Origin: Octopus vulgaris
Lineage: Eukaryota
DNA length: 64,000 bases
Direction: 5' to 3'
Assembly: GCA_951406725.2 (NCBI GenBank)
Contig: OX597823.1
Span: forward strand, 98,828,001-98,892,000
Notes under the pieces: generated by a model
Database searches by the model: none
Seen by the model: the letters and a program-made list of their open reading frames with translations, nothing else
What the model was told of the DNA's origin: nothing
Translations under genes and position numbers: made by a program
Part shown: piece after piece, positions 1 to 64,000 of the stretch
How the letters are laid out: each line of letters begins with the position of its first letter
Position numbering within the stretch: position 1 is the first letter of the stretch

Positions 1-76
1 TCAGAACGTAACGACAGACGAAATACCGTGAAGCATTTTGCCTGGCATGCTAACGTTTCTGCCAGCTCACTGCCTT
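1..76 (-). mobile_element. tRNA-derived SINE head (cut off by the window edge)
   Basis: Same sequence family as 8187-8417 and 43667-43888. Confidence 0.75.
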
Positions 77-150
77 AGTCTATACCATGTGATAAAAATC
101 TTGTATGAAATGTTTGATTAATATTCCACTTTATTTTCCATTTATTCTAG

Positions 151-305
151 GAAAGGTCGCAAACCAGCTGAGATCATAGTTTTGGTTATTCAGGTTCTAT
201 GTACACTGCCACTCTACTTTATCCAAACCAGTGACCTCCTTATTTTCCTGAGATTCTTTGGAGGAGTATGTGTATTAGGTGCTTTTGTAGCAGTATACAT
301 AATTT
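151..305 (+). CDS. SLC22 gene A exon (155 nt): [14 protein letters not shown]...[19 protein letters not shown]
   Basis: ctag acceptor, gtgagt donor, open frame; same length as gene B exon 4. Confidence 0.9.
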
Positions 306-930
306 GTGAGTAAAACAATCACATTTTATTCAAAATTGTTTGTGCTGTTGTCATAAATAAGATTAGATTATCAAATATTAGAACTTTGTCTAATTAATTA
401 CCATTTCACATTTGGTTTTTATACCTTATTTTAAAATTTAAAAAGCTTTAGTGTTTCTGTGTGTATATAAATATATATAAATTTTTTTTTTCAAAGGTCA
501 CAATACATGTATTAAGGGGCTACTAATAGTTTCATATGCTGAGAATTACTCAAACATATTCTTCAGGCACAAATCACACATAACAAATTAAAGAAATTGA
601 ATAAATGGAAGAAACACAATGAAGCTGAGAAGGCAGCATATATTTATTCAATTTCTTTAGTTTGTTATGATATGTGGTTTGTGCCTGAAGAATATGTTTG
701 AGATATTTCTCAACATATGAAACTATTAGTGGCACTAAAAGACATGTATTGTGTCCTTTAAATAAATAATATTTATCTCTCACCAGATAGAGTAAACTTT
801 TGTTGAATTTTCTATCATGGATTAGTACAATATATATATATATATATATATATTTAAAATATAAATTAGAGATAAAACCACTATTATGCAGCTCAAACAG
901 TGATAGACATAAATCAATACATAAATAACC

Positions 931-961
<31 letters not shown>

Positions 962-3721
962 GAATTTTTTAAAAATTTTATTTATTAATAATAGTTTTAA
1001 TTTTTATTATTTTTATTTTATATATATATATATATATGCACACATGACATATCCTCTTGACATCCCCTTCCTCTATTTGTGTCCACTCACTACATTCCCC
1101 CATCCACCTCCCACTCCCCTGTCACAATCTTGCAAATTTACCCACCCGTTCACCCTATCCAGTCCTTGGCTCCACTTCATTTACATATACCTCCTTGTAA
1201 CTTGAGCATACAGGGTCTTGCAGATAAATTGAGACCAGTTTTAAGCAGTTGACTAAGACAGGGTTTAACATTTCAGTTTTTGACAAAAAAACCTTGCTTG
1301 CTTGAAAGTCTAATTTTTCAGGCAAATAGCAAACTGGCTCAACCACAGAAAGTCATAGAAAAAAACAGAATCATTCTACCATTGTTGTTTTGGTGCACAC
1401 TGGGCACATTACCAATAAAATTGTTAAGTTGATGAAACTTCCAAAAAGCAGGAGTGGGATAGATTGATAGAAAGGAACAAAAGTGATGTCAAGTGCAATC
1501 CAAAGTCTCTTGCTGACCTCAAATGCTCAACTGAAGCCAACCCATCCATGACAACTCTTGCAAAGAAATGCAATGTGTCCCTTTCCACAGTGTCCAGAGC
1601 TGTGAACAGGAACCTTGGCATGACTAGCTATGTTCGATGATGTTGTCATCTCTTAACAGCCAACACCAAAGTAATCAGTTCAAAGTTTTCGTCATTCCTC
1701 AAGCATCGAAGTGCAGGAAAAACTCTCATGTGGATGCTGAGGTGAATTGCAGAAATTCTCGAATGATTACATACAACCCTTCTGATGCCCCCTGTGTTTG
1801 AGACTAAGAATCTTGCCTCTGTAACAGTGTTTTGAGCCATGGCAAGTGATGAAAGTGTCATGGATCCACACTTCCTTGAGTCAAGCTTGAAGGTTGGCAC
1901 AAAGTTGTATCTGGACATCCTGAAGAACTCTCTGTTATGTTGGGTGGAGCAGAATTTTGGGCTTGACAATGTGGTGCTTATCCAGGATTCTGCACCATGC
2001 CATGGCTCAAAAGCAACACAAGCCTTCTTTGGGAGAAGGTGCCATTTTTGTGAGGTCCAACATCAGGCCTAGTATTAGCCCAGATCTCAGCCTTCTCAAT
2101 TACTTTTTATGGGGCATACTTCAAGCAAGGACCAATGCTTCACCACACTTGAGTGTCAACAGTTTGAAGACCTGCATTGTGCATGCAACATGCAAAATCA
2201 AAAAGGTGGAGATTGTGGCAGCTGCAAAAAAATTTCGTTCTCGTGTGGAGGCAGTAATTGCCCATAAGGGCAGCCATATTGAGTGATAAATGTTTTTGTT
2301 GTAATAAATGTCACATTAAAATTGTCTACTACCATTATTTTAGTATTTATAAACAGTTTTATGCATCGTAAAAATTGTCTCAATTTATCTACAAGAGCCT
2401 GTATACCCCATCACATCTTCACCTTCTTCTGTCTCTCTACTCCCTCTTTCTCCTTTGTTCTTTTCTCTCCTCTCTGCCTCTGTTTCTCACCAACTGAGGT
2501 AGCAATGTCTCTCCTTTACTGCAACATATCTACTTTTTTGTACAGCTTCATTCAGGGTCTTTCAATCAGCTTGGCTTTTAAGTGAACTGAATTTAGTTCT
2601 TTATTGATTAGGGTTCAGGAGGAAGTGAGGAGAGGTTGTTTTCAATCTGAAATCTGATCTGTTTGTCAACTGGTTTACAAACTAACTGAGTTCAGTTCAC
2701 TTAAAAGCCAAGCTGATTGAAAGACCCTGAATGAAGCGACACAGAAAATTAAGCCCAGTTGCATAAGCAACTGCACATACCCTGTCCAATGGAAACACAT
2801 GTCAGTCGTCATAACCATAAAAATATTCTGTATGACATTGTAAAATAAAAGGAAATAAATTTTGAGGATATACCAATCTCCATATTCTCTATCATTATAA
2901 TTATTGCATATATACACTCCAGATAATATTACCATCCAGAAAAGTGAATGCCCATTGGAGGAATTTACAGTGTGCGTGACAACTCCTAGCAGTTATAGAT
3001 GTTAAATACTAATCGATATGGTTAGCTGTAACTTGGAACACAATTGAGAGCTACCACAGCATCTGCCTGGATAATATATCCCTTTAAACTTATGATATAT
3101 ACCAAAGTAAGCACTTAAATGTGAAACATCATGAAAATATCAAAAAGTTTGTTACTCAGAGTTTCATGTTCCCATTTGTCAGACACTTTAGATTGAGAAT
3201 AGAAGAAAATAAAGTTTGTATGTATAAGATATACAATTTTCATTGACAGATACACATTTGAAATTGGTTTCTTTTCATTGGTTCTTTCGACTAACAGTTT
3301 TTTCTAATCAATGATGATAGGTTTAAAATTGTATTATGTGAGATCAAAGAAAACCTTAAATCAAAATTTCAAAAATGACTGTAGTTAGAAGGAAAAAACA
3401 TAAAATACCTAGAATAAATTGTATTAATGATAAAATAAGTTTGATTTTAAAAAAAATAAATGTAAGTCTATATTATAATAATATTCGCTTTCATAAATCA
3501 AACAGCCTAAAAATAAACACACATACATATCCTTAAATCCTTAAACATGTTTTAGCCCGAAGGCCATGGCCATGGTGGGGCACCATTACATATACACACT
3601 AAAAAACATAAGCATATGTACACTAAACATACAAACGCTAATCTATGCATAAATACATATCTACAAACATACACAGGCAAAATATGAATATATATATACT
3701 AATATATATATAGATAACAAT

Positions 3722-3764
<43 letters not shown>

Positions 3765-6700
3765 CACATCATGCGTATGTTGTGAAGTTGCAGCTTCATT
3801 ACATGTTAGAAAAGAATCAGAATAAGAACAAAAGGTGGTGGTTGGAAAAAAAAGAAGTGGTAGAATGGAGGAATAAGGATTTAAAATTTGGGAAGAGATC
3901 CCTCGTGAACACTCTGATACAGTGTCCCCTACATCTATCCTCCATCTAAATTATATAAGACTGCCAAAATCCTTACATTTCAGATCACTTGAAACTTTAG
4001 TAGTGGCAACACGTTGAATAAAGCTGCATGGATACATTTAACCTGGATGAAATCTTTATGCAACTGAACCAAAAGGATGCAAATAGAAACAATATCCTAG
4101 GATATCTATACAGCAGAAACATATGTCAGAGAGAGGCTTAAAGAGAATATACTTCATAAAAGACTGTAATGAAAAAAAAACGTATAGTTGTACAATTCTC
4201 CATTTTTATCTGAATGTCTCGTGTTATCTGAAGTGTACAGTATCATATATCCATTATGGTTGATCTTACCAAATGATTCAACGGAGTGTTAGGTAACAAT
4301 TTGATTATGTAACCCAGCACTCATCAGCGGTAGCCGAACTTCAGTGGGTTGGCGGCATTGGAAAAATGGTTTGCAATATTTTTTCCAACTCTTTACATTC
4401 TGAGTTCAGAATGTAAAGTTACTACTGAGGTTAACTCCTCATGATCATCATCGCTTAACGTCCTCTTTCCATGCTGGTATGGGTTAGACAGTTTGACAGG
4501 AGTCAACACCAGACTTCTATGTTTGTTTTGGCAGGATTTTCACAGCTGGATGCCCTTCCTAACACCAACCACTAAGCAGAGTGAATGGAGATAGAGAGCA
4601 AAAGAGAGAAAATGAGGACAGAAACAGGTATGCTACTGTAAAGGAGAGACATAGTTATCAAACTTGAGAGAAGAGTAGGAGGAGAGAGAGAGAGAGAGGG
4701 TACCAAGGGGGATAATTACACTATGCATAGTTTAATTTAAATTATCCTCTATTATTATCTTCAATTTACTTATGTTGGCAGATACATATAATTTGCTATA
4801 TAATTCTAGTAATATTTAATTCATTTATTTATTTAAATTATCTATTTATATAATCTATTCAAGTGCTGTAGAAATAAAAGTGTGTGGACTTACTTAAATT
4901 AGAATGTTTGAAGGTCTGGTAGTGTTGAGATATTCTGTTTTTATAATTAAATTTGTCATCTCTTCTGTGAAGTTCAACATCTAAAGACCAGCCTTTGCTA
5001 CTTCATCCCATGTTTTACTGGGTCTCCCTCTCTAAAACAACCAGACTCAGTCACAGGATCTTTTACTTTGTCTTGCAACTAATGGTTAGTACCACAACAA
5101 AAAGCACCAGGTACATTCAGTAAAGCAGTTAATATTAGGAAGGATGGCCAGCCATAGAAACCATGCCAAAAGGGACTTTGGTGCTTGGCAGTTCTCTGGT
5201 TCATTGGATCCTGTCAAACCATCCAAATATTGGCACTTCTTTATACAGACATTGTAGAGCATTTAACTCTTCAATTATTGTGCAGACCTTACTGCTATAG
5301 AACTGGAGTGTTTTGATGCATGCTTTAAAAAAATGACATTTTAATTCTATCACTGACCGAACAATTCTAAATACGGTAAAGTTTACATGCAACTCCCAAT
5401 GTTAAATAGCACTTTGATCTAAAAGCATTTCAGCTGACAGTCATTTCATTTCAAAAATAACAAAAATCTATATCATTGGCAAATTGAGTTCTTGAGACAG
5501 TATATATATAATTGTGGGTTTCAGGTTTTTAATACATTGGCTTTTACACACTCTTTTGAAGATGTAGCATCATATACACTTATATCTTTTCTCTTTCTTC
5601 CTTTCTTTTTTTAATTCTATAGCACTGGAAATTGTACCAAGCGATTACCTACCTTATGTTAGTCTATATAGTCAAGTGATGTTTACTGTTGGAGAATTAG
5701 TTGTAGTAGGCATTGCTTACTGTACTCGGGAGTGGCGCCTTCTTAGTCTTGTGCTTGCCATCATCTATTTCATCTTTTTGTTCTTTATGTTGTAAGTAAA
5801 CTTTCTTTCTCACCTACGTCCCAGTTACAATTTAATTTAATTTAATTTAATTTCACACATCACAATAACATTCTCTCTTCTGGTTAGTTATCACAGACAA
5901 AAGAAAAAGGGTGAGGAGAAACGGAATTACAATTTCATTACATTCAAAGTTTATGAAACTTGGTACCAGACCATATACTAGGAAGTATGAGACAAAGAAG
6001 GAACTAATTCTACTAAATTCTACACAATGTAGCATCTAAATAATTTATAGTAATTATTTACAGAAAGGGGGATTTGGTATTAGTGTTTCTAGGGAATACA
6101 CTAGAGTATTCTAGAATATTCAGAGGGAATACACCAGGAACAGTTTGGATTTGTTTGTGTTGTATAACAAGTAATGACATCCATTAATTATGCCTGAAGG
6201 CTTTCTTTTAATAGCATTTAATAGCAGTTATATCAGAATATGAAGAACACATTGTGAGTAACACTAATGTATCATTGAAGACTGGGTCATCAGATGATGC
6301 CAATTATAACAGATCTATAGACAAACAATAATAACAGTTCTCTGAATGTGTATGTGTAGAGTAGCACAGAAGTGTTTCTTGAAGACTGGATCTTGACATA
6401 ATCTCAATTATAACACATTTATTGACTAACAATAAAGTCAGTCCTTACATTAGTTTGTGTTGAGTGGTAGAATCAGTAGAGCAGCCATGGTTGAGCAGTT
6501 AAGTTCAATTTATAATCGTGTGGTCCTGAATTTGATTACACTGTACAGTAACTTGAGCCAATGCCTTCTACTGTAATCTCAGGCTGAGCCAAATGCTGTG
6601 AATGAAATTAGGTAGACAGACATTGGGTAGGAACTTGTGGAGTGGACAGTCCATTTTCTTGGGTAGTAGACTAAAAATGTCTCCTGGATTAACACCACCA

Positions 6701-9700
6701 CAACATTATTAGATATCTTTTGTGGAGTTTACTCTTTTACAAACGCTTGACACAGGTCACCATACTGAGAATGACCCATTCTGAGGTTTCTTCTTCTCTT
6801 TCCCCTACCAGCTTCAGAAGTTGAGGAAAAGTCCATTGACACTGCTCTACCTCCCTTATGCTATAAAAAGAAAAAAAACTTCCAAAAAAAAAACAATCCA
6901 ATCAAAAACAGAAAAATAGTTGACCTTTCAATTGAAAAACACAAAAATAGTCAAATTCACATTCTTCACAAAGTACTACTAAGGAAAGAAATCAAATAGA
7001 TATATTTTCTACTTATAAATAGACATATGGATACACAGTCAATACATATCCTTCATAATAAATAATTACAGTCGATATACTATAATTATATAGGTGTAAT
7101 ATTATTGTTATAATTACATAACAATCAAAATATGCTCATTCATATATCCTATAGATCACAAATAGATATACAAATAAGCTCAATGTATAATTCCAAATGT
7201 AAATACATCTAAACATACAGAAAATAATTCTGAAAATAACTAAAATTGATAAAAAATCAACAGGGAAGTCTAGAAAGATATACAAATAAACAACACTGCA
7301 TAGCAAGATCCAGGAAGGTGGTAATCCAAGTAGAGATACACTGGTAATCTGGGTAAAGTTCAGGGGTAAGGTGGACTTTGGGAGGCTGAAATAGTCCAAA
7401 AAGGGAGGAGCAGGTCAAAGAGAGGAAGAAGGTCAGTCTAGGCAGGATCATACTGGGGTGACCACAGAAGCATATATTATATATGGTGCAAAAATAAAAA
7501 AACACAAAAATGAGGTAAAAAAAGCAAACAACTGAAGTGTGTTAGGTTTATACTCAAGAAGATCTGAAGGAGAAGTCCTTTACATTTCAAGCATACACTC
7601 CTCTGCAGAAAGAATAAACATTTGTTCCTTTCTCTCCTCATCTATTTTTTCTGTGGAAGAGCATATGCTCAAAATGTAAAGGACATATCTTTCTATTTTT
7701 CTTGAGCATAAACCTAATGCACTCTGTTTTTTGTTTTACCTCGTTTTGTTTTTCATTTTTGCACCACTTAGAAAGAGATATCCTTCTTTGACAAACTGTA
7801 AAGAACTATAAGGAGAATTTTTAAGCATGTGAACATATGGTGGTGCTCCAGCATGACTGCAGCTGCATGGCTGAAATGAGTAAAAGAATAAAATTCACAG
7901 ATTTGGGGTATGTTATTAATCAGCTGTATTATTTGACTTGTACTTATTTTATCGATCTTGGAAAAATAAAAGGCAAGTTTGTTCCTGACAAGATCTAATC
8001 TCAAAACTTAAAGTAACATTACTAAATACAAATTTGCATATAGTCAGCCTATTTACCAATTCTTTCAATCCATTGTCCTTCAACAATAATAATCCTAATA
8101 TTCTTGTCCATAGTAAATATAATCTATTTTGGACAATGGCACGAATAATTTCTCACATGCCATAACACACAGCAAGAAAGAATAAATATTTCTTTATTGC
8201 CCACAGGGGGCTAAACACAGAGGGGACAAACAAGGACAGACAAAGAGATTAAGTCAATTACATCGACCCCAGTGCGAAACTGGTACTTATTTTATCAACC
8301 CCGAAAGGGTGAAAGGCAAAGTCGACCTCGGCGGAATTTGAACTCAGAACGTAACGACACGAAATACCGCTAAGCATTTCACCCGGCATGCTAACGTTTC
8401 TGCCAGCTCGCCGCCTTTCAAGAAAGAATATAGATGTCCTTATAATGTGGATCCTCACCCACTTGTATGTTATTGTCAGCACAATTAGGTTGTGGTGGCA
8501 TTCCGTATCTTACTATCTTTGACTCATCGATCGTGCTATCACTGATAGATCTGCAAGACAACGATTTTGAAACGTCTACCTTGCTGGTAACTCAAACTTG
8601 TATATATCACATAACTGACACTGACTCCAACTGAGAACTCGTACAATGACTCTACTACTACTGACTGTCTGACTTTATAGTAGCTCTTTCATATCACTTT
8701 GTCAGGTTTTTTTGGGGTGGGGAACAAGTAATTTTTATCTTACTTTATTCATCCCTCCTCTCTTTTTAGCGTTCTAACTTCATATTTTTTCTTCTTGGTG
8801 TCTATTTGTAAGAACTCTGTGTTCTTCCTGTTTCTTCCACTTGTAATGCTGTTAGTACCTGGAATGTGTCATACAGCCATTCCATACATTCCTCCGATCT
8901 GTCTGCTTAATTTTCTATGAATCTCTTCATCAATTGGTTTCTGTGTCTTTTTTCAATACTTTTTCTGCTTTTAATTCTGTACATCATTTTTCCTATGTAC
9001 TTTGTCATTTTCCCCTCTTCCCTGTATTGTTTTCTGTTCTTATTCCTCATGGACACCTAATCACTAACTTTTAAAAATTTTGGATTGTCTTTCCTGGTAC
9101 TTTGCCTTTCCTAACAGTTTATCAAAAACTGATTTCACCTTCCTCACAAACATCAGTTCAGCTGGTGAGCTTCCTCCTGGTGTACTGTAGTTCAGTGTCA
9201 CCCTGTATACCCTTAGAAATTCCTGCAGAGTGACTTCGTCTGTGGCTTCTTTGTTTGCTTTTCTCAGAGCTCTTTTAAAACTGTCGACAAAACACTCTGC
9301 CTGTCCACTTGATCTAGGATAGTAAGTCACTATCGTTTTATGTTCTTTCGTGAACAGTTTGCAGAATTTTCTAAATTCACTGGACACAAATTATCAGATA
9401 CAATCATGTCTGGAATGCCAAATCTTGTGAATAATTCATTCAAAAAAATATATTTAACGTTGCGGAGGTTGGTCTTTTGCATTTAACAATTTCTGGTCAT
9501 TTTGTGAAACTGTCAACTACTTCTATGCAGTAATAATCATTTAATGGACCTGCAAAATCGACGTGTTGTTTTGTCCATGGACTTTTTACTTCTGGCCAAG
9601 GCTCCCATTTTTGAGTAGGCAATTTCACTGCCAGAATATATCCTCTGCAACCTTTTACTGCGTTTTCAACTTCCTTGTCCATCTTCAGCCAATACACATA

Positions 9701-12700
9701 ACTGCACATAAGCACTTTCATCCTTGCAATCCCTGGATGTCCAATAAGGAATTCTTTCAACATTCTTTTTAGTAGAGTCTCAGGTATCATTACCCTTCCA
9801 CCAAACATCAGTATGCCATCGCATGTTGAATATCTGTTTACCTCTTGTTGTTTTTTCTTACTGAACCTTTATTTGTTTTCTTTCGCTGACCACAGATTTT
9901 TTTATTTTCATTAATGAACTTGTCTTTTGACACATGTTGCTTTATCTCCTCCAGAGTTTTTGGTAACTCTCGTACAATGTTCCACATTATGTGTTTAATT
10001 TCTCCTTCAGTTCTTAGGGTTGCTTTTATTGTGTCTTCAAATGGTCCACCATTTCTGGGTATTAATCCTAGCTTTATCAAAGGTAAATATTCCACTGCAT
10101 AGTTGTAGTTTAGTAGTATGGTGCCCCATCGCTGCAACCTGTTTGCTGTATGTACTGGGATTCCTTTCTTGAATCCATAAATCATTAGCAACGGGCAATG
10201 GTCTGTTTATAGTCTAATTTGTCTAGCATATATAAACCTGTGGAACTTTTTATGCCAAATATAACTGCCAATACCCCTTTTTCAATTTGGCAATAATTTT
10301 TCTTTCCCCTGGCAATAGTGTCCTTGATGTGTGAGCTAAGGCCTTTATGCTGCCATCTTCACATTTGTGTAGGAGTATAGCACCTACCCTGTAATCACTA
10401 ACATCTGTTTCCAGTATCATTTCCAACTTCGGATCGAAGTCTGGTGTTAACATACTTTTTAGTTCCTCAAATGCCTTCTGGCATTTTTCTGACCAAAACC
10501 ATTTTGCATCCTTTTTTCACAGCTCGTTTAGTAAGGCCCTTGTGTGGTGTGTGTTCAGGATATATACTTGAAAGTAGTTTACCAAGCCTAAGAATGCTTG
10601 TAGAAATTTGACGTTCATTGAGGGAGGCATATTCTGTATTGCCGTTGCCCTTGATGGGTTGGGTCTTCATCCCATTTCGTCAATTACTTGACCCAAATAT
10701 TTGATTTCTTTTCATCAAACATTCACACTTTTCCTCTGTTAGTCTTAACTCGTATTCATTAATTTTCCTGAATACTTCTTAATATGTTCAAAGTGTTGCT
10801 CCGTTGATTTGATCTTTATCAAAATATCATCAAGATAAGCAATAGTGAAGTCCCAATCATTTAATGTTGTGTCCATCACTTGCTGGAATATGGCAGGTGC
10901 CACTTTTACTCCAAAAGTACATACCATATTTAAGACACTGTGGTTAGTTCCTCTAAAGATTTCTACTACTGTGACATGAAGAGAACATTAATAATTCATT
11001 ATGTGTAATGTTTCATGATGATGCTGATGATGATAATGATGATGATGGTCATCATCGTCATCTACTCATACTCTTCACATTGAGTAAACAGCAACAGTTG
11101 TAGCCACATCATATACTTTCATAACTATTTTATATAAATTGATTCTTTGTGCCAAAGTGTAATTTTCTTGAAGCAGGAGTAAATTAGATAATAAGTTTCC
11201 CGTTTGCCTCTTGAATCGTTTTTTTTACTTTCTCTCTTTCTCTTTTTGTTTTCAAGTGTTATTGATGAATCTCCTCGTTGGCTAATTTCAAAAGGGAAAC
11301 TTGACAAAGCTGAAGCCATTCTTAGAAAAATAGCCAAGAGAAATGGAAAGGAGTTTTATACCATGCTTACAGAAAGAACATGTAATAATGAAACAGTTCC
11401 AGTGAATGGCAGTTTTGGAGATATATTTAAATCAAGAATTCTCTTATATCGAGCATTCAACATGTTTTTCAACTGGTAAGTATCTAAGACTGTGGTTTCT
11501 CAATCTTTTTGAATTTTTAATATATTAAAACTGAACTGTATAATTACAAGCATATTTCAAATTATATTTTTTTTAATTGTTTTAAATTTTTTTTTTAATT
11601 TATCTTTTAAGAATTTTGAATCAGCATGCTGAAATTGATCTCATTATATTCTGGAAGAGTCACATTACAAAGGCAGATAAACACACTAGTTGTTATTCCC
11701 TTCTTGCTTTCAGAAATTTTATCACATTTCCAGCAATCTCCTTGAGAGGCTTAAATTCACCAATTGTTAGAAAATTTAAACCCATCAAAAACACAGGAAG
11801 CGTTACTAAAATTTCTGGGAATATAACTATAAACAAGAAGGCATTAATAAGACTCTGAATATATATGATTTGTATAGAACAGAATTATAAGTAACAAGTG
11901 TTTCAAGACTCTCAAAAATTATAGATTTTTAGTTTTTAAACTCCAGGTGTACTTTGATACTCCTTGTGGCACACTATGGCACTGTGACACATAAGAGCAT
12001 CATGTCACACTGTTTGAGAACCTCTGATTTCATGGAATATTTTGTTCTTTGTCACAACTTGCAGAAAATGATTAAAAGGTTTAGTTGAAGTCTTTTGAAT
12101 TTTTTTTTTTTATACAAAGCAAAGAACTTGTGAAAAACTGGTTCCTTGTGTGATGTTTAGGTTAAAGTCAGTTCTGATGGGGCAGATCTATAATCAAAAT
12201 TGCTCCATCTGTAAAATTCTTGAGTATTTTTATTACACAAAGTATATCTAGAACTACATTATCAGATGTGTCTTTAATTTAATATAGAAAACAGTAGGAT
12301 GTGTTCTGAGGTAGATTAGGCTTGTATTTCTAGCTGGTTGAGCAACTCTGTGGAGGTTTCCTCATTGGTTCATATATGCTTCAGTTGCTAGAATTAGTTT
12401 CAGTATTTTGTTGTTATTTATAGAGCTGATTGATTGATTCAAATTCAACTCGATGTGGAAATGAAACTTTCAATGTAGAGAGTCATAATTAAATACTGTT
12501 TGGTACTTTAGCTGATGCTCCATTGTTTTGGTACCTACATTATTATTTTGGGACAGTATAGCAATACCAACAATGTTTATTCCTAAAGTTGGCAGAAAGC
12601 CATAAATCTTGCGAAAGCAAAACCCAGTTATATGGATCCTATTATTTGACTGGTCCTTTATTTTATTGACTTCAGAAAGATTAAAATAAAGTTAACTTTA

Positions 12701-15700
12701 ATAGGATCCTAGTTCCCAATGTAAAGAATTGTAATTAAATACTACAAAATATTTTGTCCAACAACCTACCAAATAAAAGTTTCTTATTAGGCATTCCTGT
12801 CTAATTGTGTAGACCAAAGTGTTCTTGAATTGTCCCTGATATATTACTGGGACTTCTTTTGTTGATGCCAAATATTTAGAATTTTGTGATGCGTTACAAT
12901 TTTGGTAGGATTCATATGACAATTTTGAATTCCATTTCAGTTTTGGTGTTAATCATATCATATGATTGAGACCCATTCTAGTTTCACTCTAACACATCAC
13001 CACATTTCAATTGTGAGACAGTTACTTTATCACTCTATTATCATTGCTATTGCTGTTTAACACTAGGTCAGCCTCAATCAATCAGCTCTATGACAGAAAT
13101 CATTCCAGTCACCCTGTTTATTTATATAGGCAGTGAACTACATTAACCAATAAGTCTTTTAATTACAAAAATTGTAGGAAATAATCTAATAGAGATTTGA
13201 CTGCTATTTCTTGCAGGGCAAGTTACTATATGATTAACCATTCCCCTGTGACACTTTATTTGTTTCTACCAAATCCATTCCCATAGAAATGAGGCAGGGG
13301 AAGACGAGAACCATGTATAATTCATATTATAGAACTTATCACATCAGGCAAACGTTCACAGCCAAAATGTTGATATCCTAACTACTTGAGCATGAAGACC
13401 CTTGGGAACAATGATGAAAGCAGCAGTGGTGATGATGAAGAAGATGATGCTTGTTAATGACACTTCAAACAAGCTTATATATCTGAACTGTTTCATCATC
13501 ATCATCATTATCTGTTTTCCATGCTGGCATGGGTCGGAGAGTTTGACTGGAACTGGTAAGCTGAAGAGCTGCACCAGGCTCCAGTCTGTTTTGGAATGGT
13601 TTCTATGTTTGGATGCCCGTCTTAATGCCAACTGCTCTACAGAGTGTACTGGGTACCTTTTACGTGTCACTGGCATAGGTGCCTTTAATGTGTCACCAAC
13701 ATGGGTGGCTTTAACATGTCACCAGCACAGGTGCCTCTAAAGTGTCACTGGCACTCACCGCAGCTACGATTCCACTAAGCTTGGCATGTCTTCTCAAGCG
13801 AAGCAAATCGCCAACAGTCTTGATCGCTTGTCATCTCTTCCACGAGACTCAGCATCTGAAGCTCATATTCCATCACCTCATCCCATATCTTCCTGTTTAT
13901 GTTTATTCCTGCTGGTACTGCTTGCTTTCAGGATAGCTGTGAACATAGTGTATTATGGTTTAATGTTTGGATCAGCCACTCTGGCAGGAGATTTGTTTGT
14001 GAGTACTTCCTTGATGGCAGCTGTTGAACTGGCTGCATATGTAGTACTGATTTTACTTGTAAGCAAATGTGGCAGAAAAACACTATACAGTACATCAATA
14101 ATTTTGACTGGAATTTTCTGCACTTCATCAGGATTTGTAAAAATTTGGGCAGCAGGTATGTATGACAACCTTCTGAAAGCTTTTTCTAAATAGTGCTTGG
14201 TATCACATATTGTATGGAAACAGATTTAATAATTAGGATATCAGATGAAGAATTAATGTTTAGCTTCTTTTTTACAAGCACAGTACAGTAATTCCTCGAC
14301 TATTGTGGGTGTTACATTCCAACACCTGTGATAGGTGAAAACAGTACTGTACTGTACATTTTTTAAATCATTTTTATAATTTGTATATATTTATTTTATT
14401 ATAAATGCAAAACAATACCACAGAGGAATTGATGTAAGCTTAAATAATAAACCACAATAGGTGAACCACAATATGGCAAGGGATAACTGTACTGGGAAAC
14501 AAGCAGGAGACACTTTCTAATTGTCTTACAAACCATCACTTGTTTGCTCAGATCCTACAGTTTACTCTATGTATACATACACGCATGCATGCAGACAGAT
14601 ACACACACACACATGCTCACACACACATGCACGCACACATGCCTCCAGTTTGACGCCTGTTGTAGAAGGATTCCAACCATCCCCAAGTGACTAAAGGTGG
14701 GCTGACTCACTGTAATAAAAGAAAGAGCTGTGAGTGATCGACAGTTCGTGCTGGTAGCAGTTCACTGTGAGCCTTCGATATAGAGTGTTGGGTCTCATGT
14801 AATAGTAATAGTAGTGCATCCTGTATATGCTTTCTTCCCCTTGCTTCCTTGTATTATATATCCAATACAAGGATATAAAAGTGGTGATGAGTTGTTCAAA
14901 GCATGTACTGAACGTTAAGAATTTTTTTATACAACACCAAAGAAAGTCATTTAACAGGAAGAACTTATTGGCCTCTGTGATGCAGTTGCAACAGCAACAA
15001 CAACCAAACCAACGATTACCGGAATTAATGTTGAAGAAGTCTAAAAATACTTCAGGTTCATACTTGCCAGACAGCGTAGCAAACTCAATTGGAGAATTCA
15101 AATACAACCCAGAAGAAAATATTACTTTCTCTGCATATTTTTGTTAATACAAAGAAATCTTCAAAGAAAGGTTGGTCCAATGAGATAAAAATACGACTAG
15201 TTTTAAGAAAGTTATCCTCTACCAAATATGAAAAATATGGTAACTATATTCTGCCAAAGAAGCCAAGTGAGATTTGTTTCGATGAAACAATATTTTATCG
15301 AAAATTTTCAGTGAAAGAAGTTCCCTGTTCAATACTCACTGACAACGTTTAAATTCGGTCAACAAAAAAAAAAGATGATGATTTTGTCACCTATGCTGGA
15401 GTGGTTAACAGAGAGTGTGAGAAATTCTAACTGAATGAGTTAACCCAGACATGTTCAAGTCTTTAATTTTTGCTCAAGGGCTTACTGCAAGCAAAGATGC
15501 AAATATATGTTCCCAAATATTAACAAAATTAGAACAGAACCAAAATTTAACTCTGCAGGCAGTAGCAGAGGAATGTCAGAGGATTATTAATCTATGACAT
15601 GATGCAAATAAAACTGAAGAGAAAGATTGTTCCCAGATTCAAGCTTATCAATCGGTATCAGATAAGAAAAAATGTCAAGATTAAATCCATCTTATGGGTG

Positions 15701-18700
15701 CAGTAGTCATCATTTAACTGTCAGTTTAAAAATATAAAATGCTACAAATGTGGTAAAATAGGCCATAATAAGTCACACTGTAGGATAGAACCTAAAAAAT
15801 GGTTCAACAGAAAAAATTGTATAAATGGATTATCGGTGACAATAAATACAAATGTCCCTCAAAGAAAATTTGTGTGTGTAAAAATTAATAACACAAACGT
15901 AAAGTTACAATTGGATTCAGGCAGCAACATCTTCCAGCCTTTCTGTACTTCTTTTCATTTTGGCACTAAATCCATTATTGTTCCTACTGCAGAAAACAAA
16001 TGGTTACATGCTACGATCTTCAACTGCTAGAAATATCAATGTAACTCATAATTTCTTTGTAGACGACCTGAAAATTTATGCTAAAAGTGTTAGCAATTCC
16101 AAAAAACAACTGGAATTAATAACAACATTTTCAGCTGATATAGGCATGGAATTTGGCCAAAAGAAATGTTCATATTTAGTTATAGAATGAGGAAAGTCAG
16201 TCCCTTAAACCCAAAACCTATGCATCAAAGGTCACTCTATCTCCCCATTTCACATAAAGAATGTTAAAAGTACCTAGACTTGATGAAAATGTATCATATG
16301 AAGGCACTGTGAATAAAGATAGAGTGACCCAAAAATATTACACCAGACGTAGGAAAATATGGCAGTCGGAACTCTCCTCTTACAACAAAACAATATCCCA
16401 TAATGCATTTCCAGTACCAACATTTGGGAAACTTGATTGGTCTGTAGAGGAAATCCACTCCATAGATATCAAAACCTGCAAAACCCTGACAACAACTGGG
16501 AGCTTCCACAGAAACAGCAAGGCTCTATCTAAGAAGAAATGAAGGTGGTAGAGGCCTGTGTTAGCTACATCCCAAAGATGGATCCTTGTATCTTAGTGGG
16601 AAATCCAAGCCCTCCTCAGTGGAAGATTTAGAACAATTAAAAAATAGAAGTGACATACATATGAAAAGAAAATATAGATGGATGGATGTGTATTTTTTAC
16701 AATTTTTTACCTCTGCAGAATGTTTTAATAAAAGCATATTTTATCAATTAAACCTTATAATGACCATCATCTTTTATTTCAGATATAGGTTGGCTTTCAA
16801 CTCTTCTTTTATTGGTTGGAAAATTTGCAGTTTCAGCAGCATTTGCCATCATTTACAATTACACAACAGAACTCTTTCCCACAGTCATACGTAACACTAT
16901 ACTTGGTTTGAGTTCTTGCTTTGGAAGAATTGGTAGCATGGCAGCCCCTTACGTTCTTGTTGCTGTAAGATAAATTTTTTTACTGTTGAGTTATGAAATA
17001 TATTAATTACATAATTACAATATTAATTATATAATTTCAATAATAATTATAATAATATAATTATACATTTTTATCAGTGAGCTATCGATACCTTCTCTAA
17101 ATTTCTCCAACGTTTTTAGTTTCATTATTTTAATGAGGTAAGCTGTCAGAATTGTTGGCACACCTCATAAAATGCTTAGTAGCATTTCTTCCAGCCTTTC
17201 ATGCTTTTGGGGGTCAATAAAACAAGTACCAGTCATGCAATGGGGTTGATGTAATCAACCTGCCCCTTTCCTAAAATTGCTGGCCTTCTACCAACATTTG
17301 AAACCATGATTTAGTGAGAGGTAATTTTGCAGAATTGATAGATAGTTGGATAAAATGCCTTTTGTTATTTAATTATGATCCTTTATGCTATGAGTTGAAC
17401 ACTTATCAAGTTCAGTTTTGCTTTTCATCCCTCTAAGGTCATTAAAATAAAATAGCAGACAAGTACAGGGATTGATTGAATCAACTTAACTCTCCCCCTA
17501 TATGTGTCAATGTTAAAAATCATTATTTTGACGAGATTCTAAAAATATTGTTACATTGGTTTTTTTCCAAAACTATGATGGAAATAAGACTCTGAATGAT
17601 AAGAAATTGTGTTAATGGATGAATAACCATTTTGTATGTCAACTCTTTTACTTTGAATGGAAAATGTAAAGTATTTTTCTTCTAAGAATATAATATGATT
17701 TGATTCAAGATGCAAAAACAGGGTTTCAATTCTTGATCTTTCAACAGTCAGTTTATTGACTTCAGTAACCTAGTTCATGTCTTCACCAACTTGTTTTAAT
17801 ACACTGAAATCTAAATAGAAGCATCATAACCAGAAAGACAAATGGAGCATGGCTGGGTATAAACTTAGAATTATAATAAATGTCTCGGTGAATTTCTTGT
17901 GTAGTCTTCTGTGAGTAATATCAGGAAATCTATGAATTTTGATGGATATTCAAATACTGACCAGGTATCAGCGAGGAATGATTAAAGAGGAGATTCTTTG
18001 AAGAATGATTTTACTCATTCCTTGAACAACTGAAATTCAGAATACTAATAAAAATCTGTCCATTATGCATTGATTGAATTAACTGGATTGATAAATACTA
18101 ATTGATATCTTTCAAAAATTAATTAGTGTAGTTATGAACTTTTTGATCAATTAATTAAACAGAATTTAATTTAAATTTACAAACATAAATTGATTTTGAG
18201 TATTAAATTAAGAGTGAATGAGATTATAGGTTTAAAGAATGCATGAATGTAAAATACAGTGGATATAAACGAAAAACAGCCACGAGCAAGCATTTCATGA
18301 AGCATTTGTGTTTTTCATCTAATTACAGGGAACAGAAATGAAATCTAAATTTGGCATTGGTTTACCTGTTATTCTCTTTGGAATTTTTGCTATAGTGGCT
18401 GGTGTATTATCTACATTTCTTCCTGAGACTAAAGGGTATAATTTACCAGACACATTTGAAGAGGGAGAAAATATAGGAAAGTAAGTTTTGTTGTTTTTCT
18501 CTTCTGTAAGAGATAAAATCCATATTATAAATCATCATCATTACCATCATTATTTAATGTCAGTTATCCATGCTGGCATGGGTTGGAGGTTTTGACAGGA
18601 CCTGGCAAGCCATAGAACTGCACTAGGTTCTATTGTTTCTACAGATGCATGCCTTTCCTAAAGCCTTTCCTAAAGTGAAGTGTCACAGAGTGTACTGGGT

Positions 18701-19358
18701 GCTTTTTCTGTAACACCAGAGAGGTCAACAAATAACTTGCAAAACAAAGATCCCTGACTAGGAGGGGGAGTAATATTGAGGGAGGTGGCTTGTGTGCCAG
18801 TTGGGGGGTTAAAGTATAATAAAGGGATGAAAATAGGTGTCTTGCTATAGAGGAGATACTTGGCTACTCCAGATATATCATTCAGCAGGTGGGACATGAA
18901 TCTGTACTACCTGGCTGTAGTACAGTGCTTCCTGGTTATAGTAGAAGTGAGTAATTAGCTCAATCACAATATCGTTTGATATTTCAGAATCTCACTTGAT
19001 TCAACAGCTTTCTCTGCATTCATATTCTTAATGACCATTCAACCATGTAACCATCAACTTCAAAAGCGGGTCTCTCTGTTGGATCAAATGGAAGAATGGC
19101 ATATGGAGAATGTCTTTCTCCCAAACATATTTCACATTCAGCAATCTCTTGATGTAACATTTCCAAGGCTCTTTCTTCTCGATGTCTGTCTGGGTATAAG
19201 GAGAGCACTGTCATTCCAAACATATTACTTCCTAACTATATCTTGTCATTCACACAAACACTGTTTTTGCAATTCAGGTTTATAAAATTAACTCTTTTTC
19301 TAGGAAAGTGAAGCATAAAACTAATGGTGAAGATAATAATGGAATGGTTTCAGACTAA
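151..19358 (+). CDS. SLC22-family (organic cation/anion transporter-like, MFS) gene A; 5' part lies upstream of the window; exons 151-305, 5623-5791, 11257-11475, 13932-14155, 16783-16964, 18329-18480, 19304-19358
   Basis: Seven GT-AG-bounded exons splice in frame. They carry SLC22 motifs: [45 protein letters not shown]. Exon lengths 155/169/224/182/152 match gene B. Confidence 0.93.
491..762. repeat. Foldback (inverted-repeat) element with a hammerhead motif in each arm
   Basis: Arms ~491-606 and ~643-762 are diverged reverse complements. Confidence 0.8.
681..735 (+). ncRNA. Type I hammerhead ribozyme motif, C3-G8 core; inverted copy at 517-570 (-)
   Basis: GTGC-CTGAAGA-[ATATGTTTGAGA tatt TCTCAACATAT]-GAAA-CTATTAG-TG-GCAC. 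The minus copy has a GUA site but a stem I mismatch. Confidence 0.7.
1211..2401 (+). mobile_element. Tc1/mariner-superfamily DNA transposon (maT/DD37D-like), degenerate transposase
   Basis: ~25-bp TIRs (CAGGGTCTTGCAGATAAATTGAGAC / GTCTCAATTTATCTACAAGAGCCTG), TA on both flanks; frameshifted fragments IQDSAPCH and [13 protein letters not shown]. Confidence 0.88.
3144..3189 (-). ncRNA. Decayed type I hammerhead motif (C3-A8 mismatch, probably CpG decay)
   Basis: Reverse complement: TGT-CTGACAA-ATG ggaa CAT-GAAA-CTCTGAG-TA-ACA. Confidence 0.55.
5623..5791 (+). CDS. SLC22 gene A exon (169 nt): [12 protein letters not shown]...[10 protein letters not shown]
   Basis: Polypyrimidine tract + ag, gtaagt donor, REWR motif; same length as gene B exon 5. 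Confidence 0.9.
7484..7766. repeat. Foldback element with degenerate hammerhead-like motifs
   Basis: Arms ~7484-7612 and ~7646-7766 are inverted; CTGYRGA-R-GAGY..GCTY-RAAA-TG-TA-AAGG in both arms. Confidence 0.6.
8187..8417 (-). mobile_element. tRNA-derived SINE (Meta-core-like)
   Basis: Reverse complement starts GGCGGCGAGCTGGCAGAAACGTTAGC, with B-box-like GAGTTCAAATTCC and core GCCTTTCACCCTTTCGGGGTTGATAAAATAAGTACC; near-identical copy at 43667-43888. Confidence 0.85.
8435..10930 (-). mobile_element. Ty3/Gypsy LTR retrotransposon relic (RT-RNaseH-integrase, PPT, 3' LTR)
   Basis: Fragments [20 protein letters not shown] (RT), LETDVSDY (RNaseH), [16 protein letters not shown] and [10 protein letters not shown] (IN). 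Polypurine tract at 8752-8766 (reverse complement) abuts TG. Many stops and frameshifts. Confidence 0.9.
11257..11475 (+). CDS. SLC22 gene A exon (219 nt): [14 protein letters not shown]...FFNW
   Basis: ESPRWL motif, aag acceptor, gtaagt donor; lies inside ORF 11204..11479. Confidence 0.92.
11490..12029. mobile_element. Possible hAT/Charlie-like non-autonomous element
   Basis: Degenerate TIRs CTGTGGTTTCTCAA ... TTGAGAACCTCTG. Confidence 0.4.
13495..13900 (-). mobile_element. RTE-LINE 3' end fragment
   Basis: Similar to the 3' UTR and (CAT)n tail of 54135-54660. Confidence 0.65.
13932..14155 (+). CDS. SLC22 gene A exon (224 nt): [10 protein letters not shown]...CGRK...KIWAA
   Basis: cag acceptor, gtatgt donor; TM7-9 motifs; lies inside ORF 13786..14193. 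Confidence 0.92.
14286..14489. mobile_element. Tigger/pogo-like MITE
   Basis: TA-CAGTAATTCCTCG ... AAGGGATAACTG-TA degenerate TIRs, ~200 bp. Confidence 0.6.
14658..15925 (+). mobile_element. Ty3/Gypsy relic: LTR, gag (CCHC knuckle) and start of protease
   Basis: TGTTGTAG start; [14 protein letters not shown] at ~15739-15780; KLQLDSGS aspartic-protease motif; degenerate. Confidence 0.8.
15926..16560 (+). mobile_element. RLE-clade (R4/Dong-like) LINE reverse-transcriptase fragment
   Basis: ALNPL..., [27 protein letters not shown]. Confidence 0.75.
16783..16964 (+). CDS. SLC22 gene A exon (182 nt): [26 protein letters not shown]...[10 protein letters not shown]
   Basis: ELFPT..RN signature; cag acceptor, gtaaga donor. 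Confidence 0.93.
18329..18480 (+). CDS. SLC22 gene A exon (152 nt): ...LPVILFG...[17 protein letters not shown]
   Basis: LPET/LPDT motif; cag acceptor, gtaagt donor. Confidence 0.92.
19304..19358 (+). CDS. SLC22 gene A terminal coding exon ([17 protein letters not shown])
   Basis: ctttttctag acceptor, phase-compatible, TAA stop; short and poorly conserved, so less certain. Confidence 0.6.
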
Positions 19359-20261
19359 TCCATGAAACTCTTTTTGGAGGGTAAAGAAAACTTTTAATGA
19401 AAGATCAACTGATGTACGAATATATGCCGCAGAACCAGTATAGGTATCTGGCAGTCTTAAAGCACAAACTGTCCTGTCTGTGATTGAAATGTTCAATTTG
19501 TATTTGATACTTTGAAGAAACTTAGATGATTGCAACATTCGTACATGACAACATTACAACAAAAAAATAACAACAATAAGGAAATTTAAATAATTACAAA
19601 CACTGAAAAATAGCACAACTGCAACGATGATTCTGACAATGATTTCTTTTGACTTGGAATAAGATCAGTTGTGAATGATGAAGGATCCTCCTTTGCAGTT
19701 GAATGGACCTCACTGTATAACAGGTATTTGTTATCATCCTACCACAAGCATGCAATTCACAAACATACGGAAATCAAAGTTTACTTTTTTATCCTTTTCT
19801 TTTTATAAATCTTACAATAGACCCAATCTGGAAAATGGAAACTTAATAAAAAGAAAGAACATTGCCAAAATATGTGAAAATCCAAAATATATTTAAATAA
19901 AAATAAAAATATCAACAGAAAAAAAACAATGTCATATACAAGGTAATATTTTGCATAGTTCTTTTTACATGGCTTTTTGCAGTGTTTTTCTTTTTTGCAC
20001 AAATGAATTTGTGCTAAGAAAAATAATGCCAATAAAATAATGGCATTGAATTGGTTAAATCATTTAAGTAGTGGTGTAGAGAATGTCATATAAAAAAAAA
20101 TCTTTATGAATTAAAATTTATTTCTTATTGTATCTGGAGAGAGTCATTTCCTTTTTGTGCCTTATAATGTAACACACTCACCGGTAAAATTTCCACATTT
20201 TCTTATTTTTATTTTCCTAAAATTTTCGTTGCATCTTGCAACCTTTTCAATAGTTTTGAGG

Positions 20262-21316
20262 CCCAACATTCAAAGATCATGATTCACCACTTCGTCCCAT
20301 GTCTTCCTGGGTCTACCTCTTCCACAGATTCCCTTCACAGTTAGAGATCGGCACTTCTTTACACAACTGCCTTCATCCATACACATTACAGGACCATACC
20401 AATGCAGTCATCTCTCTTGCACATCACATCTGACGCCTCTTATACCCAAGTTTTCTTACATTCTGTCATACATGCACACTGATATTGCACATCCAGTGAA
20501 GCATGCTAGCTTCATTTCTTACAAGCCTACACATGCCTTCAGTGGTCACAGACCATGTTTCACTGCCATGTAGCATAACAATTCACACACAAACATCATA
20601 CAAAATGCCTTTCAATCTGAGGGAGAGGCCCTTTGTTACCAACAGAAGTAGAAACTCTCCGAACTTTGCCCAGCCTATTCTTATTCTTGCAGCTACACTT
20701 TTGGAGCATCCACCTCCACTACTGACTTGGTCACCTAGGTAATGGAAGCTATCAACTATCTCTAGCTTACTTCACTGGCATTTGATGGAGTCTATTTTCT
20801 GTACATTTTTAGTGTTTACAGAACCTGTGCATCTTCCACACATAAAAACTATTTTCCAAGTTAAACTTCTGATATTGCTGCACTTCTTATGTGTCCATAG
20901 CTTGCACTCAGTACATCTTATAGAGTTTCTACAAATTGAGCAGGGTCATCTACCTGAAGAGATTTGTGATTTGTGATTTATCTACCTTCCTACTTACTAA
21001 GACTTTGGTTTATGCTAGGTTAACTTTAATGCCCATCAATTCTACACCTTGCATCTACACCTAAAATTTCTTCTCTAGTTCTTATAGTGATTCAGTTATA
21101 AGAACAAGGTCATCAGCAGAGAGGAGCTCCCAGGGGCAGCCTGTCTTAAATTCTCCTGTTATTACCTGGAGGACTATGATGAACAAGTTGGGGCTGAGGA
21201 CTGATCCTTGGTGAACACCTACTTGTACCCTGAATCCATTACTATACTCGTTGCCAAACCTCCCTTACTGACAACATGTCCCTGTATATGACTTGTATAG
21301 CTCTCACCAACCAGCT
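20262..21316 (-). mobile_element. RTE-LINE fragment (older, diverged copy)
   Basis: Collinear with 54730-55790 (RT C-terminal region). Confidence 0.85.
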
Positions 21317-22239
21317 CCTTTCAATTCACTTCAGGGTAAGGGTAGTGCAAATGCATGTGATATTTTGAGGTTTATCAACTTTTGGTTAAGTCACCAATTT
21401 TGTTGTGAAGAGAATAATAGAAAGAAAGTCCAGTATGGAAGAAATCTTTGACAACTCTGTGTAACATTAAAAATAGCTGTTTCAGAATATTATATAACAT
21501 GAGTTTCTTCTGAATACCTACCAATTCTGGTGTATGAGCATGCTTAGTCATGTGTATGCAAAATCTAGAGTGAAACTGTCGGCAGGATAAGTATGAGTCA
21601 AAATGTGTTATGTGCTTGTGACAACAGTAAGGGGACTGATCATAATATTTGCATATGGTAAATAGACTAACTAGTCCAAGAGTACTTGGAAGCACTTTTG
21701 TGGTCACTGGCAATGAATGCTACTGATGTTGTTCATACTTGATGCGTTGTGGGCAGCTTGGCCCCGAGCCAGTTGGCTAAGGGTTCAAATATAGTCTTCT
21801 CTGTTGATGTGTTTCAGTTGAAAACTAGAATGCAAGTATCAAATAACTTCTCATTATTTCTTTACATTTTAGAAGCTAAGAGAATGAATTCCAGTTAATA
21901 AAGTGGTGAAAGTAATATTGATACATCTGATTAGAAAATACAAGATAAAATAACATTCTTGCTTGTGAAGTAGAAAAAATATCAATACAACAAATACAAG
22001 CTGATAATGATACCAAGGTTTATGGGAAGTAGATCAAGAATTTGGAGTTTTAATATTGATTCTGTTACACTTGCCATCCTTATTCATAGCTTCATCCCAG
22101 TGCCTATCTGCAGCAGGATGTCTGAGCTTAATCAAACTCCTAGTCTTTTAACATGACAACCAGATTGAGCCCAGTGCTCAACTGGTACTTATTTTGTCAA
22201 CCCTAAAAGGATGAAAGGCAAGTCGACCCCAGCAGCACT

Positions 22240-22790
22240 ACTAAAAGAGACACAATAATGTGGTTTGTTCACTGGAGACTGTTTGAAAAGTACAGTCTGG
22301 GCAGAACACCAAAATGATACAAGCATAAACCAGAGGGCATCACTAAGAACAATAACTATGAGACCCTGTGGGATTTTAAAATCCAGTGTGAGTCCCTAAT
22401 TGATGTTTGGTGACCAGACATTGTTATGGTAGATAAAAGAAAAAAGGAAATGAAGATCATAGATATTGCCATATCTGAGGATGCACATGTAGATGATAAA
22501 GAGCTGGAAAAGATGGAGAAATACAGACTACTAAAAGACGAAACTGCAAGAATGTGGGCAATGAGGAGAGTAACTATTATCCCAGTTGTTGTAGGGGCAG
22601 TGGGAGTACTAACAACCATGTTCGAGAAATATGTCAGAGAAATTAGGGACAGCTAGGATTTTGAGATTAGTGCTTAGGTGTTGAGAGTCTTCCATGATAA
22701 GTTAACATCCAAGTACCAAAGCTTATAATTAGCAGAAAGAGACTCTGTGTGACGTCTGACAACAGGTTGCTGTCTGCTTTCACAGAATCA
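22240..22790 (+). mobile_element. R4/Dong-like LINE 3' fragment (restriction-like endonuclease domain)
   Basis: PDIVMVDK...IIDIAISED...KMEKY..L...IIPVVVGAVG; PD-(D/E)xK-type REL motif. Confidence 0.8.
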
Positions 22791-23051
22791 CCCAGAGCAA
22801 GTAAGACTGAGAGCTCTGAGAAGTACAGTAATGATAATAATTCTTTCTGCTATTGGTACAAGACCTGAAATTTTAGGGGTAGAGGCTAGTTGGTTACATT
22901 GATCACAGTGACATACTGTCATGACCCCATATGGATGAAATGCAAAGCTGATCTCAGCAGAATTTGAACACAGAATGTAAAGATGGACAAAATGCCGCAA
23001 AGTATCTTGTTTGGCATACTAATGATTCTGCCAGGTTACTGCCTTAATGAC

Positions 23052-23128
<77 letters not shown>

Positions 23129-23587
23129 CAACAACAACAATAATAAATAATAATAATAGGCGTAGGAGTGGCTGTGTGGTAAGTAGCTTGCTATCCAACC
23201 ACATGGTCCCGGGTTCAGTCCCACTGCGTGGCATCTTGGGCAAGTGTCTTCTACTATAGCCCCGGGCCGACCAATGCCTTGTGAGTGGATTTGGTAGACG
23301 GAAACTGAAAGAAGCCTGTCGTATATATGTATATATATATATATATGTATGTATGTATGTGTGTGTTTGTGTGTCTGCTGTGTTTGTCCCCCTAGCATTG
23401 CTTGACAACCGATGCTGGTGTGTTTACGTCCCCGTAACTTAGCGGTTCGGCAAAAGAGACCGATAGATTAAGTACTGGGCTTACAAAGAATAAGTCCCGG
23501 GGTCGAGTTGCTCGACTAAAGGCGGTGCTCCAGCATGGCCACAGTCAAAATGACTGAAACAAGTAAAAGAAAAGAAAGAAAGAAAGA

Positions 23588-23669
<82 letters not shown>

Positions 23670-23680
23670 TAATAATAATA

Positions 23681-23713
<33 letters not shown>

Positions 23714-23716
23714 ATA

Positions 23717-23769
<53 letters not shown>

Positions 23770-23777
23770 TAACAATA

Positions 23778-23834
<57 letters not shown>

Positions 23835-23846
23835 TAATAATAATAA
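23052..23846. repeat. (TAA)n microsatellite blocks flanking a SINE
   Basis: Long TAA runs at ~23052-23158 and ~23588-23846. Confidence 0.9.
23159..23570 (+). mobile_element. tRNA-derived SINE with internal microsatellite, full length
   Basis: GGCGTAGGAGTGGCTGTGTGGTAAG (A box) ... GGTTCAGTCCC (B box); related copies at 34315-34698 (-), 43220-43580 (-), 44440-44750 (+), 27665-27820 (+). Confidence 0.85.
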
Positions 23847-24224
23847 TGGTTTCAAATTTTTGCAGTGGAATTTGAACTCAGAATGTACAGACAGGCAAAA
23901 TGTCATTAAGCATTATGTCTGGCATGTCTGGCATGCTACCGATTCTGCCAACCTACTGTCTTACTGCCATGTTATAATGGTTTCAAATTTTGGCAGAAGA
24001 CCAACATTTTTGGTAAGGGGATAAGTCAATTACATTGACTCCAGTCCTCAACTGGGACTTATTTTGTCAACCCTGAAAGAAAGAGAGGCAAAGCTGACCT
24101 TGGCAGAATTTGAACTCAGAATGTAAAGACAGATGATTCTCCCAAGACAACAAAATCTAAACAGATGAAATGCCACTAAGTATTTTGTCTGGCATGTTAA
24201 TGATTCCACCACTACCTTACTTCT

Positions 24225-24476
24225 TTCTTTGCACCCTTTTAAAGCCTAGCCAGGCTCATGGGTTCAGTTTCCCGTTTTTATGGTGTATGTGTTCCCCAGC
24301 TGGACGGGACGCCAGTCCATCGCAGCGTTACTCATTTTTGCCAGCTGAGTGGACTGGAGCAACGTGAAATGAAGTGTTTTGCTCAAGAACACAACGCATC
24401 GCCCGGTCCAGGAATCGAAACCACAATCTTACGATCATGATGCTAACACCCTAACCACTAAGCCACATGCCTCCAC
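24225..24476 (-). mobile_element. tRNA-derived SINE (third family)
   Basis: Reverse complement: GGAGGCATGTGGCTTAGTGGTTAGGGTG...GTTTCGATTCC; related copy at ~49551-49825 (+). Confidence 0.8.
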
Positions 24477-25146
24477 ACTACCTTACTACCATGTCATAAT
24501 AATAATAATTGTTTCTAACATGGACACAAAGCCTAAAATTAAAGGAAGCAGGTTAGTCAATTATATTAACTTTAGCATGAAAATGGTTCTTTATTTTATC
24601 AATGCCTGAGAGATGACAGGTTAAGTTGATCTCATTGGGATTTGAACTTAGAACATAAAGAACTGCAACAATTACTGCAAAGCATTTTAGCCCAGTGTTC
24701 TAACAATACTGCCAATCAAGCAATAAAAAGGGTAAATGATAATTAAATTAATGATTTCAATTTTTGGCACAAGGCCAGCAATTTCAGGGAAGGGGATAAG
24801 TCAATTACATCAGCCCCAGTATTCTACTGGTACTTATTTTATCAGCCTCAAAAAGGATGAAAGGCAAAGGTAACCTCAGCAGATTTGAAATCAGAATGTA
24901 AAGACAGATGAAATGCCACTAAGCATTTTGTCCAGTGTTCTAACGAGTCTGCCAACTTGCCAATTTAAAGATTAAATTAGTAATAACAGTTTAATTAAAA
25001 CTTACCTATAGTAATTTTAATACAGTTGGTTGGCATTACATGATGATAAGCTGTTTAAGTGTTAGATAAAATAAGTTTATCAAGTAATAGTTGAAAAACA
25101 AACAAAACTGTTAAATTTATTATTTTTTCTCAAATTATAAAAACTA

Positions 25147-25289
25147 ATGGATAGTGAAGTAGTCATTTCAAGTATTGGTGGGTTTGGACGCTACCAAAAG
25201 ATCCAGCTTGCTATATTCAGTGTTCCTTGGATTGGCGGGGGACTTCAACTTGCCCTTGCTATCTTTATATTAAGAGTCCCAGCATTCAG
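25147..25289 (+). CDS. SLC22 gene B exon 1 ([20 protein letters not shown]...VPAFR)
   Basis: G-x-FGRYQ N-terminal SLC22 signature; gtaaca donor. Confidence 0.92.
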
Positions 25290-27817
25290 GTAACACATTT
25301 TTTTTCCTTTTTCTTTGTTTTTAATTTCCAGGCTTATAAGCATATCAGGTGTGTGTATCATAACAAAGGAATGTTGTAAATAATTGAAAGACAAAGCAAT
25401 GCTTCAGGTAAGACCTTTTTTTTCTTTTTGTGACATACTAATGTATTATTACTTTTGTTGTTGTTGTTGTTATTGTATGGAGATTAGTTTGCTTTATTTT
25501 TCGTTTTTTATTTTTATTTTTACTTAAAGTAGATGAAACAAATAGCTTTCTTATTGTTAAAAACTATGTACTTTTATGTGCATACTGAAAGCTAAAAGGG
25601 CACACATTTCACCAGCAATTTTGTGGGGTGGTGGGGTTGTTAAATAATGAATTTATTTAAAGTAATTTAAGAGAGGTCACTGTGAAGGCTGCTTTTGTTG
25701 TTTAGTCCCAGTTTAGCTGCTACTTCTAACATGAACAGCAACCACTTAATAGCTTGCTCGCTGGTTAAAAAAATGTTATTCTTTCACAAAATGAAAATAA
25801 ACTGCTTAATGCTTTTGATAGGCTAACAATTGCTAGAATTGTTCAAAATTAATCTGATCAAGGTTAAAAATATAACAAATTTATCTTTGTTCATAATATA
25901 AATTATGTCAAATCAAGTGTATCAAACAGTACTTTGGATTCTATTGTCTCACTTTTCCACTTTGACACTTAGAAAAAATGAAGGAAAAGTGTATGATTTT
26001 TAAATGTCATTTGATATTTAACATTTTTATTATTGTCCATTAAATAACCATTCATTACTGTAACTTATGTTGACTAATATATTTCTTTATTTTTATATAT
26101 GTTTCTTTATATTCATGTTGACTATTAGCAATTATTTCAGTCTTGACTAATGGCAACCATTAGAATTTTGCATATTTACAGCTATTACAAGTGAAGCCCA
26201 ATCTATAATACAATTAGAGATTTTTAATTAATGACCCCTCATAAACTCACAGTTGATACATCTCTTTTCTGCGGAGAGACAGGTAGTCACTCTCCCTTAT
26301 CTATTTTTTTCCTCTTTTTGTTTTGTGTCATTACACCATAAAACCAATAAGTATTGTTAGATTTAGATATAACAGGCTTCCAGAAGGATTTTGTCTACCA
26401 AGTTCCACACAGAAAGTATTTGTCAACCTGGGCTTACGGCAGAGTATGCTTATCCAAAGTATCCTGCAGACGGATTGACTTCAGATCCTCTTAGTTGCAA
26501 AGTGAGGTTCTTAACTACACAACTGTGCTTGGATGCTTGACCAGTTTCATGTACCAGTATGTTGATCGCCTTTGATTGTCATTTCTAGTGTCAGATTCTG
26601 CTTACGCAAAAGCAGAAACTCTTATGGAATCTATAACCTGTCTCTGTTTAGTGGAGTATTTTCAAATTTTCAAATCCACAACTTTTGCTTACTCTTGGTT
26701 TTTACTTAGAAGAGGAAAATCCAACACCTTATAAACATGGGATTATTTTGCCTTGCTACAAACTGTTCCCCAAGTTTTCTTTTTAATGCATTGAGTCAGT
26801 GAGACCGTTTAAGCTTATTCTCACCAAAGCAAAATTGTGTTATCTCCATTCATAACAAGTAGGAAATAGATACTTCAAGTTCTGTTGTGTTTGGGGAAAG
26901 TCATTTTCCTTTTGTGCCTTATAATATAACACACTCACTGGTAAAATTTCCACTTTTTTCTTATTTTTATTTTCCTAAAATTTTCGAAAATTTTAGAAAA
27001 ATAAAGAAGGAAACAAGTGAAAGTTTTACCGGTGAGTGTGTTATATTATAAGGCACAAAAAGAAAATGACTCTCCCCAGGCACCACAAAATATGCTTCAA
27101 CACACAAATTCATATAAAGAATCTTGCAAACCAAATCCAAAAGCGAAAGATACTTCATGCTTCTCATAATTTCCTCTTCTTTATTTGTTGTCAAAACATA
27201 TAAGGAGTCTCCACTGAACATGCCTCTCAATTATGAGTTATTTAGACAATCACTCAAAGAACAGAAATGTTTTCCTCAAGTAATAATATTATTGTCCCAT
27301 TGCACAGCACCTGGAGTAAGAGCTTCTAATATAGCCTCAGGCCAACCAAAGGTTTGTGAGTGAATTTAGTAGACAGAAACTGAAAGAAGCCTGTCTCACA
27401 CACACACACACACACACATGACAGGCTTCTTTCAGTTTCTGTCTACCAAATCCACTCTCAATTCTTTGGTTTACCCAAAGCTATAGTAGAAGGCACTTGT
27501 CCAACGTTCCACACATGCAGTTGGGGAGCAAGCTTCTTACCACACAGCTACACATGTGCCGATGTGTAAATGTGTGTGCGTACATATATATATATTAATA
27601 GTAATGCATACATATTTATATGTATGTATATATGTGTGTATATGTGTGCATGCATATAAATATGGTGTGGCTGTGAGGTAAGAAGCTTGCTTCCCAACGA
27701 CATGGTTCTGGGTTCAGTCCCACTGTGTGGCACCTTGGGCAAGTGTTTTCTAGTATAGTCTCAGGCTGATCAAAGCCCCATGAGTGGATTTGGTTGATGG
27801 ATACTGAAAGAAGTCCA

Positions 27818-27896
<79 letters not shown>

Positions 27897-30800
27897 CATG
27901 TGTGCCCTTTTCTTATCTTTCCTTGTGGAATATCTAATCTTCTAGTAACTACTACCCCTCCTGCATAGATCAATATTTTTAGTATCTATCTGACTAATAA
28001 CAGAATCTACTTTCCTAGTCATATCTAGCAACTTCCTTCTGTTGGTACCTTTTAATGTTGGCAATCTTCTTCTTACTTCTTTACTCATTACTTCCTGCAA
28101 CTTATCTAAAATCTTCTGATCTTCCTCACTTAAATCACTTAAATTGCTGGTGCAAGTTCTCCCTTCCTTATTGGTAGTGCTATTATTATTTTTTCCATTA
28201 GCTTCCTCTTTGGTTTGAGCTGTATCTCTTATGCTGTTGTTTGTTTTTCCTACTGCCTGGTCTTTCTTTTCCAATTCTCTTGTGATTTGTTCTACCCCCA
28301 ATGATGTCATCCACTTTCTTCTCCTAATAGCATTAGCTTGATCTACTAGTCTATTTTCAGTCACCTTAAACATACCTTTCTCTATCCAATGTGTTAGCAT
28401 CTGTTTTCTATAGTCCCTTCTTTTAGGTTCACTTTCTAAGTAGCACTGCATCACTCTCCTGTTTTCTTTGCTGGTCCACTTCCTCCTTCATACTCTATTA
28501 TCTGCTTAGGATAACAGCTGTGGTCAGTGTACATCTTTACTGAACCATTGCTAAGCAAGAGCCCTTCACTCTTAAAGATCCAACCTCATTTTCGTGGTTA
28601 CAACCAATCTCTACGTAAACTCCTGTCTCTCATAAACTGACGTAACATAACGTCCATCGCCATCATCATCACTACTATTATTTTTCGACATCTCATAGTT
28701 TCATGAAACTTTCTATTGCATCACTTGCTGCACAGTTGTGCTGGTGCTGTGTGTTTCATTTTCGTTTTTCTTTGGGAAATATTGGATTGCATCAGTATGT
28801 TTTGTTATGGGGTTTGGTTTGAGTCTCCTGTTGTATTAGTTTTTGCATTATGTTGTTTGAGCAGAGCAAATTGTGTTCTGTAAGGTATCAGAATTCTATG
28901 GCACATGTGGGCATTGTTCATCTTATTGGGTATTATCCCTGGAGATTACATCAGGGTAGGAGAGTGTGCGCCTCTGATATCGCGAGCAGATGGCTTCCAG
29001 AGGAGAAGAGTAGAAATTACTTCGTTTTCAGCTCTACAACAATGTCCAGCAAACTGGACTCTTCTACCTTTCACAAGATATGATACAGGTGGTAATTTCC
29101 CATATATTTGGACCTCTGTAATGCTATGATGGACCATGAGGTCTGGCGTAACATAGTAAATTCCATTGTCTCGATCACGATCGAACAATGATGAATGATG
29201 ATGATGATTGGGTATTCACTGTGTGAGTTGTGTAAATCATAAATCGATCATTTCATAGTATTCATGGTTATTTGTCCATCATTCTTTTTGTTTGTTTATT
29301 GGATTTGTTATGGGTCCATCTTTACTTTTTGCCAGAACACTGCCCATAGACATTTGTTGATGCTTCTTTCGTATTTATAATTATTATTGAGGTATAAGCG
29401 CAAAACCAAGAAGAAACAGCAATGTGTTGATATGGATAGATATGGATGCATTGTTTGTATAGATGTATTGCAGTCCTTTTGTTTTTCCTGTATCTTCACT
29501 TCTTGGTGTTTTCCAGGAGTTGTTTTGTTGTCAATTATTGATGTTGTTTTTATTGTCTTTTGTGTTGAAGGGTTTTTTTTCCCAGGTTTTGGTAGTGGTT
29601 GTTGTTGCTGGTCTTGTTTTTTGGCAGCAGTTGGACAATCATTTTTCCGATGTGTCTCACTGTTGCGCAAATAACACCATGGCCTCCTGCCCTCCACCAC
29701 TACATACAAATTGTGTCCTTATGCTAATTAAATATTTGTGGGTAATTTAGTGATCGATTCTTGATCGATTTGTAAGAGAATTTATAGCTTTTTACCCGTC
29801 GAGTTTTGCTGTTCAAGGACAGCAATTTCTAAAATATTAGCTTCCTCCATTTCGAAGCAGATGGCAAATAACAACCATTGCATCTCTACCTCTGGAGTCA
29901 CATTCTTTATTGTCACCTTCGTCACTCTTTGCCCAAGATAACTGGGTATCATTATCAACTGGTCTGTACGAAGAGTGAGTGTCGAAAATTGTTTTGCTAA
30001 TTTTTCGCTGTAGAAACGAACTTGAACAATGGCAAATTTATGCCACCAATTGATGTATTCTTTATGTGTCCATACAGGGCAAAGGCATTTTTCAATTTTT
30101 TCCTGTGCTGCGTTTTCGAGGTTATTTTTGTTTCTGTACTCAATATTTTGTCGATGATGGGTTTTTTTGTGTATGTTCTAATATGTTCTGAGGGATGTGT
30201 AAATGTAAATTTTCGCCTTCTTTGTGGAGTAGTGTTTTTGTTTCTTTGATCTGTTGTGCAGTGAAAGATACAATTGTTCTCTTTTGTTTAATTGCTTCGG
30301 TGAAATTTGTTTTGGTGGTGGTGGTGGTGGTGGTGGTGGTGGTGGTGGTAGTGTTGGTGGCAGAGGTGTCAGTTGTAGTAGTGGTGTTGTTGTTGGCGGT
30401 TATGGTGGCTGGCATAGTGACGATATCATTGTTGTTGGTGGTGGTAGCAGTGGTAGTCTTGGTGGTGGTGGTGGTGGTGTTGGTGACGACAGGGCTGTTA
30501 ACGATCGTAGCTGCAGCGTTCACTTCTACGTCACTCAGGTTTGCCTTTGATTTCTTAATATTTTTCATATCTGTACTTGCATGTGTGCACGTGCAGAAGT
30601 TTTTTTTTCTCCTAGCGTTTCAAGGCTAGGGAAATGCTGGTCCATGAACGAAGTTGACCAGTATCTTTTCCTTGTATATGATGATGAGGTGCACTTTGAA
30701 GGAGATTTGTCTGTATTTTTCATATATTTTCTTTCCTGTTTATGAGTGCCTATTCACTAAAAGATCAAGAAAAGTTGAGTGGAGTCATTCTACTTCACCA

Positions 30801-33800
30801 TTACAATACAATTTTGGATATATCAGTAATACAGTGATTGCTTTACTTATTTTTTTCATGAACTCTTTTACAAAGTTGTACTCATAAGCTCCATTTAATG
30901 TCGATATTAACTTAATAAAATAATTTTATTTTGCAAAGAAACTATAATTATTAACCAAAATATAATAGTGTGACTTATTTCTTCATGACAGGTGTGCTAT
31001 TCCAGGCTGGGAAAATGATACTTACAAAGTGCAGAGTGATACTCATGCTTGGTATATAAACCATTCCTTGCCCAGTGACAATAGAAAATGTAAGGTTTAT
31101 CAATTTAACTATTCAGATTTTAATGATTGGAATAGCTCTAAAGAAGTCAACTGTCATGCATGGGTCTATGACAAATCAAGCGTTCCATCAACAGCTGCTT
31201 CTGATGTAAGTATGACTTCTTTCTTTCGAAATCTTTCATAAAAATATTGAATAGTTTCATGCTGTTGTTCCCAGAAAAAGTTCAAAGGGTAGAATCACTA
31301 AAGGTGGAATTTGGTCTAACTTACTACATTCTGATTTCAAATCCTGTGAAAGACAACTATGTCGTTTCATTCTTCCAAGGTTTATAAAATAAAGTACCGA
31401 TCATGTACTGGGGGTGATTTCATCAACTAACTACTTCCTTGTCAATTTTCTGGCCTGGTACCCATGTTAAAATTTACCATTTTTTCTCTGGCAATAAAAT
31501 ATTTTTGTCAATAGAATAAACATCATATGATATTTTAAGAATTTAATGCAGTTATCATTGCTCTGTTGAAATCATGGATATTTAAGCTTGTGGCTTGGTT
31601 AGCTGGAAATTTGTTCAAGCTGTGTGTCATTTCCCACATAAAACCAACCATAATATTCAGTTTTAATGAATCATATCTATTTCCATATTGACATTACAAA
31701 GGTTACTTACCAAATGTTGTTATTCTGAATGCCAGTAGCTATTTTGTGAGAATGATTGTTTGGCGAGAGGAGAAAATGTAAGTCTCCATGCTTGGTGAAG
31801 TGTTCTTTTAACACAAGGTCGAAATGACTTGGCTGCTGGTACACCAAGATAGCCTGTACATGTCTCCTGGCTCATCTAACTCCTCTGCCTTGAATTTCTC
31901 ATGCATCTCAATTTATAACCATGATTTGGCATAAAACTACATGGAATTTTCCATTAGTTTTGCTACCACACAAATACACCAGAACAACAACTGGCTAAAA
32001 GATAGACCAAAATCACCTGATAGGTCATGTCCATCATTTGTTACTGGGTTGATGTAGTTTTGAATGCTAGCACCACTACAAGTTAATACAACATGACCAA
32101 ATAAGAACTCATACTGCATTGCACTCATTTCCAAGACATTTAATTTGCAAACAGCCCATTACACCTAGCAGTGAATAGGTACTGTAGGATAGGGCCGAAT
32201 TGCCACTGTAAACAAAGTTAAATAATATAACTGATAAGTGTCCTGTTAGCTTGCAGTGCTGGGTTCAATCCTCTTCTAATTCTGGAAAGAGTCAGGGAAA
32301 ATTGCTCTAACATTGTTTCTTTGAACCAGCACAAGAAAATTAGTGTTTTCTTGTTTCATGTAACTCGATGTAACATTATGGTCTCTTTTCAACTAAGACC
32401 TTAGGTTTACAGAACTAACCCTCTACAACCTTCTCCACTCTATAACAGAAAAAAGAGCAAAGTCAACACTGGAAGGAAATTATCTCAGAATTGTAACCCA
32501 TGAAGCTTCTCCTTAGTTTTTAATAAAAAATACATTTTAATTTTGTGTTTTCTTATTCTATTCTTGTTGTGGTGAAATCCTGACACCCCTGTGGGATAGC
32601 AAGTGAACTGTACTAAACCTTATAAAGGCACATGTGTACTGTCAGTGCGAGGCACAGTATGGTGTGTGCAGTCACATTTTTGAAGGCAGTTGTAGAAGTT
32701 GTTGAGAAGTTGTTGGTTCTGATTTAGCTTTTGTAGTGTCATAACACCGTTTCAGTGCAGTCTATATCCAAACTCAAGGATATGATAATTCTACTATTTC
32801 ATTCACTTATTTTCCACTTGGAGTGGTGATATCATAGTTTCTTAAGAACATCAAATAAAAGTCCTAAGTTTCCCTCTATCTTAAAAACACATTTCATGTT
32901 TAGGAATTACTATAGAAATATTTCATCTTAGATTTCCAGTCATATAATCTTCAGTCAGCTTAAAGTCAATGATAATTTAATAATTCAAGTTATGAGCATC
33001 AACAATTATTTCTTAATATTATTTATTACTCAACAAAATTAAGGCAGTGAATTAGCAGAATCATAAGAGTATTGAACACCATACCTTGCAATATTTTGTA
33101 ACACCATGAAGGTATATGGCCGAGTATTAAATGGTTAGAATGTTGGGCTCTTCATCGAAAGATTGTTGGTTTGATTCTTGGACTGGAAGGCACACTGTGT
33201 CCTTGAACAAGTCACTTTATTTTATGTTAATCCAGTCAGCTAAAACAAGTACCAGCCAAGTGCTGATGCATCTCTCTCTCCTTCCAAAATGTTCCACTGA
33301 ATCAAGAGTGGAAAGGCTAAAACTGTACCTATGTCTGCTTGTGACTCTATAGGTATCCTAAAAAAATTAGCAAAAGCCTGGTACATGCTACCAAGTCGAT
33401 TTCACTATTGAGTGAGTGATAGCTGCAGAATTCAGTTGCCTCACTCGATGTTTCCGCATACAAATTTTACCAAGATCAACTTTGATTTTCATCCTTCCAG
33501 GTTTCATAAAACGAAGCACCAATCAATTTATTTAACTAACCCCGTTACCCCTGACTTTTAACCTTATGCCTACCATAGAAACCATTATTACTAAACAAGA
33601 TTAAATGAAAACACCATGCTGGATGAGATGAAATATTTATGAACGTAGAATCATAATGCATTAAATCCAAAATTCCACCAGAAATAGCAATTTAAAAATT
33701 TTCAAGTGTGCTGCAGAGCCTGAAAAAATATTTAACCACAAAGCTCTTTCTTTTAATCCTAATTCACAACAAAATATTGATTCTTGGTTACCAATTTCGA

Positions 33801-35837
33801 AAGTTGCATTTTTCACTCCACTCTAGAATAGAAATTAGGCACAAAAGCTAGTTATCTCCCCATACTCAGAGCTGATACGCTAAACCATTTTTTACCTCTG
33901 TTTGTAATTATTGCAAAACCTCTCTGGTTTTTTTCCAATTCTGGATGTTATCAAATAAGCAAAAGTTTGCTTATATAGCTTCATAAAATTCCACCAAATT
34001 TGCTTTGTTGCAGCTAAACTTTGTCTGTCACAGAACCGTCTTTATCTCAACAATCAACATGCTTCTCATGGCAGGTGTCTTTGTCGGATCCTTGTTTTTT
34101 GGCACATTTTCTGATCAGTAAGTTCAAATTCAGATTATATTTCAATGTAAACTCATATGTGTATTTTTGTTCTCATCGTTTTTCTTTTTTCCTTGTTTCT
34201 ATTATTGTTGTTGGTTATTGCTATTTTTGCTTTTTATTGGTAACATTTTTTTATTATTCATTAACCTTTCAGCATCCAGGTTATTCTGGTCAAATGTACT
34301 ATACTATTTTACTATTTTACTTGTTTCAGTCATTTGACTGAGGCCATGCTAGAGCACTGCCTTTTAGTCGAGCAAATCGCCCCCAGAACTTATTCCTCGT
34401 AAGCCTAGTACTTATTCTATCGGTTTCTTTTACCGAACCGCTAAGTTATGGGGACGTAAACACACCAGCATCGGTTGTCAAGCGATGTTGGGGGGGAAAA
34501 CAGACACACAAACACACACACATATACATATATACGATGGGCTTCTTTCAGTTTCCATCTATCAAATCCACTCACAAGGCTTTGGTCGGCTCGAGGCTAT
34601 AGTAGAAGACACTTGCCCAAAGTGCCACGCAGTGGGACTGAACCCAGAACCATGTGGTTGGTAAGCAAGCTACTTACCACACAGCCACTCCTGCGCCTAT
34701 GTAATGCTTATTTATTCACACTGCTTTGAATTAAGCATGCATGTACTTCATAGTCTTGACATTTTGATGATGTGTCGTTAATTTTTAGAATGATATTGTA
34801 GGGTAATTGTGATATACTGGATCCGACCAGTTTGAATGTAAGACAGGTAGAACATTTTGGCCAGATATGGCCAGTTTAAAGGCAAAGGGGTTAAACACCT
34901 TTTAGAATGGCTAAAAAGTGGAGTGCTTGCTTTATAAACACATTGTGGCATTTATATCACTTTACATTCTGAGTTCAAATCCCACCACAATAACAAGAAA
35001 TCATTTTCCCAACAGCCGTAAAAAAAAAGTGGAAAAAAAGTTAATCCCTTCTTGTGAGGAGGATTCAATAAATTGTGCTCTTCAGACGCACTTTTTGTCA
35101 ATATTAGAAAGATAATTATTCATAGCTATGGATATAGTAAAGATTGCAGAAAACTTGATAGGATAGTTTCCGGTATCTTCAAGGTCCACTCAGTCTTAGC
35201 TTCTTGCTTGCTTACATGTCTTGATGTTGTTTGCATGCTACATAAAACCAAGGTCACTGTCCATTCAAATGATGTCATTGATTACAATTTGCTGTGAAAC
35301 CATGTCCAGCTTTTGATCTGTTTGATGTTTGAAAGACTGAAGAAAAAACTTCATTACCCATCTCGGAAACAGATGAAGGTCAACATCAGGAAGAGCATCC
35401 AGCTCTTACTGCTTCCAGTAAGTCTCATCAAACCCATGATAGCATGGAAAGCTGGATGTTAAAACAATGGGGATGATGATGGGGATGATGATGATGATGA
35501 TGATGATGAGGAGGAGGAGGAGGAGGAGGAGGACGACGACGACGACGATGACGATAATGATGTTAACAATGACAATGACGACAACAACAACAACGAATGC
35601 TTTGCATAGAGAAGACAGTCTCCTCCTCTCTCTCCTTCACTTAATCACCAATGTCAATGGTGAAGTGCTAAGGTTAATTCAATATGTAGTTGAATTAACC
35701 CCTTTATGGAAGTATGACTGAATGTGTTCCATAAACTTTGTGCTGTGCCTGTGTAAAGAATCCAAGGTAGATGGATAGCAGAAACAATAAAGTACTAAAC
35801 AAAATACCTTGCTTCATACCTTGAGTTTATAACTCAT

Positions 35838-35875
<38 letters not shown>

Positions 35876-36247
35876 TAATCTGAACAAGAAAGCACAAAAA
35901 AACACAACAACGCGAGGACGTGGAACAAATATAGTATTATTGGACGCTCAGGAAAGAAGCTCTTCGTCGGAAACATAGGAGAAGGAAAGATCCAGAGAAG
36001 GGAAGACAGAGGAAGAAAAAAATCGCCAACGGTCCGAAACACGGAGTAGTCGAAACAGGGGCAACTGAAGAAGGGGAATATTTCTTGTGTTGTATGTCTT
36101 GTACTCTGTTTTTTCGTTGTTTGAAAAAAGTCCATTTCCATGTTTCATGCCTTGCTTCATACCTTGAGTTTATAACTCATTACATATGTATGTGTGTGTG
36201 AATAGATTTAGTAGATGGAAACAGGAAAGAAGTCCGTTGCATAGGTA

Positions 36248-36282
<35 letters not shown>

Positions 36283-36864
36283 CAAACAGACAGACAGACA
36301 GACAGAGAGTGTATGTGTGTGCATGTGCGTATGCATGTGTCGGTGTTTGCGGTGTGTCTGTCTCTCACTGCCACTTGACAGCCATAACTTTGCAGTTTAG
36401 CAAAAGAAACCAATAGAACAAGGACCAGAGTTCAAAATAAGGACTGAGATCGATTTGTACCACTAAACCTTTCAATGTGGTGCCCAGCTGCAGTCTAATG
36501 ACTAAAGTATAAGCTAAAATATTTTTCTCCTCATCTTTTATGTAAAACACCACACAGATTGTTGACTACCCTTGTGAAGTACCCCTCATCTATGCCCCTG
36601 TGGCTAATAAAACAAATCCTTATCATTATTATCATTACTATTATTATTATTCAGGCTGGCAGAATCGTTAGCCTGTTGGATGAAATGCTCAGCAGTATTT
36701 TGCCCATCACTATGTTCTGAGTTCAAATTCTACCAGCTACTTTGTCTTTCATCCTTTCAGGGTTGATAAATTAAGTACCAGTGAAACGCTGGGGTCGATG
36801 TAATTGACTAATCCCCCTGCCCCAGATTTCATGCCTTGTGCCTTTAATAAGAAGGATAATTATG

Positions 36865-36903
<39 letters not shown>

Positions 36904-37787
36904 TTATCCTTTACTTCTCAGAACATTTGGTTTTGTTTGTCCTGGCAGATTCTGTGAGAGGAGACAGCAACCTATTGTCAGAGATCTCACAGGGTCTATT
37001 TCTGCACATTATACAGTTTGATACTTGGTTGTTAATTATTGTGGGAGACATTCAGCATCCAAGTACCAATCTCAAAATCCTAGCTGTCCCCAGCAGTGCA
37101 GCTTTTTGGGCTTGCTCTGCTTTCAAGTCCATTCTCATTTCTTTGACATATTTCTCAAGTTAGGTTGTTTGTGCTCTGAGTGCCCCTACAACTATTGGAA
37201 TGACAGACACTCTCTTCATAGTCCACATTCTTGCAATTTCATCTTTTCATAGTCTGTACTTTTCAATCTTTTCTACTTCTTTGTCACTTATGCATGCATC
37301 TCCAGGTATGCAATTTCTGTGGTATTGGTTTCCTTTTTTCCTTTATCTACCACAACAAAATCTGGTCTACAAGCCTCAATTAGGGAATTGCATTGGATTG
37401 TAAAATCCCACAGTATCTTATGCTCCTAGTTCTAAGTGACTCTTTCTGGTTCATGTTCATACAACTTCTGTGCTCTGTCCAGGCTGTACTTTTCACATAA
37501 CCTCCAGTGGACAAACTTAGCCACATTATCGTGCCTCCTTTTGTAGTGCTTCTGGGCCAGCTTTCTACACTCACTCATAATATGAGATTGTTTCGTTTCT
37601 ACTACCACATAACCTACAAAGGGGCAATTCACTACTCTTAACTATTTGAAACTTGGTATAATTAGTTCTCAGAGCTTGTTCCTGGGTGCTACCTCAGTGC
37701 ATCCTTTCAGATCACTTTTTCTTAGCCATCTCCAAGTATTGATCTTGTACCACCACCACCACCACCACCACCACCGCCGCCGCCACC

Positions 37788-37819
<32 letters not shown>

Positions 37820-37833
37820 TATCATCATCATCA

Positions 37834-37876
<43 letters not shown>

Positions 37877-40800
37877 GATGATGATGATGATGATTAAGGT
37901 GTCGAACTGGAAGAATCATTAGGAGTGTTGTTCTGAGTTCAAAGCCTGCTGAGGTCAACTTTGCCTTTCATTCTTTTTGGGTTGACAAAATAAGTACTAG
38001 TCATGAACCGTATTTAATAGTACCAATTAATCCACTGCCCTCAAAAACGTTGACTTTGTCCCTAAATTGGAAACCATTATAAAACACCCTGCCAAAAAAC
38101 CATCAGCCCATGCTGGCATAAAAGACTGAAACACTTAAGATGATAAGTACAGTAATAATGGTGTTGGGATAAGTACATAGCCCATGATTTTAAGTATTTC
38201 CTCCCTCTCTCTGTCTTTGCCTTCAAAATTTTAAAGTTCTAGAGTTTCATGCTCAAAAAGCAAAAACAACAACCCCACCATCTAAAAAAACACTCAAATC
38301 CTAAGTGCAATCCTATGACTGCATTTTCAAAAACTTTCAGATGCAACAGAATTTTACATCAGTGAATAGATCACATTTTTGAGTGCCAAAAACCTTGACA
38401 CCATTTTACAAATAGATGTGTAAGTGAAGTTAATGGTCTTTCTGAATGGTTAGCTTATGTTTTGAATTCTGCAACTGCAATAATTATTTTACCATTAATT
38501 TTTATTCTGTTCCAGGAAGGGCCGAAAGTTGTCTCTTTATTTGGCACTTCTTCTCAGCATTGTTACAGTCCTCCCACTCTATTTTGTTGGAAGCTTTGAA
38601 GCTCTTGCCACACTCCGTTTCTTTGCTGGTTCATCAGGAGCCAGTATTTTTATGGTTGCATTTATTCTTGGTGAGTTGATGACTACATTTCAGATAACTC
38701 CTTCCTAAAAACAATCCAGAACAAATACATCTACAGAAATCAATACATGTCCACCTAGATCAAACAATCAACATCCAAAAGAACACAAACACAGAAAACT
38801 GAGCCAACGCCTAGAAGTAAACCATTCTCTATCTAATAACAGGGACTTCTCATTAATTAGAAACACTAGAAGAAACCAACCTAGAGTTAGGAGTAATTTT
38901 TCTCCCCAGCAACTAGAAACATCCAAGAGACCCCCTTTACCCTCAACAAAGAAACTCAACCTACGGATATTCATCCTATTTACCCAGACAGCACAACTGG
39001 CTCCCCAGCATTCCAAGCATAATTAAGCACCCTAACAATTCATTCCAGTGAAGAAATCTTAACCACGTGCTCCCAACCAGTTTACCCAGGCAGCAACACC
39101 AACCTCCCAGGAATCCCAATATAATAAGTAATAATAATACTGATTTAATTAATTACAATAATAACACCAATTATAACTTCTACCAACCAAATTACAATAA
39201 ACATTTTTTAGACCAAGTGGAGAGAAACGGACACACGCTGGAACAAAATATACAGGAGAAACCCAAAGTAATTAACTTATCATAGAAAACTCTCTCTATA
39301 ACAAAATCTTCTTAAGAAAATACATATTCAAATAACTAAACCATAATATCATGAATAACGAAAACAAAACTGGTCGATATATTAAAAATTACATTAAAAC
39401 TATGTAAAATGTGTGTGTTTTCCTTTTTTAATTTCTTATATATACATATATATATATATAAATATATATATATATGCCCCTGGGAGCTCCTCTATGCTGA
39501 TGACCTTGCTCTAATTGCTGAGTCACTATCAGAACTGGAGGAGAAGTTTCAGGTGTGGAAGCAAGGATTAGAATCGAAGGACCTTAGAGTCAACTTGGCT
39601 AAAACCAAAGTCCTAATAAGTAGGAAAGCAGGCAAATCACAAACACCTTCAGGTAGATGGCCCTGCTCGATCTCTAGAAAAGGCGTAGGTAGAAACTCTA
39701 TAAGATGCACCAAGTGTAAGCTAGGGACACATAAGAGGTGCAGCAATGTCAAAGGAAGGCTTAACTAGGAAGATAGTTTTTGTATGTGGCAGATGCTCAG
39801 GAGCAATAAACACTGAAAATACGCAGAGATCAACTTCCGCCACATTCCAGGGAGAAAAACTAGAAATAGTTGATAGCTTCCGTTACCTAGGTGACCAAAG
39901 GCCTCTCGCTCAGAGTAAAAGGCAGACTGTATGACACATGTGTATGAACAGGCAGGCTGCATGGCAGTGAAACATGGGCCGTGACTGCTGAGGACATGTG
40001 TAAGCTCACAAGAAATGAAGCCAGTATGCTCAGATGTATGTGTAATGTCAGTGTTGGAAAAGTTGGACCTAAGAAACATCAGTTGTGGTGTGCAAGAGAC
40101 ACGTTTGCGCTAGTATGGTCATGTGGCGAGAATGGATGAAGATAGTTGTGTGAAAAAGTGCCACACCCTAGCGGTTGAGGGAACCTGTGGAAGAGGTAGA
40201 CCCAGGAAAACCTGGGACGAGGTGGTGAAGCACGACCTTCGAACTTTAGGTCTCACCGAGGAAATGACAAGAGACCGAGACCTATGGAAGTATGCTGTGT
40301 GTGAGAAGACCCGGCAGGACAAGTGAGACCATAACCTGTAGCCTCTACCTGGGATGTAGCCGGTCCACTTATGCATACCTTTTCCTTCTTGGGACACAAA
40401 ACTCTACTTGTTAAGACCTGTTCAGGCAAGTGAAAATCAGAATCAAAATCAAAATCAAAATCGATCAACATTAATGGAAATTGTAGCTGTGATACTAGTG
40501 TCGGTGGCACATCCGAAAGTGGCCGTTACCAGCGCCGCCCCGACTGGCCTCCATGCCAGTGGCACGTAAAAAGCACAATCCAATCGTGGCCGTTTGCCAG
40601 CCTCGTCTGGCACCTGTGCTGGTGGCACGTAAAAAGCACCCACTACACTCACGGAGTGATTGGTGTTAGGAAGGGCATCCAGCTGTAGAAACACTGCCAG
40701 ATCAGACTGGGCCTGGTGCAGCCTTCTGGCTTCCCAGACCCCAGTTGAACTGTCCAACCCATGCTAGCATGGAAAGCAGACACTAAACGATGATGATGAT

Positions 40801-43800
40801 GATGATGATGATGATGATATTGTTTATATTTCCCTTTCAAATGTTTACATGGAATTGACATTTTCATTGCAGACAGTTCATAGATTGTTAATTCATCGCT
40901 CTCTTTTACTTGTTTCAGTCATTAGACTGTTGTCATGCTGGGGCACAGCCATGAAGAGATTTTAGTCAAATGAATCTGTCCCAGGACTAATATTTTAAAA
41001 CCTGATACTTATTCTATCAGTCTTTTTTGCTGAAATACCAAGTTACAGGGGATGTAAACAAATCAACACTGGATGTCTAGCAGTGGTGGGGGACAAACAC
41101 ACACACACACAAACACACATATATATAAATAGATAGATAGATAGATAGATGTGTGTGTGTGTGTGTGTGTAATCAAAATAAGTAACAAGATGTTAAATAG
41201 TAATGCAGTACGACCTTTTCAAGTGGCTCCATTTAATTGAACAATGAAATCATTACATCAATTTAAATACAGAGCTATCTTCAGCTGCACAAATATGGAT
41301 TTTCAACAGATATATTAATATAATTTACTACTATCTAATTGACTCTTTCTAAAGTTGTTTCTTTTTCTTGGTGGTTGAAAGGTAGCTGTGACAGTATGAA
41401 ATTTATGACCAACAGCCAGCTATGAGCTGTCAAATCATTTTGCTCTTTATTCTAAATATATGCAGTCTTCTAGTCTTAGATTTTTTTGTTATAAATTGGA
41501 AATGAATTACAACTCTATGACCTCCACTGTGTTCCATGCCACTCTAAAAATTTGTAGTCTGTTCTTCTCTTAGCTATTCTTGCTACAATAGTGACAACAT
41601 GAAATTCTTCCATCCTCTTGGTCTGTTAAAATATTTAAGAAAAATTATATTAATATATCTTGTCTGTTGAAAACCCATATTTGTGCAGCTGTATTTAAAT
41701 TGATGTAATGATTGCATTGTTCAAATAAATGGAGCCACTTGAAACGGTCGTATTGCATTACTACTTGGCATTCTGTTACTTATTTTGATTTTATTCCCCT
41801 TTCAGCTGTGCAGATAATTCTGAACTGACTTGGTGCTTCAACTACCTAATTCAACTGAATCTTAATTACTTATAATATATATGCTATACAAGAAGACACT
41901 TGCCCAAGGTGCCATGCAGTTGAACTGAACCAAAAAACAATGTGATTAGGAAGAAAATTTCTTACCATACAGCCACGCCCGTTTCCAATTTTTCCAAGTC
42001 GTTCCATGCTTATTATTACAAGCCAACAAAATGCAATGAGCTGGCAGATATATTATCAAATTAGACAAAATACATAGTAGCAATTTTTTCTGCTTTGCCT
42101 TTCACTCTTTGTTGGGGAGGTCAACAAAAGTAATGGGTTGATGTAATTGATTAACCTCCTCCCTCTGAAACTGCTGCTGGACTTGTGTTCAAATTTGAAA
42201 CCATTATTACAAGCCAACAAGGGAGCTCTTACATGGTTGCTCTTCCTGCTAGAAATCTTAGCCAAATCTCCCTCAATTTACACTCTGTCATCTAAAAAGT
42301 ATGAAGGTCACATTAGACATTATACTTATTAATGTTCAAAAGGCATGATGGCTATGGTTGGCACACCTTTCATCATAGGTCTGTTTGGACAAGGTTGATA
42401 AAAATAAAGACAGAATTGTTTGAGCGTTTGAGACAATGCTTTACAGTATAGCTTTCAGCTTCATGTTCTGAGTTCAAATCTTACCAAGTACCAACCAAGT
42501 GTTGGAGCAATTACCTCCCCCCCCCCACATACTTATGTTGAAAGCAATGACTATAAAAAAAATTAAATTTAAAAACATTTGTTTTCTCCAGTATCAAAAT
42601 TATTCACAATATATTCTACCTTGTTGTACCTACAGGAAAACCTACAATTGAAGATATCCCAGCCATGACCATCCAAACATTTTCAGACTCACTGTACATT
42701 GGTGAACATTATCCAATGTGCTCCTTTTTTTTTTTTAAGTGAAAACATGTAAATGGAGGGAAATTTGGTTACAGTTTCTAGCTACCATCTATTCCTTAAT
42801 TCATCTAAATAACCTAGTATGCCAAAGTTTCTTCTATCACACCATTCCATGCAAACTTATTCATATTACCAACCTTTATATAGTTTTTGTCTTTCAATAT
42901 TCTAGCCAGAACCTAATTCTGGATTTAAAATGGTCATTTACTATTTCTATTAACATACTTGTTCTTACTTCATTGCAGCCATCGAGATAGTACCTCATTC
43001 TCACAGATCTCTGGTTGGTTTGTTCAGTCACATTGCATTTGCTACGGGTCAAATAGCAATGGCTGGAATTGCTTATTTGATTAGAGATTGGCATCTTCTG
43101 TGTCTGGCTGCATCTCTTATCTTTCTACCATTTTTCTTATATTGGTTGTAAGTTGACTTTGTTTATATCATTATTTTTTTTCCTTTTCACATTTGATAAA
43201 ATGAACAAATCTTTTATCTTTTACCTTTTTCTTGTTTCAGCCACTAGGCTGCGGCCATGCTGGGGCACAGACTTTGAAGAATCTTTTGGCTAACCCCAGT
43301 CCTTACTTTTTGTTAAGTCTGGTACTCATTCTATCTGTCTCTTTTGCTGAACTTCTAAGTTACAGGAATATAAACACACCAACGCTTACTGTTAGGTGGT
43401 TGTGGGAAACAAACACACACACATATACAACAAGCTTCTTTCAGTTTCTGTCAACCAAATCCACTCAGAAGGCTTTGGTTGGCCCAAGACTATAGTAGAA
43501 GACACTTGCCAAGGTCCCATACAGTGGGACTGAACTCTGAACCACATAGTTAAGCTTCTTACCACACAGTTATACCTGCTCCTTTGAAAGCTTATGATAA
43601 TTCAAGACAACATTTTGATGCAGTCTATAGCACATTTTCTGGCATACAAGTCGATATAGTATATATATTTCTTTACTGCTCACAAGGGGCTAAACATAGA
43701 GGGGACAAACAAGGACAGACAAAGGGATTAAGTCGATTACATCGACCCTAGTGCAAAACTGGTACTTTATTTATCGACCCCGAAAGGATGAAAGGCAAAG

Positions 43801-46800
43801 TCGACCTCGGCGGAATTTGAACTCAGAACGTAACAGCAGACGAAATACTGCTAAGCATTTTGCCTGGCGCACTAACGTTTCTGCCAGAATATAGTATATA
43901 GTGTAAACATGTAGTGTAAACATTCAAACATTATGACTATCTTTCCAAATCCTGCTGCATTTCACATAGAATATTTGGTTCTCCAAAGACATTTTGGTGT
44001 ATAAGTTAACCTACCTTTTCTGGGTGTGAAATTGAGTTGACTTCTTTAAACAGTTTGATGTCTCTGTAAATTCTAATAGATTCCTAATTTTAATTTCTTA
44101 CTCATTGATATATAGGGATTTACTCTTCATTGATAACATTTCAATAAAATATTCCATTTTTTTTATAGAGAAATTTGGTTTTGGTTACAGATTGCTGAAA
44201 ATCGTTATTTACAATGATAAGTGGACACATGAGGTGCATTTGTGATTACTTCAAAAGTCCAGTGTTTCTACAAAACTTGTGTATTCTCCACAATTTCTCT
44301 TGTGTAGCCCAGTTTGAAGACTGTTGCTGTAGGACCTAATTTCCAGTAAACTAAACTTAGAAAGAAAGCCAGAGGTACTTTGGCCAAATATGGAGTGTTG
44401 TGCCTGTGATCAGATAAGAAGAATCTACTAAGATGCAGGAAATGCTGTGTGGTAGGAAGCTTGCTTCCTAACCACATGGTCTTAAGTTCAATCCCACTAC
44501 ATGGTACTTTGGGCAATTATCTTGTTATAGCCCTGGGTCAATCAGTCTTGTGAGTAGATTTGGTTGGTGGAAACTGAAAAAAAGCCTGTCGTATACATAT
44601 GTGTGATCTTTGTGTTTGTCCCATTGCAATAGCGTAAGTGCCAAGCTTTAAGAAATTTAAATATAGGAGTTGATTTGTTCAATTAAACCCTTCAAGGTGG
44701 TGCCCCAGTATGGCTGCAGTCCAGTGAGTGAAACTAGTAGAAGATAAAAGGATATTCTTTATCCTCTGCAAATGTATCACTTTGAGAATCATAGACAGAC
44801 AAATGAATGCTTTTCTATATTTCTAAGATGAGGAATTATGTCCATTATTTACAATAGATGGATAGATGTCCTCACCTTGTTTGTTGTTACCAAATGAGCA
44901 CTCCATTAGTCAAGTAAAGGGTTGGGTTTGAAATTCCACCAGAACACCCGATGAAGGCTGGAGAGTACATCAGCCGAAATGCTGTGGTAACAACAAGCAA
45001 GGTGAGGACATCTATCCATCCATTGTAAATTATGTGAAGAATCCTTATTTGTCTATTCCTTTACTTTGGGGCAGGGGGTTTCAGTTACTGGACTGCAACC
45101 ACGTTGAAAAAACATTCTAATGTTGTTTACAAAAATTCTACAATGTCATTTTTAATTGTTAGACTAGATTTTTTTTTAAAAAGCCTTAAAAAGGAAAAGA
45201 AAGTTCTCAAAAGATCCAGCAAAACTCCAGAGGAATAAATAAGAAAAAGTGAATTTGTTTTGTCCTATACTTCAACTACTTGCTTTGAGAATAACTTCTT
45301 CCCACTACTATCAGAGGTCCTGAAAAATATGGGTCATGGGTTTTGTACTTTGTGTCATATAAACCCCTTGGAAATTCAGATAAGCTCACATCTTATGTGC
45401 CCATTGGTTCAAAGTAGACTTTAGACAGAGTAAGAAGGGCGATGTCAGTCTGTTGCTCATCTCACCAGCTGCTGCAAGACATCATTTTCAGTCAGGTGGA
45501 CCAACATGAAAGAAATTGCCTGGCTCAAGGAATCAATACATCATTCAGTTTGAGAATCAAACCTAGAATCTAAGATCATCAACTCCACTCTAACCTCTTG
45601 ATCACAGACCTTCTCTCCTCCACTCTAACCACTTCATCACAGACCTTCTCTCCTCCACTCTAACCACTTCATCACAGACCTTCTCTCCTCCACTCTAATA
45701 ACCACTTCATCACAGACCTTCTCTCCTCCACTCTAACCACTTCATCACAGACCTTCTCTCCTCCACTCTAACCACTTCATCACAGACCTTCTCTCCTCCC
45801 CTCTAACCACTTGATCACAGACCTTCTCTCCTCCACTCTAACCACTTCATCACAGACCTTCTCTCCTCCACTCTAACCACTTCATAACAGACCTTCTCTC
45901 CTCCACTCTAACCACTTCATCACAGACCTTCTCTCCTCCACTCTAACCACTTCATTACAGACCTTCTCTCCTCCACTCTAACCACTTCATCACAGACCTT
46001 CTCTCCTCCACTCTAACCACTTCATCACAGACCTTCTCTCCTCCACTCTAACCACTTCATCACAGACCTTCTCTCCTCCTCTCTAACCACTTCATCACAG
46101 ACCTTCTCTCCTCCACTCTAACCACTTCATCACAGACCTTCTCTCCTCCACTCTAACCACTTCATCACAGACCTTCTCTCCTCCACTCTAACCACTTCAT
46201 CACAGACCTTCTCTCCTCCACTCTAACCACTTCATCACAGACCTTCTCTCCTCCACTCTAACCACTTCATCACAGACCTTCTCTCCTCCCCTCTAACCAC
46301 TTCATCACAGACCTTCTCTCCTCCCCTCTAACCACTTCATCACAGACCTTCTTTCCTCCCCTCTAACCACTTCATCACAGACCTTCTCTCCTCCACTCTA
46401 ACCACTTCATCACAGACCTTCTCTCCTCCACTCTAACCACTTCATCACAGACCTTCTCTCCTCCACTCTAACCACTTCATCACAGACCTTCTCTCCTCCC
46501 CTCTAACCACTTCATCACAGACCTTCTCTCCTCCCCTCTAACCACTTCATCACAGACCTTCTCTCCTCCACTCTAACCACTTCATCACAGACCTTCTCTC
46601 CTCCACTCTAACCACTTCATCACAGACCTTCTCTCCTCCCCTCTATCAAAGCATTATGAAAATAACAACCAACTCTTAATAAATTATATTTTCCTTCTTT
46701 TCAGCATCATAGATGAATCACCAAGATGGTTAATTTCCAATAGTAAATTTGAGGAGGCAAAAGATATTTTTGAAAAGATTGCCAAAAGAAATAAGGCTGT

Positions 46801-47607
46801 ATTTACTCCTTCTTCCTTGCAGCAAAGTCAGGAAACAACATCTCAAACCACAGACCAAACAAAACCAACTCAAAAAGTCAGTCTTTTTCATTTGTTCAAA
46901 TCAAGAATTTTATTAATACGATGTGCAATAATTTCCTTCAACTGGTAAGTAATATTTTATTAAATTTTAAGTTTGAATTCAAGCTGAAACTTTACTAATT
47001 TTAACATTCTGTCAACCAGTGAGATATCTCTAACTTTAGACAGATTAGAAATTTCTCTTTATTTCTTGATTCTATAAAGGCAATAAGACTGGTAATCTCA
47101 TGATTACCAGTCATGATCATAAGATCATGGGTTCAATTCCTGTAAATGGAATTTGCAGATTCTCTGTTTATTTGAAGCAAGTTTCATAAAAGGATATTCT
47201 CCTAATGCAACTTTCAGAAACTGTCAGTAGAATTACTTTCCAAAGTAAATATGTGGAGCATCTTATCCTAACAGACCAAAATGCATATATATATACATAG
47301 GGGGTGGGGAGTAAGAAAAATCAACAAAATTGCACGTTGTAAATAAAAAAAGTGGAGGCTTTTTATGAAAGGTAACGACAGATATATACAATTAGATGAA
47401 CTGAGGTAAGAATAAAAGTAATAAAAGTCATAAAAGTCATTTATTATGAAATTATTAAAGAGATTCAAGCATACCGCAGTTTCGTAAGATACTATTCATT
47501 GCTTTTTACTTTTTTTATTTACAATGTGCATTTTCGTTGATTTTTCTTACTTTCCCCTTACATTTCCACGTGTAGTTTCTATTTTTTTTTTTGTAACATA
47601 TTTCTAT

Positions 47608-47645
<38 letters not shown>

Positions 47646-50600
47646 TAAACATGATTTACAAGTGTACGTGTGAATGTTTATATTCTGCATCATCAAATGA
47701 AAGCATAGAGCAAAAGCATGGTGACTTTGAATTGACATTTCCTGTCGACAAATCGTCCTCTATCTCTGTTTTCAAAGACAAATGGAATTAATGGAATAAA
47801 AAATAAACAGTTCCTTATTTAAAATAAGGCAAGGATTAGACACATGAAAGGTATCTAGCTTTAAAACAATGATTCAATAATAAATACTCAGCTAACCCAT
47901 GCTCACATGGAAAACAAACATAAAACAAATGGACTAATGAATTACACTTAAAGATGATTAGAGAATACGTGTACTTATTGCATCCATTTGCTATAAACAG
48001 GAATATTTTTCTAGTTAATATTTTAGTTTCTCATCATTTACAATTATATTTTGTTTTTCGGTTTTGTATCAAAAGTTGAAGAATATATTGAACTAGTTCA
48101 TTTTGCTTCTCTTTTACAGGATGGTTGTGAACATGGTTTTTTTTGGACTCCTCTTTGGTGTAGGAGAACTTGGCTTAAACATATATTTCAGTACATTTCT
48201 TTTTGCTGCTGTGGAGTTTCCAGCCTACATTTTCCTTTATTTCACTTTGGACAGATGGGGAAGGAAACCTCTTTATTGTTCATTAATCTTATTATGTGGA
48301 GTGGCATGTGCTTCATCATCATTTGTGTATGTTTGGGGAAAAGGTTTGTACTAAGTTTTTGCATCTGGTTTGCTAGATTCTTTGTGTGAATTCGTGTGTT
48401 GAAACAAATTTTATTGTGTCTAGAGAGAGTCATTATGCCAATATTATTAACACGCAGACTGGTTCAATTCTACTCCTTTATTATTAGTCAGTAGGTTAAA
48501 TATTAACTAACCAGTTAACTTATAATAGAGGAGTGGAAATGAACCTGTGCATGTGTTAATAATATTGGTACAATGACTCTCCCTAGACACAACAAAGTTT
48601 GTACTAAGCTTACACAGTTTAGCTTGTTTTGCAACCACATAGTTTCCAGGTTCAGTCTCACTGTGTGGCACCTTGAACTTTTGGACATATCCAAGTCAGA
48701 TTTGAAATGAAATGTGAAATATCTTCAGATCACTACGGGTTACAGGTTTTAGTTGTTACATTTCAGATTTGTTTGGTCTGACCATATTTCTGGCATTAAT
48801 AGGAAAATTTAGTGTCTCTGGAGCATCCACTGTTATTAGTAACATAGCATCAGAACTACTGCCCACGGTCATACGCAATACTGCTTTTGGTTTATGTTCC
48901 TGTCTTGGAAGACTGGGTGGAATGTCAGCCCCTTACATTACCCTCTTGGTAAGAAAGTTTTACGTGTTTTTTTGTTTGTTTTTTTATATATCACCCAAAT
49001 GAGTCTCTCTCCCCTGCAACTCAGTTTCCTAATTCCCTTCCCTCCACCCATTCACTGCATTCCCCACCCCATTATCTCCCACTTTCCTTTTGTACTGTCA
49101 AGAACTTACCTACCCACTCACCCTATCCAGTCCTCTGTACCACTTCACTCATATATACACCTCTGTAACTTGAGGCTGCACCCCAACACATCTTTACCAT
49201 CTCTCTCTCTCTCTCTCCTTTCCCATCCAATTTCATTGCTGTCAACCACCCGAATACTACACATCCCCTTACATTTTTTTTGTCACCCTTGGGGGTCATA
49301 AGAGATATTATACAGCCTGTATCCATGAGGGCTTTGAACGCCTTCCCCCAACCAGGATTTCAACAGGTACCTAAGATAATTAGCAAAGTATGGTACATGC
49401 TACGAAATCACTCACAAATGGCAGTTAGTTGTATTTTATTGTACTGCACTGTTTGTTTTGATCTCAGTTGTAAGAATTACACTTTTTTTTTAAAATCTTT
49501 TAGTCAAGGGTGTAGGTAATGCCCATGACCCATCATAGGGCCTCCAAACTAGAGGCACATGGCTTAGTGGTTAGGGTGTTGGACGCATGATCATAAGATT
49601 GTAGTTTTGATTCCTGAACCGAGTGACATGTTGTTCTTTGATCATTCCTTGATTGTTCTTGAGCAAAACACTTCATTTCATATTCCTCTAGTCCACTCAG
49701 CTGGCAAAAATGAGTGACCCCACGATGGTCAGCTTCCTAAGTCCAGAAGGGGATATCTGCACCACAGAAACTGGGAAACTGGCCCTTATCAGTCTAAATG
49801 ACTCAAGAAGGATCTTTACCTTTCAAAGTCTCTAAACTAGAGAAGCATGGAAGGAATGCATTCTCAAACTAGAAACTTGACCTGAATGCTTGCAAAAGAG
49901 TTAAGAGATAAGAGCCGGGTTGTGTTGTTAAACCAGGTGATGGGTTATGTGTGCTACCAACCTTATTTTACTGGTGACCTTAAGAAAGTTCAATACCCTG
50001 TTATTCCCACCATTAAGATTCTTAAATTTTGTCTTCCTTCTGATCTCGTCATTGGGAAACTGAATCCTCCATCCATTTGAATCTAACTTTCAGCTAAGGA
50101 ACTAGTATTTTGAAGTCAACAGAAACTGATGCAAACATAAGCATTTCATTCCTATAAAATATATTCTATTTCAGAGCAATTACATTCCTACTAAATTTGG
50201 TAAAAGTTTGCCACTTATTCTCTTTGGAGTAGCTGCTTTAATAGCAGGATTTCTTTCACTTGCTCTGCCTGAGACTCTAGGTGAAAATTTACCAGACACA
50301 ATTGAAGATGGAGAAAAATTTGGAAGGTAATTATAACGACAGGTAATACTGAAATCATCATCATCATCGTTTTTAGGCCTGCTTTTTCACACCGAGTTAC
50401 ACATGATGTTTTCGAGACAGTGTTTCCAGCCATGTGCTCCTTCTGATATCAACCCTTTTACTTGCTTTTCACAATACAGAGATATGTTACTTACTCTGTA
50501 CATCAAAATGCACAGAGTTTAACAAGTAATACTGAAAAATCTATTTTAAATTACAAAAATAAATTGTGAAAAATTTTATTTCATATTTCCAGTTTATGTG

Positions 50601-51606
50601 TTTTTATCTGTGAGGGTGCATGGTCATGAGATTGGTTTCAATTCCTAGACTGGGTGGTGTGTTGTGTTCTTAAGCAAAACACTTTATCTCACATTGTTCT
50701 GTGATCACTTCGACACCTGATGGATTGTACACCATGCACCAGTTCACAGAAATTCAAAGAAGCCCACCATGCTATAAACAAACCATTTGTGCCAGTCGTT
50801 CAGCAAAAGTTGAACACTTAGATATTGTCTTCGATGCGAGAGTTCATCATGCTTATATCACACGATGGATAATTCCATAGAGATTTCTAAAATATTTTTT
50901 CTTCTTCATTAAAACAATAAGCAATTGATATTCCCAAAACAGATACAGTAGTTGTGTTTCGAATACTTTCGATGTAAGGTATGCTCAGTCAGGACTGACT
51001 GGACCAAAACAACACCATCACATGAATAAACAGGGATTCTACATAGGGATTTAACAATTAACTGATTGTTTTGGCCCCTCACAAATTAACCCTCGGGAGT
51101 GATGGATTTTTATTTTTTTTTTACTTATTTTGTTTGATAAATATTATGATATAAATAATTATGCTGATGATGTTCCACTATTTCTGTCAACTAAGCCAAC
51201 AAACTTTAAATCTCTTTGATTAGAACACAACATGGTTGACATGAAACATTGCTGTGATAGGACACAGCCAGAGTTTCTACACGTTGTATGTTTGTGAGCT
51301 TGGATGAATTAGCGTCCTATATCATCATCATCATCATCATCATCACCATCATCATTTTAACATCTACTTTTCCATGCATGGATCCAACAAGACTTCTTTG
51401 AATCAGAATTCTTGATTGCTCAATGCCTCTTATGATGCCAACACTACCCTGTTTCCAAACAAGGTGATATTTCCCCCATGGCAGTATATGACAGTTTGAA
51501 TAACAGTGATACAAGGACATGTGTGCACACACACACACACTCTGTGTGTGTGTATATGCATGTATGTATGTATGTATGTATGTATGTATGTATGTATGTA
51601 TGTATG

Positions 51607-51650
<44 letters not shown>

Positions 51651-54600
51651 TATATAGATAAGAAAGTTTGTTTGGTAAAGCACGTGGGTGAATATATAAG
51701 AAAATAGTAAAGTGTGAAAAAACGACAGAAGGCTTAAATGTTAAAAAATATATATATTTGTGTCAAAATGTCTGGAGAATATTGGAAAAATTTTTTTCCC
51801 TTTCCTTAAAATGACATAATTTTAAAATTTTTAAAGAAATTACCGGTTTCGCGTGTAGCTTTTCAAATTTCTTGTGACGTTATGTTTATATTGCATGGAA
51901 TTATCGTTGTTTTTATTTCCAGGAGATTTCTAAATAAGGGGAGGTAGTGAGTGATTTTTTCCGGTGTAGGGGAGATAATCGCTTAAAAATTTTTTTTCCT
52001 TTTTCCTTGTTAATTTCTCTGTGTCAGTATGTTCGGATGGTTGAGTCTGGGTTTGTACTTTTCAATGAAGAATGTTTCCTTGTTCAGTCTCATTTGTGTT
52101 GATGATCCGAAAGCACATTGGTAAAATGGGAAGATTAAAAATTGTGGCAGTAGTTGCTTTGCGCATTTCTCAATGTGCTCACTAAAAGGTATCATTCTAT
52201 ATTCTGGGAATGCAATCTGTTGTCGATGCAGTGTGCATCTGCGCCTGAGTGATAGTCCCGTGGAACCCACGTAGTCTTGGTGGCAGCCCGAGCATTTAAT
52301 AACATAAATTATGTTTTCAGAGGCACAAGTAAAGTTAGATTTGATCTTAAATTTCTGTCCCTCTTTAAAGAAGAATTCTGATCCTTCCAATAGGTTAGGA
52401 CATGTTGCACAGTTCGATCTACCACATTTTTTTACTTTTGCATCCGTAATTTTAGAAGACAATTTTGCCTTTGTGAGAATCTTTTTAAGTGATTTAGGCT
52501 GTTTGTAGTAATTAAAAAAATTAACCTTAAAATAGAAACAGACATTTTTTACAAAGCCACAGACGCCAAACAATACCTTCTTTTTAATTCATGCCACCCA
52601 AGACACACTAAAACAAACATCCCCTTCAACCTTGCAAGAAGGATATGCACAATAGTGTCAGAACAAAATACCAGGAACTTTAGACTGCAAGAACTCAAAA
52701 ACACCCTAATTGACAGACATTACCCAGCTCAACTCATAGAGGATGGGATCAGACGTGCAACAGAAATCAACATAGAAACTTTAAGAAAAGTTCAACACAA
52801 CAACACACCTTCCCCGAAAATACTACCTTACATATCTACATACAACCCCAGAAACAAAGAAGCCTTCACCATCATCACCCAGAATTTACCAATACTTCAT
52901 AAAAACCCAAAATTAAAGGAAATTCTAAACATACACCAAATCATTAAAAGCTACAAACAGCCTAAATCACTTAAAAAGATTCTCACAAAGGCAAAATTGT
53001 CTTCTAAAATTACGGATGCAAAAGTAAAAAAATGTGGTAGATCGAACTGTGCAACATGTCCTAACCTATTGGAAGGATCAGAATTCTTCTTTAAAGAGGG
53101 ACAGAAATTTAAGATCAAATCTAACTTTACTTGTGCCTCTGAAAACATAATTTATGTTATTAAATGCTCGGGCTGCCACCAAGACTACGTGGGTTCCACG
53201 GGACTATCACTCAGGCGCAGATGCACACTGCATCGACAACAGATTGCATTCCCAGAATATAGAATGATACCTTTTAGTGAGCACATTGAGAAATGCGCAA
53301 AGCAACTACTGCCACAATTTTTAATCTTCCCATTTTACCAATGTGCTTTCGGATCATCAACACAAATGAGACTGAACAAGGAAACATTCTTCATTGAAAA
53401 GTACAAACCCAGACTCAACCATCCGAACATACTGACACAGAGAAATTAACAAGGAAAAAGGAAAAAAAATTTTTAAGCGATTATCTCCCCTACACCGGAA
53501 AAAATCACTCACTACCCTTATTTAGAAATCTCCTGGAAATAAAAACAACGATAATTCCATGCAATATAAACATAACGTCACAAGAAATTTGAAAAGCTAC
53601 ACGCGAAACCGGTAATTTCTTTAAAAATTTTAAAATTATGTCATTTTAAGGAAAGGGAAAAAAATTTTTCCAATATTCTCCAGACATTTTGACACAAATA
53701 TATATATTTTTTAACATTTAAGCCTTCTGTCGTTTTTTCACACTTTACTATTTTCTTATATATATATATATATATATATATACGTTTATATATTTGTTGT
53801 GCAAGATTTATTATGAGAAGTCGTGTGTTGAAACATATTGTTATATTTCGGAACGGTCATTTTGCCAGTTTAGCCAATAAAAACACATGCACTATATATT
53901 TGGTGTTATTTTGCTTCAGTGTTATTTATTTTTTACTTTAAAGAAGAAAGCAAAGGACCACTGATGCGGTCACAGGAGTGGGACGAAAGAACTCTGGCTG
54001 AAATAAGATTAAGATTAATGTAAAAAATAAATAATACTGAAGCAAAATAACACCAAATATATAGTGAGTGTGTTTTTATCGGCTAAACTGGCAAAATGAC
54101 CATTCCGAAATATAACAATATATATATATATATATCATCATCATCGTTTAGCGTCCGCTTTCCATGCTAGTTCCATGGACGGTCCAACTGGGGTTTGGGA
54201 AGCCAGAAGGCTGTACCAGGCCCAGTTTCATCTGGCAATGTTTCTACGGCTGGATGCCCTTCATAACGCCAACCACTCCATGAGTGTAGTGGGTGCATTT
54301 TATGTGCCACCAGCACAGGTGCCAGACGAGGCTGGCAAACGGCCATGATCGGAAGGTGCTTTCTACGTGCCACCAGCACGGAGGCAAGGTGAGGCTGGCA
54401 ACGGCCACGATCGGATGGTGCTTTTTACGTGCCACCGGCACAGAGGCCAGTCGGGGTGGCACTGGCAATGGCCACGTTCGGATGGTTCTCTTATGCGCCA
54501 CCAGCACTAGTATCACAGCTACAATTACCATTGATGTTGATCAATTTCGATTTTGATTTTCACTTGCCTCAACAGGTCTTAACAAGTAGAGTTTCATGTC

Positions 54601-57600
54601 CCAAGAAGGAAAAGTATGCATAAGTGGACTGGCTACAGGTAGAGGCCACGGGTTATGGTCTCACTTGTCCTGCTGGGTCTTCTCACGCACAGCATACTTC
54701 CATAGGTCTCGGTCTCTTGTCATTTCCTCGGTGAGACCTAAAGTTCGAAGGTCGTGCTTCACCACCTCGTCCCAGGTTTTCCTGGGTCTTCCTCTTCCAC
54801 AGATTCCCTCAACCGCTAGGGTGTGGCACTTCTTCACACAACTATCTTCATCCATTCTTGCCACATGACCATACTAGCACAAACGTGTCTCTTGCACACC
54901 ACAACTGATGCTTCTTAGGTCCAACTTTTCTCTCAAGGTACTTACACTCTGTCGAGTATGAACACTGACATTACACATCCATCGGAGCATACTGGCTTCA
55001 TTTCTTGCATGCTTACGCATATCCTCAGCAGTCACGGCCCAAGTTTCACTGCCATGTAGCATGGCTGTTCGTACACATGCATCATACAGTCTGCCTTTTA
55101 CTCTGAGCGAGAGGCCTTTTGTCACTAGCAGAGGTAAGAGCTCTCTGAACTTTGCCCAGGCTATTCTTACTCTAGCAGTTACACTTTCAACACACCCGCC
55201 CCCGCTACTGACTTGGTCACCTAGGTAACAGAAGCTATCAACTATTTCTAGGTTTTCTCCCTGGAATGTGGTGGAAGTTGGTCTCGGCACATTTTCAGTG
55301 TTTATTGCTCCTGAGCATCTGCTACATACAAAAACTATCTTCCTAGTTAGCCTTCCTTTGACGTTGCTGCACCTCTTATGTGTCCCTAGCTTACACTTGG
55401 TGCATCTTATAGAGTTTCTACCTATGCCTTTTCTACAGATTGAGCAGGGCCATCTACCTGAAGGCGTTTGTGATTTGCCTGCCTTCCTACTTATTAGGAC
55501 TTTGGTTTTAGCTAGGTTGACTCTAAGGCCCTTTGATTCTAATCCTTGCTTCCACACCTGAAACTTCTCCTCCAGTTCTGATAGTGACTCAGCAATTAGA
55601 GCAAGGTCATCAGCGTAGAGGAGCTCCCAGGGGCATCCTGTCTTGAATTCCTCCATTATTGCCTGGAAGACTATGATAAATAGGAGGGGGCTGAGGACTG
55701 AACTTTGGTGGACCCCTACCTCTACCCGGAATTCTTCACTGTACTCGTTGCCAACCCTCACGGCTCACACAGCTCTCACTAACCATTCATCTATCCCTAG
55801 TTTCCTCATTGACCACCAGATAAGGGATTGGGGTACCCTGTCGAAGGCTTACTCCATGTCAACGAAAGCCAGGTATAGGGGCTTATCTTTGGCTAGGTAT
55901 TTCTCCAGTCATTGGGTATGACTCCTTCGTGTATCACCTGGTTAACTATACAGGTGACTAGGCTATAGCTGACACTGCCAGATATTTTGAGCATCTCTGC
56001 AGTAATTCCTGATGGGCTTGGGACTTTCTCTGTCTTCATGCTTCTAATTGCCTTAACTACCAAGGTACTGTCAACTCGGATAGCTGGTTCCTCTGTTGGG
56101 TCAACATTCAGCAGATTCTCTTTATCCCATTCATTTTCTTTATTCAGCAACATTTCATAGTGGCGTCTCCAAACCTCTCTCTTTGCATCCTCATTTAGCG
56201 CAAGTGAACCATCATCCATGCGAACACATTTCTCTCCTACCACATCATGATTCTCTCTCACACACTGTCTTGCAACACGAAATACCTCAAGTCTTTGGTC
56301 CTCACGGTGCAGAACATTGGCAAATTTTTTCTTATCAGCTTCCCCTCTGGCTAAATAAACCTGTCTCCTAGCTTCCCTTTTGGCAGTCTGATACAATTCC
56401 CTGCTTCCACCATTCTTCCAGTCCTTCCAAGCCTGTCTCTTTTCTCTAATAGTCTACAACATTGTTCCACCACCACATTATTTTAGGTCGAGAGGGGACT
56501 TTGCACCAACCACAGATCTGGTCAGTGGCTCTCAGCAGGTTGTCCCTTAGAAACGTCCAGTTGTCTTCTACCCCATGTGAAGCTCTATCCCCTTCTACTT
56601 CATCAAAGGCTTCAAGTAATATGTCCCTAAGTCTCTGTCCATTCGCAGGATCTTTAAGCTTTCAGATCCTTCATCTCCATGTTGGTCGTCTTCTGGTTGT
56701 CCTCTTAGTCCTGATCCTAAAGTCACTAACTACCAGTCTATGTTGTGGGGCACATTCTTCGCCTGGGAAGGTTTTGGCATTTATAAGCAGCCATCTTTCC
56801 CTTTTCCTGGCAAGGATGTAGTCAATTTGGCTAGTATGTCGGCCCGATCGGTAGGTGACTAGGTGGCTGGTAGGTTTCCTGAAGTTAGTGTTGCAAACCA
56901 TAAGATCATTTGCATCACAGAACTCCAGCAGCCTGGTTCCCTCCTCATTGTGTGAACCATAACCATGGCCTCCATGTACACCATGGAAGCCCCCAGCATG
57001 TTGTCCAACATGCCCATTGAAGTCACCAGCCACAAAGAGAAGGTCTCTGTTGTTCGTCAACGAGGTAGTCTGCAGTAGGGTGTCATAGAATCGGTCTTTC
57101 TGTCCATTGGGTAGCCCCAGCTGAGGTGCATAGGCCGATATAATGGTTGCTAATCCATGATGAAGCACTAATCTAATCTTAAGTATTCTATCACATACTC
57201 TGATTACCTCAATTACCTTATCTACCCATTTTTCAGCGAGAAGTATACCCACGCCCCCAACCCCGTCAGTGTTCCCTGCCCAGAAAATCTTGTACCTGTG
57301 TTCTTTGCCTGTGAGGAACCTAGCAGAACCTCCTCTCCACCTTACTTCTTGGATGCAACATAAATCAACACGTCTCCGTTCAAGCATCTCAACAATCTCA
57401 CCAGACCTACCTTTCAGTGTGCCAACGTTGAGAGTGCCAACCCTGAGGGTGTGGGAGGTATGGGCCCTAGAGACCCTGGGACGGGGAACAGTGGCGTCAT
57501 GTACCTGAAAAGAGAGCTCGCATTTGACAGAATTCATAAGCAAACAATGATCTTAAGTTCAACCTGCTTACACTAAACTATCACGTTTTGCACTGTATGA

Positions 57601-58116
57601 TCACTACCTTATATAGTGGGGATGGTGTTCGCGTAAGGCCTTTAGGTGTTCATGGGAGACAAGCAGAGGAAGACGAGATGAGATAAGGACTTCCGGTAAA
57701 GGTGGAGGGGGCGGAGGTGGGGCAGGCGAACTGGGAACGATGGGCAAGAAATTTAAGTGATAGAAAAGGCCGATAGATGAGGGAGAAAGAGAAGATTAGA
57801 GACGAAAGGCTGTGTGATTGTGTGATAAGTTTTCATGAGTGAAAGAATATGTTGTGAGGAAATGCGTGAGCTAGGGTTTGAGACAAAAAGACATCGACAG
57901 TATATATATATATATATGTATGTATATATATATGTATGTATGTAATGTGTGTGTGCGTGTATATATATAAAGTTCATGTTCAGTTAAATGAAGGAAACAA
58001 AATGGAGAGCAAAGATAATGATAATAATAATGATGATGATGAATATATACATATATATATATATACACACACTTCTCATATATACATACACACACAAATG
58101 TATGCATATGTATGTG

Positions 58117-58151
<35 letters not shown>

Positions 58152-59197
58152 ATATATGTATATGTATATATGTATATATATATAATTGTTACCGCCATAT
58201 TAATATGACAGTCTTATATATGTAAGACTAAAAGCTGTCGCTGATTAGCTCCATGAGGGCATCGCCTTAAGATAGCTATTTGACACACAAACTGTGTCCA
58301 TTATAACCTTCGAACAAGGGAGGTCAGCCGCTTCACACTGCCAGTCAGACAGTTACAGATGCGTTTCAGGGTATTTGCCCTTTGTCAATGTAACGTAGTC
58401 AGACCCAGCAGGTGTCGCCACTGATCGTCTCTGTTCGAAGGTTTTATTTCGGTGGAAGGTTTTATTTACCGAGTTTCGGTGGAATACATCCACTTGTTTT
58501 CAATAATAGAAATATTAAAATTACTAAGTCTCTCTAAAAGAGATTACGGCAGCGTTACTGGAAATTAATTGTTATCGCCATATTAGTCTTACATATATAA
58601 GACTGCCATATTAATATGGCGATAACAATTAATTTCCAGTAACGCTGCCGTAATCTCTTTTAGAGAGACTTAGTAATTTTAATATTTCTATTATTGAAAA
58701 CAAGTGGATGTATTCCACCGAAACTCGGTAAATAAAACCTTCGAACAGAGATGATCAGTGGCGACACCTGCTCGGTCTGACTATGTTACATTGACAAAGG
58801 GCAAATACCCTGAAACGCGTCTGTAACTGTCTGACTGGCAGTGTGAAGCGGCTGACCTCCCTTGTTCGAAGGTTATAATGGACACAGTTTGTGTGTCAAA
58901 TAGCTATCTTAAGGCGATGCCCTCATGGAGCTAATCAGCGACAGCTTTTAGTCTTACATATATAAGACTGCCATATTAATATATATATATATATATATAT
59001 AATGTGTATGTATGTAATACATAAAATATCAGAACTGAGATACTATACATATGTATGTATAATATAATGCATATTAAATATTTTAACTAAATTCTAATCC
59101 TTTTCTATTATTTCTTTCTTTTAACAGGAAGGAAAAAGACAATGCTACCAAAGAAAATATTGCGATAATAACTTTTAAAAAATATGAAAGCATGTAA
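25147..59197 (+). CDS. SLC22-family transporter gene B, complete, 10 exons, 550 aa; exons 25147-25289, 30992-31205, 34014-34117, 38516-38670, 42979-43147, 46705-46944, 48120-48343, 48767-48948, 50175-50326, 59128-59197
   Basis: ATG start [17 protein letters not shown]; Cys- and N-glycosylation-site-bearing extracellular loop (CAIP..NDT..C..C..WVYD..C); [33 protein letters not shown] motifs. All introns are GT-AG; exon lengths sum to 1653 nt in frame. Confidence 0.94.
26868..27112. repeat. Zero-spacer palindromic foldback element
   Basis: Centre AAAATTTTCGAAAATTTT (26985/26986), arms ~115 bp; single arm also present at ~20105-20230. Confidence 0.8.
27905..28660 (-). mobile_element. R4/Dong-like LINE 5' ORF fragment
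   Basis: ORF 27942..28454 (CY..SEP..R.YRKQM...W...LVDQANAI) resembles the N-terminus of RLE LINE proteins. Confidence 0.55.
28850..29200 (-). mobile_element. LINE (RTE-X-like) 3' ORF fragment
   Basis: [11 protein letters not shown]...LLLWKP motif. Confidence 0.6.
29210..30660 (-). mobile_element. L1/Tx1-like LINE ORF1 relic with (ACC/AAC)n low-complexity tract
   Basis: [12 protein letters not shown]...H...C knuckle remnant and Thr-rich N-terminus; clade assignment uncertain. Confidence 0.45.
30992..31205 (+). CDS. SLC22 gene B exon 2 ([10 protein letters not shown]...CHAWVYDKS...)
   Basis: Extracellular-loop Cys residues and WVYD motif; cag/gtaagt. Confidence 0.92.
34014..34117 (+). CDS. 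SLC22 gene B exon 3 (104 nt; LNFVCHR...[10 protein letters not shown])
   Basis: cag/gtaagt; VC and G...G..SD motifs. Confidence 0.92.
34315..34698 (-). mobile_element. tRNA-derived SINE (same family as 23159-23570)
   Basis: Reverse-complement match along its whole length. Confidence 0.85.
36915..37745 (-). mobile_element. R4/Dong-like LINE 3' fragment (zinc knuckle + REL endonuclease), flanked by TAT/TAA repeats
   Basis: [30 protein letters not shown]; homologous to 22240-22790. Confidence 0.8.
38516..38670 (+). CDS. SLC22 gene B exon 4 (155 nt; KGRKLS...LRFFAG)
   Basis: cag/gtgagt; paralogous to 151-305. Confidence 0.92.
38680..39430 (+). mobile_element. Internally deleted Penelope-like element relic
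   Basis: Asn-rich ORF ending KPKVINLS (resembles the pre-RT motif of Penelope ORFs), followed by a decayed hammerhead at 39346-39380 and a TA-rich tail. Confidence 0.5.
39475..40817 (+). mobile_element. RTE-LINE, 5'-truncated copy
   Basis: [13 protein letters not shown]...GRGRPRKTW; 3' UTR and (TGA)n tail; close match to 54135-55635. Confidence 0.92.
41171..41790. repeat. Foldback element; left arm holds a hammerhead-like motif (41204-41289, -)
   Basis: Arms ~41171-41325 and ~41645-41790 are inverted; reverse complement TGCAG-CTGAAGA-TAGCTC...GAGCCA ctt-GAAA-AGGTCG-TA-CTGCA. Confidence 0.7.
42979..43147 (+). CDS. SLC22 gene B exon 5 (169 nt; IEIVPHSHR...IRDWHLL)
   Basis: cag/gtaagt; RDW motif. 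Confidence 0.92.
43667..43888 (-). mobile_element. tRNA-derived SINE (Meta-core-like)
   Basis: Near-identical to 8187-8417. Confidence 0.85.
44845..45032. repeat. Short foldback element with a decayed hammerhead in its spacer (44943-44988, +)
   Basis: Arms ATTTACAATAGATGGATAGATGTCCTCACCTTG / CAAGGTGAGGACATCTATCCATCCATTGTAAAT; AACAC-CCGATGA-A-GGCTG..CAGCC-GAAA-TG-CT-GTGGT. Confidence 0.65.
45583..46644. repeat. 35-bp minisatellite, ~30 copies (CCACTCTAACCACTTCATCACAGACCTTCTCTCCT)
   Basis: Direct tandem repeat with no spacers; period 35 confirmed by recurrence every 420 nt (12 units). Confidence 0.97.
46705..46944 (+). CDS. SLC22 gene B exon 6 (240 nt; IIDESPRWL...SFNW)
   Basis: cag/gtaagt; ESPRWL motif. 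Confidence 0.93.
47467..47504 (-). ncRNA. Minimal type I hammerhead motif with A3-U8 core pair
   Basis: Reverse complement: AAGCA-ATGAATA-GTA tct TAC-GAAA-CTGCGG-TA-TGCTT. Confidence 0.65.
48120..48343 (+). CDS. SLC22 gene B exon 7 (224 nt; [10 protein letters not shown]...VEFPAY...DRWGRK)
   Basis: cag/gtttgt; DRxGRK motif. Confidence 0.92.
48356..48596. mobile_element. Foldback element inserted at the exon 7 splice donor, with a 12-bp duplication
   Basis: Arms ~48410-48500 and ~48505-48595 are inverted; GTTTGTACTAAG repeated at 48344-48355 and 48597-48608. Confidence 0.6.
48767..48948 (+). CDS. SLC22 gene B exon 8 (182 nt; GKF...ELLPTVIRN...[10 protein letters not shown])
   Basis: cag/gtaaga; ELxPT..RN motif. 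Confidence 0.93.
50175..50326 (+). CDS. SLC22 gene B exon 9 (152 nt; LPLILFG...[17 protein letters not shown])
   Basis: cag/gtaatt; LPET/LPDT motif. Confidence 0.92.
51834..51873 (-). ncRNA. Identical hammerhead copy in the inverted Penelope arm
   Basis: Exact reverse complement of 53582-53621. Confidence 0.8.
52511..53449 (+). CDS. Penelope RT thumb + GIY-YIG endonuclease, uninterrupted partial ORF with no native start
   Basis: [24 protein letters not shown] (RT C-terminus); CxxxxCxxC linker; [19 protein letters not shown]...R...H...H...E...KPRLN (GIY-YIG). Confidence 0.88.
   Translation: MKKINLKIETDIFYKATDAKQYLLFNSCHPRHTKTNIPFNLARRICTIVSEQNTRNFRLQELKNTLIDRHYPAQLIEDGIRRATEINIETLRKVQHNNTPSPKILPYISTYNPRNKEAFTIITQNLPILHKNPKLKEILNIHQIIKSYKQPKSLKKILTKAKLSSKITDAKVKKCGRSNCATCPNLLEGSEFFFKEGQKFKIKSNFTCASENIIYVIKCSGCHQDYVGSTGLSLRRRCTLHRQQIAFPEYRMIPFSEHIEKCAKQLLPQFLIFPFYQCAFGSSTQMRLNKETFFIEKYKPRLNHPNILTQRN
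53582..53621 (+). ncRNA. Minimal type I hammerhead ribozyme (U3-A8) in the Penelope terminal repeat
   Basis: AAGAAAT-TTGAAAA-GC tacac GC-GAAA-CCGG-TA-ATTTCTT; 7-bp stem I, palindromic stem III, predicted cut after A53614. Confidence 0.8.
53820..54122. repeat. Foldback element; spacer holds a degenerate hammerhead-like motif (53958-53997)
   Basis: Arms ~53835-53936 and ~54020-54122 are inverted; CCA-CTGATGC-G-GTCACA ggag TGGGAC-GAAA-GAAC-TC-TGG. Confidence 0.65.
54135..57750 (-). mobile_element. RTE-clade LINE, near full length with internal deletions (APE endonuclease + RT)
   Basis: ORF 56671..57543: [29 protein letters not shown] (APE). ORF 54874..55761: GVHQ.S.LSPLLF, YADD (RT). (ATG)n tail. 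Confidence 0.95.
58352..58394 (-). ncRNA. Inverted hammerhead copy (stem III CGCG>CGCA)
   Basis: Reverse complement equals 58785-58827 except for one G>A change. Confidence 0.72.
58785..58827 (+). ncRNA. Minimal type I hammerhead ribozyme (U3-A8), GUC cleavage site
   Basis: GTTACA-TTGACAA-AGGG caaata CCCT-GAAA-CGCG-TC-TGTAAC; predicted cut after C58821. Confidence 0.82.
59128..59197 (+). CDS. SLC22 gene B terminal coding exon ([22 protein letters not shown])
   Basis: Strong polypyrimidine tract + cag, phase-compatible, TAA stop, Lys-rich start like gene A's last exon. Confidence 0.65.
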
Positions 59198-60057
59198 AAA
59201 CACACTTTCTTGTTTTGAAGAAAAAGAAAGGCAAAAAGAAAAAAGATGGGTTAAATCAGGAAGATAAATTGAAAGATAGATTAAGATTACAACTATAATG
59301 CAAAAGAAAGATTATCAATTTGGCAAAATACATACATATACATATATATGTCGTGTAATATTTCATTATTGATGAACAAAAAATAGTACTCCATCCAATG
59401 AGAGAGAAATATCATTTAATATGTAGAGAATTTAAATGTGAGCTACCATTAGTTTCATGCCTCAGATAACACAATGGTTAATCAAGCGTGCATAGTGTGC
59501 CATGCATTTTTAGGCAATCATTCACACTCAAAGTACAACATAGCTTTAAGAGCAGCCATTTTGCATTTTGAGTCTGAGTGATTACCTGAAAATACAGAGT
59601 GTGCTATACAAGCTTGTTCAGCCATTGTATTATCAGAGGTGGGAAATTAATAGCAGCCCACACTTAAAGCCTGTGTATATTAAATAGCACACACACACAC
59701 ACATGCATGCATGCGTATAGGTGTGCAAAGAGTGATGCAAACAAGGAAACAGAACTCAAAACATGAGTATACACATATTGTATTTATTATTAATAATTAA
59801 CAGACATTACAGAATGACTCTTGGACAGAGATTTATTCGGTAATCTCTGCCAATGAATAAATAATCCTTTAGGCACAAAGTCTGACTTGGGGGGGGGGGG
59901 GCTCATTAATTACATCAGCCTTAGTTCTTGACTGCTACTTACTCAGAATGTAAAGTTGGATGAAATTCCACTAAGCATTTTGCCCAGTGGGCTAATGAGT
60001 CTTCCAATTTGCATCATTATTATTATTATTATTACTACTACTACTACTATTACTATA

Positions 60058-60089
<32 letters not shown>

Positions 60090-60199
60090 TACTACTACTA
60101 TTGTTATTATTACTACTACTACTATTATTATTATTACTATTATTATTATTATCTATATATATAAAAGAGAGTTGGGGGGGGCATGCATACATATGTTCC

Positions 60200-61082
60200 T
60201 AATGTATTCAAAAACTGAGTTCCTGATTTTGATGTAAGGGATATCAAAAGATCACGTAATCTTTCGGCTATCAAATAAACTTTTTCATTTACATATTTGC
60301 ATCACAAAAATTTAACATTATAATCTTTTCTGTAACACAACTATCATAAACATTTTATACCACAATGATGACATCACATTTTCCTTATGAGTGTGTACCT
60401 TAAAAGACATCCATTTTCTCTATATGTTATGAGAAAATACAGTCACCCACTCTCTCCCCCATGCACACGCACACATATATACAAAAAAGACGTATGCATA
60501 TGTATTTATGTACATGTATATGAAAGATAATGTGTGTGTGAGAGACAGAGAGCGGCTGAGTGCCACTTATACATACATGCAAAAAAACATACATGACAAC
60601 ACACACCTTCAATCACTCTTTTTCTCTCTTTCTCACACATATACGTACATACACACACATCCATTTCATATACACGTACATACCTCTTTCACTTTCTGCT
60701 CTCACTTCAAAGCAAATATCGCCTTTTCACTTTCTCTACTCTTTCAATTTCTGCTCTTTTCAAAGCATAAAGAAACAAAAATTTTTTAGGAAAATTAATG
60801 AATGCATTTGAAAACTGAGTCACCAATTTTGACATGTGGGGTATCAAAAGATTCAGAAATCTTTCAGCTGCCAAATAAACTTTATTTTCACTTGCACATT
60901 TGCATTACAAAAATTTAACATTATAATCTTTCTATAAGTCAACTATCGTAAACAACATTTTATACCACGACGAAGACATTACATTTTGTATATGAGTATG
61001 TACCTTAAAAGACATTCATTTTCTCTATATGTTATGAGGAAATACAGTCACTCACTCTCTCTCTCACACACGCAAACTCACA

Positions 61083-61122
<40 letters not shown>

Positions 61123-61260
61123 CAAAAAAGATGTATGCATATGTATTTATGTTCGTGTATATGAAAGATAATGTGTGTGAGAGACAAAGAGAGACCAAGT
61201 GAGTGCAACTTACATATACATGCAAAAAATGCATACATGACAACACACACCTTCACTCAC

Positions 61261-61301
<41 letters not shown>

Positions 61302-61990
61302 TGCATGCATCCATTTCATATACATGTACATACATCTTTCACTTTCTTCTCTCATTTCAAAGTAAATGTCACCTTTTCACTTTCTCTTCTCTTCCAATTT
61401 CTGCTTGATTCAAACCATAAAGAAACAAAAAATTTTATGGAAATTAGTGAATGCATTCAAAAACTGAGTTGCCAATTTTGACATATGGGGCATCAATATT
61501 TTTAGTAATCTTTCAGCTACCAAATAAACTTTATTTTCATTTACATATTTGCATTACAAAAATTTTACATTATAATCTTTCTATAAGTCAACTATCATAA
61601 ACAACATTTTCTACGAGTGTATACCTTAAAAGTCATCCATTTCTCTAAATGTTATGAGGAAATATGCTCACTCACTTTCATTCTTACATGTACATGTACA
61701 TACAAAAAAGATGAATGCATATGTATTTATGTAAGTGTATATGAAAGATAATGTGTGCGCTTTGTGTGTGTGAGTGAGAGAGAGAGAGAGAGAGCAAGTG
61801 AATGCCACTTACATATACATGCAAAAAAATATATACATGACAACTCACCCACCCACCCGCCCACCCACCCACTCACTCACTCACTCACTCACTCACTCAC
61901 TCACTCACTCACTCACTCACTCTCACTCTCTCTCTCTCTCACTTTCTGCTCTCTTCAAAGCATAAAGAGATAAAAAGTTTTTACGGAAAT
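60200..61990. repeat. Three diverged tandem copies of a ~600-650-bp unit with internal CA/GA/TC microsatellites
   Basis: AAAACTGAGT...ATCTTTCRGCT...CAAATAAACTTT recurs at ~60209, ~60811 and ~61459. Confidence 0.85.
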
Positions 61991-62526
61991 TAACAAACAA
62001 TCATAAGACCCCATATGATCAGCCATATGATTGAGTTGACAACTTTCCTGCTTCAAACAAAAGAATGCTGTAAAATAACTTCTTTTGGTGCACACACACA
62101 CACTCTAGGTAAAACTTCTGTATGAATTAAGTTATTTCTTGCTGCGTGTATGTGCAAAATTACAGCTCAAATCCAATTGAAATCACCTTTTTCTATTCTG
62201 TAATCATGTTTGTAGTGACCATATTTAAAAACCTGATCTTCACTATAAACTTAAAAGGAAATTCTCCTAGAAATTCTGTCCTTTACCTGTTGTTTCTAGC
62301 ATGTCCGAGGTTACATTTGTGCCCTCACCCCTATTTTCTTTCCTAAATTTCTTCTGCTTTCAATACAGGAGATTAGGATTTTGCCCAAAAAACATGTTCT
62401 TAATAATTTAATTTTCCCCCTCTCCATCCCAATTTCTTCATGTTTTACTTTTTTACAAAATTTTTTTTGTTAATCCACAGAGAAAAAAAACAGAGAGTAC
62501 AAATCTTGAAGAATTTTCTTCTTTCT

Positions 62527-62852
62527 TTTTTCTTAAAGAAACATTAAAATCTCCTTCCCAAACATCCACCAATCACCTCACCACTTTCAAAAAGCTACAA
62601 ACTCCCAATGTTTCACTTTTGGCTTTTTGAAAAGCAGGGAAGTTTCTTCAGGAATAATGTCATGTACCTGGTGTTTCTAGCATATTGAGTTTTCTGGTGA
62701 TGATCTGGTATTTTTTTACATCTGCTATTTCAGTACAATTCTACATATGTGTTAAACATCAGACGAAAGTGAAAGATAGGGTGTTTTTAGCTTTTTGAAA
62801 GTGGGTGGGTGATGGGTGGGTAAGGTGGGCAGTGAGTGTTTCTTTAAGAAAA
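62527..62852. repeat. Degenerate inverted repeat
   Basis: TTTTCTTAAAGAAACA...CACTTTCAAAAAGCTA mirrored by TAGCTTTTTGAAAGTG...TGTTTCTTTAAGAAAA. Confidence 0.6.
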
Positions 62853-62879
62853 ATTAAACTTTAAAAAATATATATATTT

Positions 62880-63176
62880 CCCAGATCGTTACCAACGTCG
62901 GCTTACTGGCACCTGTGCCGGTGGCATGTGTAAAAAGATTTGAGTGAGGTCATTGCCAGTACCGCCTGACTGGCCCCCATGCAGGTGGCACGTAAAAAGC
63001 ACCCACTACACTCTCAAAGTGGTTGGTGTTAGGAAGGGCATCCAGCTGTAGAAACTCTGCCAGATCAAGATTGGAGCCTGGTGCAGCCATCTGGTTTGCC
63101 AGATCTCAGTCAAAATCGTCTAACCTATGCTAGCATGGAAAGCGGACGTTAAACAATGATGATGATGATAATGATG
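62880..63176 (+). mobile_element. RTE-LINE 3' UTR fragment with (TGA)n tail
   Basis: Matches 40590-40817. Confidence 0.8.
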
Positions 63177-64000
63177 ACTCCACCGGGTCTTTCCTCTCAG
63201 AATATCAAAGGGGATTCTCTCTGCCAATGAAGAGTAGATAGTAGGATGCTTGCATGATAGTGAGACAAGGGCACTGAATGAGGGGGATGTGAGAAGTTCT
63301 GGGGAGATATGAAGCAAACCTGTTCTGTTGGATGATGATATTAGTGAGCATGAGCAAAGAAGACATGGTCAGAAACAATGACAGCTGATCTCAGGATGTT
63401 GAACATTACAGAAGATGTAACAAAGCAATACAACAAATGGCATGATGCTGTGTTGGAGAAGACCTGTTCAACCCATGCAAGAATGAGAAAGCAGATATTA
63501 AATGATGATGATGATGATATCTAGACTGCAGTTCTAAAACAGTTAATATATATATATTTATTAAAGTTTACTCCAAATATTACAGTTTTCTACCAAATTA
63601 AATTTTTTTGAATACAAAATAATTTTCACTTGACTTTTTTTTTCTTTTACAAAACACTTTTTTTTTTCTCTTTGAAGAAATAAATTTGTTTCTTATAACA
63701 TACATCCTGTTAAGACATTCCAAAATAATAAAAAAAAATTTCAAAACATTCATTTTTCATTATGTAGGAAAATATTAAGTTACTTGTATTAAAATTTGCA
63801 GCCATTCTTCAATTTCTTATGATGAAAACTGAAGCAGTGCTAGCAATATATTTAATCTCATATGAGCTCAGCAGTGTGTCAAAGATAGAGTTCAGTAAAA
63901 TAAATAGTAGATCACAGTCAATTTTCAAGTGCTTCAGGGTTGTCAAACTACACTCTCATACTTAACTCTGGGACCACCGCCTTCTAACACATGCAAGTAC

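Follow-up and report, generated by a model that had tools for sequence, protein, structure and literature searches.

Hammerhead motifs with a purine at position 3 and a covarying 3-8 pair in Neptune-like Penelope-like elements of Octopus vulgaris

A 38-nt sequence on the minus strand of a 64,000-nt stretch of the Octopus vulgaris genome (contig OX597823.1, positions 98,828,001 to 98,892,000; hereafter the window) has the shape of a minimal hammerhead ribozyme, with A and U at core positions 3 and 8 where the consensus has C and G. Is it a ribozyme spoiled by mutation, one recruited by the host gene in whose intron it lies, or a member of a class of hammerheads that carries another 3-8 pair by descent? 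The motif and its surroundings comprise the following features.

47467..47504, minus strand: type I minimal hammerhead with an A3-U8 core (A3 at 47499, U8 at 47494, A17 at 47472) and helix III CUGCGG
47310..47505, minus strand: 5'-truncated 3' end (pLTR region) of a Neptune-like Penelope-like element (PLE), element positions -6 to +188 relative to A3, 93% identical to locus L031
47505..47617, plus strand: inverted second arm of the same insertion, element positions +142 to +253, with an extra tail of about 60 nt and no ribozyme
47284..47298, strand not applicable: (TA)n-like target sequence at the 3' end of the main arm
47609..47643, strand not applicable: (TA)n/(TG)n microsatellite at the 3' end of the inverted arm
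46706..46944, plus strand: upstream host exon with a Sugar_tr match, donor GT at 46945
48120..48345, plus strand: downstream host exon, matching no family, with the acceptor AG ending at 48119

Read on the minus strand from 47504 to 47467, the motif is AAGCA AUGAAUA GUAUCUUAC GAAA CUGCGG UA UGCUU. Stem I (5 bp) and stem II (3 bp with a 3-nt loop) are both fully paired, G10.1-C11.1 closes stem II, and the core is canonical at U4, G5, A6, A9, G12, A13, A14, A15.1 and U16.1, with A as H17. The hammerhead shape claimed by a sequence-only reading of this DNA thus agrees with the letters in its sequence, its stems and its other core bases. The 3-8 pair is Watson-Crick (A-U) but not the consensus C3-G8, letters which in descriptors and Rfam models are a convention and not a catalytic need. 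The cleavage triplet is GUA, and cutting is predicted between 47472 and 47471. In the real window, 6 loose hits fit a type I descriptor that accepts any Watson-Crick pair at 3-8, whereas 60 windows resampled with a first-order Markov model averaged 0.37. Hits of the motif's quality (stem I of at least 5 bp, stem II of at least 3 bp) occurred at 0.033 per resampled window, and the strict form in none of the 60. Two of the loose hits, 12956(-) and 1280(+), have neither G10.1-C11.1 nor a palindrome and were put down to chance. Rfam scans returned no hammerhead hit at E<=1 over the whole window and none at E<=10 over a 141-nt stretch.

The sequence-only reading had proposed a collection of homologues as a check for family conservation. 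With positions 3 and 8 left free and at most three mismatches allowed elsewhere, all 27 close copies in the genome carry A3 and U8; the core was consequently inherited and is no private mutation of the window copy. No exact non-A3 copy of the window's subfamily was found. CCGCGG, correctly guessed to be the intact helix III, is the majority form among these 27, and the window copy departs from the search pattern only by a C-to-T change within it. An A3-U8 pattern with a 4-nt G/C helix III has 1,244 exact matches genome-wide, compared with 10 for a reversed-pattern control. Most of the A3-U8 matches listed belong to a second lineage with stem I AUAUC/GAUAU or UGUC/GACA, C17 and an endonuclease about 55-65% identical. 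The description of the core as rare is therefore wrong within this genome, which holds at least 1,244 exact A3-U8 matches; full-text searches, for which such short notations are poorly suited, returned no report of a natural A3-U8 or G3-C8 hammerhead.

What carries these motifs is apparent from the longer copies. Queried with 47250-47620, the genome gave 40 scored candidates, all of which match with 83-93% identity over the main arm. The parent open reading frame encodes a reverse transcriptase (RVT_1, E 2.5e-7) followed by a C-terminal GIY-YIG endonuclease (E 0.0026; 18.4 bits in a decayed copy, below the Pfam cut-off of 22.6), joined by a CX4CxxC linker (KCGRPNCGTC in L031); PF01541 was detected in 4 of 11 protein homologues, and one homologue is labelled Octopus bimaculoides. 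The hammerhead lies about 190-230 nt behind the endonuclease end, and the 3' ends of the element fall at two places, about +190 and about +252. Insertions that are 5'-truncated and inverted, a tail and a microsatellite target are all present, as in Neptune-type elements. The RT-EN layout is that of Neptune or Nematis, the CX2-5CxxC linker being common to both (PMC8557442). Judged by eye, the RT-EN spacing resembles the Neptune rows in Fig. S2 of that paper, which suggests a Neptune-like PLE as carrier. The window's family is old since its reading frames are frameshifted. A non-LTR retrozyme was considered and dismissed, as we found a single copy in an inverted insertion and no tandem hammerhead units; searches of viral and metagenome contigs yielded no relatives. 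This membership in a PLE had escaped the sequence-only reading, as had the G3-C8 sisters described below and the status of the window copy as a truncated relic.

The window copy lies, as had been stated, antisense within an intron: the GT-AG intron 46945-48119 (1,175 nt) splits a Trp codon of a plus-strand transporter gene, whose upstream exon (46706..46944) we take to be SLC22-like. The main arm of the insertion starts 6 nt before A3, and both arms end at (TA)n. The copy probably arose by 5' truncation and inversion during insertion into (TA)n, followed by the C-to-T change in helix III. Its intronic site, and a core left intact despite truncation, would fit a domesticated ribozyme that regulates the transporter gene of the host, for instance through cleavage of an antisense RNA. 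We find this scarcely credible, as the motif is a single antisense copy whose truncation reaches the edge of stem I and whose palindrome is damaged; its divergence equals that of other copies, truncation at the same place is common, and it misfolds both as a monomer (hammerhead fold at -0.6 versus a minimum of -5.7 kcal/mol) and as a dimer (double hammerhead at -13.1 versus -14.6 kcal/mol for an alternative, a gap of 1.5), its helix III duplex being weakened from -14.1 to -9.7. This 5'-truncated and inverted insertion stands alone, runs antisense to the host pre-mRNA and is damaged, and is therefore probably inert. Its intronic position looks incidental; as a single intronic copy it is a case of ordinary decay, unimportant in itself.

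Three other observations concern this neighbourhood. The insertion arms at 47310-47353 and 47508-47551 are 93% complementary over 44 nt, making a hairpin in the host pre-mRNA possible. A 35-nt minisatellite of about 27 units occupies window positions 45700-46645 in the intron upstream of exon 46706. A dispersed SINE-like repeat family is found at window positions 1-65, 8342-8406, 22970-23034, 24891-24955, 43823-43887 and 59943-60007.

The importance of the motif lies in its relatives. In subfamilies of the window's own lineage, with near-identical flanks, the 3-8 pair is G3-C8 (97 matches versus 4 for the reversed control). With positions 3 and 8 free, a hand count over the first 100 of 229 matches gave 53 A-U, 40 G-C, 2 A-C, 1 G-U, 2 G-G, 1 C-C and 1 U-C; were the two positions independent, about 24 A-C and 23 G-U would be expected where 2 and 1 were seen. 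A class of non-A3 motifs has 7,860 matches versus 118 for its control, those listed being mostly U3-A8. Additionally, a separate family devoid of open reading frames has 5,550 matches versus none for its control, with G-C in 94 of the first 100. Its G3-C8 copies (L323-L334, L076:1059, L118:1518) have an extra G after A9, a 5-bp stem II and an AUAU palindrome, begin about 20 nt upstream of the ribozyme and often show 5' inversion; no parent element was found for this family in 14 loci. C3-G8 is represented as well, both by L076 and by a 360-nt tandem array. Consequently, all four Watson-Crick 3-8 pairs occur in one genome, as A3-U8, G3-C8, U3-A8 and C3-G8 motifs were each found. The window itself holds U3-A8 motifs in two further features.

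51692..53763, strand not applicable: insertion, in inverted arrangement, of a young Neptune-like sister family, 4-6 kb from the motif, with U3-A8 hammerheads at 53582-53621 (plus) and 51834-51873 (minus) and an endonuclease 57-63% identical; it serves as a natural comparator
58197-58982: nested inverted repeat with another U3-A8 hammerhead at 58785-58827 on the plus strand (helix III CGCG) and a decayed copy in its second arm

The U3-A8 sister family is very young, its endonuclease being identical in all 150 scored copies and its reading frames about 811 aa long. In both hammerheads of 51692-53763, U3 could also pair with A17. Motifs related to 58785-58827 occur in tandem arrays of about 360 nt (G000:C1:8134351-8135463), and loci L073-L102 represent a U3-A8 family whose members, frequently arranged as inverted pairs, have a 3-bp stem I and CCGCGG as helix III; no endonuclease was found in the 6 loci checked. 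At G000:C1:20002278-20004542, seven C3-G8 hammerheads at a spacing of about 359 nt, on both strands, form a retrozyme-like tandem array. L177, an A3-U8 copy whose inverted partner is U3-A8, was disregarded: among about 7,900 copies, a double mutant of this kind has probably arisen by chance.

Such counts are not independent events, as the copies share ancestry and the 93 paired copies per 100 reflect few changes. In a DNA tree built with positions 3 and 8 masked, restricted to those 33 of 55 copies in which the upstream element extends over 200 nt or more, G3-C8 needs two to three changes, of which well-supported branches force only one A-U/G-C switch. In an endonuclease tree of 32 rows, the second A3-U8 lineage is sister to the U3-A8 lineage (SH-aLRT 98). 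Taken together, the trees indicate at least two independent compensatory changes in the Neptune-like clade, one A-U/G-C and one A-U/U-A. With few independent switches proven, one might argue that elements with no need of a ribozyme carry purine-3 cores along as degenerate hitch-hikers, which look paired through descent from few founders; the window's family is indeed old and broken (with the identities and frameshifts given above), and the youngest family is U3-A8. This explanation appears very unlikely to us. At least two double changes each gave a Watson-Crick pair, to which the separate 5,550-copy G3-C8 family is to be added, intermediates are rare (3 of 100), and stem I and the palindrome turn over with their pairing kept.

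The latter is seen in a set of 185 distinct copies, in which many loci stem from patterns fixing the 3-8 pair; its 3-8 tally is thereby biased and was not used as evidence on that pair. The first three pairs of stem I are paired in 171, 174 and 163 of these copies, respectively, each with three or four Watson-Crick types, pair 1 showing all four, and the palindromes of helix III alternate between CCGG, CCGCGG, CCAUGG and AUAU. Stem II has 2-3 bp and a variable loop, and no conserved contact between a stem I bulge and loop II was seen by eye. Where position 17 was free in the family patterns, G17 is avoided. U17 occurs in 6 of 80 A3 copies and C17 in none of 33 G3 copies; as a general rule, avoidance of pairing between bases 17 and 3 was rejected, since U3-A8 motifs break it with A17 in 25 of 65.

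A third branch of the window's lineage, with 298 matches, behaves differently. Among the 100 listed, A3 is present in 100 and U8 in 95, and A3-C8 in 4. The copies that spread in this branch have one more base, mostly U, within the G12-A13-A14 (GAAA) run; stem I has changed on both sides (L335-L344, L123-L131), and the forms of helix III include CCAAUUGG as well as some that are non-palindromic. Because of the extra base, the non-palindromic forms and the A3-C8 copies, we regard constraint as loose in this branch. The extra base would be either a tolerated variant like the U13a insertion (PMC3088659) or a sign of relaxed selection.

Folding supports a dimer in some copies. The double hammerhead is the co-folding minimum for the intact copies L023 (-17.5 kcal/mol) and L183 (-15.9 kcal/mol), although in only 2 of 7 motifs, the other 5 lying 0.4-4.8 kcal/mol above an alternative. 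The suggestion that a palindromic helix III points to dimers was borne out, the palindrome of the window copy itself being one change off. A survey of insertion 5' ends, covering two A3-U8 families with 30 copies each that were selected on their 3' part alone, revealed no peak at the predicted cut: per family, 2 of 30 copies fall within 5 nt of it, and one such end (L284) is ambiguous through microhomology with (TA)n. In vitro, cleavage is dispensable for insertion and uncut RNA serves as template (PMC11167929), with which the flat 5'-end profile agrees.

Hence the purine-3 motifs might keep their fold for a non-catalytic role, such as joining template RNAs into dimers, binding the protein of the element or halting reverse transcription, with little or no cleavage in vivo. 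The 5' ends bear no cleavage footprint and many copies begin just upstream of an uncut motif, one sub-lineage was amplified despite its disturbed GAAA run, cleavage mutants still insert in vitro (PMC11167929), and PMC4209133 likewise allows for roles beyond cleavage. We nevertheless judge this role unlikely: the pair that covaries is the one formed only in the active conformation (PMC3884650), and G is avoided at position 17 where that position is free. As a separate observation, 4 of 30 copies (L267, L272, L275 and L287) have their start precisely 10 nt ahead of A3, in three cases immediately following (TA)n, with microhomology or a stop at stem I as possible causes.

We therefore return to cleavage by active ancestors. 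Reportedly, Przybilski and Hammann found in 2007 that any Watson-Crick 3-8 pair kept cleavage in vitro, with a context-dependent preference for a pyrimidine at position 3. In the active core C3 and G8 pair, and only in the active conformation (PMC3884650). The double change C3G/G8C partly rescues the Anolis Poseidon ribozyme, which needs the element's protein (PMC11167929), and minimal PLE hammerheads cleave poorly in vitro (PMC4209133). Given that the dimer model fits, that C3 and G8 pair in the active core, that their swap partly rescues and that Watson-Crick pairs are said to be tolerated, we infer a dimeric, probably protein-assisted cleavage after GUA in active ancestors, which would have trimmed precursor transcripts. 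Two motifs, from tandem pLTRs or from two transcripts, would pair through the palindrome into a double hammerhead; A3-U8 would stand in for C3-G8, whose Watson-Crick pairing holds the 2'-OH of residue 8 in position while G12 acts as general base; and folding may be helped by the protein that the element encodes, as in Poseidon of Anolis. Selection would then have kept 3-8 pairing and not its letters. Taken as a whole, this reading seems to us quite probable: a minimal type I hammerhead, situated some 200 nt after the stop codon in a Neptune-like PLE, the ancestors of which cleaved after GUA as dimers and the window copy of which is inert. Of this, the carrier element, the place of the motif in it, the constancy of A3-U8 within the family, its exchange for G3-C8 and U3-A8 in sister families and the paired turnover of stem I and helix III were observed directly in the copies. 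Whether A3-U8 and G3-C8 hammerheads form a natural active class kept by selection in PLEs is, in our estimation, an even call.

Since the 3-8 base pair was swapped while staying paired, likely self-cleaving purine-3 RNAs are missed by searches for C3-G8: CUGANGA/UUGANAA descriptors and Rfam miss thousands of purine-3 motifs in this genome alone. If the class is real, ribozyme censuses are undercounts, some "hammerhead-less" elements may carry a hammerhead, and the sister subfamilies offer a natural test of why Penelope elements keep one. In PLEs the ribozyme was dispensable in vitro (PMC11167929); as the 3-8 pair is the hallmark of the active hammerhead fold, its in-step switching provides evolutionary evidence for selection on that fold in PLEs.

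The closest known systems are the PLE hammerheads of Cervera and De la Peña (2014, PMC4209133), which are likewise of type I, lie in the pLTR behind the RT-EN frame, have G10.1-C11.1 and a short palindromic helix III, are predicted to act as dimers (a model also found in PMC6765202) and occur mostly as solo truncated copies. The 56 representative motifs in Fig. S3 of that paper comprise 53 C3-G8, 3 U3-A8 and no purine-3 motif, whereas A3-U8 and G3-C8 are family-wide here; compared with those motifs, stem II has only 2-3 bp here and lineages I-III lack an extra base after A9. The small dimer-forming PLE variants of Lünse et al. (2016, as reviewed in PMC6765202) also share a short palindromic stem III. 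With the Neptune clade (Craig et al. 2021, PMC8557442), in which we place the carrier by eye from Fig. S2, our elements share an RT followed by GIY-YIG, a CX2-5CxxC linker, a hammerhead in the pLTR, inverted 5'-truncated tailed insertions and microsatellite targets; the core screened for in that work, CUGANGA, is unable to find motifs of the purine-3 type. Perreault et al. (2011, PMC3088659) give U3-A8 as the only natural 3-8 covariant. That core, known also from Schistosoma families (PMC4209133), is a compensatory 3-8 change as well and dominates the non-A3 matches listed here; in our purine-3 motifs purine and pyrimidine are swapped relative to it, and this genome has all four pairs. The engineered 3-8 swaps of PMC11167929 are laboratory mutants with part of their activity back, whereas those described here are natural amplified families. 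Set beside these systems, the finding is a purine-3 class spread through a whole genome, in which the 3-8 pair covaries naturally between sisters that are otherwise nearly identical.

What the first reader, a model, noticed from the sequence alone, without database searches (positions are those of the whole stretch)
53582..53621. Ultra-minimal 40-nt hammerhead with U3-A8 core in the terminal repeat of a young Penelope element
Seen: 133 nt after the GIY-YIG stop codon lies AAGAAAT-TTGAAAA-GC(tacac)GC-GAAA-CCGG-TA-ATTTCTT, with an identical copy in the inverted arm (51834-51873). Established: Penelope-like pseudo-LTRs carry minimal type I HHRs whose palindromic stem III forms by dimerisation. 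Inference: this coding element family uses a non-canonical U3-A8 core with only a 2-bp stem II, which CUGANGA-based searches would miss. It could also supply RT/endonuclease in trans to the nearby non-coding HHR elements.
Basis: partly seen in the sequence, partly recalled or inferred. Interest (0 to 1): 0.8.

Follow-up and report, generated by a model that had tools for sequence, protein, structure and literature searches.

The report
Penelope transposon hammerhead, known U3-A8 variant
A 40-base hammerhead-ribozyme motif sits in the terminal repeat of a young but broken Penelope-like transposon copy; it likely cuts RNA only when two copies pair up, and its 'unusual' core and small size are already known features of these ribozymes, so it is mostly ordinary.

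Summary
The motif is real: exact at 53582-53621, identical inverted copy at 51834-51873, no comparable hit in 300 shuffles. It is a minimal type I hammerhead in the pseudo-LTR of a Neptune-type Penelope-like element. Homologous elements carry a hammerhead at the same place (16 of 44 loci, 0.14 expected), with compensatory changes in all helices and at the 3-8 pair. Two copies are predicted to fold into a double hammerhead. The claimed novelty fails. U3-A8 in Penelope hammerheads, with the same UUGAAAA core, was published in 2014; 2-bp helix II is common, and relatives are smaller. This scan also noted U3-A8 on other DNA. This copy is 5'-truncated and lacks the RT core, so it cannot supply RT in trans. 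Its two hammerheads lie on opposite strands and would be buried in an ~815-bp duplex in the host pre-mRNA. Cleavage is untested. Two leads are more interesting. U3 can pair with A17, a possible built-in brake. An unrelated 365-nt non-coding, retrozyme-like element at 58.2-59.0 kb has a canonical-geometry U3-A8 hammerhead and Penelope-type insertion marks.

The parts
53582..53621 (+). Minimal type I hammerhead motif: helix I 7 bp, U3-A8 core, helix II 2 bp, palindromic helix III (53608-53613), predicted cut 53614/53615
51834..51873 (-). Identical copy of the hammerhead in the inverted arm
52509..53449 (+). 5'-truncated Penelope-like ORF: end of RT thumb region, CX4CxxC linker, GIY-YIG endonuclease with CCHH; no start codon, no RT core
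53450..53763 (+). 3' non-coding region (pseudo-LTR), 72% A+T, ending in a (TA)n tract
51692..52508 (-). Inverted 5'-truncated copy of the element's 3' end (matches 52951-53763; 0 substitutions, one 4-nt gap)
51657..51691 (-). 35-nt 'tail' present only on the inverted arm, followed by (TA)n; also present in a contig of another run
   Evidence: X14 record 9; tail described in PMC8557442
58586..58982 (+). Unrelated 365-nt non-coding unit with 35-nt terminal redundancy, strongly self-paired, ending in (TA)n (retrozyme-like)
58785..58827 (+). Second U3-A8 hammerhead: helix I 6 bp, helix II 4 bp with CAAAUA loop, palindrome ACGCGU, C17
58186..58603 (-). Inverted copy of the non-coding unit, with its hammerhead at 58352-58394 (one change in the palindrome) and a 13-nt end extension
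50327..59127 (+). Last intron of an SLC22-like transporter gene that hosts both elements (exon joins read by eye)
   Evidence: gene model is inference

Best explanation
The motif is the minimal type I hammerhead of a Neptune-type Penelope-like retrotransposon, which likely cleaves after A17 only when two copies on a tandem-element transcript pair through their ACCGGU palindromes, probably slowly and with protein help, and which would be inert at this truncated locus. Shown here: the anatomy, its fixed place behind the endonuclease ORF across homologues, compensatory changes including C3-G8 to U3-A8, and the loss of RT in this copy. Predicted: monomers cannot form helix III, while two strands fold into the double hammerhead. 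Inferred from published PLE work: cleavage releases unit-length element RNA from tandem read-through transcripts of full-length copies elsewhere in the genome; the element's RT and GIY-YIG endonuclease then insert it at (TA)n, giving 5'-truncated, inverted, tailed copies like this one. Here the two copies face opposite ways, so any one transcript holds a single hammerhead plus its exact antisense, and would trap it in a long duplex.
For: Exact motif, absent from shuffles. Of 80 fetched loci, 46 reached the endonuclease end and 44 had 200 nt or more behind it: 16 of 44 have a sense-strand hammerhead 74-574 nt downstream, 1 of 44 antisense, 0.14 expected by shuffling; cores were 13 C-G, 2 U-A, 1 C-U. 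In 28 rows picked by me (26 loci plus 2 window motifs), 27 have a Watson-Crick 3-8 pair (21 C-G, 6 U-A) and 25 a palindromic helix III. On 17 aligned rows 92% of cells pair, 12 of 13 pairs show changes on both sides, covariation 0.71 against 0.19 shuffled and at most 0.15 slid. The MFE of two 40-mers is the double hammerhead (-15.5 kcal/mol; -14.1 in the catalytic register; one monomer -4.0). A model from C3-core relatives only finds it first. Published: dimeric S. mansoni minimal hammerheads cleave weakly and monomers do not (PMC4209133); U3-A8 cores are active in vitro (PMC3088659); the anole PLE hammerhead cleaves only with the element's protein (PMC11167929). Truncation. Antisense trapping: 200-nt arm duplex -313 kcal/mol.
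Against: No cleavage datum exists for this sequence. With 80-220 nt of flank, the cofold MFE is no longer the full double hammerhead: helix I loses to neighbouring A/U hairpins, though the palindrome still pairs between strands in 2 of 3 contexts. U3 can pair with A17, and that register is 1.4 kcal/mol more stable, like the inactive C3-G17 trap (PMC3884650). Helix II is 2 bp with no loop-loop contact. In the anole element hammerhead mutants did not affect insertion in vitro, and no read ends were found at the cut site. Covariation counts are not corrected for relatedness, and rows were selected for fitting the motif. 28 of 44 loci had no hit under the strict scan; 7 of 25 rescanned gave plausible ones on relaxing. 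No full-length tandem copy of this family was seen.
Confidence: 0.7

Rival explanations
1. The motif is a hammerhead by descent but no longer cleaves: A+T-biased drift turned C3-G8 into U3-A8 and left a U3-A17 trap, and the fold is kept only as a protein-binding or structural signal, or not kept at all.
For: Pseudo-LTR is 72% A+T; U3-A17 pairing is predicted; context folds lose helix I; hammerhead mutants did not affect insertion in vitro in the anole element; Naiads spread without hammerheads.
Against: Both positions 3 and 8 changed together and all other core letters, G10.1-C11.1, the palindrome and a 7-bp helix I are intact in a very young family; only 1 of 28 rows has a broken 3-8 pair.
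Confidence: 0.22
2. The hammerhead acts at this locus on the host: it cuts the transporter pre-mRNA inside its last intron, or this copy supplies enzymes in trans.
For: The + strand copy lies in the sense direction of the host intron. The endonuclease frame is open.
Against: Only one sense copy per transcript; its exact antisense is transcribed first, about 1.7 kb upstream. The ORF has no start codon and no RT core.
Confidence: 0.05
3. Chance resemblance in A+T-rich DNA.
For: No Rfam hammerhead match; monomer z-score -0.37.
Against: 0 of 300 shuffles; same position in 16 of 44 homologues against 0.14 expected; found by an independent model.
Confidence: 0.03

Closest known systems
Minimal hammerheads of metazoan Penelope-like elements, including the U3-A8 variant of S. 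mansoni Cercyon (Cervera and de la Pena 2014, PMC4209133; read: main text parts 1-2 of 4, supplement file 2 parts 1-2 of 3)
   Same: Type I fold in the pseudo-LTR; palindromic 15.2-16.2 region; G10.1-C11.1; U3-A8 covariant, one PLE-associated row with the same UUGAAAA core; copies on opposite strands in truncated elements.
   Different: Their typical motif has a long helix II (7-8 bp), a short helix I and an extra base after A9. This one has helix II of 2 bp, helix I of 7 bp, no extra base, and a CCGG insert. It sits in a Neptune-type, not Cercyon, element.
Natural hammerhead core and stem variants (Perreault et al. 2011, PMC3088659; read: passages and part 3 of 8)
   Same: C3-G8 to U3-A8 covariation seen in nature and active in vitro; stem II of two base pairs is called common; weak stem III is called common.
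   Different: Those short-stem ribozymes are often stabilised by pseudoknots; none was looked for here.
Small PLE-associated hammerhead variants that cleave as dimers (Lunse, Weinberg, Breaker 2017; not held, seen only as a title and through the review PMC6765202, passages)
   Same: Small size, PLE association, dimer mechanism.
   Different: Could not check whether their set already holds U3-A8 with a 2-bp helix II.
Neptune-clade PLEs (features as given in Craig et al. 2021, PMC8557442; read: passages)
   Same: C-terminal GIY-YIG with CCHH, CX2-5CxxC linker, (TA)n target, inverted 5'-truncated copy, 30-40 bp tail.
   Different: This copy has no RT; placement against named Neptune and Nematis references was not tested.
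Non-LTR retrozymes (Cervera and de la Pena 2020, PMC7229834, passages; Li et al. 2026, 10.64898/2026.07.22.740005, part 1 of 5 and passages) - for the 58-kb element
   Same: 170-400 nt non-coding, highly self-paired unit with a canonical-geometry type I hammerhead; loop 2 is the CAAAUA loop of the Schistosoma ribozyme (PMC2632901, passages).
   Different: U3-A8 core and A10.1-U11.1 pair; here one unit plus an inverted copy in (TA)n rather than a head-to-tail array.

Membership tests
Minimal type I hammerhead of PLEs | Core U4 G5 A6, A9, G12 A13 A14, A15.1-U16.1, H17 and a Watson-Crick 3-8 pair | tested here: met
   3-8 pair is U-A; covariation in relatives
Minimal type I hammerhead of PLEs | Helix I closes the 5' and 3' ends; helix II starts with G10.1-C11.1 | tested here: met
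   7 bp and 2 bp
Minimal type I hammerhead of PLEs | Palindromic helix III allowing a double hammerhead | tested here: met
   ACCGGU; cofold MFE of two 40-mers is the double hammerhead; not the MFE with longer flanks
Minimal type I hammerhead of PLEs | Located in the pseudo-LTR behind the RT-EN ORF | tested here: met
   133 nt after the stop; same place in 16 of 44 homologues
Minimal type I hammerhead of PLEs | Typical (not universal) long helix II and extra base between 9 and 10.1 | tested here: not met
   2-bp helix II, no extra base; shared with L008, L015, L037 and others; published rows with small palindromic helix III also vary
Minimal type I hammerhead of PLEs | Self-cleavage as a dimer | not testable with these tools
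   needs a bench assay
Neptune/Nematis-type EN+ PLE | C-terminal GIY-YIG with CCHH and an upstream CX2-5CxxC linker | tested here: met
   C169/C174/C177, C213/C216, H235, H252 invariant in 19 aligned proteins; Pfam GIY-YIG only weak, E 0.013
Neptune/Nematis-type EN+ PLE | Inverted 5'-truncated copy, one-sided 30-40 bp tail, (TA)n target | tested here: met
Neptune/Nematis-type EN+ PLE | RT phylogeny with named clade references | not tested
   no named reference elements in hand; this copy has no RT core
Autonomous (enzyme-donor) copy | Intact ORF with RT catalytic motifs | tested here: not met
   ORF begins after the RYLDD motif of 600-800 aa relatives; no RT motif in six frames
Non-LTR retrozyme (58-kb element) | 170-400 nt non-coding, self-paired unit with a type I hammerhead | tested here: met
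   365 nt, z -6.7, 0 of 100 shuffles fold as well
Non-LTR retrozyme (58-kb element) | Head-to-tail tandem units | tested here: inconclusive
   one unit with 35-nt terminal redundancy plus an inverted copy at this locus; other loci not available
Non-LTR retrozyme (58-kb element) | Expressed as circular RNA | not testable with these tools
   no raw RNA reads available

The most novel reading that the evidence does not exclude
In this genome a Neptune-type element and a sequence-unrelated 365-nt retrozyme have each come to a U3-A8 hammerhead. In the coding element U3 pairs with A17 as a built-in brake, so that the ribozyme fires only when dimer pairing or the element's own protein opens it (4 of 6 U3-A8 rows have A17 against 4 of 21 C3-G8 rows, post hoc p 0.044). 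The retrozyme, with a tertiary-stabilised U3-A8 core invisible to CUGANGA descriptors and Rfam, carries the (TA)n target, inversion and one-sided extension of PLE insertion: a direct footprint of retrozymes being moved by Neptune enzymes, in a high-copy family that surveys have missed.
Probability: 0.2. Interest if true: 0.55.

Novelty: new member of a known kind. Interest (0 to 1): 0.25.

Why it matters
As given, it adds one more family to a published class. Its practical lesson is that Rfam and CUGANGA descriptors miss U3-A8 hammerheads, so ribozyme counts in such genomes run low. The role of PLE hammerheads is still open, and a young family with an intact motif is a usable test case. The neighbouring non-coding element may offer a clean test of whether Penelope-like enzymes move retrozymes, which is so far argued from co-occurrence and sequence kinship.

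Tried and rejected
No genome is held for this window, so family copies could not be aligned. Rfam gave no hammerhead match in the window or in local scans of either motif. Related-locus scans of genome contigs and viral contigs found no relative. No RNA holder was listed among the sequencing runs, which says nothing about expression; all runs laid were contigs, so cut ends could not be seen. Contig depths over both elements were far above those over the nearby non-repeat stretch, but the tool warns this is no copy number. No sequence kinship between the 58-kb unit and the pseudo-LTR (best local score 20). The tree is the quick one, the careful search did not finish: 4 U3-A8 rows need 4 changes against 13 C3-G8 rows, starred branches force only 2, and L025 was left unlabelled; so repeated origin of U3-A8 is suggested, not shown. 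Weak descriptor hits at 47499(-), 38004(-) and 20250(-) were set aside as chance. Not held and not read: Lunse 2017, Przybilski and Hammann 2007; file 1 of the 2014 supplement was not searchable and bioRxiv supplements are closed, so prior mention of this exact family cannot be excluded. Searches for prior print: 'hammerhead + U3-A8' gave only the 2014 paper; 'hammerhead + C3U + G8A' none; 'hammerhead ribozyme + octopus' 5 papers, 4 listed, none on this by title and abstract start; a 2026 octopus repeat annotation has no mention of hammerhead, ribozyme or retrozyme in its main text.

Full report
Observation. It reads as a type I hammerhead: helix I of 7 Watson-Crick pairs, core UUGAAAA, helix II of 2 bp opening with G10.1-C11.1, GAAA, the palindrome ACCGGU, and A17, with the cut predicted at 53614/53615. 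A strict descriptor gave no hit in 300 shuffles of the window. Rfam misses it, and as a monomer it folds no better than shuffles, as expected for a motif whose helix III forms only between two copies.

The element. The ORF aligns with 600-800 aa RT-endonuclease proteins, but only from behind their RYLDD motif. No RT motif occurs in any frame, and full-length relatives match only the 3' part. A 99%-identical protein from another assembly continues N-terminally, and two contigs that match from 52509 carry further upstream sequence absent from the window (X3 record 17, X14 record 11). The copy is therefore 5'-truncated at about 52509. It has the CX4CxxC linker and the CCHH GIY-YIG of Neptune/Nematis-type PLEs (features from PMC8557442). 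It has an inverted truncated copy, a 35-nt tail on one arm only, and (TA)n at both ends, all standard PLE anatomy. The arms differ by no substitution and one 4-nt gap in 817 columns. Of 24 listed runs, 20 hold 0.79 or more of the sampled words, in 10 studies and under 7 organism labels; one contig from another label covers the inverted hammerhead and tail with no other letter and one gap outside the motif (X14 record 9). The family is thus young and uniform. The host is probably a mollusc, likely an octopod: this is inference from named homologues and recalled repeat types, not a result.

Is it a ribozyme by descent? Eighty homologous loci came from metagenome contigs. Of 44 with enough sequence behind the endonuclease, 16 have a sense-strand hammerhead 74-574 nt downstream; 1 has an antisense hit; 0.14 are expected by shuffling. 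Several loci are near-copies of each other, but no two of the 16 positives by the test used. A relaxed rescan of 25 of the rest gave 7 more plausible motifs. Among 28 rows that I picked, 27 keep a Watson-Crick 3-8 pair (21 C-G, 6 U-A, 1 C-U) and 25 have a palindromic helix III. On 17 aligned rows, 92% of cells pair and 12 of 13 pairs change on both sides, far above shuffled and slid controls; these counts are not corrected for relatedness, and rows were chosen for fitting. A model built from 18 C3-core relatives alone ranks the two window copies first.

How it most likely works. Two 40-mers are predicted to fold into the double hammerhead, with helices I and III between strands (-15.5 kcal/mol; one monomer -4.0). 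Published minimal PLE hammerheads do not cut as monomers and cut weakly as dimers (PMC4209133). The anole one cuts only with the element's protein, and its mutants did not affect insertion in vitro (PMC11167929). I infer slow, dimer- or protein-gated cleavage of tandem transcripts from full-length copies elsewhere. Two results temper this. With natural flanks the full double hammerhead is no longer the MFE. And U3 can pair with A17, 1.4 kcal/mol better than the catalytic register, like the C3-G17 trap (PMC3884650). At this locus the motif is probably silent: the copies face opposite ways inside the last intron of an SLC22-like gene, so the pre-mRNA holds one hammerhead and its exact antisense, which would pair over about 815 bp.

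Comparison with what is known. U3-A8 in PLE hammerheads was reported in 2014, about 1,300 hits in S. mansoni, found after the first descriptor missed it; the supplement lists a PLE-associated row with the same UUGAAAA core. Natural U3-A8 and 2-bp stem II were reported in 2011. Among relatives here, 2-bp helix II with CCGG is found in C3-G8 form (L008, L015), 5 of 26 have a shorter core-to-cleavage span, and two motifs are 32 nt. U3-A8 occurs in 4 of those 26 loci and is scattered on a weakly supported quick tree. So the finding is a new member of a known kind.

The trans-supply idea. This copy cannot supply RT. The nearest non-coding hammerhead element, at 58186-58982, is a 365-nt unit with 35-nt terminal redundancy and an inverted copy, set in (TA)n, with a 13-nt extension on one arm. 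It folds as a long rod (z -6.7) with a hammerhead of canonical geometry: helix I 6 bp, helix II 4 bp, the CAAAUA loop 2 of the Schistosoma ribozyme (PMC2632901), and again a U3-A8 core. It looks like a non-LTR retrozyme (PMC7229834; bioRxiv 2026). Its insertion marks fit PLE enzymes, but it shares no sequence with this pseudo-LTR, so which family moves it is open. The C3-core model scores it only at chance level (12.6 bits); its support comes from the descriptor scans and its fold. An older inverted element near 500-830 has a C3-G8 core, so U3-A8 is not a rule for this genome.

Verdict. Observation confirmed; interpretation partly supported; known variant in a new family; cleavage untested. 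Interest 0.25. The U3-A17 brake and the U3-A8 retrozyme-like element are the leads worth a bench test.

Noticed in passing
window 58186-58982: 365-nt non-coding, strongly self-paired unit plus inverted copy in (TA)n, with a canonical-geometry U3-A8 hammerhead (CAAAUA loop 2); retrozyme-like; missed by Rfam; probably more interesting than the given finding.
   Followed up: partly
window 53589 and 53614; L021, L031, L052: U3 can pair with A17; 4 of 6 U3-A8 rows have A17 against 4 of 21 C3-G8 rows (post hoc Fisher p 0.044, no correction for relatedness or A+T bias).
   Followed up: partly
window 500-830: Older inverted pair with a C3-G8 hammerhead-like motif and long helix II (cores at 685 on + and 566 on -), ending at (TA)n; both copies look degenerate.
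   Followed up: partly
window 53958-53997: Degenerate hammerhead-like stretch (CUGAUG ... GAAA) in the loop of the inverted repeat 53835-54121 next to the element's 3' end; weak model score (9.6 bits).
   Followed up: no
L011:1407-1438 and L019 about 220 nt behind the ORF: 32-nt hammerhead-like motifs with only 5 and 3 nt between A9 and G12, i.e. helix II almost or wholly absent.
   Followed up: no
window 52520-53760: Near-identical family sequence is held by runs under 7 organism labels; recent activity in close species, transfer between species, or loose labels.
   Followed up: no
window about 54130-57600 (-): Decayed RTE-type LINE (AP endonuclease, RT, PHD-like finger), very abundant; unrelated to the Penelope element.
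   Followed up: no
window 45559-46768: Array of about 30 copies of a 35-nt unit running up to an exon of the transporter gene.
   Followed up: no
L027:1525-1568, L040:1767-1808: Relatives with non-Watson-Crick 3-8 pairs (C-U; U-G), possible intermediates or decayed copies.
   Followed up: no
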